From a virus (lineage: Duplodnaviria > Caudoviricetes), in the IMG/VR virus record IMGVR_UViG_3300032232_001192, positions 1 to 43,563 of that record: a DNA stretch of 43,563 nucleotides; one strand, written 5' to 3'. The notes under the pieces were generated by a model that did not search any database, had not been told where the DNA came from, and was given only the letters and a program-made list of their open reading frames with translations. Shown here one piece after another: positions 1 to 43,563 of the stretch. A program made the position numbers and the translations under genes. How positions within the stretch are numbered: position 1 is the first letter of the stretch; each line of letters starts with the position of its first letter.

Positions 1-37
1 CTCCGCATCTATTTATTAAGTGGCGGTGTGTTTATAA

Positions 38-425
38 AATGCCACATGATTGATAACAAGGACATGTGGCCAAACCCTGGCTTAGCTAGTTTTTCAGGCT
101 GCTAGAGCGAATGTATTATCGTTTGCAGATAATTGTTTTGCTGTTTCGGCCGGGAAACCCCAACCCTACGGCTGTCGCATTGCCGAGTTGCCGTCTTCAC
201 TATCTCACGCTGTCGAAACCACATCCGGCCCATCAAAAACATTTTATCTTATCGTCCCCTTGATAGTTTACTTAGAGTGTTCAACTATTCAGGCAGTGAC
301 ACACCTACGATAAGCCCTCACTGTCGTTTTCAGCACGTCTGCTTAATTATAAAATGCTTTTGGTGGACCGGGGCGGGAATGATCCGCCGTCCAACATGCC
401 TTCGATCCGAAGGAATTACAACCAT
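38..425 (-). ncRNA. ssrA: Circularly permuted (two-piece) tmRNA gene: acceptor piece ~425-361, intervening segment 360-232, coding piece 231-~38
   Basis: Minus strand: 3' half GAC-GGCGG-ATCATTC-CCGCC-CCGGTCC-ACCA lies upstream of the 5' half GGGCCGG-ATGTGGTTTCGAC. Acceptor stem GGGCCGG/CCGGTCC has G3.U70. Tag ORF 126-94 GCA AAC GAT AAT ACA TTC GCT CTA GCA GCC TGA = ANDNTFALAA*. Outer ends approximate. Confidence 0.93.
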
Positions 426-697
426 CAAATTTCTTCTAACACCACACTTTCCATGCTGTCAGGAAAGAAAGTACGATAACGATGTTGTAGCTCGTACGTC
501 TTCTGCAAAGCGTTGACCTCAGCTAGAAAAGTCTGACGAAGTGCTTCATATGCCAACGCAAAGTTGACTATGGCCTCGTCGTCAGTCTCAGTTACATCGA
601 TACCGACAACCTTGGTGGTTGGTTCTTGAACCACCAAAACTTGGCGATTGGACACCTTACCCTTTAGGTCCTTGTAAACAAATGATTGAAGTTTCAT
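425..697 (-). CDS. hypothetical protein
   Basis: 90 aa ORF downstream of promoter-like TCGACA-N17-TATAAT (~750-723). Confidence 0.75.
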   Translation of the reverse strand: MKLQSFVYKDLKGKVSNRQVLVVQEPTTKVVGIDVTETDDEAIVNFALAYEALRQTFLAEVNALQKTYELQHRYRTFFPDSMESVVLEEI

Positions 698-762
698 GGT
701 TTGATTGTGTTAAAGAACAACTATTATAGTGGAAAAGCTGTGCGTTGTCGAGTGAAAAATTT

Positions 763-1032
763 TTAGTTTGTCTTTTCCAAGTTCACAGCCAATGTATTGC
801 GAAAACGCTCACCTCTGGATGGGATGATACAGGCTGGCAGCAGTAGTGGAGCGACTAACACACTCATGATGAAGAATGTGGTAACTGCAATCTTCCAGTA
901 GCGAACAATGTTCAATTCTTTGTGCGTGATTCGCAACTGTGTAATCACAGGCCAAAACAGTTCATAGACTGCAACAACACCTGTGGTAACTGAACACAGG
1001 ACGTAGAATGTAAACAATGTCATTGTGCCCAC
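763..1032 (-). CDS. hypothetical membrane protein
   Basis: Two hydrophobic segments; coupled to upstream ORF (start may be ATG at 1023). Confidence 0.7.
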   Translation of the reverse strand: MGTMTLFTFYVLCSVTTGVVAVYELFWPVITQLRITHKELNIVRYWKIAVTTFFIMSVLVAPLLLPACIIPSRGERFRNTLAVNLEKTN

Positions 1033-1406
1033 CGTGCCCGTGTGCCCAGGTTAAACATGGTCTTTTCATTGGTGGCAGGAACCTGATACCCCACTGTTCG
1101 GGACCCCCTGGTAAACAGTGCAGGACCACTCAGCTTCTCGTTTTTAGAAAACATATTCATGTCTACACGACCACAAAACATCATAAACAACCGGGCCTGG
1201 TTGATCATGCTCTTGCTCCAGAACGGAGTGGTAGGAGTCTTGCGACGATAGTGAATATTGCCCAGGGCCTTGATGACCTGTTCGTTGTTGGGCTGTGTCA
1301 TCAGCAGTTTCTTCAACCGTCGTGTACGATTACGTTCCCACAACTTTTGTGTCTTGTAGTTGTTTGCCTGACCGGTCTTGCTTGCTCCGCCGCCTTTATT
1401 TGCCAT
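1020..1406 (-). CDS. hypothetical basic protein
   Basis: 128 aa K/R-rich ORF overlapping its neighbours in an operon. Confidence 0.75.
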   Translation of the reverse strand: MANKGGGASKTGQANNYKTQKLWERNRTRRLKKLLMTQPNNEQVIKALGNIHYRRKTPTTPFWSKSMINQARLFMMFCGRVDMNMFSKNEKLSGPALFTRGSRTVGYQVPATNEKTMFNLGTRARWAQ

Positions 1407-1650
1407 AATTTGATTTTACCTTAAAAAGAGTTTTGTTGTCTGTTACCACTTCAGTGACTGTGACCAAGCCCAGTTCTTCCAATTGAGCAATGCACTCAAG
1501 TGCTTCTTCTGTGCCTTCACAAGTTACTCCACCGTAGTTGAGTAGTGCAGTAAAAGTCTGTAATACTTCTAGGGTCAAGTAGTCACTGTCATCTTCAAAC
1601 AGGTCTAGTATCTTGCTTAGTGGATTGAATTCACTGTTTTGAAATTTCAT
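1396..1650 (-). CDS. hypothetical protein
   Basis: 84 aa ORF overlapping the thyX end. Confidence 0.7.
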   Translation of the reverse strand: MKFQNSEFNPLSKILDLFEDDSDYLTLEVLQTFTALLNYGGVTCEGTEEALECIAQLEELGLVTVTEVVTDNKTLFKVKSNYGK

Positions 1651-2302
1651 TTGCTAACACGTCTTTTAGTGCTGGAAATTGACTCAGCAATACATCCAGG
1701 CACTTCTGTGCTACATCACGGTGTTCTTTTTGTGTAGCAACATCTACTCTTAGCAAACAGTAGTGAATCCAACTACGAACACTTCCGGCCATGTACAGTC
1801 GGCTGTGTGTCAAGCCTTCTGGTAACACTGCTCTGGCCTGCTCTTTAGCAATGCCGTTTGCCAGTGCCCATGTGTATGCTCGTTTAACTACCCTCAATAC
1901 ATCTTGTTGTTGGGCATCCCAGACTTCTAGTAACTCTTTGTCGTCTGTTTCCAAACTGGCTTGGCGATTCTTTTCGTCTTGCATCCGTGCTTCACGGACT
2001 TCAAAGCCCAAGTCATCTGCACGAGCATATCGCTGGCTAAACTCTTGAAAGGCAAAACTGCGATGACGTAAGATCTGTCGTGCAATGTCTCGTGTGGTAT
2101 TGATCTCAACAACCATGTGAGCCATTTCAAATGGACTCCAGTGTTGATGTTTCACCAGATATTTAAGCAGCTTTGGCGCGGTTTCTGTGTTGAGCTGGTT
2201 ACTTGGATTGCTAACACGGGCAATATAGGCCAACATGTCATTGACAGTTGGAACTTCTGGGATCTTGCTTTCTGTGACCCCTACCAATTTTACAGTGTTC
2301 AA
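1631..2302 (-). CDS. thyX: flavin-dependent thymidylate synthase
   Basis: ThyX motif RHRSFAFQEFSQRY, HWSPFE, AKEQARAVLP, TQKEHR. Confidence 0.95.
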   Translation of the reverse strand: MNTVKLVGVTESKIPEVPTVNDMLAYIARVSNPSNQLNTETAPKLLKYLVKHQHWSPFEMAHMVVEINTTRDIARQILRHRSFAFQEFSQRYARADDLGFEVREARMQDEKNRQASLETDDKELLEVWDAQQQDVLRVVKRAYTWALANGIAKEQARAVLPEGLTHSRLYMAGSVRSWIHYCLLRVDVATQKEHRDVAQKCLDVLLSQFPALKDVLANEISKQ

Positions 2303-2604
2303 CGACCTTCTGCCTTGTCAAAAAATTCAACGAGTTGATCAAGCTCATTCATTGTACGCTCCTGTAACCGTTCACACTCAATGGTCATATCATGAATCTT
2401 GCGGGCAGCAAAAAGCGCCACATCTGCCTCTTTAGCATTCTCCAAGGCAATAGGAAAATGTCGACCACAGGTGTCGTAAAAACAGATCTGGTCGTTGTCA
2501 ATCACAGCACGATACCAGTAGTGACTGCCATTGTGTTTGAATGTATCGCTCGGATCAACGTTGTCAAACTCTTTGAAATCTACAGCACCAAAAAATAGTT
2601 CCAT
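2299..2604 (-). CDS. hypothetical protein
   Basis: 101 aa ORF with GAGAGAG RBS-like sequence; stop overlaps the thyX start. Confidence 0.75.
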   Translation of the reverse strand: MELFFGAVDFKEFDNVDPSDTFKHNGSHYWYRAVIDNDQICFYDTCGRHFPIALENAKEADVALFAARKIHDMTIECERLQERTMNELDQLVEFFDKAEGR

Positions 2605-2634
2605 TATTCTCTCTCGTGGTTAAAATTAAAAGCG

Positions 2635-2664
2635 AAAAAAGCCACAGCAGGTTCTGCTGTGGCT
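2635..2664 (-). terminator. Rho-independent terminator
   Basis: AGCCACAGCAG-AAC-CTGCTGTGGCT followed by a T-run on the minus strand, just after tRNA-Leu. Confidence 0.8.
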
Positions 2665-2669
2665 CGTGT

Positions 2670-2754
2670 TGGTACCCCCGGCCGGACTCGAACCGGCACA
2701 CCCGAAGGCGTGAGATTTTAAGTCTCATACGGCTACCTATTACGTCACAGGGGT
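2670..2754 (-). tRNA. tRNA-Leu(TAA)
   Basis: Cloverleaf; anticodon arm TGAGA-CTTAAAA-TCTCA, long variable arm, GGTTCGAGTCC, encoded CCA. Confidence 0.93.
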
Positions 2755-2759
2755 ATATA

Positions 2760-3161
2760 TTAGGCAATGACGTCGTGGTAGAACATACACAACAGATTAC
2801 CTACAATGGTATCATCATGCCCATAACGAACAGGAACCATAACAGTATACCCATCTAGAAAACGAGTCACTGCTAGTTCAACCCCAATCTTCTTGTTGAA
2901 GCTGTCTTTGGGTGAACAATAGGCTAGGGAGACCTCTACCATACGAGTGTTACGCCAGTTGCTGCACTTGCGATAAGCAATAGTAACACCGCCACGATTG
3001 TCGTGGCGATTATAGCCATGGCATACTCGAATATCAAGAGCCTCCATATCATCGTGGACTGTATTGTATTGAATCATGTCGTGAGTTGGTGTTGGAAAAG
3101 GCCAGGCCAGTTGAGGAAAATCAATGGGATTGGTAGTATTAGTGTAGTGTGGTTTTCTCAT
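2760..3161 (-). CDS. hypothetical phage protein
   Basis: 133 aa ORF with GGVTIAY...AYCSPKDSFNKKIG pattern resembling small phage proteins. Confidence 0.75.
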   Translation of the reverse strand: MRKPHYTNTTNPIDFPQLAWPFPTPTHDMIQYNTVHDDMEALDIRVCHGYNRHDNRGGVTIAYRKCSNWRNTRMVEVSLAYCSPKDSFNKKIGVELAVTRFLDGYTVMVPVRYGHDDTIVGNLLCMFYHDVIA

Positions 3162-3162
3162 G

Positions 3163-3288
3163 TTATTTTACCCAAGCAGCTTGGATCTGTTCATAGACTT
3201 GTTCAAACCGTTCTAGACTACAACCGGTGCTCTGCATTACAAATGTTCGTAATTGCTCACCTACCATGTTTAGGTCAAGTGCAGTCAT
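3163..3288 (-). CDS. small hypothetical protein (41 aa)
   Basis: MTALDLNMVGEQLRTF...; follows promoter TTGAAG-N17-TATAAT (~3352-3324); below the ORF-track cutoff. Confidence 0.5.
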   Translation of the reverse strand: MTALDLNMVGEQLRTFVMQSTGCSLERFEQVYEQIQAAWVK

Positions 3289-3364
3289 GATTGTCTTAAA
3301 GACAAAGTATTCATTATCCATATATTATAGTCTAAACAGTTGTACACTTCAAGTCAAGAATTGT

Positions 3365-3442
3365 TGGAGCGGGCAGGGAGAGTCGAACTCCGCGATCTTC
3401 AGCTTGGAAGGCTGCTGGTGGCCCCTTCACCTGTCTGCCCGC
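3365..3442 (-). tRNA. tRNA-Gly(TCC), atypical D-arm
   Basis: GCGGGCA/TGCCCGC-T-CCA acceptor, loop CTTCCAA, GTTCGACT T-loop; GACA linker instead of U8-A9. Confidence 0.8.
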
Positions 3443-3537
3443 ATTATACCTCTAATACTACCACAAATCCATAACTGTCAAAATCCCAGATCAAATAGCT
3501 TTGATCTTCATCATCAAAAATTTTGAGGAAGTTCAAC

Positions 3538-3684
3538 TCAGTCAAAGTTCACCTCAAAATACTCTTCTTTGGCACAGCCACACTCTGGACAGTTCCAGTA
3601 CTTGGGCAGACTCTCCCAAGGGCCGTCCACTTCTTCATCGTGTTGGTGTTCACAAACTGAACACTGGTACAATTTATTCGTCAT
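3538..3684 (-). CDS. rubredoxin (48 aa)
   Basis: MTNKLYQCSVCEHQHDEEVDGPWESLPKYWNCPECGCAKEEYFEVNFD: YxCxxC...W..LP..W.CPxCG..K..F rubredoxin signature; absent from the ORF track. Confidence 0.85.
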   Translation of the reverse strand: MTNKLYQCSVCEHQHDEEVDGPWESLPKYWNCPECGCAKEEYFEVNFD

Positions 3685-3710
3685 AATAAGAAAGGGTTAG
3701 TTAAAAATTC

Positions 3711-3802
3711 TGGCAGTGAGTGTGGGATTCGAACCCACGGCACTGTTTTCACAGAGCGACAGTTTAGCAAACTGCTGATTTGAGCCACTCATCCAACTCA
3801 CT
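3711..3802 (-). tRNA. tRNA-Ser(GCT)
   Basis: AGTGAGT/ACTCACT-G-CCA, loop TTGCTAA, long variable arm. Confidence 0.92.
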
Positions 3803-3803
3803 A

Positions 3804-3878
3804 TGGCTCCTCGACGTGGGATCGAACCACGGACCCAACGGTTAACAGCCGTTTGCTCTACCGCTGAGCTATCAAGGA
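3804..3878 (-). tRNA. tRNA-Asn(GTT)
   Basis: TCCTTGA/TCGAGGA-G-CCA, AACGG-CTGTTAA-CCGTT. Confidence 0.93.
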
Positions 3879-3879
3879 A

Positions 3880-4188
3880 TTATGTATGGTCGACTATTTG
3901 GATACCAGATGCACGGATTGCACTCTCACATACTACGCAAGGCCGAGCCAAGGCCGGGGAACCGTCTTCCAAGAATCGGAAAATCTTCATTGAGTGCGCT
4001 TTTGTCAAGTCACGGCACAATGATATAGCATGAATCTCCGCATGAAGAAACACACGATGCGGTTCCCCGGCCCGTTTAGCGTGGGCTGCTTGAAGTGGGT
4101 GAGTTTTGACATAACTATTCTTACCCACACTCATCACTCTACCACGCTTGTCATAAATTATGGCTGTTATCTGGTATCGTTTCGTCAT
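3880..4188 (-). CDS. cytidine/deoxycytidylate deaminase-fold protein
   Basis: Zn-deaminase motifs HAE and PCVVC. Confidence 0.85.
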   Translation of the reverse strand: MTKRYQITAIIYDKRGRVMSVGKNSYVKTHPLQAAHAKRAGEPHRVFLHAEIHAISLCRDLTKAHSMKIFRFLEDGSPALARPCVVCESAIRASGIQIVDHT

Positions 4189-4200
4189 CTATCTATTATA

Positions 4201-4404
4201 TCAACTCGACTGTGACTTTTCAATATAAGATTTTTCACAGTCTTCGGGTGGTTCTTGAAAGTATTCAGCCTTCATTACAACACCCTTGGCCTGGCGAGCA
4301 TGTATAGCGCGCTCTGCCGCTTCACAACTGCTGAGCGTGTCAAACTGACAACGCCCACGTTCTCCGTATTTATACTTGTCGTTATTGCACTTGTAACAGG
4401 GCAT
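4201..4404 (-). CDS. hypothetical Cys-rich protein
   Basis: 67 aa ORF with GGAGGG RBS. Confidence 0.6.
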   Translation of the reverse strand: MPCYKCNNDKYKYGERGRCQFDTLSSCEAAERAIHARQAKGVVMKAEYFQEPPEDCEKSYIEKSQSS

Positions 4405-4437
4405 AAAACCCCTCCTAGATTTAAGATCTTATTGTTT

Positions 4438-4514
4438 TGGTAGGATGTGTTGGGCTCGAACCAACGACTAACCGATTATGAGTCGGCTACTCTGACCAAC
4501 TGAGTTAACATCCC
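4438..4514 (-). tRNA. tRNA-Ile2/Met(CAT), Ile2-like
   Basis: GCCGA-CTCATAA-TCGGT anticodon arm resembles bacterial Ile2; encoded CCA. Confidence 0.85.
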
Positions 4515-4518
4515 AATA

Positions 4519-4619
4519 TGGTAGAAGGGGTGGGAATCGAACCCACATTCGCTGCCTTATCTAGACAGTGCTTACGAGTGTATAAGGCTCGCCCATAGGC
4601 CAATATTAGCAACCCTTCC
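4519..4619 (-). tRNA. tRNA-Ile(TAT)-like with long variable arm
   Basis: GGAAGGG/CCCTTCT-A-CCA, GTGGG-TTCGATT-CCCAC, anticodon loop CTTATAC with C31.A39 mismatch, 101 nt. Confidence 0.7.
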
Positions 4620-4711
4620 ATAAGTTACCACACATTAAACCAACCATCAGCTGCATCCCTTTGCTATCTCCTCCCGATGCGGAGGCGGTATGGTTGTGTG
4701 GTAACTTATGG
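4618..4711 (-). ncRNA. putative small structured RNA closed by a 17-bp stem
   Basis: Perfect inverted repeat CCATAAGTTACCACACA (4618-4634 / 4695-4711) between tRNAs; no ORF. Confidence 0.5.
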
Positions 4712-4712
4712 A

Positions 4713-4830
4713 GAGTAGAGTACTACTACAGGCTGGTTACACTATCCAGTCCATACCGTTACGCTAGTGAGGCATCCTAGTCACCAGTAGTAGTCTTATA
4801 GGTTCAGTGGGTTGGTTACCACCTCTACTC
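4713..4830 (-). ncRNA. putative small structured RNA
   Basis: Closed by GAGTAGAG/CTCTACTC with inner ACTACT/AGTAGT stem; ORF-free spacer after tRNA-Gln. Confidence 0.4.
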
Positions 4831-4835
4831 AAACT

Positions 4836-4910
4836 TGGCAGGGGATGATGGAATCGAACCACCGAGTGTCTGAATCAAAATCAGATGCCTTACCGCTTGG
4901 CGAATCCCCT
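4836..4910 (-). tRNA. tRNA-Gln(TTG)
   Basis: AGGGGAT/ATCCCCT-G-CCA, TCTGA-TTTTGAT-TCAGA. Confidence 0.93.
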
Positions 4911-5130
4911 ACATTACTCTGACCGTATCGACTCGATTCCAGCAGATCCATACTGAACTGTAATCGAATCGGAGGTTGGTGGAGTCCCGAACGCTGCAAT
5001 AGGGTCCGTTGATGATCTTGAAGTCACGACCAGCCATCCAGTCCTTCACAGCATCTTCGGGGGTCAGGTAGACCCTGCCGTAAGCCGGAATGAGTTCGAC
5101 TGGGCCACTGGCTTGAGCAATTGCATTCAT
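4909..5130 (-). CDS. hypothetical protein
   Basis: 73 aa ORF with AGAGG RBS. Confidence 0.7.
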   Translation of the reverse strand: MNAIAQASGPVELIPAYGRVYLTPEDAVKDWMAGRDFKIINGPYCSVRDSTNLRFDYSSVWICWNRVDTVRVM

Positions 5131-5245
5131 ATTTTTGCCTCTTAAAGAAAAACAGCCGCGAACTTGTGGTAGCGCGGCTGTGTTTGTTTTTGCGCGTTGA
5201 GTTATTATTATAACTCAAGGGCATGTGTAAATCAAGACAAAAATT

Positions 5246-5324
5246 TGGTCTGAGTGGTAGGATTCGAACCTACGAAGACCTGCTCCCAAAGCAGGCGGAA
5301 TGGGCCAGGCTATCCGACACTCAG
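5246..5324 (-). tRNA. tRNA-Pro(TGG)
   Basis: CTGAGTG/CACTCAG-A-CCA, CCTGC-TTTGGGA-GCAGG. Confidence 0.92.
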
Positions 5325-5572
5325 TACAATGTTACAGCTTGGAACCGAGTTTTAGATCCATGTTCTTCTTGATCTAAGAATTCTGTATCCAATTCATGTG
5401 GGCCATAGTACCATGCACAGTTAACATCTTTGACAAATGTTCGTTGGTCTACAACTCCCTGTACGTCACTGTACCCGCCCTCATATCCAGCTAGCATTAC
5501 CGGCATTTCTGGATCAAATGCTTCCAATGACTTAATGAGTTCAATTACCTTCATCGTCCAAGTACTCTCCAC
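5321..5572 (-). CDS. hypothetical protein
   Basis: ORF MKVIELIKSLEAFDPEMPV..., a pattern typical of small phage proteins. Confidence 0.7.
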   Translation of the reverse strand: MESTWTMKVIELIKSLEAFDPEMPVMLAGYEGGYSDVQGVVDQRTFVKDVNCAWYYGPHELDTEFLDQEEHGSKTRFQAVTLY

Positions 5573-5861
5573 GAGCGCTCTGGGTGTTCATGTTGTCATG
5601 ATCACGGTCGTAATTGGTGTAGGCATCATGGTACTTCTTGGCTTGATTGGCTTCATGCGTTTCACGACACATGGCTTCAAACTGTAGCCACAGCTTCTCA
5701 AACTTGAGGTGGTACAGTTCTTTCATGCCCAACAGTACATTTGAGATGCGGTCTTGCGTCATGTCGCCCTCAAGCACCCCTTCCATAACTGTATCCAAGT
5801 CTTCACAGATGTTCCAGCAGTTCAGGATTTGCTGTTCCATGTCAAAGCGATTAAAGTTCAT
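5541..5861 (-). CDS. hypothetical protein
   Basis: 106 aa ORF with GAGG RBS. Confidence 0.75.
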   Translation of the reverse strand: MNFNRFDMEQQILNCWNICEDLDTVMEGVLEGDMTQDRISNVLLGMKELYHLKFEKLWLQFEAMCRETHEANQAKKYHDAYTNYDRDHDNMNTQSARGEYLDDEGN

Positions 5862-5926
5862 CTTTTCCTCATTTGATTAAAAGTATATTTTAAGATAAAA
5901 ACGACTGTGTTTCAAGTCTGAAATTT

Positions 5927-6005
5927 TGGTTGCGGAAGTGGGATTTGAACCCACGATCTCCAGCTTATGAGACTGGCGAGGACGTCCGAACTCCTCTATT
6001 CCGCT
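5927..6005 (-). tRNA. initiator-type tRNA-Met(CAT)
   Basis: Unpaired 1:72 (A.A), A11-U24, loop CTCATAA, GGTTCAAATCC, encoded CCA. Confidence 0.85.
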
Positions 6006-6377
6006 CTAGTAATAGTATTGGTGAGGTTTGTGGCTCACGTTGGGTTTGTCTAATTCTTCTAGATTTTCCAATGGCGTGTGACTGGCAGTGTGTTCCCACA
6101 AGTGGGCTGCTCTTCTCTGGGGACGATTCATAACCATTCGGGTCCACCATGATGGCGTACTACCTATCCAGTGCCACACACAGTCCACATCTTTACGCTT
6201 TTTGGTTTTATAACCTGGTATTTCTTTGTACCAGTAGCGAGTTACATCTACCCACTCGTCTGGATCGTAATACGACCGCCTCTGACTACTATAAGGAATC
6301 TTTTCAGTCCCAAACTCCCAAGTATAGCTTTCTGGAAATCTGACCCGTGCTGGACGATCTTTGTAGGTTCTGCTCAT
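6006..6377 (-). CDS. hypothetical protein (MSRTYKD...)
   Basis: AGGAG RBS before ATG 6377; W/R-rich. Confidence 0.75.
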   Translation of the reverse strand: MSRTYKDRPARVRFPESYTWEFGTEKIPYSSQRRSYYDPDEWVDVTRYWYKEIPGYKTKKRKDVDCVWHWIGSTPSWWTRMVMNRPQRRAAHLWEHTASHTPLENLEELDKPNVSHKPHQYYY

Positions 6378-6478
6378 TTTTATTCTCCTACTTTGGTTTA
6401 AGATAAACAATACCCTAAAACAAAGTAACAGGCTCGAGGTTCCGGCCTGTCTTATCTAACCCGGCTTATACCTAGCCG

Positions 6479-6649
6479 TTAGACTTTGTGCTGATCAGGC
6501 ACCTCTTTGATCTTTTCAAACAGTTCGTGTATACAAATCTGTAACTGACTTCTGTTTTCCATTAGTGTATCATACGTCATAGCACTCAATTGACTTGCTG
6601 CCGCAGCCATGTTATCTGCAAGTGCTAGTACGTCTTTTTCCGTAATCAT
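6479..6649 (-). CDS. small hypothetical protein (56 aa)
   Basis: MITEKDVLALADNMAAAASQ...; AGGGA RBS-like; below cutoff. Confidence 0.55.
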   Translation of the reverse strand: MITEKDVLALADNMAAAASQLSAMTYDTLMENRSQLQICIHELFEKIKEVPDQHKV

Positions 6650-6672
6650 TATGTTTCCCTGAATAAATTACC

Positions 6673-6772
6673 TGCTCAAGTTAGGTTGTTTACTGCAATT
6701 CTAGGGTCGCAGTTTTCGACAAGTGCGGATTGAGTCGATTTTTGCTGGAGCGTGCCAGCCACTTCATGAGCA
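6673..6772 (-). ncRNA. putative four-way-junction RNA
   Basis: Closing TGCTCA/TGAGCA with three hairpins GCTGG/CCAGC, TCGAC/GTCGA, ACTGCG/TGCAGT. Confidence 0.45.
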
Positions 6773-6830
6773 ACAATAACAACACTGACCCCGTGTTGTT
6801 ATCCAACGTTATTTATACTGAGATGATGTA

Positions 6831-7223
6831 TTACACTATATTCCAGTTAGTTCCTCGAAATATCAATGTAATACTCCCGTCTGTAACTGCTGTGATTGTG
6901 TAAGTTGTGGTATTTTCTATTGTTTGTGCACCGTTTGGGTTGATGGTTATATCGCTGGTTTGTGTTGCCTCTGATTTGACAACCAAAACCCTTCCGTCAG
7001 TTCCAGCTGGTAGATTTATGGTGACGCCGGCACCTGCGCCGTCTACACCTATATAGTAATCATCTGCTGTAACTGAGTATGGACTGTCAGCATCTGTTAC
7101 TAAAACAGTGTTGACTTGTCCGTTTGGTGTGACCGAAATTACTCCAGCCGTAACATTTATACCTGTGCCTATCTTGACCACACCATAGCTGGCGGTCGAG
7201 GCTGTTGGTGAATTGTATGCCAT
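6831..7223 (-). CDS. fibre/adhesin-like beta-strand protein
   Basis: ASTASYGVVKIGTGINVTAGVIS motif plus DDYYIGVD..VTINLPA..GRVLVVK domain, resembling phage fibre proteins. Confidence 0.6.
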   Translation of the reverse strand: MAYNSPTASTASYGVVKIGTGINVTAGVISVTPNGQVNTVLVTDADSPYSVTADDYYIGVDGAGAGVTINLPAGTDGRVLVVKSEATQTSDITINPNGAQTIENTTTYTITAVTDGSITLIFRGTNWNIV

Positions 7224-7254
7224 GTCTTTTCCTTATTTTTATTATTAGACATTG

Positions 7255-7827
7255 TTATACTTGTAATAGTGTCATTCTGACACTGGGAGCACTGGGTCTG
7301 GCAGGTGGTATCACCACTGCTGGCAGTGCTACTAATTCTGAGTTTGCTTGGTCCGCATTCCACGCTATTTCTAGGTAATCACCCGATACCAATGGAAGTG
7401 TGAAGTTTATTGCAACAATAACTCCAGCACCAGCACTAGTAGTAATTACATCTGCTGCACTGTCTAATACGTCTAATCCATTCTTTCTCAACCAGAAAAA
7501 ACCAGTAGAAGCTGGACCAGCGGCTGTAGACTTGGTAAACTGTATAGTGGATTGCAAAGTATAGTTGCCCGTCTTGGAAACTGTCAACCTACTTCCGCCC
7601 TGTAAGGTTACACCCTGAGATAAGGTTGTACCATTCATGGTTACTATATTGATTGGTAGAGAGTTGGGCTGAGTAACACTGGAGTAGAAATATCCTACAT
7701 CTCCAGCAACAAATGTTCCTGTTGTAGAAATTACGCCGTTGGAGACAGCTATTCCACTCCCTACTTTTACTACTCCGAACTGAGAAACACTGGCTAGTGG
7801 TGTATTATAACTCATGTTACATTCCAC
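7255..7827 (-). CDS. fibre-like protein with BclA/C1q-like C-terminal domain
   Basis: Same N-terminal GVVKVGSGIAVSNGVIS motif; LTVSKTGNY...FWLRKNG...LVSGDYLEI jelly-roll pattern. Confidence 0.6.
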   Translation of the reverse strand: MECNMSYNTPLASVSQFGVVKVGSGIAVSNGVISTTGTFVAGDVGYFYSSVTQPNSLPINIVTMNGTTLSQGVTLQGGSRLTVSKTGNYTLQSTIQFTKSTAAGPASTGFFWLRKNGLDVLDSAADVITTSAGAGVIVAINFTLPLVSGDYLEIAWNADQANSELVALPAVVIPPARPSAPSVRMTLLQV

Positions 7828-8291
7828 TCTATGCCGTTGTAAATCAATCCAATACTACTCCAGTCTATATCTAAGACATAACTGGTTTCACCATCTATTG
7901 TGGATCCGGTTGTGATCACAGTAATGGGATTGGTATTAGCATCGCCAATACTGTCTTTAATTATGTAGCACTTTCCGATCACTCCGACGGGTAGTGTAAT
8001 TGTAACTGTATCGTCATAAATTACACCCAAAAAGTACTCGTCTACTGTTGGACTATAAGTGGATTGATCTATCAGTGTAACTGGCACATTACCCAATGAG
8101 CCTGTGTCACCTTTAGGACCTTGTGGACCGGGTGGTCCAGGCGGACCTGGTGGTCCGGGTTGTGTGCTATTGTAGTTTATCAATAGATCTAAATCATCTA
8201 CAGGCAGTACTCTGCATACTGGTAGTGGTGGTATTATTGTTACCGGCCAAGGCATGGGAAATGCTTGGCGTTGTCGTTGATTCATAGACAA
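7812..8291 (-). CDS. collagen-like protein with fibre beta-domain
   Basis: GPPGPPGPPGPQGPKGDTG repeat; C-terminal domain paralogous to 6831-7223. Confidence 0.7.
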   Translation of the reverse strand: MSMNQRQRQAFPMPWPVTIIPPLPVCRVLPVDDLDLLINYNSTQPGPPGPPGPPGPQGPKGDTGSLGNVPVTLIDQSTYSPTVDEYFLGVIYDDTVTITLPVGVIGKCYIIKDSIGDANTNPITVITTGSTIDGETSYVLDIDWSSIGLIYNGIEWNVT

Positions 8292-8298
8292 TCTCCTT

Positions 8299-8326
8299 AA
8301 AAGCCCAGTCCTTGTGAGACTGGGCT
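8299..8326 (-). terminator. Rho-independent terminator
   Basis: AGCCCAGTC-TCACAAG-GACTGGGCT-TTT. Confidence 0.75.
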
Positions 8327-8340
8327 AACACAAATTGAGA

Positions 8341-9102
8341 TTATCTGATACTTGTGTTGGTGTTGGTTGGGTTAGCAGTTAGTGTGCCGCTTCCAACGTT
8401 GATTGCGCCATTAGTAATGTTCTGGCCTAGAGCATAGATCAGATGCGCTAGTTGACTATACTGAGCCTGCTGTTGAGCTTGCTGCTGCATTTGATTAACA
8501 GTGGTTGTTGTGTTAACCTCTACACCTCGTGTACGCTCTGCGGTATCAAAACGAGATTGTAGTGCAATAATGTTTGCATTAGCATCGCTGAGTTGACGGT
8601 TTAAGCTGGCTTCGTACTGTGATGTAATTAGAGCACGAGTCTTGTCGCCATCATTGTTAATGTCTTGTGCCAACTGGTAACGGTTTTCCATTACTTGTTG
8701 TTGTACGCCATTAAGTTGCTGTGAAAGTAGCATAGCAGTAGCATTAACTGCTTCTTTGGTACCGTCAACGCGAGTTGCCAATGAGCCTGTTTGTGCATTG
8801 AGCTGGTTTGTAAAAGCAATGGTTTGATTGGCTTGACTAGCTTCCATGGCTGCTGTTGAAACAGCTACTGCCTTGTCTACTTGACCAATGCTTTGCATTA
8901 GGCTCATGTTGGCTTGAACTTGCTCTGGAGGTGAGCGTAATACTGCTCCGCCTGCTGCATCGCCATTCCCGCCGAAAAGGTTTCCGTTGTTGCGGAGTAG
9001 GCTGCCCAAAATTAGACCACCAATCAATCCGCCGCCACCGCCAAAAAGGCCGTCGCCACCTCCGCTCATCATCATACCACTTGGATTTAGAATTTCTGCC
9101 AT
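8341..9102 (-). CDS. Gly-rich N-terminal / Gln-rich coiled-coil protein
   Basis: GGGGGLIGGLILGSLL hydrophobic segment followed by a long helical Q/N/A-rich region. Confidence 0.75.
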   Translation of the reverse strand: MAEILNPSGMMMSGGGDGLFGGGGGLIGGLILGSLLRNNGNLFGGNGDAAGGAVLRSPPEQVQANMSLMQSIGQVDKAVAVSTAAMEASQANQTIAFTNQLNAQTGSLATRVDGTKEAVNATAMLLSQQLNGVQQQVMENRYQLAQDINNDGDKTRALITSQYEASLNRQLSDANANIIALQSRFDTAERTRGVEVNTTTTVNQMQQQAQQQAQYSQLAHLIYALGQNITNGAINVGSGTLTANPTNTNTSIR

Positions 9103-9180
9103 TGTATTCCCCTTTATTTTTATTTTAGTTGGGTTAATAAACAGCAGTTAAGGCCGGCAAGCCTTAGCTGCCGACCACAA

Positions 9181-9378
9181 TCAAACGACCGTGGGTTTCT
9201 TGACTATATGTTCGTATTCTTCGATGGTGAGCGGATCTGTGTCTTTACTCATCCACGCTAAATTGTTTGTTATCCAGTCAAAATCAGCTGGCGTCACTTT
9301 GGGATCTTTGACAAACTCAAACAATTTTTTCATCAATTGTGGAGTGAGTTCAATCTCCATTCGTTTGTATTTTGACAT
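9181..9378 (-). CDS. hypothetical protein (paralog of 9380-9568)
   Basis: L..LFEF....D...I..N....LT..EY..I pattern shared with its neighbour. Confidence 0.7.
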   Translation of the reverse strand: MSKYKRMEIELTPQLMKKLFEFVKDPKVTPADFDWITNNLAWMSKDTDPLTIEEYEHIVKKPTVV

Positions 9379-9379
9379 A

Positions 9380-9568
9380 TCAAGTTCCCTGTAGGATGTT
9401 GTCGTAATCCTTCATTGTGAGATGGGACTTGTGGTCTCCACATTTTACAACATTTTCTGCTATAAAGTGTAGATCTAGGTCTGAGTTTGCATCTTCTCGT
9501 GCAAATTCTAACAGCCTAATAAATAGTGGCACACTCAGGGCCACTGCATAATCTTCTATTGTTGACAT
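9380..9568 (-). CDS. hypothetical protein
   Basis: VPLFIRLLEFAREDA..DLDLH..AE...LTMKDYDNI; AAGGA RBS. Confidence 0.7.
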   Translation of the reverse strand: MSTIEDYAVALSVPLFIRLLEFAREDANSDLDLHFIAENVVKCGDHKSHLTMKDYDNILQGT

Positions 9569-9677
9569 AAGATATCCTTGTTGTTATTATTTTTTGGATC
9601 CTATGCGTGGTATGTTCCACACATTTTTTAGCCTGTTATTAACATTGTTAAAATGAAACAATTGGCTAAAAAATAAG

Positions 9678-9754
9678 TGGTGCCCCAGAGGAGACTCGAA
9701 CTCCTAAAATTCGGCTTCTAAGGCCGACACGTATACCAATTCCGTCACCGGGGC
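9678..9754 (-). tRNA. tRNA-Leu(TAG) with short variable loop
   Basis: GCCCCGG/CTGGGGC-A-CCA, TCGGC-CTTAGAA-GCCGA, variable loop only ATTTT. Confidence 0.88.
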
Positions 9755-9757
9755 GAT

Positions 9758-9845
9758 TGGTGGAAAGTGAAGGAATCGAACCTAACTGCCGCCACCATTC
9801 ATATTATGGCAAGTGATTTACAGTCACCCGAATGGAGCACTTTCC
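9758..9845 (-). tRNA. D-armless tRNA-Tyr(GTA)-like RNA
   Basis: GGAAAGT/ACTTTCC-A-CCA, GGTGA-CTGTAAA-TCACT, GGTTCGATTCC; only 10 nt where the D-arm should be. Confidence 0.6.
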
Positions 9846-9846
9846 G

Positions 9847-10044
9847 TTAAATTGTGCTTTTGTAAGTCCTAATAGCTTCACTATCAAGACTACAGTAGAC
9901 TCTGAACTTGTCACGACCAACCTCGTCGTAGAAGCGATTTGCCATGGATTCCAATTCAACCAGTTGGTCGATGGTAATAAGTGAACAGGTCAAGAACCTG
10001 CTCATGAATGCGTCGATCAAGAAGTCTTTGTTATAACCTGCCAT
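9847..10044 (-). CDS. hypothetical protein
   Basis: MAGYNKDFLIDAF...; GGGGTG RBS; the longer start overlaps tRNA-Arg. Confidence 0.7.
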   Translation of the reverse strand: MAGYNKDFLIDAFMSRFLTCSLITIDQLVELESMANRFYDEVGRDKFRVYCSLDSEAIRTYKSTI

Positions 10045-10056
10045 GAACACCCCATT

Positions 10057-10131
10057 TGGTCGAGCCACCAGGAATCGAACCTGGATTGACGGCTTAGAAG
10101 GCCGTTGTTCTATCCGTTGAACTATGGCCCG
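10057..10131 (-). tRNA. tRNA-Arg(TCT)
   Basis: ACGGC-CTTCTAA-GCCGT, A20 in D-loop, encoded CCA. Confidence 0.92.
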
Positions 10132-10152
10132 AAAGATTCTATTATAGAGACT

Positions 10153-11160
10153 TCAGTGACCCATTTCAAGACAGAATTTATTGGCTGCCAAGTTCTTCAT
10201 CTTCGACTCCAGCATAATATCATGTGTGTTAACAAACTGATAACACCAACGATTACTGGCCATATTCCAATAATAATCACTATGAGCACGTAGTTGTGTT
10301 TTTGTGTATCCATGAACGCCCACCAATTCGTTTAGATCTGGCAGGAGATCAGAATCCCAATACTCACCGATGTGTTCTTCTCGGCTGCAAGAGTAGTGAA
10401 TGACGGGACGAACGCCGCGCCAAGATTCCATCATCCTTAAGACTCGTGGGTCAGAGGGCTCGATATACTCGCCTGTTCTGATCCAGTGATGGTGAATGTC
10501 TAAGACAAGGGCAACTTCATCAACCAGTTCTAGACTGGCTTCAATGCCCCACTTGAACTCGTCGTTTTCGACAGTGATAACATTACGGGCTTCACGGCTC
10601 AACTTCTTGAGCGCAGCTTTAAAGCCAGTCGGACCAGCCTTGCCGCCGATGTGAATATTGCACTTGAAGTCCTGAAAGCTCTTGCCGAAACCCATGTAGC
10701 GGATCAGGTCAACGTGATACTCAAATTCTTGGATTGAGTTCTCCACAACTTGAGGGTTCTCGGAACCCAATACACAGAACTGGCCGGGGTGGAAACTTAA
10801 ACGAACGTCTAGTTCACGAGCACGGTTACCCACTTTCATCAGCTCACGCTCTAGAAAACTCACTGTGTTGCTTTCCCAGTAGAACCAGCTCCAGTCGTCG
10901 TGAGTGTAGGCTGGTAGTACATCGCTAGAGATGCGAAGCATGCGTCTGCCGTGTGTTAGTGACCCCACATAGTTTACCTGACTCAGCAATGCCACGATGT
11001 TGTGCTTCATCAAGTCTGTCAATTTATCAACAGCTTTTTGCCGTGGGGCTGAATTCAACCATGTAATTGTGGTAGTTTTGATGTTGGGAACTGGTAGTTC
11101 TTCGAACTTACAGGCAAAGCCGACGCGATGGTGATCTTGATTAAACATAATTGTTGACAA
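10153..11160 (-). CDS. uvsE: UV damage endonuclease
   Basis: GFAC, RISSD, RLSFHPGQF, ENDE, LDIHHH, RAHSD, DIMLESK motifs of the UVDE family. Confidence 0.92.
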   Translation of the reverse strand: MSTIMFNQDHHRVGFACKFEELPVPNIKTTTITWLNSAPRQKAVDKLTDLMKHNIVALLSQVNYVGSLTHGRRMLRISSDVLPAYTHDDWSWFYWESNTVSFLERELMKVGNRARELDVRLSFHPGQFCVLGSENPQVVENSIQEFEYHVDLIRYMGFGKSFQDFKCNIHIGGKAGPTGFKAALKKLSREARNVITVENDEFKWGIEASLELVDEVALVLDIHHHWIRTGEYIEPSDPRVLRMMESWRGVRPVIHYSCSREEHIGEYWDSDLLPDLNELVGVHGYTKTQLRAHSDYYWNMASNRWCYQFVNTHDIMLESKMKNLAANKFCLEMGH

Positions 11161-11195
11161 TTAAAACACTATTATAATGTCTTTTAACAGTTCAA

Positions 11196-13010
11196 TCAAG
11201 TGTAAGTTTTTGTTAACCAATCCAATTGAGTTCTGGAGTCGTTGTTGGTAAACCACTTTTGTTCTTTTGAAAATAGGATTAAACTTTCAAAGTATTCTCT
11301 GTACATTTTGCCTATCTTTTTCATGTTGTAGTTGCTCTCACTCCAACGACGACAGTCAATAGGTTGAATGTTCTCAATGTTTTTAGCTGCCCAGCAAAAT
11401 TGTTCAAAAGTTCTGCAACGATAACCAGTTTTGCCGTGTAACACAGTTTCTGTAAATCCACCCCAGTCTGTGCAAATAACTGGGGTGCCACTCAACTGAG
11501 CTTCAATGGCAACAAAACCAAATGGCTCTGTGTACAATGTGGGACAAAACAATCCTTTAGCACGGCTCATGTAGTATTTACGTTTTTCTACATCTGCGTA
11601 TCCCAAGAACTTTACATTGGGCGGCCAACCATCTTCAAATCCTAAACTTTTAGGGTCGGATCCTGTTCCCAGTATAATTAACTCTGCACCTATGTGCTTA
11701 CACACGTTTACTGCAATGTGTGTGCCTTTTCCCATTCCCAGTCTGCCTATGTGTAGAAAGAAGTCTTCTTTCTTTGAACGGTACTCAAATTGTTCCAACT
11801 TAAAAGCGGAAGGTATTACTGGCTGATAGAAATTGTTTACTATATTGGTTGTAGACTCTGGGCCGCTCATCAAGTGCAGCATTGCATATGACTCGTACAC
11901 CCTGAAATCTGCAAATTGACTAGGATAGCCTATACTTGCTTCACATCCAAATAGGTCCGGATGTGCGTCCAATACCACTTTTTGTTGACCCCCCCAGTAT
12001 GTCAATATAAAGTCGCCCGGCTGTTTTCTTTTTTCTATTTCAATTATAGAATTTTGAAAACACTCGTCGTACACTTTGTTAGTGCCTGTCGACTCGTAGG
12101 CTAAGCCATTAGTCTTCCAGTCTTGGTTACCATAGATTTCATCATAAGTTTGTCTAGAAACCACAGGTACATGTTCGTCACAGTCTACTTCACTGTCTGG
12201 ATGGCCATAGTGTATTACTTCCATGCCTTCAGCTCTAAACATCTCACAGGAGTTCAATAGCTTTTGTGTAAAAGCACAGCAAGCATATTCTCTGGTAGAC
12301 TTGGTGTGTGGTACTCCCAATACGTGTAGTCGTATTTTCATTCTTTGATTTGATACATAGGAATAACTTTGTGGGTAATTAAACTCCCAACTCTCTCCCC
12401 AAACTGTTGACTTTCGCAACCAGCCAATAGCTGCACCTGGATCCATCAATAACAGTGGAACTTTAGATACTTTTTCAGGCTTGTCTCTTAAAAAGTACAT
12501 GTTGTCTATTGACTCTATGCAGCCAACAGCTTTTAGTTCTTCTAACAACTGTGTGGCCGTGTTACTGGTTAAGGCATAGGCATGAGCACCGCTGTGAGCA
12601 TTGATACTGATTAGTTCTTTTGGAGGTCCTGCAGTTTTGTGGTCGTATTCTTTAGGTGTTTTACTCTTGTAGCCTAAAACCACAAGATGGTCGTCTGGTA
12701 TTTCAATGGGGCTGTGCAACATGATGCCATCATGTTCAAAGATTGCAGCAGCAATACCCTGTTCTGCAATCTTTTGCCATAATAAGTAGTGGCTTACTGT
12801 AACACAGGCTGCTGCATCACTCTGTCTGTGGTGTAGCTCTACTTTGAAGGGCAATCTACCATACGCTTCGTCTTGGGTCAATCCTTCTACACCATAGAAG
12901 TATTCCCAAGGTATGCCCAATTCTTGACAAGACTTTGCAGCGGTTTCTGAGTACCAGTCTGACAGTGTGTTATTTATCTTTAGGATAAATACTTTTTCTA
13001 TTTTGTGCAT
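11196..13010 (-). CDS. fused glycosyltransferase (GT25-like N-domain + GT4/GT-B C-domain)
   Basis: N: ACVTVSHYLLWQKI...IFEHDG...GAHAYAL (GT25-like). C: HIGRLGMGKG...EPFGFVAIEAQLSGTPVI...ETVLHGKTG (GT4). Confidence 0.85.
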   Translation of the reverse strand: MHKIEKVFILKINNTLSDWYSETAAKSCQELGIPWEYFYGVEGLTQDEAYGRLPFKVELHHRQSDAAACVTVSHYLLWQKIAEQGIAAAIFEHDGIMLHSPIEIPDDHLVVLGYKSKTPKEYDHKTAGPPKELISINAHSGAHAYALTSNTATQLLEELKAVGCIESIDNMYFLRDKPEKVSKVPLLLMDPGAAIGWLRKSTVWGESWEFNYPQSYSYVSNQRMKIRLHVLGVPHTKSTREYACCAFTQKLLNSCEMFRAEGMEVIHYGHPDSEVDCDEHVPVVSRQTYDEIYGNQDWKTNGLAYESTGTNKVYDECFQNSIIEIEKRKQPGDFILTYWGGQQKVVLDAHPDLFGCEASIGYPSQFADFRVYESYAMLHLMSGPESTTNIVNNFYQPVIPSAFKLEQFEYRSKKEDFFLHIGRLGMGKGTHIAVNVCKHIGAELIILGTGSDPKSLGFEDGWPPNVKFLGYADVEKRKYYMSRAKGLFCPTLYTEPFGFVAIEAQLSGTPVICTDWGGFTETVLHGKTGYRCRTFEQFCWAAKNIENIQPIDCRRWSESNYNMKKIGKMYREYFESLILFSKEQKWFTNNDSRTQLDWLTKTYT

Positions 13011-13606
13011 TAGGTATTACTTAAATAAAATGCCTTGCTAAAACCGAGTGGTGTCATACTTCGTAGTTCTTTTGTTCTTTCGCTCTTGCCGCCCAGCTTC
13101 ATGATGGGTGAATTACCAAGAGATGGCTCAACTGGCTTCTTCTCAGGGATGTTGAAGTTTCCCCACAGTCCTGTACGTTTGTTGTAGGCCTCGGTTGCCG
13201 GATCATCCAAATAGCCAGCAAACTCGCAGGGATTGAAATACCATGGCGTTCCCAACTCAGGGAACAATTTGTTCAAACGGCCCACAGGGTTTTCAATTGC
13301 CCAAACACGCGGGTTGTAGTACTCCACCAGTTCTAGGGTCTTGGTTACCAGGTCCATGCTAGCCTCAGTACGACCATCGTTGTCTTTGGCCTTCCAGTAC
13401 TGAGCCCCGCTTGAGGCAAAGTCAGTACAAGGTGGGGCAGCTAAGATAATTCCTATTTCTCTAGCAGGGATGTCGTCTGGAGTAAGGTCCAGTATGTTGA
13501 TGCCTAGCTTGATGTCTACTTGGTAAACTTCGTAGCCTCTTTCACGATACGGACTACTCCATCGACCACTAAAGTCAAACAATGATAATACTGTTTTACA
13601 ATCCAT
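13010..13606 (-). CDS. short DNA cytosine-5 methyltransferase-like protein
   Basis: VLSLFD..G motif I, AAPPCTDF motif IV, IENPVGR motif VI. Confidence 0.75.
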   Translation of the reverse strand: MDCKTVLSLFDFSGRWSSPYRERGYEVYQVDIKLGINILDLTPDDIPAREIGIILAAPPCTDFASSGAQYWKAKDNDGRTEASMDLVTKTLELVEYYNPRVWAIENPVGRLNKLFPELGTPWYFNPCEFAGYLDDPATEAYNKRTGLWGNFNIPEKKPVEPSLGNSPIMKLGGKSERTKELRSMTPLGFSKAFYLSNT

Positions 13607-13802
13607 AAAAACGATTGCATACTTTGCAGATTGGGTTGCCGTCCAAGTCCGGAATCAGTTCAACACTCTTGTACCAGATTGAACAGTTACTACAAGTCTC
13701 TAAATTTGGGATTTCTGCATCTTCGACAGGAATCCCAAATTGTTCACACGCCTCTAACAGAGTGATCTTTTTACGGTAGATAGCACTCTCTATTTCAGTC
13801 AT
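13596..13802 (-). CDS. small Zn-finger protein
   Basis: CSNC...CKVC. Confidence 0.65.
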   Translation of the reverse strand: MTEIESAIYRKKITLLEACEQFGIPVEDAEIPNLETCSNCSIWYKSVELIPDLDGNPICKVCNRFYGL

Positions 13803-14272
13803 CTCTTAAATCTGTCATCGTTGTTGTATCGGGTTTTGTACCGATTGTAGTAAATCAAGAATATAACATTGCAGCCTGCGTGGGCCAGGTGGCTCAAACC
13901 ACTCTCAGGGTCCAAGTCCTCGCCACGACTCCATGCAAACAGGTGTCGGAACAGTGAGCTCAACACGCGGGTATAACGGAAACCATCGCCTTGTGTCCAG
14001 TTGTGGGCACTGTACTTCTTTGCCCCAAACTCTAACACCTTGTTGATTTCTTCTACCGCCTCGAACGGCATCAAACTCCAGTCCGTTTTCCCACTGTCAT
14101 GTTTAACTGCACTGGACTCAATTTTAGGGTCTGGTACTGTGTCCACAGTAACCGTAGATAAAACAGGCGAACTGTCTTGTACTGTGATGGTAACACAGTC
14201 GTCTCCATGAGGGGGAAATGGGTGGTCAAAGTCTTTCCAGAACTGACGTAGGTGAAGTGTTGGGTTGTCCAT
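13799..14272 (-). CDS. dATP/dGTP diphosphohydrolase-domain protein (DUF5664-like)
   Basis: KHDSGKTDWSL..FGAKKYSAHNW..RHL..W..GEDLDPESGLSHLAHA..N; start placed at ATG 14272. Confidence 0.85.
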   Translation of the reverse strand: MDNPTLHLRQFWKDFDHPFPPHGDDCVTITVQDSSPVLSTVTVDTVPDPKIESSAVKHDSGKTDWSLMPFEAVEEINKVLEFGAKKYSAHNWTQGDGFRYTRVLSSLFRHLFAWSRGEDLDPESGLSHLAHAGCNVIFLIYYNRYKTRYNNDDRFKR

Positions 14273-14289
14273 GGTTTTAGATTGGTTGT

Positions 14290-14536
14290 ATATTAGGAGC
14301 CCGGGATTGCACCGGGCACACAGATGGCCATCTGTGTTGCAGATCTTACCCTCTAGCTCGGTACCAACCTCACGTTGGTCAAAACAGCTTTTGAGCACAC
14401 AGATCTCTGCTGTTGGGTAGAGCTACTGTACTAGTTTCGGACAGTCTGTATAGTTCCGTCCTCATGAGATACAGCTTACGGACAGTTTAGTTTTTTCCTG
14501 GCTTTCGCTCGTGCGAGGTAAACGTCAAAACCCCAG
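14290..14536 (-). ncRNA. putative structured intergenic RNA containing a hammerhead-like core
   Basis: Stacked hairpins (GCCCGG/CCGGGC, CACAGATG/CATCTGTG, ACCAAC/GTTGGT); CTCATGA-GGACGG...CTGTCC-GAAA. Confidence 0.4.
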
Positions 14537-14788
14537 CTAGGTATTCAGTGGCCATGGTTTAAAGAGGGCCGGCTCTTTGCGGGATAGCTTGTCTACGATG
14601 GGCATTTCCAACACTGGTTTGCCGCCGCCAACCAGCTTGTAATACTTGTGGTATATGGGCAGCAACTTACTGCACAAGTTTTCAAGGTCTCTAACGTACT
14701 GGGTGTCGTGGTTCATGATGGTATCCTCGCTATTTCGTATTATAGCACCATACCTGGCCCCACGCAAATCAAAAATTCTTTTGCTCAT
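14537..14788 (-). CDS. hypothetical protein
   Basis: 83 aa ORF after the terminator; start uncertain. Confidence 0.55.
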   Translation of the reverse strand: MSKRIFDLRGARYGAIIRNSEDTIMNHDTQYVRDLENLCSKLLPIYHKYYKLVGGGKPVLEMPIVDKLSRKEPALFKPWPLNT

Positions 14789-14807
14789 AGATTAAATTTA
14801 GATAAAA

Positions 14808-14845
14808 CAAAAGCCACCATGCCTTTAACAGCAGGGTGGCTTTTG
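14808..14845. terminator. bidirectional Rho-independent terminator
   Basis: CAAAAGCCACC...GGTGGCTTTTG. Confidence 0.8.
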
Positions 14846-16035
14846 AACCGATCGAGTTTTTATTGCCTGTTGAGATTCAGACCACTAGATCCTTTTACAG
14901 CTATGTGGTACCCAACGAGTACGTATTCAGTCATGTTGACCAGGCATTGCGGGGATTTTCCATCCTCCCCACTACAGTATTCTAGTTTACGCTAGCTGTA
15001 CGGATTTAAGTGTTTGGTAGCCCGGTTGACTCCGGGGAAAGTTAGTTTACGGCAACTTCAATCTATCACGTCTGGACTATTAGGCTCCATCTACCCACTG
15101 GTTTTGGTACGCAAGGGGAGAGTCGTAAAACACTCGGTATTGCGGTTTGTTTGACCAACTAGATTTAATTAAACCGTTTACAAGTACAGGCTGTAACTGA
15201 CCTCAGGCACGGATTTTGATGACAGCCGTTGCGTACACAAGTGCAGAGGCTTCGGGCAAGTCTGACGCTACCACACATGATGCGTGTGTATCACAATTAG
15301 TTGGTCATGCTGATTTCATTTTGTAGTCGTTATCAGCAAAGTGACTAGAACATCATTCAGGTTTAGTTCTTACCGTCTCCTAAATCGTAGCGGACTCCGC
15401 TTTTCGGATTCTATATACATCCCTGTAAGGGGAAACGATTTCGGTACTAGATGTTCAATCCTTGTACCAATTCGCTAGTGGGATTCCAGACCCACATTAC
15501 AGGAGTTATTCCTGCTCTTGTTGTTCAGTGTTTGTGGCACTGAGTTAGAAGATAGCTGTATTTAAGGACCTCTTTGTCTGCGAGTTTAACGTCACCTCAC
15601 CGTGGACGAAAGCGTTTACCGTAGCCTGAAAGAAGCTGGTGTGGGTAATGTATTAACCAACATAAGTTGGCCCTCACCATCGATAGCTTAGGGAGTAAAC
15701 CTGTCTGCCGAAACCCCAACAGTACAATCTACGAATTAAACACTTTAGGATTTGGAGAGTAGTGGTTCTACTTTATCTTCGACTGTACCATTTGTTCAGT
15801 TCGACAACGCATAGGGATCAGAGTGTGCCGACTCCAACCACCTAGGATCTAGTTTGGCAATGGGCTAGGTTTACACGATATTCGAAACCAACTGCCACGG
15901 GGCATCTGTGGTTTCTCCAAATTCTAAAGGGTTTGTAGAGGGCTGACACTCGGTGGTGTAACTTCTTGTCAATTAAGTCGTATCACATAGCAGTAATATA
16001 TCGCTGTGACCGCTGACACCCTTTTATCAACGATA
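14846..16035 (-). ncRNA. candidate ~1.2 kb structured non-coding RNA
   Basis: No minus-strand ORF of 60 aa or more; bounded by promoter (16070-16042) and terminator (14845-14808); nested long-range stems. Confidence 0.65.
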
Positions 16036-16041
16036 GAATCT

Positions 16042-16070
16042 ATTATACACTAATGGGTAGTTTCAATCAA
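16042..16070 (-). promoter_or_regulatory. sigma70-type promoter
   Basis: TTGATT-N17-TATAAT with AT-rich upstream element. Confidence 0.7.
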
Positions 16071-16085
16071 GTGTAAATTTTAATA

Positions 16086-16218
16086 TGGTGAGTGGCTTCG
16101 ACCACTCTTGTCAGCCCCTTCCTGGACCTGTCTTTAGCGTGCTGCAGGCTTGCTGAGGACTATCGGTTGCTCCATTTAGCTGAACGCCTCTTGGCGGTAC
16201 TCTTGCGACATTCTGTAT
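16086..16218 (-). ncRNA. putative CCA-terminated small RNA
   Basis: Ends GAGTGG-TCGAAG-CCACTC-ACCA; not a cloverleaf; ORF-free. Confidence 0.45.
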
Positions 16219-16343
16219 TACCATAGTTTAACACACTGCACTATCTAGATGGATCAGTAGCTGTATCGGCCGATTATCTACTATCCCCACCCTACGCTCC
16301 CGTGGACCTTTGGGAATGGCTTGCAGTATGCTAAACTATGGTA
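16219..16343 (-). ncRNA. putative small RNA closed by a 22-bp stem
   Basis: TACCATAGTTTAGCATACTGCA / TGCAGTGTGTTAAACTATGGTA with two G.U pairs on the minus strand. Confidence 0.55.
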
Positions 16344-16413
16344 CCCCTACGGAGAATCGAACTCCGATTACTGGAATGAAAATCCAGCGTCCTGACCGTT
16401 AGACGATAGGGGC
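16339..16413 (-). tRNA. tRNA-Glu(TTC)
   Basis: GCCCCTA/TAGGGGT-A-CCA, D-arm GTCTAACGGTCAGGAC, CTGGA-TTTTCAT-TCCAG. Confidence 0.92.
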
Positions 16414-16640
16414 AGTGCGCTGGTTACGTCTCCAGCGTGACAGAGCCAATCACCGCGACAACCAGGTATATTAGGATCACACCCCCATGGCTAGTGGGTA
16501 GCGGGCATTTGACGCATACCTGCGGTCAACGCTGAGGCGGTTGACATACCCTAAAAGTGGGCGGCGACTAAAGGGCATTGTTCCTTCGCCATTAAGATGC
16601 TATCCAGTTAATACTGGTCTTATATCACCCAACAAACTAT

Positions 16641-16694
16641 ATTATACAGGGTTGACAATCACAATACAAGATCAAAATTGTCAACCCTGTATAA
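16641..16694 (-). promoter_or_regulatory. promoter embedded in an 18-bp perfect inverted repeat
   Basis: TTGTAT-N17-TATAAT inside TTATACAGGGTTGACAAT...ATTGTCAACCCTGTATAA. Confidence 0.6.
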
Positions 16695-16863
16695 CAGGGG
16701 CTGAAACTACAACCTAACAGGTTAACGACTCCGTGCCGGTAAATAGCTTGTCGAAGCTCTACAATTCTCTAGTGACTTTCTGCCTATAACCCAAGTTGTT
16801 GTCTTGTAGTCAGTCAGACGGGGCCTTCAATGAACAGTATTTACTTCTATCAACAGAAAGATT

Positions 16864-16892
16864 ATTATATGATAAAAGGGTTTGATGTTCAA
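16864..16892 (-). promoter_or_regulatory. sigma70-type promoter
   Basis: TTGAAC-N17-TATAAT. Confidence 0.7.
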
Positions 16893-16903
16893 GCCAAAAT
16901 TTA

Positions 16904-17092
16904 TCAATCTGTAAACAAGATCTTGTTCAAACCTTCGGCTTTGAGTTGTGCCATGTCGATATCTACCACTTGGAAACCCACAATCTTTTCGCCAGGCTCC
17001 AACACGTCGTCTACATGAGCCAGCAAGAAGTCACCATATACGTCTTCTGGAAATTCCATAATAAATGTTGCTTTTACCATCTTGGTTTTCAT
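16904..17092 (-). CDS. hypothetical protein
   Basis: MKTKMVKATF... with GGAG RBS; upstream promoter. Confidence 0.7.
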   Translation of the reverse strand: MKTKMVKATFIMEFPEDVYGDFLLAHVDDVLEPGEKIVGFQVVDIDMAQLKAEGLNKILFTD

Positions 17093-17408
17093 GTGTGTTC
17101 TCCGAATCGATAAATCTATTATGCCACAGTGGGCACCACACTTCAAATTCAAAATCTTTGATGTAGTGAGATAGCCAAAACCTTTTTGGATACCAACGAT
17201 TCAACAAATTCCACAACCGTTGGTATCGGTAGAAGCCGGTCCTTACCTTCGCCATCGAATAAATCTATTATGCCACTTTGGCCTCGGCCCTTCAAGAAAA
17301 TATTTTTAGAGTTCAACGCAAGCCTCGTTGGCGCCGCAGGCAAGAAATTTTTGGCTTGCCTTACCCCAGCTTTTGTTATATAATAATCCTCCAACTGTGA
17401 GATTTTCT

Positions 17409-17594
17409 ATGATTCAACAAGAGTTACGAAGCCCCCTCAAAACCTTTCAAGTACAACCAGACGGCACAGAAACAGTCGAGCTTAGACCACCAACAAGCTT
17501 GATGTTACGAGCGGCCAACCACATAGACCAACTTACAAGAACTATTGAAGTCCTACAAATTGAATTGAGCAACATCAAAGGCGGTGTACAATGA
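17409..17594 (+). CDS. hypothetical protein, first gene of the plus-strand early block
   Basis: Follows promoter TTGCCT-N17-TATAAT (~17356-17384); coupled to the next ORF. Confidence 0.6.
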   Translation: MIQQELRSPLKTFQVQPDGTETVELRPPTSLMLRAANHIDQLTRTIEVLQIELSNIKGGVQ

Positions 17595-17779
17595 GTTATG
17601 TATTTGACCAGGATCAATTGGAAAACATCAAGTGGTGCATTGACAACCACAGCGTTCAAGATGCTTTTCGTGTAGTAAATCATCTAGAACCAAGTGACAC
17701 AATCCCAGTGGATGATGTGGTAGACTTCAATCAACAATTCAACTCTCAATACACTCAGACATTTGGGTGCGGTTACTGA
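17591..17779 (+). CDS. hypothetical protein
   Basis: ATGA overlap. Confidence 0.65.
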   Translation: MSYVFDQDQLENIKWCIDNHSVQDAFRVVNHLEPSDTIPVDDVVDFNQQFNSQYTQTFGCGY

Positions 17780-18003
17780 TGAATAAAACACTTTATAACA
17801 AAACCATGGAGCTGGCTCGTCGTGCAGACTTTGCTTTCTGGGATGGCGAGACTTGGGCCCCCGAACTTCAGGCAATCGACTGGAGCAGCGACTATGATGA
17901 CAATCTGGTAGAACTTGTACGGCTGGCAGTTCGTGAGTGCGCAGAAATAGCCAGTGCGGACAGCAGAACCAAGATTTTAGAACGCTTTGGCATGGCCCGA
18001 TAA
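17779..18003 (+). CDS. hypothetical protein
   Basis: TGATG overlap; LAVRECAEIA motif similar to the 22.3-23.4 kb family. Confidence 0.65.
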   Translation: MNKTLYNKTMELARRADFAFWDGETWAPELQAIDWSSDYDDNLVELVRLAVRECAEIASADSRTKILERFGMAR

Positions 18004-18045
18004 TCTACACTTGTTTGTCTCAGTCAAACATCATATAATAGTTTC

Positions 18046-18252
18046 ATGACAACACACTACTGCATTAACTGTTCAGATGACGTCAACCCCAATCGCTGGG
18101 CCATTGGCTTCAAAACGTGCTTGGCTTGTGGTGAGGCATTAGCCCGTACAATCCGGCACACCATCGTGCCTCTAGCAAAAAGCAATTACGTTGCTATAAC
18201 AGATCCAAGTATGCTCAAGCAGCTCAACAAGTATTCTAATCATTCAATATAG
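18046..18252 (+). CDS. DksA/TraR-type C4 zinc-finger protein
   Basis: CINC.DDVNPNR....KTCLAC spacing of the TraR/DksA finger. Confidence 0.55.
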   Translation: MTTHYCINCSDDVNPNRWAIGFKTCLACGEALARTIRHTIVPLAKSNYVAITDPSMLKQLNKYSNHSI

Positions 18253-19111
18253 TCCAGTCTTTGTAAGATTTGGTTTTGCCATTACATAGATCTAAAAAGC
18301 TTGCTTTTCTTAAATTATTGTTTCTGGCAAACTCAGTTCTATTTAGTACCAAGTAATGCTGCCCTGCTGGACTTACTACAGTTAGTTGTTCTTTATGTTT
18401 TCGCAACTTAGAAGCAATCAACATATCATTATACTCTTTTGGATATATCGTTTTTAATTCTGTGTAAGAGTATCCTCCAGCTATGCTTTGTATAACTGTT
18501 TGCGGAATATCTGTTATTTCCGCTATTTCTCTATGCGGTAATTTTGACATACCAAGATAGACTAATATCTCAAATATCTGTTCTTCAGTATATTTTTTAG
18601 GTATTGCTTTTTGTCTTTGATTCTTTAGTGTTAGTATTTTGTGATATACATCAGGCACAGAGCTTTCTAGCCAACCATGTGCTTCACCCATACTAATCGC
18701 GGCTATAGTAGATGCTTTTACTCCAGTTATTGATTCTATATCCTTAAACGGCATATTTCTGTCTGATAACATTTCAGCTACTAAAAGTATTGCCTCTTTG
18801 GAGTATTTTTTATTGTGATGTGGAATACTATCAGGGTCACTCAAGCCGTCTATGGGAGCCAAGTTAACAACAACTAGAGTTTCTGCGTCAACATAGTGAA
18901 ACTCCCTTTCATTCAGCTTTTCTATGTCACACTGTTCCAACACAATAAATTCTGGAGTGCCAAATCTTTCAAAAAGATTTAGAATATTTTTATTGTGATG
19001 TTTACCAGACGACATACCATAGATATGCTGTTTCTTGCGTCTTTCTAGATTTATACTCTGTCCTATGTACGCATACTGATTATTAAATACTAATTTGTAT
19101 ATACCTATCAT
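18236..19111 (-). mobile_element. free-standing GIY-YIG homing endonuclease
   Basis: MIGIYKL...YIGQS..LERRK.QH; two HTH-like repeats; AT-rich and inverted relative to flanking genes. Confidence 0.85.
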
Positions 19112-19207
19112 AAATTTCCCTCCAAACACTAATAAGTTTTATGAATAGGTACATTATACAATATTGCAGTATAAAAATCAATAGCAATTTTTGAAAGCTA
19201 TAGTTAA

Positions 19208-19573
19208 ATGAAACCAGAACTTGACAAACAACTCACCCAAGCATTTCCTGAAATCTTTCAGCCACGGTTTATGAAAAACCATCGTGAACATCCATTGGAG
19301 TACTGGGGGTTTGAGTGCGGTGATGGCTGGTACAAAATTATCTACGACCTGTGTACAGAACTGATGAGTGTACCGGCACCAGCTCCGATAGCAGCTCAGG
19401 TCAAGGAAAAGTACGGTACGCTCCGATTCTATATTGATCAGGGCACTAATGAGCACCACAACATCATTGACCACTACGAACACCTTAGTGCTAAGACGTG
19501 TGAGGTGTGTGGAGCTGAGGGCAGGATCAGGCCAGGTGGTTGGATCAGAACCCTGTGTGAAGAACATAACTAA
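19208..19573 (+). CDS. conserved phage hypothetical protein
   Basis: FECGDGW...QVKEKYGTLRFY...TCEVCG. Confidence 0.8.
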   Translation: MKPELDKQLTQAFPEIFQPRFMKNHREHPLEYWGFECGDGWYKIIYDLCTELMSVPAPAPIAAQVKEKYGTLRFYIDQGTNEHHNIIDHYEHLSAKTCEVCGAEGRIRPGGWIRTLCEEHN

Positions 19574-19587
19574 ACAAGGCGTAACAA

Positions 19588-19800
19588 ATGAAGTGGTTTA
19601 AGAAGGCAATCGGTCAACCTGACTGGAATACTCAAGCACAGCTAGAGTTGGAAGAAGCTCGTCAAGCATTGCTGCGAAGCGAAACTGCCTTGGATTGGGC
19701 ACAGGCAAACTGTGACTACAACTACAATCGCATTGAGCGATTGGAAAAGAGGCTAAAAGATGAAATGCAATCAAACCTGCAATCAGGGCAGAACCTGTGA
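19588..19800 (+). CDS. hypothetical coiled-coil protein
   Basis: 70 aa ORF in operon. Confidence 0.6.
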   Translation: MKWFKKAIGQPDWNTQAQLELEEARQALLRSETALDWAQANCDYNYNRIERLEKRLKDEMQSNLQSGQNL

Positions 19801-20272
19801 CTGCTATGAGGGAACACCCCAACCACAATGGAGCTGGATGTGGGCTTGGCTAGCTGTGGCCGGGTTTGTGTTGGGGATCAGTTGGGCTATGATTGGCACG
19901 GCTCATGCTAAGGCAGAGACTTATCAACAAAAGGTTCGTTGTTTGAGCGAGGTGGTGTACCACGAGGCCCGAGGCGAGACTTACCGTGGTCAACTGGCAG
20001 TGGCACAAACTGTGTTGAACCGGGTCAAAAGTTCTCGTTTTCCCAACCATGTCTGCACAGTAGTATTTCAGAAAGGCCAGTTCTCTTGGACTAAGAACTG
20101 GAACAAGAGCTGGAATGCAGATCAAGGCAGTATCCAAGTGGCCAGAGTAGCCCTAATGGGATCCCACTCCATGAAGGACTTCAAAGCCCTCTACTTTCAC
20201 AATACAAATGTAAACCCCAACTGGAATCGTAAGCGGTTAACAACCATTGGCAATCACGTATTTTACCTATGA
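19760..20272 (+). CDS. SleB-like cell wall hydrolase (Hydrolase_2)
   Basis: CLSEVVYHEARGE...VLNRV..RFPN.VC.VV.Q..QFSW...IGNHVFY; N-terminal TM/signal segment. Confidence 0.9.
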   Translation: MKCNQTCNQGRTCDCYEGTPQPQWSWMWAWLAVAGFVLGISWAMIGTAHAKAETYQQKVRCLSEVVYHEARGETYRGQLAVAQTVLNRVKSSRFPNHVCTVVFQKGQFSWTKNWNKSWNADQGSIQVARVALMGSHSMKDFKALYFHNTNVNPNWNRKRLTTIGNHVFYL

Positions 20273-20454
20273 ACAAGAATATCAAAAAGGCAGTCATCAA
20301 CCAACAAGTACTCGAAAAGCTGGGTACTGGTGACGAGTTCCTACAAGAAGTGGCTCAAGAAGTCAAACCCAGCCGCATTGATTCGCGCCGGCAAAAGGCT
20401 GAACAACATGAACAGCGTAAGGCTCGTAAGAGGCTGTTTGATGACTATCATTGA
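20269..20454 (+). CDS. hypothetical protein
   Basis: ATGA overlap. Confidence 0.6.
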   Translation: MNKNIKKAVINQQVLEKLGTGDEFLQEVAQEVKPSRIDSRRQKAEQHEQRKARKRLFDDYH

Positions 20455-20842
20455 TTACCCCATTCGTTTGAGCTGCGGTCACGGCGTACACGACATAGAC
20501 GACGGCTACCCAGCAACCACCAAGGACTGGACACAAGATCAGTATGGTACACACCGTGCACTTCGTCATGGCACTGTTTGCAGCGACTGCCTAGCCCACT
20601 ATCGTGAGCACGGTGTGTTATTTGAGTCCGATGAAGTTGCGGTAGACTGGTTACTATCCGACAACAATGAAGTTGCGGTAGACTGTGTGACAGAAGACGA
20701 CATTGTGTATCGCCTACAAAAACGTGCCCAAATACGTCGACAAATTCCAGATCGCAAGAGTGTGGTGGAGGGCAAGCCTGACCGTATTGCAGAGTTGCTG
20801 GAAGAAGCGGCTGCTACGATCATTCAATTGCGAGGCTATTGA
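20441..20842 (+). CDS. hypothetical protein
   Basis: Start at ATG 20441; YRLQKRAQIRRQIPDRKSVVEGKPDRIAELLEEAA. Confidence 0.65.
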   Translation: MTIIDYPIRLSCGHGVHDIDDGYPATTKDWTQDQYGTHRALRHGTVCSDCLAHYREHGVLFESDEVAVDWLLSDNNEVAVDCVTEDDIVYRLQKRAQIRRQIPDRKSVVEGKPDRIAELLEEAAATIIQLRGY

Positions 20843-21213
20843 ACAGGGGAAACAGCTCAAAAATTATTGAGTTGTTTCCCCTTTTGTTTTGCGTTATAAT
20901 GTTTTATAAACAGTTGAGAAAACCCATGGAATACTTATACTTTGTATTATACATAGTCACAGCCTACATAGCCGGTTTTTGTGGTCGTGATAAAAACTAT
21001 CAAGACATGTGGTGTTTTGTTGCCATTAGTTTCTTATTCTTTGCACTGTGGTTGGACAAGATCCAATGAAGTACATCTTTAAAAAACGATTTAACTGGTT
21101 TGACCTATTTGTAGTACTACTTGCACCCATCATATACAACCACATTGGCTGGTGGGTATTGAGTTGTGTACTAGTTCTCACTGTTGTCAGTGAAATGTTA
21201 ACCCGAATTTTTG

Positions 21214-21411
21214 ATGCTTACTAAAATGAAAAAACACGAATTAAACGATGTACTTTACAGGATGCTGGGGTCAGAAGACCTAGTATCACAGTGGTGGCAC
21301 TCACCCAACAAGTTCTGGGATGGTAGTACGCCCTACCATGTATGGACTCAAGATCCACTAGCAGTTGAACGTTATATCATGAGCTTTGCCAGAACAGGAG
21401 ATTATTCATGA
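21214..21411 (+). CDS. Xre/MbcA/ParS antitoxin C-terminal domain-like protein (DUF2384-like)
   Basis: LGSEDLVSQWWHSPNKFWDGSTPY...VERYI pattern. Confidence 0.55.
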   Translation: MLTKMKKHELNDVLYRMLGSEDLVSQWWHSPNKFWDGSTPYHVWTQDPLAVERYIMSFARTGDYS

Positions 21412-21611
21412 AACCAAAAGTCTACCCGGTGTTGGAAATGGCTGTAGAAGACGGTGTACACTATGGTATCAACCGTGCCTACAAGTATACAGACGATCCA
21501 AGCCGTGAACAGATCATCGCAGAGGTCAGAGATGCAGTAATGAATTCACTCTGTGAGTGGTTCGACATGAGTGATAAAGACCGTGAACTCCACTCTGACG
21601 CCCTGTCGTAG
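21408..21611 (+). CDS. hypothetical protein
   Basis: ATGA overlap, GGAG RBS. Confidence 0.7.
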   Translation: MKPKVYPVLEMAVEDGVHYGINRAYKYTDDPSREQIIAEVRDAVMNSLCEWFDMSDKDRELHSDALS

Positions 21612-21774
21612 GATTTGTAACTTAGATCCACTCCGAACCTTCTGTCTAGGCTGTCACCGGACGTTGGTGGAGATTGCAGAGTGGAATAGTTACACTGATG
21701 AACACAAATTGAAAATAATGAGAGAACTAGGATGTACGATCCCGATTACACACCAGACTGTTGGAAAATTGTAG
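21571..21774 (+). CDS. DUF1289-like Cys-rich protein
   Basis: TPCRRICNLD...FCLGCHRTLVEIAEW. Confidence 0.75.
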   Translation: MIKTVNSTLTPCRRICNLDPLRTFCLGCHRTLVEIAEWNSYTDEHKLKIMRELGCTIPITHQTVGKL

Positions 21775-22043
21775 AGTTGAAGAACGTTGCCACAGGTGAG
21801 ACTCACAAACGGATACTGTGCTCATGGTTCGGTGGCTACCTTGACGGTGGCAGCTGGAAGCTATCGAGTGGTAACTTGGAAGTGGTCGACCACGGTAACC
21901 ACTGGGTGGTACCACAACACAGCGGGTCGGTGTACCAGCTATACAAAAACCGTGAAAAGGTGAGTGGCATGATGGAAAACGTGTTCAACAGCTTTGAACG
22001 AAAGCCACAGGACGTGGTAACCATGAACTGGAGTAACCTATAA
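21732..22043 (+). CDS. conserved phage hypothetical protein
   Basis: YTPDCW...W.GGYLDG.SWKLSSG...SGSVY. Confidence 0.75.
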   Translation: MYDPDYTPDCWKIVELKNVATGETHKRILCSWFGGYLDGGSWKLSSGNLEVVDHGNHWVVPQHSGSVYQLYKNREKVSGMMENVFNSFERKPQDVVTMNWSNL

Positions 22044-22237
22044 TGTTTAAGAAACGTTACCGTATTGTTACAGACCGGTATCTGGGCTATGAAGTTCAGG
22101 TGAAGAACTGGTGGTGGCCACTCTGGTATATGCCGGTCCTCAATACCAACTGGACCATTGAAGAAGCCAAGCAACTGGTAGACCGGTTGAAGGAAAAAGA
22201 CAGCTGGAATCGACAAACTGTCTTGACCATTGAATAA
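22043..22237 (+). CDS. hypothetical protein
   Basis: TAATG overlap. Confidence 0.65.
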   Translation: MFKKRYRIVTDRYLGYEVQVKNWWWPLWYMPVLNTNWTIEEAKQLVDRLKEKDSWNRQTVLTIE

Positions 22238-22325
22238 CGTAGGGGCACACAACGTTAAAAATTTTGACGTTGTGTGCCTTTTTGTTTTGGGCTATAATGT
22301 TTTATTAAACAATGAAAGACCAACC

Positions 22326-23407
22326 ATGAACAACCGAATTTTTGAATTGGCCAACCAAGTTTTGCCACGAGAAACTGAATTTCATCAAGGCGATCCCAAG
22401 GAATATGCTTACTTCTTTGCAAGCCATGAACTGCAACAGTTCGCCGAGTTGATTGTCAAGGAATGTGCCCTTGTTGCTGGAATAATGGAACACGAGGGCC
22501 GAGCTGGTATTGGTAAGCAGATCCTGGACAGTTTTGAGGTTGAATGATGAACCCACGAATTCAAGAACTGATGGAACAGGCAATGGAACTGGTTGATCCA
22601 TATGCCCTAGAAGGTGAGTTTGGTCCCCGGCAGTTGAACGCAGAAAAGTTCGCCGAGTTGATTGTCAAGGAATGTATTCAATTTTGTGGTCATCCTGACA
22701 GCATTCGTGTTAAATCAATGAAAAGTCATTTCGGAGTTGAATGATGAACCCACGAATTCGAGAACTAATGGTACAAGCTGGCTATGCAGCTCCCGAACTT
22801 GCTGGTCGGGCCCACCGTCTCGTCGAACTGATTAGTCAACATACTATCAGTATAGTGGCCATGTATGGTGTTCACAACTATGACAATGAAGACGTTGCTT
22901 GGATCTGTGAACGAATTGTTGAGGAAATCAAAGAAACTTTTGGAGAACAAACATGACTGACCGTATCCAAGAATTGATGGATCTTTGCTGGGATCCTGGC
23001 CGTGGAGTGGTCAACCCTCGCAAGTTGGCCTACTGTGTGATCAAGGAATATGAAAAGTTGCTGCCAGAAACATGCACCTGGAACGGTCTAGCAGACAGTC
23101 CTATGAAGGGTTGTCATGTTGCTTTTGTGGCACGTAAACATTTTGGGATCCAACCATGAATGTGGACCTAATAGAAACCTTCTCCGAAATGGCAGATGGT
23201 TATGCAGACTTGAAGACCTCCATGCCGGGTGAATACCACCCAGACTGGCATCAACTCCGTGATACACGCTTTCTTGAACTGGTCCTAACAGATGTAATCG
23301 ACATTTTAGCCAGCTATCGCACCAAGGTGGTATTCTATGACGGTATCGAACACAATTGCCAACACCCCATCCATGCAATCAAAACCCACTTTGGAGTGAA
23401 CTCATGA
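22326..23407 (+). repeat. tandem array of five paralogous small CDSs (22326-22547, 22544-22744, 22741-22956, 22953-23159, 23156-23407)
   Basis: Shared MN.RI.EL...FAELIVKEC...FG.. pattern; DNA repeats AGTTCGCCGAGTTGATTGTCAAGGAATGT and GTTGAATGATGAACCCACGAATTC. Confidence 0.75.
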
Positions 23408-23748
23408 GCGGCGGATCAATGAACTACCTTTACCGGAAGTTGCTGTGGGAGTGCGACTTTGACGAAACCACACCACTGCGTGAGGCCTTTAGCCGTCACT
23501 TAATCAAAGTTGCGGCTGCTTTAAAGGCTGTGGAGTGGGTTGACAGTGGTGACTGGAGTCCGGGTGATGAGGACCAAGCAATCGCTGAAGTTCTAGGGTC
23601 AGGCTGGAAGAGTCTGACAGACGAACAGTTGCTGTACATTTACAACGAACTACCAAACTGGGGGATGGATATGGACAGCCTGTCACCAAAGCTAAAGCAG
23701 TTCGCCCGCGCCATTGAGGCCGCTTTAAGGAGCAAGAACCATGAGTAA
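23404..23748 (+). CDS. hypothetical protein
   Basis: MSGGSMNYLY...EWVDSGD; ATGA overlap. Confidence 0.65.
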   Translation: MSGGSMNYLYRKLLWECDFDETTPLREAFSRHLIKVAAALKAVEWVDSGDWSPGDEDQAIAEVLGSGWKSLTDEQLLYIYNELPNWGMDMDSLSPKLKQFARAIEAALRSKNHE

Positions 23749-23974
23749 CCAACCAAAAGCCCTGCGACTGGCTGATGAACTGGCCGACTACACCGGCTTT
23801 ACCGTGGCGGGAATGGATCAAGCCGCAGCCGAACTGCGTCGGTTGCATGAACTCAATCAGGAACTGCTGAAGGCGTTGAAACTCATCGCATCCACTGAAA
23901 ACTCAGCCCTTGATCTGGCGTATTGCAAAGGCATTGCCCGCGCCGCCATCGCTAAAGCCGAAGGAAAAGTATGA
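23741..23974 (+). CDS. hypothetical protein
   Basis: ALRLADEL...AAAELRRLH...ARAAIAKA; AGGAG RBS. Confidence 0.7.
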   Translation: MSNQPKALRLADELADYTGFTVAGMDQAAAELRRLHELNQELLKALKLIASTENSALDLAYCKGIARAAIAKAEGKV

Positions 23975-24255
23975 TTAATGTAAACCAAGTTGTATTGGCA
24001 AAACTGACCAAGCGCGGAGCGTTCATGGTCAACGAACAGAATAGAGAATTGATGTTCAGGTTCCCAGACCAGAAGCTCAAAGTGGACTATCGTCCTGATG
24101 ACCTCTACGAGCAATACTTCTGGGTGTTGGTAAAACACTTTGGGTCCGAGTTTCACTTGGGCAAAGAAGCACCCTTCACAGACGTCTACCCTACCGACCG
24201 GCCCAAGACTCGTGAACAAGAGCCGGTTGTTCCACCAAAAGAGACTGTGTCTTAA
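23971..24255 (+). CDS. hypothetical protein
   Basis: ATGA overlap. Confidence 0.65.
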   Translation: MINVNQVVLAKLTKRGAFMVNEQNRELMFRFPDQKLKVDYRPDDLYEQYFWVLVKHFGSEFHLGKEAPFTDVYPTDRPKTREQEPVVPPKETVS

Positions 24256-24274
24256 AACCGAAAGCTGACTAAAA

Positions 24275-25063
24275 ATGAATATTCAACTATGTTCAGACCT
24301 GCACCTGTGTTGGGGTGACTTGATCCTTCCCGGCGGTGAAGTCCTAATCATGGCTGGCGATGTGTTTGAGGCCTCAGACTGGACTAAAGGCACCAAAGCT
24401 GCCACAACCTATGATCGTTTCATCGAAGTAGAACTGGCCAAGTACAGCCTAGTATTGTACGTGTTTGGCAATCATGAGTACTATGGATCACACTATGACA
24501 AGACTCGCCACATTATCGAGTGTCAGCTGCCCAACCATGTAAAAATCTTGGAAGACGACTACATGGACTTGGATGGTATTCGTTTCTGGGGAGCCCCACT
24601 GTGGACGGACATGAAGAACAGCAACCCCCTGGTCATGAATATCGCTCAGGGAGCTATGAATGACTACAACCAGATTCGTTGGCAACACAAAGTAGTACTA
24701 GAAGGCGGTCACAGTTACTACACCAGCCGTTTTACTCCACAAGATACCGTTAACTCACACAAGCAAAGTCTAGAGTCTCTCAAACAATCTCTGAAGACCA
24801 ACGCTCCCCACTTTGTGATTACCCACCACGCCCCCAGTCAAGGCTCAGTACACCCCATGTACACCGGCCAAGAGCTCAACCACTGCTACTACAGCAACCT
24901 AGAACACCTAATTCTCGACCACCCCAATATCAAACACTGGGTTCATGGTCACACCCACCACCCCTTCCACTACAATGTGGGAAGTACCCAAGTGGTCTGC
25001 CACCCACGTGGATACTACGGAGTTGACACAGATGACGAATACAGCCCACTACAAATTGTCTGA
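24275..25063 (+). CDS. calcineurin-like metallophosphoesterase
   Basis: SDLH, AGD, GNHE, THHAP, HGHTH motifs. Confidence 0.9.
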   Translation: MNIQLCSDLHLCWGDLILPGGEVLIMAGDVFEASDWTKGTKAATTYDRFIEVELAKYSLVLYVFGNHEYYGSHYDKTRHIIECQLPNHVKILEDDYMDLDGIRFWGAPLWTDMKNSNPLVMNIAQGAMNDYNQIRWQHKVVLEGGHSYYTSRFTPQDTVNSHKQSLESLKQSLKTNAPHFVITHHAPSQGSVHPMYTGQELNHCYYSNLEHLILDHPNIKHWVHGHTHHPFHYNVGSTQVVCHPRGYYGVDTDDEYSPLQIV

Positions 25064-25565
25064 AAAGTTCTACGCTCGTCGTAGCTATACCCATCACTTT
25101 GATCACATGGTGGACTGGGAGTTTTCAATCCACACAACCTTACCCAACGGCAGCTTACTCATCCAGTGTCCAATTCGTACAGACAAACTCATCCAGGTGG
25201 AACGTGACGAAGTCCAACCAATAAACAACATACCATGACCTCCTCCTAAAATTTACACTTGTGTTTTCAAAAAAGTTGTGCTATAATCTGTTATAACTTA
25301 TGGAATACATAAAGTCCCAAATTGGAGGTTGAAAAAATAAAAACTACACAAAAATTTGAAAATGTGCAGCGCGATTCCTGAGCAAGCCATCCATTTTCAA
25401 CATTTTCAGTAGTTTTTGTAATTTTTTACAACCGACTACAATTCTAGGAACTAGATAGCACTGCAACAGTGAGGAGTGATCTTTTCTTTTATAATTGTAA
25501 CTAAAAATTTTAATCTAAAATACTGGGGTTTCTCCTCGGTTTTTTTTTCATTTCAAAACTAACAC

Positions 25566-26342
25566 ATGACTAAGAAAAATATACGGTATATCAACTGGGA
25601 AACTGAGGCGATTCAAGATGGTAACCAAGCCTGGGTAATCCCACAAATTCTAGCCAACATCGGGTCCAGCTGGCCCCTAGTTAAGGGTGTCAACGGACTG
25701 GTGAGTTTCAAGGAGACTATTCGGTCTTGGGGAGCCCTAATGGATCGTGGTGAATTGACCCTAGACGGGGCTGTCATGACTAAGCGTGGTTTGACTAACC
25801 TGTTGAACTGGTTGAACCTAGTCCCGCGTGGTGAGGTTCTAGGGTCAGGAGCTCGTCAGACGGGCAAAGATTGGATCCGTTACAATGCAGGTGTTCCTCT
25901 AGTATTGAGTGCATTCAAGGAGTACCGTGATGTTGGATACAGTTCATGGGATTGGAGTGATCCATTCAAGGAATTTCTAGTGGACGGTGATATTGTGGCT
26001 TGGAGTGAGTACTTTGGTAAGGATGTGGTGTGGCCCACGGACGCACTTTTAGGGTTTCGTGAGGGCTCACTGACTGTGAAAACTGGCAAGAACCAAGGCA
26101 CTGTGCGTAAGCCCCAGAGTACTACTCAGGTATACGGTGTTACAGATCCAGAGTTCAAGGGGTTGCCACGATTGATGAAATTGAACTTGTGTCAGCTGTG
26201 GTGTTTTCATCCCTCGTTAGTCACCAAATTTACAATCGGCAGTCACATGGATCTTGACAATCCTCAGCAACCACTAGTAGATGGCGAGGTATTAGAAACA
26301 TCCCAACCACGTAGTCAAGCCTCAATGTGGGATCTTGTATGA
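25566..26342 (+). CDS. T5 D2-like protein
   Basis: VPLVLSAFKE...YSSWD...LCQLWCFHP recalled as resembling T5 D2; precedes a D3-like gene. Confidence 0.55.
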   Translation: MTKKNIRYINWETEAIQDGNQAWVIPQILANIGSSWPLVKGVNGLVSFKETIRSWGALMDRGELTLDGAVMTKRGLTNLLNWLNLVPRGEVLGSGARQTGKDWIRYNAGVPLVLSAFKEYRDVGYSSWDWSDPFKEFLVDGDIVAWSEYFGKDVVWPTDALLGFREGSLTVKTGKNQGTVRKPQSTTQVYGVTDPEFKGLPRLMKLNLCQLWCFHPSLVTKFTIGSHMDLDNPQQPLVDGEVLETSQPRSQASMWDLV

Positions 26343-26665
26343 AGTATACCAAAGAAACAACAGAACAAATCGTACAACAGTACCGAGATGGAACTTCAGT
26401 CGAAGAAATAGCAACCACTCTAGATGTGCCACCACGTAGTGTGATCGCAAAGCTGAGCAGTCTGGGTGTCTACCAGAAGAAGAGCTACCTCAACAAGCGT
26501 GGTGAAGTCCCAGTCAAAAAGGAAATCTACATCGAGCAGGTAGCAGATCTGTTAGCCGTCGAAGTAGATAGATTGGAGAGCTTGGAGAAGTGCAACAAGA
26601 GTGTGCTCCAACTTATAATCAAAGCCCTACAAGCTGTAGCAGACCAAAAAAATCAGCACCATTAG
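26339..26665 (+). CDS. T5 A2/D3/D5-family DNA-binding protein
   Basis: EEIATTL..PRSVIAKLSS.GVY.K...K...LESLEK HTH-like pattern. Confidence 0.7.
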   Translation: MKYTKETTEQIVQQYRDGTSVEEIATTLDVPPRSVIAKLSSLGVYQKKSYLNKRGEVPVKKEIYIEQVADLLAVEVDRLESLEKCNKSVLQLIIKALQAVADQKNQHH

Positions 26666-26740
26666 AAAACAACCTCAAATTTGCCGCCCTTGCGGCAATT
26701 TACTCAAAACAACCACAAACAAGTCGAACTTTCTCCACAC

Positions 26741-26773
26741 AGCCCCTAATTTTAACGAATTAGGGGCTTTTTT
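26741..26773 (+). terminator. Rho-independent terminator
   Basis: AGCCCCTAATT...AATTAGGGGCT-TTTTT. Confidence 0.8.
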
Positions 26774-26824
26774 GCGTTTGTTGATGCGAAGGCATCAAGC
26801 CACGGCAGTCTCGAATAAATTGAC

Positions 26825-27142
26825 TTGACTTGTGGAGGTTGATGACTGTATAATGTTGGCGCAGACTGACGTGTAACTTTTTGAGGTTGTGGAGGTTTTG
26901 CACTGGCGCAGAATCAAAAAAATTTTGAGGTTTACCACTGGCGCAGGTGTAAAAGGGCTTGAAAAAATTCAAGGTTTTGCACTGGCGCAGGTTGTGACAA
27001 CCTGCGAAATTGGTCATGTTGCAGTGCAACATAAGCGAATTCTTATATAAGCCGCCGCTTATATTCGTGGTGGCTTATATAAGACTTGGCTTATGTTGGG
27101 CAAGCCACCATAATTTTATCATGCGCCTGCGGCCGGGGTCAA
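26825..27142. repeat. non-coding repeat/palindrome cluster (candidate injection-stop region)
   Basis: TGGCGCAG x4 (AGGTTT(TG/AC)CACTGGCGCAG x3), CTTATATAAG palindromes and GCTTAT repeats. Confidence 0.65.
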
Positions 27143-27295
27143 GTTGTTTTTTAACCACACAAGGTTCGTAGGGGTATTCGAAAAACTTGACAGCCCCCCA
27201 AAATTAGTGATATAATTTTGGCGCCAATAACCCTATAACCTGGTCGGGAATAGGGTCTTTGGGCAAAATAAAAAAGGGGCCGAAGCCCCTTTTTA

Positions 27296-27505
27296 TTATT
27301 CGTCGTCAGTATCTGATTCTACCCTCCAAGTGATTTTACTTTCCCTGAAAACCTCAGTTTCCACAAAGAATCGAACAGTATCCATATCAATATCATGTTC
27401 AGCCCGATTAAATTCAGCCAGCATACTGTCCCACGCATCCTGTGGAGTAAGCCCCCAACCGTAGATTTCCTCGCTATCAAAACACTCAGCAATAACTGCA
27501 AACAT
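27296..27505 (-). CDS. small acidic hypothetical protein
   Basis: AAAGGA RBS; similar to 27531-27734. Confidence 0.7.
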   Translation of the reverse strand: MFAVIAECFDSEEIYGWGLTPQDAWDSMLAEFNRAEHDIDMDTVRFFVETEVFRESKITWRVESDTDDE

Positions 27506-27530
27506 GATATTTCCTTTAGTCAAAAAACCA

Positions 27531-27734
27531 TTAAACCCGTTCAAATCGCGGCGTGGTCACATACTGTACCGCGATTTTCTCGAAAAACTCGACACTGCCA
27601 TCGTCAGGGTCAAGGTCCGGACCCGGACCCGTATCCAGATAAATCTGATTCAGATTATCGAACGATGCCTCCATGGTTTCACCATAGCCAAAAAACTCAA
27701 CGCCGTCATCATCAGTATACATGCAAACAAACAT
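27531..27734 (-). CDS. small acidic hypothetical protein
   Basis: AAAGGA RBS; FFGYGET...VEFFE. Confidence 0.7.
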   Translation of the reverse strand: MFVCMYTDDDGVEFFGYGETMEASFDNLNQIYLDTGPGPDLDPDDGSVEFFEKIAVQYVTTPRFERV

Positions 27735-27879
27735 GATAGTTCCTTTCAAATCAAAACAAAATGGGGTGGATTATCGGGGATTACGTTTCCGGCCGGATTC
27801 GTCGAAACTACTGTTGGCCTACAGTTCAACAATCCCCGATAATCCGAATTTCATTATAAGGGGCGAAAGCCCCTTTATA

Positions 27880-28206
27880 TTAGATTGGACGGCTATTCGC
27901 CAATGCTTCGAAGATAGTCTTCAGAGCAGACTTGTTGGCCTTTGTGAGACTATCAATCTCACCCTCGCTCAGTTTCAGAATCGCGCCGATTGCATCGGCG
28001 TGAGCATCCTTTTTAACCGGCTTTTCGCCAGTCTTCGACACATATTCCTTTTTCTTGTAAACCCCTTCGCGGGACAGTTTTGCGACAACCGAGCGAACGG
28101 TTTTGCCCATGGATTCTGCGATACTTTCCACAGTAACGCCAGCAGAATAATCTGCCATCATTTGAGCAGTTTGCTCAGGAGTGTAATTCACAATCTTTTC
28201 AGCCAT
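27880..28206 (-). CDS. T5 A2/D5-family DNA-binding protein
   Basis: MAEKIVNYTPEQT...GKTVRSVVAKLSREGVY; GGAG RBS; promoters at ~28304 and ~28381. Confidence 0.75.
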   Translation of the reverse strand: MAEKIVNYTPEQTAQMMADYSAGVTVESIAESMGKTVRSVVAKLSREGVYKKKEYVSKTGEKPVKKDAHADAIGAILKLSEGEIDSLTKANKSALKTIFEALANSRPI

Positions 28207-28612
28207 TTCAATTCTCCGATAATTAAAGCATGGGGAAACTCTGGTTGATACCCGGCAATCCCCTATCCGTTTCACTATTTTAGGGCAAGTGAGAAACCTA
28301 GTCAAGTGTGGGGTTTTTGTCCTTTCTGCTTAGTTCCTGAACCGATGAATCTATTATGGGGCAGGCAGAAAATTCTGTCAACGTCCACCAGGAAAGACCC
28401 TTGAGCCAGGTCAACTATTTTTGGGGTCGCTTGACGCCCCCCAAAATTTTATGATAAAATTTTGGCGCACCAAAGCCCCTACAATTTGTAGGGGCTTTGG
28501 TGGCTGGGGGTTGACACCCCCCAAAATTTCATGGTAAAATCGGCGGCCCCTGAGTTAGTGAGTGCTCACTTACGTACCTGGCCAAAATAATAGGGGCAAT
28601 ATGCCCCCGTTA

Positions 28613-28996
28613 TTAATCGGTATCAGTTACCGGATCATATAAGCAGGTTATTTCAAACCCCATATTGTTGAGATATTCGGTTAGGTGGGCTGCCAATTCC
28701 TGAAAAGTAGTATCATGGTGATGGTTGGGATCAAATAGATTCTTTTCCAACATACACGCATGGATTAACTCATGGGCAATAGTATCGTAAATACTATATT
28801 CTGATTCAAATACAGTATCCAAGTTAATCACCACCCTATGACCCACAATACGATCTTTTCGGAAATATGAATCACAGTATCCGGCCAATCCCCGAGTATC
28901 TTTTTTAGATTTAGTTTTGATTTTAATGGTAATGGGTTTGCTGATATGCAAACCCGCTTGGCACGCTTTAATGAGAAGCAGCAAATCGGGTTTCAT
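28613..28996 (-). CDS. SprT-like zinc metalloprotease
   Basis: TIAHELIHA...HHHD..F. Confidence 0.7.
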   Translation of the reverse strand: MKPDLLLLIKACQAGLHISKPITIKIKTKSKKDTRGLAGYCDSYFRKDRIVGHRVVINLDTVFESEYSIYDTIAHELIHACMLEKNLFDPNHHHDTTFQELAAHLTEYLNNMGFEITCLYDPVTDTD

Positions 28997-29001
28997 TTTA
29001 A

Positions 29002-29697
29002 TTACACCTTGAAATGGTTACGGACCTGAAACTTATTCCAGTCATATGGGGTGATATTATCACGCCAATTCCGACGCTTGAGAATATGGGTCAAAATAGG
29101 CAATTCAAAATTGATAGCATCTTCAATAGCAGTATGGGGTTCGTCGATCAAAGTCCCAGTAATATAACCGCAAACTACTTCGGCATTAGTTTGGAAGGTC
29201 ATGTTGCCCTTTGCAGTGGGAGTATTGAAACGGTGATTGTCCAAAACAAATTGCTTATACTTTGCAGTATTGCAGATATTGCCCACAGCAGCTTGCCACA
29301 AACAAAATCGAGAATCAAAACCATTAAGGTCGATACCAGTATTGAGGCACTTACTCACGTCAAAAGCCAGATTATATGCAGTCAGCGTGGGATTATAAAC
29401 TGCAAGGGCTTTCTTAATCCATGAGTTAATTGCAGATACCCCAGCCAGCATACGGGTTCCAGATTCCAGCATATTAGTATATGCAGTCTTGCGGCGATTA
29501 AGTCCAGCATAACCCCAAATATCATTTTTCTTGGGATCATGGAATAACTCATGCGTGCCATAATGGCCATTTACCAGTACAGCCATTTGATTATGAATAT
29601 TACCCTTGCGATCTACAATTACAATACCAATGTCCGCCACAGTATCTGCAACTGTGGTTTCAGTATCGAGAATCGCAAAGTATTGTTTTTTAGCCAT
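29002..29697 (-). CDS. DEDDh 3'-5' exonuclease
   Basis: ILDTETT, AYNLAFD, HTAIEDA; GGAG RBS before ATG 29697. Confidence 0.85.
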   Translation of the reverse strand: MAKKQYFAILDTETTVADTVADIGIVIVDRKGNIHNQMAVLVNGHYGTHELFHDPKKNDIWGYAGLNRRKTAYTNMLESGTRMLAGVSAINSWIKKALAVYNPTLTAYNLAFDVSKCLNTGIDLNGFDSRFCLWQAAVGNICNTAKYKQFVLDNHRFNTPTAKGNMTFQTNAEVVCGYITGTLIDEPHTAIEDAINFELPILTHILKRRNWRDNITPYDWNKFQVRNHFKV

Positions 29698-29932
29698 TAT
29701 ATTATCTCCAGTGATAACCGATTGAGGGAATGTGCGTCGGAATCTCGCGCACCCGTGGAGTATAGACGATGTTGGCCAGGTTTGCAACACCCTACAGGTT
29801 GTGGGGTCATTATTTTTCTGTGGTGTTTTCGCCACAAAGACCCCAGGCCCAGGTCAGGTATTGCTTGACAGCCCCCAAAATTATAGATTATAATTTTGGC
29901 GCAAATAACCCCATAATATTATGGGGTTATTA

Positions 29933-30181
29933 TTATTCTCTTTCCCAAATTTTATATCGGATCATAACCCCTAAAAACACCAGATTTAATAGGTAATTGA
30001 ATAACAGGGGATAATCACGCTTAGGCCAGATATAGATTATTGTCAGTATCTCACCGCCTAACCATGCGGCCAAGAAAAACCAGTTTAATCCACGGGAATG
30101 TCCATCCTTTGCACATTGCCACGCTTGGGGCAATCCACATATTGCAAACAATATGGCACCAATCCACCCGATGGTTTCCAT
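29933..30181 (-). CDS. PQ-loop / SemiSWEET-like 3-TM protein
   Basis: IGWIGAILFAICGLPQAW...SRGLNW...PLLFNY. Confidence 0.8.
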   Translation of the reverse strand: METIGWIGAILFAICGLPQAWQCAKDGHSRGLNWFFLAAWLGGEILTIIYIWPKRDYPLLFNYLLNLVFLGVMIRYKIWERE

Positions 30182-30219
30182 GATATTCTCCAATAATAAC
30201 CCCTTTCGGGGTATATTAG

Positions 30220-30696
30220 TTAATGACCCTGTTTTGATGGAACATAAACACCACGAATATTGAAGCGATCACAAACCGCTTTGAGATACTCGATATTGTC
30301 TTCATAAAATGTAAATTCAGCATCACGGAAATTGACCAGATTAAAAAACTTGGCCAATCCAGCGATTTTAAGGGTTTTGCCAGATACTGCTGAACCCTCG
30401 GGGCGAGAGATAAGATAATCAGGCTCGCCCAATACCTCACGGACAAATTGATAATCGGGTTCGTGCATTACTCGGGCAGTTGCGATAATAACGAATGTGT
30501 TTTCGTCAGTCAAATCACGCTTATATTGTTCAGCCAATGGCAACAGGGTATCATCGCCAGCACGATACTCGTTTTCTCTCCAGTATTGCAAATCAATACG
30601 TTCACCCTTATCGTCCACAATGGTACGATATCGGTGGAGTGAATTCACAATGGTACCGTCCATATCGTAGATACTAACTTTCTTGATCTTTGCCAT
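30220..30696 (-). CDS. HAD-superfamily phosphatase (nucleotidase / polynucleotide 3'-phosphatase-like)
   Basis: DMDGT, IATAR, K, YEDN HAD motifs. Confidence 0.85.
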   Translation of the reverse strand: MAKIKKVSIYDMDGTIVNSLHRYRTIVDDKGERIDLQYWRENEYRAGDDTLLPLAEQYKRDLTDENTFVIIATARVMHEPDYQFVREVLGEPDYLISRPEGSAVSGKTLKIAGLAKFFNLVNFRDAEFTFYEDNIEYLKAVCDRFNIRGVYVPSKQGH

Positions 30697-30944
30697 TTTG
30701 TACACCTAGTGGTTGTCTGTTGCGATGGAGTGATTATGCTTCAGAAGTCAAACCCATGTCCAGCGAGGGGTCTTTTATCCTACTAGGGTAATTCCCTATT
30801 GACAGGTGAGCCAGGGTAGAGTATAATTTTGGCGCCACAAAGCCCCTACGGTTCGTAGGGGCTTTCTACCAGGCCCTTGACAGGGCCCAAAATTATGTGT
30901 TATAATTTTGGCGCCTATATAAGGGTTTACCCTTATATAGTATC

Positions 30945-31121
30945 TCAAGTGTTGTTATAATCAAATATGCTCAAGATACCCCGATATTCCCAAGACCTAA
31001 ACTCGCCCCGGTCTTGATAATCCTGGGCAATTTTCATGGCAGATTCTTTGGAAAATGCCCCAATAGTAACGTGAATCCAGCCAATATAGGCAGTGTCAAC
31101 CCAGAAGATATATTGTGTCAT
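30945..31121 (-). CDS. hypothetical protein
   Basis: MTQYIFW...; GGAG RBS. Confidence 0.55.
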   Translation of the reverse strand: MTQYIFWVDTAYIGWIHVTIGAFSKESAMKIAQDYQDRGEFRSWEYRGILSIFDYNNT

Positions 31122-31123
31122 AG

Positions 31124-31264
31124 TTACTCCGACAAACAGCCCAACAGCGAGGGATAATAACCCGGCTCGCAATACCAGCAATCGGGGTGATCCATTTCCA
31201 AATCCAGTATCTGAAAACCAGTTACGGCTTCCGTCATAAAAACCCAATCCTGATATTCGTTCAT
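31124..31264 (-). CDS. small hypothetical protein
   Basis: MNEYQDW...; GGGGG RBS-like. Confidence 0.5.
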   Translation of the reverse strand: MNEYQDWVFMTEAVTGFQILDLEMDHPDCWYCEPGYYPSLLGCLSE

Positions 31265-31407
31265 ATGAAACCCCCTTCGTCTTTGAAGTATTCCCGCAGG
31301 GCACCGCCCATATTGTCCAGATCGGAATTCTCCAATCCAGCCTCTTCTAATGTGAGAAAATCCGTTAGGTCTTCCCACATCATTTCATCGACTAAATCAA
31401 AATTCAT
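31261..31407 (-). CDS. small very acidic protein (48 aa)
   Basis: MNFDLVDEMMWEDLTDFLTLEEAGLENSDLDNMGGALREYFKDEGGFI; GGAGG RBS; below cutoff. Confidence 0.6.
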   Translation of the reverse strand: MNFDLVDEMMWEDLTDFLTLEEAGLENSDLDNMGGALREYFKDEGGFI

Positions 31408-31607
31408 ATTGACCTCCACAATCCAATGATGTTAGCCATCATGAAAAACCCATTCAAAACCCCCAAACTCAGGTTGCGGGTTTTGAGAGCCACCCAAAGC
31501 CAGCACACACAGCCGACCAAAAACAGAATGTAGCCCATTACCAGAATCTGGAATGCCACCACAAAACTGCCGATCACGCTTGCCACAGTACCAATCCATC
31601 CGATCAT
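31404..31607 (-). CDS. 3-TM membrane protein (PnuC/SemiSWEET half-transporter-like)
   Basis: MIGWIGT...W...N.....NIIGLWR pattern, three hydrophobic helices. Confidence 0.6.
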   Translation of the reverse strand: MIGWIGTVASVIGSFVVAFQILVMGYILFLVGCVCWLWVALKTRNLSLGVLNGFFMMANIIGLWRSI

Positions 31608-31608
31608 G

Positions 31609-31986
31609 TCAACCCTTGTATTTAGCTTGACGATAGTTTACCATGCTGTGAAGCCGGGTTGTCTGAATACCCATACGCTCCAGTACACTATACCAGCCCT
31701 TGCCATGTCCGGGGTCTTGAAATATGGTATAAGCCACCAAGTGTGCCAATTCATGCGGGATTGTGTCCACAATCATGTGGTCGGTGTATTGACAAAACAG
31801 GTCCGTTGACAGGTCGATCTTTTGCGGGTTGTCTTCAATGAAGGCCCGGCCGGCCGTGGTCTTCAATCGGTTATTCAGGGTCACTACCGGAGTAACCCTC
31901 TGAATTGTAGGGTATTGCGCCAAAAATTTGACCCACCAAGCCCTAACGTGGTATTGAGCCAGGTCTTGCAATGCTTGTTTGTCCAT
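31609..31986 (-). CDS. SprT-like zinc metalloprotease
   Basis: NNRLKTTAGRA...TIPHELAH...HGKGW. Confidence 0.85.
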   Translation of the reverse strand: MDKQALQDLAQYHVRAWWVKFLAQYPTIQRVTPVVTLNNRLKTTAGRAFIEDNPQKIDLSTDLFCQYTDHMIVDTIPHELAHLVAYTIFQDPGHGKGWYSVLERMGIQTTRLHSMVNYRQAKYKG

Positions 31987-32145
31987 GGCTCCATTCTCGC
32001 CAGGCTACCTTACACCAAACTTACAACCCCAGGTCCAGGTCGGGATTAAAAAGTGGTTGACACCCCCCAAAATTATATGATATAATTTTGGCGCCAACCC
32101 CTTGCCGTTTTGGCAAGGGGTTGCAATAGGGGTTTCCCCCTATTG

Positions 32146-32460
32146 TCAAGCCGATAGCTTGGCCAGAATCTTGGCCAAGGCAGTCTTGTTTGCCTTGGTG
32201 AGTGAATCGATCTCACCCTCGCTCAGTCCAGCCAGAGCCCCGACCTGATCGGCCAAGTATTCCTTGGCCACCGGGGTTTCCCCAGTTTTGGAAACGTATT
32301 CCTTTTTACGGTAAACACCCTCGCGACTCAGTTTCGCAACCACGCTGCGAACGGTCTTGCCCAACGACTCAGCAATTGCTTCCACGGTAACCCCTTGAGC
32401 GTAATCCGCCAGCATGGAGGCGGTTTGTTCAGGGGTATAGTTCACAGTCTTTTCAGCCAT
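32146..32460 (-). CDS. T5 A2/D5-family DNA-binding protein (paralog of 27880-28206)
   Basis: Closely matches 27880-28206; promoter TTGACA-N18-TAAAAT. Confidence 0.75.
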   Translation of the reverse strand: MAEKTVNYTPEQTASMLADYAQGVTVEAIAESLGKTVRSVVAKLSREGVYRKKEYVSKTGETPVAKEYLADQVGALAGLSEGEIDSLTKANKTALAKILAKLSA

Positions 32461-32526
32461 TTCAAAATCTCCAAAAGTGAAAACACATTTTAGTGCCTGA
32501 CACAAATCCCTGTCAAGCGTAGGGTT

Positions 32527-32691
32527 TTATTCGTCTGTGCAGATGGTGACAGTGGAAACGCTGACGTCGCTGTGTGGCACGTCATCCTCCAGCATCTTTA
32601 CCCGCATCGCCAGCAGGTTAACGCTGGTGTAGTATTCGTGATGGTACCTCAGGGATTGTTCGTCCCACCATTCCACCATGTAAGCCTTCAT
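32527..32691 (-). CDS. hypothetical protein
   Basis: MKAYMVEWW...; AGGAG RBS. Confidence 0.6.
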   Translation of the reverse strand: MKAYMVEWWDEQSLRYHHEYYTSVNLLAMRVKMLEDDVPHSDVSVSTVTICTDE

Positions 32692-32853
32692 GTTGTCATC
32701 TCCTGTTGCAGTGATGCAATCATAACACGGTTTCAGCCAGGCCACACATACCTGAGCATTACAGTCGGGTATTAGCCAGGCCCCTTGACCCGGCCCAAAA
32801 TTATGTGTTATAATTTTGGCGCAAATAACCCCACAGATTGTGGGGTTATTTGT

Positions 32854-33081
32854 TCAAGTCAGAAAACAATCCAGAACCATAGGCTCGCCGGGATTCACCA
32901 GTTCCAGTGACTGACCCTCAAGCGCAGCTTGCTGGAAAGCCTCCACCCGCAAGTCGGGGTTATCAAAGTATTCCCACGCAACATGCCCAGCCTGATAGTG
33001 ACCCTCAGCACGCACAACCCACATGCCACCGTATTCTGATTGTGGAAAACCCACCGGGTGATTAAAGATGAAAACCTTCAT
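32854..33081 (-). CDS. hypothetical protein
   Basis: Preceded by a repeated promoter-RBS cassette. Confidence 0.7.
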   Translation of the reverse strand: MKVFIFNHPVGFPQSEYGGMWVVRAEGHYQAGHVAWEYFDNPDLRVEAFQQAALEGQSLELVNPGEPMVLDCFLT

Positions 33082-33146
33082 ACAATTCCTTTCTTGATGC
33101 GATAACGCATGTTACCACGGACCAGTAAACCTGGTCCAGTGTAGGG

Positions 33147-33293
33147 TTATTCGATACGGTAAACCTGAGTTACCGTGCGAAAACGAAATTCGCGGTGGAA
33201 AGCCCGAACCGCGGCCGCTTCGTCACGGCCACGAAACAGGCTCTGGCCAGCGCCGTCATCTGCGAACCAGCACACTACAAAAACCTTTTTCAT
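33147..33293 (-). CDS. small hypothetical protein (48 aa)
   Basis: MKKVFVVCWFADDGAGQ...; same cassette; below cutoff. Confidence 0.6.
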   Translation of the reverse strand: MKKVFVVCWFADDGAGQSLFRGRDEAAAVRAFHREFRFRTVTQVYRIE

Positions 33294-33361
33294 ACAATCC
33301 CTTTCTTGATGAACTGACGCATGTTACCACGGACCAGTAAACCCTGTAAAGTGTAGGGTTT

Positions 33362-33604
33362 TTATCTTACAAACCTATCGGCCACATGGGTATAGCGAAC
33401 CTGAAAATTCCACGCATCTTTTTGGTGGTATTCACCAGTCGTGACATTCCTATACAGTACGGTGTAGTCGCTCGCGTGGTGGCCTTGCCCTTCTGGTCCG
33501 TACACCTTCACAATTGCAACATTTCGTCCAACGTCATAGGACCATAGTTGGCCTGGCTCGAATGCTGGGCCCGTGGCTTTGTGAAACTTGATCTTGCCGT
33601 TCAT
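33362..33604 (-). CDS. hypothetical protein
   Basis: Preceded by the same cassette. Confidence 0.7.
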   Translation of the reverse strand: MNGKIKFHKATGPAFEPGQLWSYDVGRNVAIVKVYGPEGQGHHASDYTVLYRNVTTGEYHQKDAWNFQVRYTHVADRFVR

Positions 33605-33767
33605 ACAATCCCTTTCTGATACCGTAGACGGATGTTACCACGATCAGCAAAAAACGGTCAACACATAGACCCTTGAGCCAGGTCAACTATTTGCAGGGCC
33701 GTTTGACGCCCCCCGATTTTATGGTGTAAAATCGGCGCAAATAACCCCACGAACTGTGGGGTCTTTG

Positions 33768-33995
33768 TCAATCCTCCTGCTCCACGTACCAGCCATCATT
33801 GCGGAGCCGTTCCCGGCCCTCGGGCGTGCTCTTCAGTGTGGCCATGTGGAGGTCAAGGCTTTCCAGCCCAGAGATCAAAGCCACACGGTCAGTGTGGTCA
33901 ACCCAATGGGCACGCATGCCGTGCACGTCCTTGTGGTAGTCCGAAAAACGGGAGGCCAATTCCTCCGTGGTGTAAACATTCCAGTCCATTACCAT
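33768..33995 (-). CDS. hypothetical protein
   Basis: SDYHKDVHGMR motif resembling small phage proteins; GGAG RBS. Confidence 0.7.
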   Translation of the reverse strand: MVMDWNVYTTEELASRFSDYHKDVHGMRAHWVDHTDRVALISGLESLDLHMATLKSTPEGRERLRNDGWYVEQED

Positions 33996-34073
33996 TCTCC
34001 CATGATGATCATTGCAATTCCGGCAATCAGTGTCGGTACAATCAAGAAACCCAAAAACCAGATCATTTCCATT

Positions 34074-34259
34074 TCATTCTCCCCTACGTTCAATGTGTTT
34101 GCACAGCCTGTAAAACATGTTGACAACATCCAAAACCTGGGCAGAGGCATCCTGATCCGGGTCAGTCTCCAAATTCTCCAAAACCATCCGCATATTCCAG
34201 AAGTGGAATCCGTCCCCCATGATCCTGGAGATTTCAGCCAGCTTTTCTGTGGTAGTCAT
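34074..34259 (-). CDS. hypothetical protein
   Basis: GGAGG RBS, ATGA overlap. Confidence 0.65.
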   Translation of the reverse strand: MTTTEKLAEISRIMGDGFHFWNMRMVLENLETDPDQDASAQVLDVVNMFYRLCKHIERRGE

Positions 34260-34384
34260 ACACCCTCCCCGATCTCTTGCAGTTCCCAGTTGATGGGGTC
34301 TTCATTCCAGATCAACTCCACCGCAACCATGTCCAGCTCAAAAGCTTGGATATCTTCAACAGTCATGTCTTGTGGATAGTACAT
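34256..34384 (-). CDS. small acidic protein
   Basis: MYYPQDMTVEDIQAFELD...; AGGAG RBS; no basic residues. Confidence 0.6.
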   Translation of the reverse strand: MYYPQDMTVEDIQAFELDMVAVELIWNEDPINWELQEIGEGV

Positions 34385-34559
34385 CTTGATCTCCTGTTTG
34401 CCTTGCGATGTAGTGATTTTAAGCCAGAACACCAGCATAGATCAACAACAAAATAATGCCCCTCTAACCAGGTGGGGTATTGGCCAGGCCTTGATAGCCC
34501 CCGAAATTATGTGATATAATTTCGGCGCAAATCCCTCTCCAATTTGGAGAGGGTTGGGC

Positions 34560-34715
34560 TCAGTCGGTCATTATACGGTACAGCTGTACAGTGTCCACAT
34601 CGTGCTGTGACGCTGCAACACGGCACGCATCGTGCAATGCCATCCCGCAGGTTTTCGTCAGGTACGTTACCATTGCGATGGCATCCCACAGTTTCACAAT
34701 TGCTTGGCTAGTCAT
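34560..34715 (-). CDS. small hypothetical protein (51 aa)
   Basis: MTSQAIVKLWDAIAM...; AGGAG RBS. Confidence 0.5.
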   Translation of the reverse strand: MTSQAIVKLWDAIAMVTYLTKTCGMALHDACRVAASQHDVDTVQLYRIMTD

Positions 34716-34728
34716 ATTCTTCTCCTAT

Positions 34729-34896
34729 TCAGATTTCGTCAATCTTGTCAACTTCTCCGTAAAAATGAACGTAGCGAGGGCCGTGGTCACCATGTCGCAT
34801 GAGGTAGGCTTCAGCGGCCTGTCTGCTGCTGGCACGAATCACAACCATCTCAGTGTCCGTCTGGCTCCAGTCGAGCCGAAAGATGTATGCCTTCAT
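34729..34896 (-). CDS. small hypothetical protein (55 aa)
   Basis: MKAYIFRLDW...; GGAGG RBS, ATGA overlap. Confidence 0.55.
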   Translation of the reverse strand: MKAYIFRLDWSQTDTEMVVIRASSRQAAEAYLMRHGDHGPRYVHFYGEVDKIDEI

Positions 34897-35066
34897 GCTT
34901 CCTCCAAGATCTCTTGAGCAACCTCAACACACACCGAGTTCAGCATTTCATGCAGTTCCGTCATAGTGTTAAAATTGTAGCGGCTACGATCCAGGTGATA
35001 ACGAACCAGTGCGTTAGCGTAACGCTGGGCCAGGTTTTCCATGTGTTCACGTGTTGTCATTTCCAT
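34893..35066 (-). CDS. hypothetical protein
   Basis: AAGGAG RBS near MEMTTREH; exact start uncertain. Confidence 0.55.
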   Translation of the reverse strand: MEMTTREHMENLAQRYANALVRYHLDRSRYNFNTMTELHEMLNSVCVEVAQEILEEA

Positions 35067-35352
35067 CTCCTTGTCTACAGTGAACACAGTATAGGCTACT
35101 TCTAGAATTTTGTCATTCAAATTTTTTGTAGGGTAGATACAAATAATTTGTATGCTGTCCGTGATACAATAGGACAGGGGCGGATATTAGACACGTGAAT
35201 TCGCTACCCCCGCTGCGCCCACCCAAACGCGGCCTATCCAAAAAAATTCAGTCAACACTTTGTATGCAGACCAAATTTTCACTTGAACATCTTACCCAGA
35301 CCTGTTATAATAAACCCGATCGCCAAATTTGGGATCATCAACAGGAAATTTT

Positions 35353-35490
35353 ATGAACTTTTTAAAGTGGCTGCAATCAGCCTTTCAACCGCACTACCGT
35401 GACGAGATATATTCATACTTGTCACAAAGCACCGACCTTTGCGACTTAGAACGCAGAATGACATTCATACAGCGTAGGGGTTACCTATGA
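35353..35490 (+). CDS. DUF3563-like small protein (45 aa)
   Basis: YLSQSTDLCDLERRM..IQRRG; AGGA RBS; promoter TTGAAC-N17-TATAAT at 35283. Confidence 0.65.
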   Translation: MNFLKWLQSAFQPHYRDEIYSYLSQSTDLCDLERRMTFIQRRGYL

Positions 35491-35594
35491 AAATCATTAA
35501 CCGTATCTGGAACAAGTTAGTAGACTACAGCGAGGAATTGTACGAATTCCGCAAGCGTTACTACGGCACCCGCCCCTTTGATCGCTATATCTGA
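35487..35594 (+). CDS. small hypothetical protein (35 aa)
   Basis: ATGA overlap. Confidence 0.45.
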   Translation: MKIINRIWNKLVDYSEELYEFRKRYYGTRPFDRYI

Positions 35595-35606
35595 AAAGGA
35601 TCAACA

Positions 35607-35987
35607 ATGAAAAATCAAATGCTAGACCCGTTGTACCAGACCATGATTGGTTTTGAAAACATGTTAAATCGTGCAACCAACCAATACCCCCCGTACAATT
35701 TATACAAGGACGATGATTGTTACGTCATCGAAATTGCGGTAAGTGGCTGGGACAAAAGCGAGCTGGACGTGTCACTGACCGGTACCACCTTGACTGTCAA
35801 GGGTACGAAAGAAGCCGAAGACACTCGCCAATACTTGGTCCGTGGACTCGCCCACAGATCTTGGACCAAGACCTGGACCCTAGAACCGGACATCCACGTG
35901 TCACATGTCCAACTGGAAGACGGTGTCCTCTACATCGAGCTCACACAGAGTCAGAAGGCCCAAACTCGTAAGATAGATATTAATTAA
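35607..35987 (+). CDS. small heat shock protein Hsp20 (IbpA-like)
   Basis: YPPYNL...IEIAVSGW...YLVRGLAHRS...LEDGVLYIEL. Confidence 0.9.
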   Translation: MKNQMLDPLYQTMIGFENMLNRATNQYPPYNLYKDDDCYVIEIAVSGWDKSELDVSLTGTTLTVKGTKEAEDTRQYLVRGLAHRSWTKTWTLEPDIHVSHVQLEDGVLYIELTQSQKAQTRKIDIN

Positions 35988-35995
35988 GGAAGACC

Positions 35996-36469
35996 ATGCT
36001 ACCAGCCGCCCACCCAGCCGAAACACTCCAGATAGACCCTGAGGGGTTGGAGATTGCGAACTGTTACCTACAATGTCAGAGCTTATCCAAAGTTGCTGAG
36101 GATTTAGGCATCTCCACCGAGCTGGTAGCAACCCAATTGAACCGCCGCGAGGTTAAGAGCTATATAGACCAGGTCTTCAAGGACGTAGGCTTCAACAACC
36201 GCTTTAAAATGCGCAAAGCAATGGATATGTTGATTTCGAAGAAGTTCCAGGAATTGGACGAAGCGGGGGTTGGTAGCAGCAAGGACATTGCAGATCTACT
36301 TGCGCTGAGCCACAAAATGACCATGGAACAATTAGACCGTGAAATTCAACTGGAGAAAGTGCGTGGGTCCAATATTAAAAGTCAAGTCAATGTTCAAATC
36401 AATGATGGTGGTGCTGCCGGGTCGAATTATGGATCGTTACTAGAAAAGTTGTTGAAGTCCAATGCTTAA
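35996..36469 (+). CDS. terS: terminase small subunit (T5-like)
   Basis: IDPEGLEIANCYL...GFNNR...SSKDIADLL; directly upstream of terL. Confidence 0.8.
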   Translation: MLPAAHPAETLQIDPEGLEIANCYLQCQSLSKVAEDLGISTELVATQLNRREVKSYIDQVFKDVGFNNRFKMRKAMDMLISKKFQELDEAGVGSSKDIADLLALSHKMTMEQLDREIQLEKVRGSNIKSQVNVQINDGGAAGSNYGSLLEKLLKSNA

Positions 36470-37766
36470 GATCTCTCGACCAGACATTGACCAGTTCAAT
36501 ATTACAGATTACTCAAGCGATACTCGATTCATCAAACTGCCCATCGCCAACTATCTAAAGTTAGCCACTGTGGGTGGGAGTCCCATCTACGACAATTTGA
36601 ACTGTCCCCAGATCGCGTTAATCAACGCGGTGAACAGCCCCAAGTACCGATTTATCTGTGCTGCGTTGAGCCGGCGACTGGGCAAGACTTTCATTGCCAA
36701 CGTCATTGGTCAGTTGGTGGTGTTAATCCCGGGTTGTAATGTGTTGATCATGAGTCCTAACTACAATCTGAGTACCATTAGTTTTGATCTCCAGCGTGGG
36801 TTCATCAAACAGTTTGACCTGGAAGTTACCAAAGACAATGTAAAAGACAAGGTCATCGAGTTATCGAACGGCAGTACTATTCGTATGGGTAGTATTACAA
36901 CTGTTGACTCTAGCGTGGGTCGGTCATACAATTTGATTATCTTTGACGAAGCTGCACTGGGAGAAGGTGGCGAAGAGGCTTTTAACGTGAGCCTACGTCC
37001 TACCCTAGATCGTCCGGGTAGCAAGGCTATCTTTATCTCTACCCCCCGCGGAAAACACAACTGGTTTAGTAAGTTTTGGGAGCGGGGATGGAGTGAGCAA
37101 TACCCTCAGTGGGTTAGTCTGCAAGCCGATTACCTAGAAAATGATCGCATGTTGGAAAGTGACGTTGAAGAAGCCCGTCGAAGTATGTCGAAGGCGGAGT
37201 TCGAGCAGGAATACATGGCTAGCTTCAATGTGTTCGAGGGTCAGATTTACTCTCTCAGTGAATCACTGATTGTGGAGTTTGAACATAGTGATGGTGTGGA
37301 GTATCTGGCAGGAATTGACCCCGGCTATCGCGATCCCACTGCCATGGTGGTGTTGGCATACGATCCCAAGGGCGATACATTCCATGTGGTCGACGAGTAT
37401 CTAGAAGCTGAGGCTACTACAGCCAAACATGCTGAGGCATTTCATAAGTTGATCGATCGTTGGGGCATGAACAGTGGCATCTTTATCGACTCGGCCGCAG
37501 CGCAGTTTGCAGGCGATCTTGCCTATAGTTACGATATCTCTACCATCAAAGCCAAAAAGCAGGTGTTAGAAGGTATTGCATACGTGCAAACACTTGTAGA
37601 ACAGGGGCGTATAAAGGTTGCACCTCATTGCAAACATACCTTAGAGATGTTCGACCAGTACCAATGGGACAACCGTGATACGTTGACGCGTGAAAAGCCT
37701 GTACACAGCAAGGTCTCACACATAGCTGATGCACTTCGGTACGCTGTTTATACTTACACAATCTAG
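36462..37766 (+). CDS. terL: terminase large subunit
   Basis: SRRLGKT Walker A, LIIFDEAA Walker B, ISTPRG, GIDPG, HIADALRY. Confidence 0.95.
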   Translation: MLKISRPDIDQFNITDYSSDTRFIKLPIANYLKLATVGGSPIYDNLNCPQIALINAVNSPKYRFICAALSRRLGKTFIANVIGQLVVLIPGCNVLIMSPNYNLSTISFDLQRGFIKQFDLEVTKDNVKDKVIELSNGSTIRMGSITTVDSSVGRSYNLIIFDEAALGEGGEEAFNVSLRPTLDRPGSKAIFISTPRGKHNWFSKFWERGWSEQYPQWVSLQADYLENDRMLESDVEEARRSMSKAEFEQEYMASFNVFEGQIYSLSESLIVEFEHSDGVEYLAGIDPGYRDPTAMVVLAYDPKGDTFHVVDEYLEAEATTAKHAEAFHKLIDRWGMNSGIFIDSAAAQFAGDLAYSYDISTIKAKKQVLEGIAYVQTLVEQGRIKVAPHCKHTLEMFDQYQWDNRDTLTREKPVHSKVSHIADALRYAVYTYTI

Positions 37767-37856
37767 GAGGTTAAAGGGTGAAAACTACCAGGACCAAAAA
37801 AGGTTTTGACAACCATCTGCCTACGTGCTATAATAACGGTAATTTGTAGTAGCGCC

Positions 37857-38282
37857 ATGGCAAAAAATACGAACAAACGAATTCCTGTCAAGTGGATTCG
37901 TGACCGAGCCAAAAGTGCTTATGACAAGAAAGGTTGTTGCTATATCTGCAACACCGATCAAGACCTAGAGCTACATCATACGCATTCAGTGACACTCTTG
38001 TTAGAACGTTGGATTGAAAAAACGGGTCGTGACTTTTCGTCAGACGAAGCCGTACTGTCAAACCGGGACGAGTTTATCGAACACCACCGCAAGGAAATAT
38101 ATGATGACGTCTACACACTGTGTAATCGTCATCATGTAGCTTTACACGGAGTGTACGGTAAAGCGCCACCACTCTCAACGGCCACCAAGCAGAATCATTG
38201 GATAGAAACTCAAAAGGCTAAGATGCTGTTACCTCGTGATGAAAAGCCAAAGGTGACTGGTAGTTTTAGCGACTTTTATTGA
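37857..38282 (+). CDS. HNH-type endonuclease (T5 nicking endonuclease position)
   Basis: CYIC....LELHH...TLCNRHH..LH..YG between terL and portal; promoter TTGACA-N17-TATAAT at 37806. Confidence 0.75.
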   Translation: MAKNTNKRIPVKWIRDRAKSAYDKKGCCYICNTDQDLELHHTHSVTLLLERWIEKTGRDFSSDEAVLSNRDEFIEHHRKEIYDDVYTLCNRHHVALHGVYGKAPPLSTATKQNHWIETQKAKMLLPRDEKPKVTGSFSDFY

Positions 38283-38283
38283 G

Positions 38284-39477
38284 GTGAATATGGGCTGGAT
38301 AAATAATGTTAAGTCCTGGGTAGTGGAAAAGATGAATCCTGCCCAGTATGTGATCAGTCGTGATGAGGGCATCAATATCGGCACAGATGCCACATTGACG
38401 TACCTTCAAGCATACAACAAGTTGGAGACTGTAAACCGCGCTACCAACATGATTGTTAGCGCCTGCAGTAGTCTGGACTACGACGTTAAGGATTCAAAAG
38501 CAGATGCTGTTGTAGGTGGTATGCGTCAAAAGAGTTTGATCAAACTCTTAAACTATACTCCCAACCCCTATCAGAGTGCACAAGACTTCAGAACCAACAT
38601 CTTTACTGACTTTGTATTAGAAGGCAACATCTTTATATACTGGGACGGTGCTCACATTTACCACTTGCCTGCTAGCAACGTAGAGATTGACACAGATCCT
38701 AAAACCTATGTAAAGAGCTATACCTATAACAGTGAGGTAAAGTTCAGGCCAGACGAGATAATCCACATCAAAGAATTGAGTAGTACCTCAATCTATCGTG
38801 GTACCAGTCGTTTAGCCTCAGCAGATCGCAACATCAAGATACTCTACAAGATGCAGACGTTTCAGGAACAGTTTTTTGAGAACGGTGCTGTAATGGGTTT
38901 AATCTTGACAAGTGAGAATACTCTGTCACAACAAGCCAAAGAACGAACAATCCAAAACTGGAGAACTCAGTATTCACCCAAGAACGGTGCTAAAAAGCCC
39001 ATGATCTTGGATAGTGGATTGAAGCCTTGGGGCGAGTTCTCCGACTCATTCAAAGACATGGATTTTGACAATTCAATCAAAACCCATGACACAAAGATTT
39101 TAAAGAGCTTGGGCGTGCCACCCATCCTGCTCGACGGCGGCAACAACGCAAATATTGCACCCAATCTGAGACTGTTCTACTTGGAGACTGTGATTCCCAT
39201 AGTAACACGGTACGTCAGTGCAATGGAAAGATTTTTTGGGTACGACGTTGAGGCTGTAACTTCAACAGTATCCGCACTGCAGCCCGAATTGAAAGATGTG
39301 GCTGCTTACTATACCACTCTGGTAAACGGCGGAGTAATTTCTCCAAATGAAGCCAGGTTGGAACTACGCTATGAGACCAAGCCAGGTCATGATGACCTGC
39401 GTGTACCAGCCAACATTGCAGGAAGCGCAGCAAATCCCAGCGTAGGAGGAGCGCCTCGTCGCACTCCACAAAATTAA
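38284..39477 (+). CDS. HK97-family portal protein
   Basis: PNPYQS, GNIFIY, FFENGA, GVPP.LL, SPNEAR. Confidence 0.93.
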   Translation: MNMGWINNVKSWVVEKMNPAQYVISRDEGINIGTDATLTYLQAYNKLETVNRATNMIVSACSSLDYDVKDSKADAVVGGMRQKSLIKLLNYTPNPYQSAQDFRTNIFTDFVLEGNIFIYWDGAHIYHLPASNVEIDTDPKTYVKSYTYNSEVKFRPDEIIHIKELSSTSIYRGTSRLASADRNIKILYKMQTFQEQFFENGAVMGLILTSENTLSQQAKERTIQNWRTQYSPKNGAKKPMILDSGLKPWGEFSDSFKDMDFDNSIKTHDTKILKSLGVPPILLDGGNNANIAPNLRLFYLETVIPIVTRYVSAMERFFGYDVEAVTSTVSALQPELKDVAAYYTTLVNGGVISPNEARLELRYETKPGHDDLRVPANIAGSAANPSVGGAPRRTPQN

Positions 39478-39489
39478 GGTAAGGAGCCT

Positions 39490-41466
39490 ATGAAAGATAA
39501 AGTACTACACTTAAATAGTGCTTTTTCCATCAAAGCTGCAGACAACGCCGACAGTTCTATCTACATCGAAGGGTACGCAAGTACTGTGGACGTAGATCGT
39601 CAAGGCGACGTAGTTCCCACAAGTGTGTGGGAAAAAGGAATGCAGAACTACCTAAAGAATCCAGTTATTCTGGCCTACCACGATCACAATAATCCGATCG
39701 GACGTATGACAGAGCACAAGACGGATGGTAGGGGTTTGTGGATAAAAGCAAGAATTTCAACGGCTGCAAAGCAATTCCAACTTATTAAAGACGGAGTTCT
39801 TACAGCTTTCTCTATCGGCTTCAGGGTGTTGGATGCTGAGTACAACTCAGCGGCTGAAGTGTTTTTAATCAAGGACTTGGAATTGGTGGAGATTTCCGTC
39901 GTTTCAGTTCCTGCAAATCAAAATACTCTTTTTGATCTATCAAAAGCATTTGACAATGCTGAAGAATACAAGCGTTATAAAGAGCAATTTGCAACTCAAG
40001 GCCAATCAGCTAAAGGGCTAGAGTGTTCTACAGAAGCAGATCGCGATGTTAAAAAGGAATGGAATATGAATCCAGAAGAAATCAAGCAAATGCTTGCCCA
40101 AGCCGCTCGTGAAGCTGCCGAACAAGCTACCAAGGCTCTAGAAGCCCGTCAACAAGCCGAAGCTCAAGCCAAGGCACAAGAAATCGCCCGTCAGGCTGAG
40201 ATCGATACACGCGTTAAGGCCGCTGTAGAAGCTCATGTCCAGGTTGGCCAGACTGGAGCTGAAAAGCTACTAGCCGAAGTTGAGAAGCGTTTCGAAACCG
40301 AACGCGCCGCTCAAAAGGACGCTCTACAAGGTCTAGAAGCTGTTCTAAAGGAAAAGGCCGACGAATTGAAGGCTCTACAGACTTCAAAGATGGCTTTTGG
40401 CGACAAGTCAAAGGGTGATAGCACCTCCTACAAGGAGCGCGAACTAGCAGTGTTACTATCAAAGGTAACTGGCAAGTCTCTCGAGTCTACACGTTATGGT
40501 AAGATGGTTGTTGAGAAGGCCGGCGGTCACCTAGGTGGTGGTAGCAATACAACTGGTATCGTTACTGCTCCTAATTCTCAGTGGGAAATGGAAGTTTCCA
40601 CAAACATGGAAGAAGAAGTACGTCGTCGTCTAGTAATGGCTCCTCTAATGAGAAGCGTAGCCATGCAGACCAACGTTATGAGAATGCCTCTAAATCCAGA
40701 AGCTGGTGCAGCTACTTGGGTTATCAACAGTGATTTTGGTAACTCAAATAACAACAGCTCTGGTAGTACAGCTACTCATGTACTAAAGGAAGTTACTCTA
40801 AATTCATTCAAGGTAGCCACACGCGAGTATATGGCCCTTGAAGAAGAAGAGGATTCAATCCTAGTCTTACTAACTATCGTTCGTGAAGCTATGCTACGCC
40901 GTGTTGCACGTGCTGTAGATGCAGCTTTCATCAACGGTGCTGGCAGTGGCAGCGACCCAGTCAAGGGTATTGCTATGTTTGACACAGCTTCAGCTGTTCA
41001 GATCGATAGTAGCAACCCTGTAACTATCGCCAAGATGAGAGCCCTTCGCAAGGATCTCGGAGCTTGGGGCTTAGAACCTTCAGAGTTGGTTTATGTAGTT
41101 AACACAGAAACATACTACAACCTACTAGACGACACCAACTTCATGACTGTTGACAAGGTAGGCGATCGCGCTACGTTGCTAACTGGTCAAATTGGTACCA
41201 TTGCCAACACACCAGTAGTTGTAAGCGGCGAAATGCCCGCAATCGCTGAAGGTGCTGATGGCGCCGGCACAAACATCGCAGCTTTCTGCTTTGCACCTGC
41301 TAACTTCTTGGTAGGTAATCAGCGTGGTCTACGTGTTGATACTGACGTATTGACAGAGCGTCAGAGCCGTGTACTAGTAGCTTCACTACGTACTGGTCTA
41401 ACTCAACTAACCACTAACCTAGGACCTGCAGTAAGCACCCTACGTTACGTTAACGGAGCGACCTGA
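39490..41466 (+). CDS. prohead protease - major capsid protein fusion (HK97 fold)
   Basis: IEGYAST..DRQGD..HDH..SIGFR..EISVVSVPAN protease, coiled-coil delta domain, capsid domain. Confidence 0.93.
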   Translation: MKDKVLHLNSAFSIKAADNADSSIYIEGYASTVDVDRQGDVVPTSVWEKGMQNYLKNPVILAYHDHNNPIGRMTEHKTDGRGLWIKARISTAAKQFQLIKDGVLTAFSIGFRVLDAEYNSAAEVFLIKDLELVEISVVSVPANQNTLFDLSKAFDNAEEYKRYKEQFATQGQSAKGLECSTEADRDVKKEWNMNPEEIKQMLAQAAREAAEQATKALEARQQAEAQAKAQEIARQAEIDTRVKAAVEAHVQVGQTGAEKLLAEVEKRFETERAAQKDALQGLEAVLKEKADELKALQTSKMAFGDKSKGDSTSYKERELAVLLSKVTGKSLESTRYGKMVVEKAGGHLGGGSNTTGIVTAPNSQWEMEVSTNMEEEVRRRLVMAPLMRSVAMQTNVMRMPLNPEAGAATWVINSDFGNSNNNSSGSTATHVLKEVTLNSFKVATREYMALEEEEDSILVLLTIVREAMLRRVARAVDAAFINGAGSGSDPVKGIAMFDTASAVQIDSSNPVTIAKMRALRKDLGAWGLEPSELVYVVNTETYYNLLDDTNFMTVDKVGDRATLLTGQIGTIANTPVVVSGEMPAIAEGADGAGTNIAAFCFAPANFLVGNQRGLRVDTDVLTERQSRVLVASLRTGLTQLTTNLGPAVSTLRYVNGAT

Positions 41467-41473
41467 TATTAAT

Positions 41474-41502
41474 AAAACTGGGGACTTTGGTCCCCGGTTT
41501 TT
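41474..41502 (+). terminator. Rho-independent terminator
   Basis: ACTGGGGAC-TTTG-GTCCCCGGT-TTTT. Confidence 0.8.
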
Positions 41503-41545
41503 CCAAAGGGTTGACACAGCCTTTTGGAAAAACCAAGGAGAGGTC

Positions 41546-42118
41546 ATGGGAATAAGCCTAGTCACTTTGACAGAATACAAAAATTACGCTGGTATTACTG
41601 GCCCTACTCAAGACGTAGCTATAACTGCCATCATTCCCAAAGTGAGTGAACTGGTAAAGACCATTTGCCGTCGTACTTTCAAAGACTATCTAGACGACAG
41701 CAAGATTGAGTATTTTGACGGTGGTGAGTGTTTTAACTTGGCCGAAGCGCCAGTAGTTCAGATAGCTGGTGTCGAACAAAGTACAGACTATGGTAATACT
41801 TGGACTGAGTTGGTGGAATACACAGACTGGGTGTTTAAAAAGAGTACACAGCAGGTTGTTCCGGTCAATACCCTACGATACTTTGAAGACTTGATCAATG
41901 GTTACAAGATCACATATACAGCAGGATACGAGACACTTCCAGAAGACCTGAAGTTGGCTGTTTTGGATTTAGTAACCTACTACTTAAAGAATGATGCCGC
42001 TGTACACAGTAGCAAGGCTCCAGGCACCAATTCAGTACAGATCGAATACATATCAACCACAAACATGCCAGCGCACATTAAACGGGTGTTGGACTTGTAT
42101 GTAATGAATTACAACTGA
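41546..42118 (+). CDS. head completion / head-tail adaptor protein
   Basis: LVTLTEYK.Y...ITYTAGY..LPEDLKLAVLDLV..Y...P.HIKRVLDLY. Confidence 0.85.
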   Translation: MGISLVTLTEYKNYAGITGPTQDVAITAIIPKVSELVKTICRRTFKDYLDDSKIEYFDGGECFNLAEAPVVQIAGVEQSTDYGNTWTELVEYTDWVFKKSTQQVVPVNTLRYFEDLINGYKITYTAGYETLPEDLKLAVLDLVTYYLKNDAAVHSSKAPGTNSVQIEYISTTNMPAHIKRVLDLYVMNYN

Positions 42119-42119
42119 T

Positions 42120-43563
42120 ATGAGCGCTTCTAATTTTAGTTCTGTCTTAACAAAAAATCTGTTACAAAAACTGGGGCAGACCTTACAGGCTAATATAGCT
42201 AATATAACTAAAGTTAAAGAAACTGCCTTAAATAAAGTAGAGCAATCTGCAGCAGACTTAGCAAGATCTACCGGTGGTATTAGATTGTTAACTGATAGTA
42301 ATCAAGAAGGTATTGTAACCAGAAACGGCCTACAGCAATTAGCTAATAGATTTACAGATGCAATAAGCAATCCCAAACTATTAAAAACTATTAGCAGATC
42401 TATAGATCCAGAATGGAAAAATATTAGTGTTGATTTTTTAGTAAAAAAATATGTATGGATACAAACAGAAAAAGCAGCTCTAGTTAAATATTTAATCGAT
42501 GAGTCAAAGGAAAAGTTAAAGCTGCCACGAGGTAAAAAACTCACAGATGAAATACCTGGTGCAACCGCTTTCCAAAAAACTGGAATATACTTAGATAGGT
42601 TCAATACAATATTTAATGATATAATAGGTAACCTTAGTGCTGAGACTTCTTCTGTATTGTCTGATACTTCCACCTACAATAACTTTGTACAATTTCTTAG
42701 TACTAAAAATCTAAAAGATTTTAATCCTAATTTAGCTGGTAATTCAGGGGCTTCTTTTAAAGGTATTCACAGAGATATAAATAAATATTTTAAAGAGTAT
42801 CTTATCAGCAGCGGTACACCAAAATATCTGGCAGAGTTTATCGATATTAATTGTGATGCAGGACACCTATTAGGAATGTTTAGCGAACAATTAGCATTTG
42901 CAACTGGTGGTCAAATCTATGTATCTGCTAAAGGACCAGACGATTTAGTACCAAAAGTTGAATTAGAGGTTTTTCCACTATCAGCAGGGCCCATAACTCC
43001 AGAACAGCAAAATATTAATAAAATATTCAGCGAATTAATGGAACTAACAGCCAATGCAGACTTAATTAGTAGTAGCTTTATTAAAGATATTCAACTGTTT
43101 GCCGATTCCACCAAAAATATAGCCTCCGCAAACAACCAAGCTAATTTTGAAAAATTTTTAGCCTCAGTTGAAATGCAGCTAGGAAAAGATAATAGTCTTG
43201 GCGGAAGCATTTTAAATCAAATATCTAAGCGTATGAAATCGCTAATTGGTAATGCAGAACAGTACGTACAACAGGGTGCAAGTAGAGAAGCACTAGACAA
43301 ACTAGAAAAAGAAGCTGCAGAAGATTTAGCCGCAATATTTAAATCTACCAAAAGTATAGCTGACTATGTCAGTAGTCTAGCGCAGGAAATGTCAAAAAAA
43401 GACATATATGGTCCGGCACAGAAACTAATAATAGAATATCTTGAAAAAAATAGTAGAGAGCTAGCAACTACTCTTATAGAAACTTCAGGTTCAGACCCAA
43501 TTAAGTTATCTATAAAAAAATATCTTATCTCTGAATTGGACAACAATCAAAAGTATAATCCAG
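42120..43563 (+). CDS. large protein at the tail-completion gene position (3' truncated by window end)
   Basis: Frame from ATG 42120 (MSASNFSSVLTK...) appears open to the window end; AT-rich; missing from the ORF track. Confidence 0.7.
   Translation, partial: MSASNFSSVLTKNLLQKLGQTLQANIANITKVKETALNKVEQSAADLARSTGGIRLLTDSNQEGIVTRNGLQQLANRFTDAISNPKLLKTISRSIDPEWKNISVDFLVKKYVWIQTEKAALVKYLIDESKEKLKLPRGKKLTDEIPGATAFQKTGIYLDRFNTIFNDIIGNLSAETSSVLSDTSTYNNFVQFLSTKNLKDFNPNLAGNSGASFKGIHRDINKYFKEYLISSGTPKYLAEFIDINCDAGHLLGMFSEQLAFATGGQIYVSAKGPDDLVPKVELEVFPLSAGPITPEQQNINKIFSELMELTANADLISSSFIKDIQLFADSTKNIASANNQANFEKFLASVEMQLGKDNSLGGSILNQISKRMKSLIGNAEQYVQQGASREALDKLEKEAAEDLAAIFKSTKSIADYVSSLAQEMSKKDIYGPAQKLIIEYLEKNSRELATTLIETSGSDPIKLSIKKYLISELDNNQKYNP

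Follow-up and report, generated by a model that had tools for sequence, protein, structure and literature searches.

The non-coding unit of about 1.2 kb that we describe here, on the minus strand of a phage genome fragment, is real, but it is a modular mosaic rather than a single giant fold. It brings together two undescribed structured domains, a tRNA-Glu-like core and a small pseudoknotted element that we call module A, in a modular, lineage-specific phage RNA, and we hold this architecture with high confidence. A fuller reading is that the exchangeable modules surround a tRNA-Glu-like cloverleaf in what is likely a 1.2-kb transcript, likely cut near position 15721 to an RNA of about 915 nt, and that the product is predicted to act as an unchargeable decoy; taken as a whole we consider this plausible, if somewhat short of probable.

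The stretch of DNA analysed in full (43,563 nt, hereafter the window) is a 43.6-kb fragment, estimated to be 41% complete, of virus record IMGVR_UViG_3300032232_001192. It carries genes for a terminase, a portal and a fused protease-capsid protein, as well as ten tRNAs and a permuted tmRNA. The capsid protein is 31-36% identical to its T5-family counterparts and lacks any close relative in culture, and the phage appears to belong to a T5-like, uncultured lineage distant from T5. The tmRNA passes the betaproteobacterial tmRNA model (92.6 bits), which hints at a betaproteobacterial host; it is a two-piece molecule (3-453, minus strand) with the tag ANDNTFALAA and about 95 extra nt in the intervening loop in comparison with the Rfam model. 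Freshwater was the main source of the public runs containing the window stretch.

A first-pass annotation of the window had proposed a large structured RNA with its own promoter and terminator and no credible reading frame. The TTGATT-17-TATAAT promoter is indeed present on the minus strand, and its -35/-10 spacing is unchanged in all seven full-length aligned units. The terminator hairpin followed by a U-run is also present, though it is not on the terminator scan's own list. No frame of at least 60 aa lies within 14846-16035, save one opposite-strand frame of 115 aa (14648-14995), which overlaps the last 150 nt of the unit and has no PHROG family; the longest stop-free stretch on the sense strand is 46 codons, and no reading frame is conserved. 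The tRNA-Glu gene of the island sits 300 nt upstream of the unit. The coordinates of the features are collected in Table 1.

Table 1. Features of the non-coding unit and of its surroundings (window positions).
Feature	Position	Strand	Remarks
Promoter, sigma-70-type TTGATT-17-TATAAT	16042..16070	-	transcript start probably near 16035
Module A	15940..16021	-	three helices in ~75 nt; 3-bp pseudoknot pairs 16012-16010 with 15953-15951
Leader domain	15729..15938	-	interrupted stem of ~26 bp, containing the 16-bp stem, closes a structured insert (~150 nt, exchangeable)
Abundant RNA, likely processed 5' end	15720..15722	-	158 nt upstream of the core motif
Presumed mature RNA, 5' part	15605..15722	-	hairpins 15722-15705 and 15679-15637
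Hairpin pair preceding the core	15566..15600	-	second bears a near-invariant A-rich loop (AAAGAA in homologs, AAAGAG here)
Core	15473..15564	-	AAAUAC linker and tRNA-Glu-like four-way junction
Variable middle region	15160..15472	-	exchangeable stem-loops, some window-specific
Clade-specific 3' region of hairpins	14850..15160	-	
Intrinsic-terminator-like hairpin (14845-14808) and U-run	14800..14845	-	11-bp stem, 77/77 cells paired
tRNA-Glu(UUC) gene, same island	16339..16413	-	tRNA nearest to the core model
Module A, second copy, upstream of tRNA-Glu	16559..16630	-	68.9 bits

Seven close homologs were assembled from two of three viral loci and eight of nine metagenome loci (five distinct). Six of the seven are full length or nearly so, with units of 1.08-1.27 kb. 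When these sequences were aligned we observed that they gain, lose and swap whole domains, and that the 16-bp stem of the leader domain, the terminator and many local hairpins are kept or covary. The folding energy of four 280-300-nt pieces gave z-scores of -1.55 to 0.0, against -1.05 to +0.95 for coding controls, which is not above chance, and the case for structure therefore rests on covariation.

Such covariation bears directly on the single giant RNA, held together by nested long-range pairings, that had been proposed. Every complementary pair that had been listed is literally present in the window, as is the repeated hairpin-loop sequence CGTAAACTA, found at 15051 and 14991, and the 16-bp stem (15929-15914 with 15758-15743) holds in the homologs, with 105 cells paired, 7 unpaired and one compensated column. 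Over the eight aligned homologs, the outermost long-range pair (15491-15485 with 15076-15070) has 47 cells paired and 9 not, without compensation, and its 3' strand covaries with 15089-15086 instead. The next one (15482-15477 with 15099-15094) has 45 paired and 3 not, again without compensation; its first strand is part of the cloverleaf, where it forms the T-arm and the acceptor 3' strand, and these covary locally. For 15470-15464 with 15110-15104 only 14 cells are paired against 42 unpaired, for the inner 10-bp helix (15307-15298 with 15161-15152) the counts are 51 and 29, and the GAACATC/GATGTTC pairing is found in the window alone. The nested pairs fail, and the modules are found apart in related phages, so that of the structured RNA call there remains a transcribed-looking, structured, non-coding unit, while its single-fold architecture is abandoned. 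The fallback of two or three tandem RNAs came closer, and we read it as module A, a leader domain with a long stem and a probably processed RNA of about 0.9 kb with the tRNA-Glu-like core at its centre. The tRNA ancestry of the core and the link to hammerhead-led units had no place in that annotation and are added here.

The loop 15715-15711 is complementary to 15104-15100 in 39 of 40 cells, with no covariation. The middle region is closed by 15394-15390 with 15098-15094, and inside it 15386-15382 covaries with 15316-15312. A long-range pair between 15745-15738 and 15015-15008 (63/64 cells) was set aside, its sole change favouring a local stem.

We then have the distant relatives. The exact patterns of the close clade reach close relatives only, and when 50,697 annotated phages were searched by BLAST with the unit or with its halves, nothing real was returned. 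A weak match in a related phage disclosed an element of about 140 nt, placed before a terminator and having one motif in common with the unit. A search with this motif gave 37 viral loci, of which 34 have the same context, and a looser pattern gave six more among 13 new loci; the remaining 3/37 and 7/13, judged by eye, are chance matches and were dropped before all counts, and chance also accounts for L008, L011, L012, L021 and L063/L064. Five of the carriers are near-complete genomes (99-128 kb) with the same fused capsid gene, at 56-70% identity. When the close-clade profile was compared with the distant units, the only shared parts were the 5' module (module A) and the central core, and within this T5-like lineage some 30 distant phages have just these two modules in common with the unit. 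One phage (G016) has the core alone, as an element of about 140 nt ahead of a terminator, and the island of another (G018) contains two module A copies, a tRNA-Glu, a hammerhead motif and an RNA of about 500 nt, with no core. Among 20 records picked by their capsid or neighbouring protein, all of them fragments (≤76%), one has the core, and one relative is without the RNA at the syntenic site. In 185,579 GTDB species genomes, searched with a single pattern, we found no true prophage copy; both pattern matches were judged by eye to be due to chance.

Some of the distant islands have features of their own. In L079 a YrlA-like RNA (1788-1892, plus strand; 33 bits, E 0.0013, below the gathering score) lies just upstream of the core, similar ones occur in L070, L109 and L130, and no Ro60/TROVE gene was found in the complete L079 genome. 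L174 (1501-1609, minus strand; G033) has a second stand-alone degenerate cloverleaf (core model E 5.5e-8), with an 8-bp acceptor-like stem, a U-rich anticodon-like loop and no CCA, uncalled by ARAGORN. A TGACCCTAA box is repeated many times around distant islands, for example in L065, L071 and L106, and also makes up the end of hammerhead stem III and a long stem that closes the 3' domain; in the 43.6 kb of the window there are only two TTAGGGTC copies.

The core spans about 105 nt (15592-15469). Its acceptor stem is short (15556-15553 with 15477-15474) and is followed by a 3-bp D-stem with an inserted hairpin, an anticodon-like arm (15514-15500), a 4-nt variable loop and a T-like arm (15495-15478). 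Among 29 sequences, its 21 pairs are kept in 96.7% of cells and 13 of them show two-sided changes. None of 500 shuffles reached this level of pairing and slid partners were only 37-46% paired; kinship of the sequences can by itself beat shuffles, yet the changes span distant clades.

When the core model was run over the window, the phage's own tRNA-Glu(UUC) came second (26.7 bits, E 0.0015), with the best other tRNA at 12.6 bits, and the two align arm by arm; in G016 the second match of the model was again a tRNA-Glu. We also scored 66 tRNAs at 18 core-consensus positions, which were picked after the match to the window's tRNA-Glu was known: the top eight are all tRNA-Glu, and the mean scores are 13.0 for Glu (n = 10), 11.0 for Ala (n = 4) and 4.0-9.0 for the others. 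T5's own tRNA-Glu has only 8 of the 18 positions. Like a functional tRNA-Glu, the core has a four-helix cloverleaf, U11-A24, the 13-22-46 positions and a 4-nt variable loop, this last feature having been part of the rule by which cores were parsed. What it keeps is the inner junction, that is U8, C9, the U11-C12-U13 D-stem, A14, A15 and the variable loop with A46; U13 faces a purine at 22, which is A and not G, and there is no residue 47. PMC9976931 gives U11-A24, the absence of residue 47 and the 13-22-46 triple as identity determinants of tRNA-Glu, the anticodon bases being the strong ones. These anticodon bases are unconserved in the core.

It lacks, in contrast to a functional tRNA-Glu, a 7-nt UUC/CUC anticodon loop, the elbow and a 7-bp acceptor with a free CCA. 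In the 30 parsed cores, which include three mis-parsed rows (L004, L014, L015) and leave L082 unparsed, the D-loop GG was never found, the canonical T-loop motif occurs once, three T-loops carry inserts of 27-60 nt, and the anticodon-like arm varies from 11 to 32 nt with a free loop sequence and no conserved 7-nt UUC/CUC loop. The acceptor stem is 4-5 bp with a bulge, a bulged A lying in this closing helix; it is embedded in the longer RNA, and CCA stands within 7 nt of it in 2/30. The near-invariant AAAGAA hairpin loop and the AAAUAC linker before the junction have no tRNA counterpart. Judged from these alignments, the core is a tRNA-Glu-like cloverleaf that retains the D-stem/variable-loop junction and not the anticodon, the elbow or the CCA end, and it presumably derives from a duplication of the neighbouring tRNA-Glu gene. 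Here is a tRNA-derived domain in which anticodon, elbow and acceptor end were lost while the junction stays under selection.

Module A is the second conserved element. Its helices comprise 16 pairs, of which 94% are kept and 13 covary (27 sequences), and 28 of the 32 copies pair the pseudoknot in full, where shuffling gives 9.4 on average and 16 at most, the register having been chosen per sequence to favour pairing. It was found in all five near-complete carriers, mostly as a pair, and lies far from the core in some genomes (17 kb in G035, 10 kb in G016). Rfam gave no family at E ≤ 10 for 15930-16035, and the module A model no match in four cultured T5-family records. Module A thus appears to be an independent, undescribed class of small pseudoknot RNA, and, covarying well, it may be a new ribozyme or an RNA that binds protein.

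How the unit is processed was approached through its relatives. A type I hammerhead motif, called with a purpose-made pattern (CUGANGA, GAAA core, stems I-III), is present in 26 of 32 distinct distant loci, with a predicted cut 65-239 nt before the core. The window has none on either strand, nor do the seven close loci, and yet their likely 5' end is equally far from the core; two routes would lead to apparently the same end, with a hammerhead in the relatives and none here. Self-cleaving motifs beside phage tRNAs or stable RNAs are also known for type I hammerhead and theta ribozymes (for theta, bioRxiv 10.1101/2023.06.13.544163), and in PMC6765202 a processing role of bacterial hammerheads appears only as a suggestion. 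In another island (L175 1680-1750, plus strand; G016) a hammerhead motif has its predicted cut, by eye, a few nt before a tRNA-Tyr, which suggests trimming of a tRNA 5' leader by a ribozyme.

Expression was followed in runs that had been found with this stretch, through contigs that come from relatives and are unstranded, so that depth is a weak measure. In an RNA run (X13) the depth over 14840-15911 is 62-955, as against 18 in the terminator bin and 0-8 on the flanking genes; in X17 it is 3-60 against 0-3, and a probable DNA run (X7) is without such a step. In three freshwater studies (X13, X17 and X20) the RNA contigs from relatives break off at 15721-15722, at a depth of 303 in X13, and neither X13 nor X17 has a loose end there; in X20 the contig past the stop is what we take to be sequencing adapter. 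A DNA contig (X11) runs through 15722, and contigs of another variant cross it, beginning near 15870-15910. The RNA runs have no cover over 15929-16215, a contig hole that proves nothing. These data give a weak-to-moderate hint that the 5' end near 15721 is processed, which would give an RNA of about 915 nt (771-954 in the clade). Since no ribozyme was found in the window unit, a host endonuclease is, we infer, the simplest cutter. HDV-like and pistol folds tried by eye around 15722 did not fit. RNA contigs of two studies that cover the upstream module A copy (16559-16630, minus strand) end about 6 nt inside its 5' end, and such ends could reflect a start, a cut or a fork of the assembly graph.

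We compared the unit with known RNAs. Rfam, both at gathering score and at E ≤ 10, gave tRNAs, the tmRNA and chance matches only; the first-pass annotation had seen no group I/II intron or RNase P core, and the Rfam models, that of OLE included, agree with it. Its suspicion of novelty is supported as well, with no Rfam, GOLLD or ROOL match for the unit: the GOLLD model (RF02032), which covers the conserved 3' domain of that RNA, matches nothing at E ≤ 10 in the record of the window and nothing at gathering score in 20 distant and six close loci, and the ROOL model (RF03087) none in the window, although in one of the searches no control genome gave a signal. In the open-access literature that was searched, we found no description of this RNA. 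Five of its motifs are absent from the six supplementary files of PMC10690425 (10,006 viral RNA candidates) that were searched, and the short modules may be among the unnamed candidates of that collection.

The core resembles the cloverleaf mimics that have no working anticodon, such as mascRNA, YrlA, the tRNA-like domain of tmRNA and the viral tRNA-like structures. These retain the D-loop/T-loop elbow or the acceptor end. Unlike them, the core has the inner junction only, lies within a long RNA and has two additions, an invariant hairpin loop and a linker. As for mascRNA, it is described as not aminoacylated and yet acting on GlnRS (PMC9976931).

With T5 the likeness is one of setting: T5 RNAX (719 nt) and RNA1-3 are stable RNAs of the tRNA region, some of them tRNA-like, in a distantly related phage (NC_005859 annotation). 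Homology to RNAX was considered and rejected, as nhmmer gave no match and the core model reached at best 13.6 bits on T5; over four cultured family members there is one weak match (E 0.047). RNAX itself (L176 16849-17567) contains a tRNA-like element (38.3 bits), and TTTTACG with a complementary CGTAAAA as in the 3' region of the window.

How might the unit work? A duplicate of the neighbouring tRNA-Glu gene would have become the core. The unit would be transcribed as 1.2 kb and cut near 15721 to yield an abundant RNA of about 915 nt, a host endonuclease doing here what the hammerhead would do in the relatives, and the flanking stem-loops and the terminator would stabilise this RNA and carry passengers. 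The core would then capture a host protein that reads the D-stem and the inner corner of tRNA-Glu; glutamyl-tRNA synthetase, glutamyl-tRNA reductase, a tRNA-modifying enzyme and a tRNA-attacking defence protein are candidates. Because anticodon, elbow and CCA are unconserved, the ribosome, RNase P, EF-Tu and anticodon nucleases (at their cutting site) are unable to account for the conservation. A protein reading the D-stem and the inner corner could account for it, as could a role that is structural only. GluRS, YqeY, Ro60/TROVE and RtcB families were not found in any of the five near-complete carrier genomes, and the partner would therefore be a host protein. Against such a decoy, the kept positions also build the inner fold of tRNA, and structure alone could explain them; moreover, the AAAGAA loop and the AAAUAC linker are unexplained by it. 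We thus propose only tentatively, and with more doubt than belief, that the RNA is an unchargeable and uncleavable tRNA-Glu decoy on a stable, abundant scaffold. The same reserve applies to the broader proposal that T5-like freshwater phages turned a tRNA-Glu copy into a new RNA class which, keeping the inner junction only, would ride on a highly abundant scaffold, made of exchangeable domains and released by ribozyme or nuclease, and disarm or capture a host reader of tRNA-Glu, module A being a second undescribed class.

The functions might instead reside only in the ~140-nt core and in module A, within a T5-style cluster where one precursor bears small independent RNAs and the 0.9-kb piece is a processing intermediate or a carrier. 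Module A and the core alone are common to both clades, the core stands alone in G016 and follows a YrlA-like RNA in L079, and cross-module long-range helices show no covariation in the window clade; T5 itself has seven short stable RNAs and RNAX among its tRNAs (NC_005859). Yet single RNA contigs span the middle region (joints 15110-15471, 15084-15211 and 14861-14968, plus one contig of 600 nt from 15722), although a contig is no proof of a single molecule. Also, the core is without the elbow that would direct excision by RNase P, and the 3' region is strongly conserved inside the close clade. We consider this arrangement unlikely, while giving it a real chance.

The likeness to GOLLD and ROOL raises a further explanation. 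These are also large, apparently abundant non-coding RNAs of phage tRNA islands with no assigned function (PMC12286853 and PMC5737381), and the first of these sources describes RNA-only cages formed by kissing loops. Copies of the processed RNA could accordingly form an RNA-only multimer, with the tRNA-derived junction as its structural hub. The size (771-954 nt in the clade), the tRNA-island location and the apparent abundance would fit, and so would the one invariant UUUACG loop (15129-15124), which faces two complementary CGUAAA loops, at 14991-14986 (48/48 cells) and 15051-15046 (45/48). These loops are kissing-loop candidates, but they show no covariation, one CGUAAA loop is lost in L017, and they are not common to distant carriers. 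ROOL-type junctions and pseudoknots over the whole ~580 nt were not found, only module A and the core being common across clades. Here, unlike in GOLLD and ROOL, conservation is limited to the ~105-nt tRNA-derived core and does not extend over an ornate fold of several hundred nt, modules shuffle among genomes, and a hammerhead sets the 5' end in relatives; the module content is too variable for a closed cage, and neither the GOLLD nor the ROOL model matches. A multimer is, in our opinion, improbable.

The core or module A could also be a new catalytic or ligand-binding RNA, invariant unpaired bases forming an active pocket on the scaffold derived from a tRNA and module A being self-cleaving in the manner of twister. 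The core has invariant single-stranded bases in a compact junction and the bulged A in its closing helix, the islands are rich in hammerheads, and the covarying pseudoknot of module A goes with a helix order that resembles the permuted P5 topology of twister. However, no twister or other ribozyme model matched (twister RF02684: 0/4 records at E ≤ 10), the positions that presumably correspond to the catalytic G and the cleavage-site A of twister vary in module A, and RNA contigs run through its upstream copy. We see only a slim chance for catalysis or ligand binding. Finally, a decayed tRNA gene with neutral spacer, or an undetected coding region, would agree with the insignificant folding-energy z-scores and with a middle region much of which is freely gained and lost, but is scarcely credible in view of the strong compensatory change across phages whose capsids are only 56-70% identical, the missing conserved reading frame and the contig depth step in RNA runs.

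GOLLD, ROOL and T5 RNAX all lie beside tRNA genes with their functions unassigned, and the present family offers a handle that they lack. Its sole lineage-wide domain, the ~105-nt core, has a recognisable ancestor and a natural stand-alone form, which makes a short list of partners directly testable for the predicted tRNA-Glu decoy.

The surroundings of the unit showed some further features. Directly downstream, on the minus strand, lies an 83-aa gene of no known family (14537-14788), whose weak homologs follow RNA islands in several distant phages (6/14 records). Between the promoter and tRNA-Glu there is further ORF-free structured sequence (16090-16345, minus strand), with a 22-bp stem (16219-16240 with 16322-16343) whose 5' arm overlaps the 3' end of tRNA-Glu; L004 inserts about 380 nt on each side. 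A perfect 18-bp inverted repeat (16642-16694) overlaps the promoter region of the upstream RNA island. Elsewhere in the window, we observed a tRNA-like match (4522-4619, minus strand; 39.8 bits) that ARAGORN does not call, and a similar one is present in L004 at 17569-17668.
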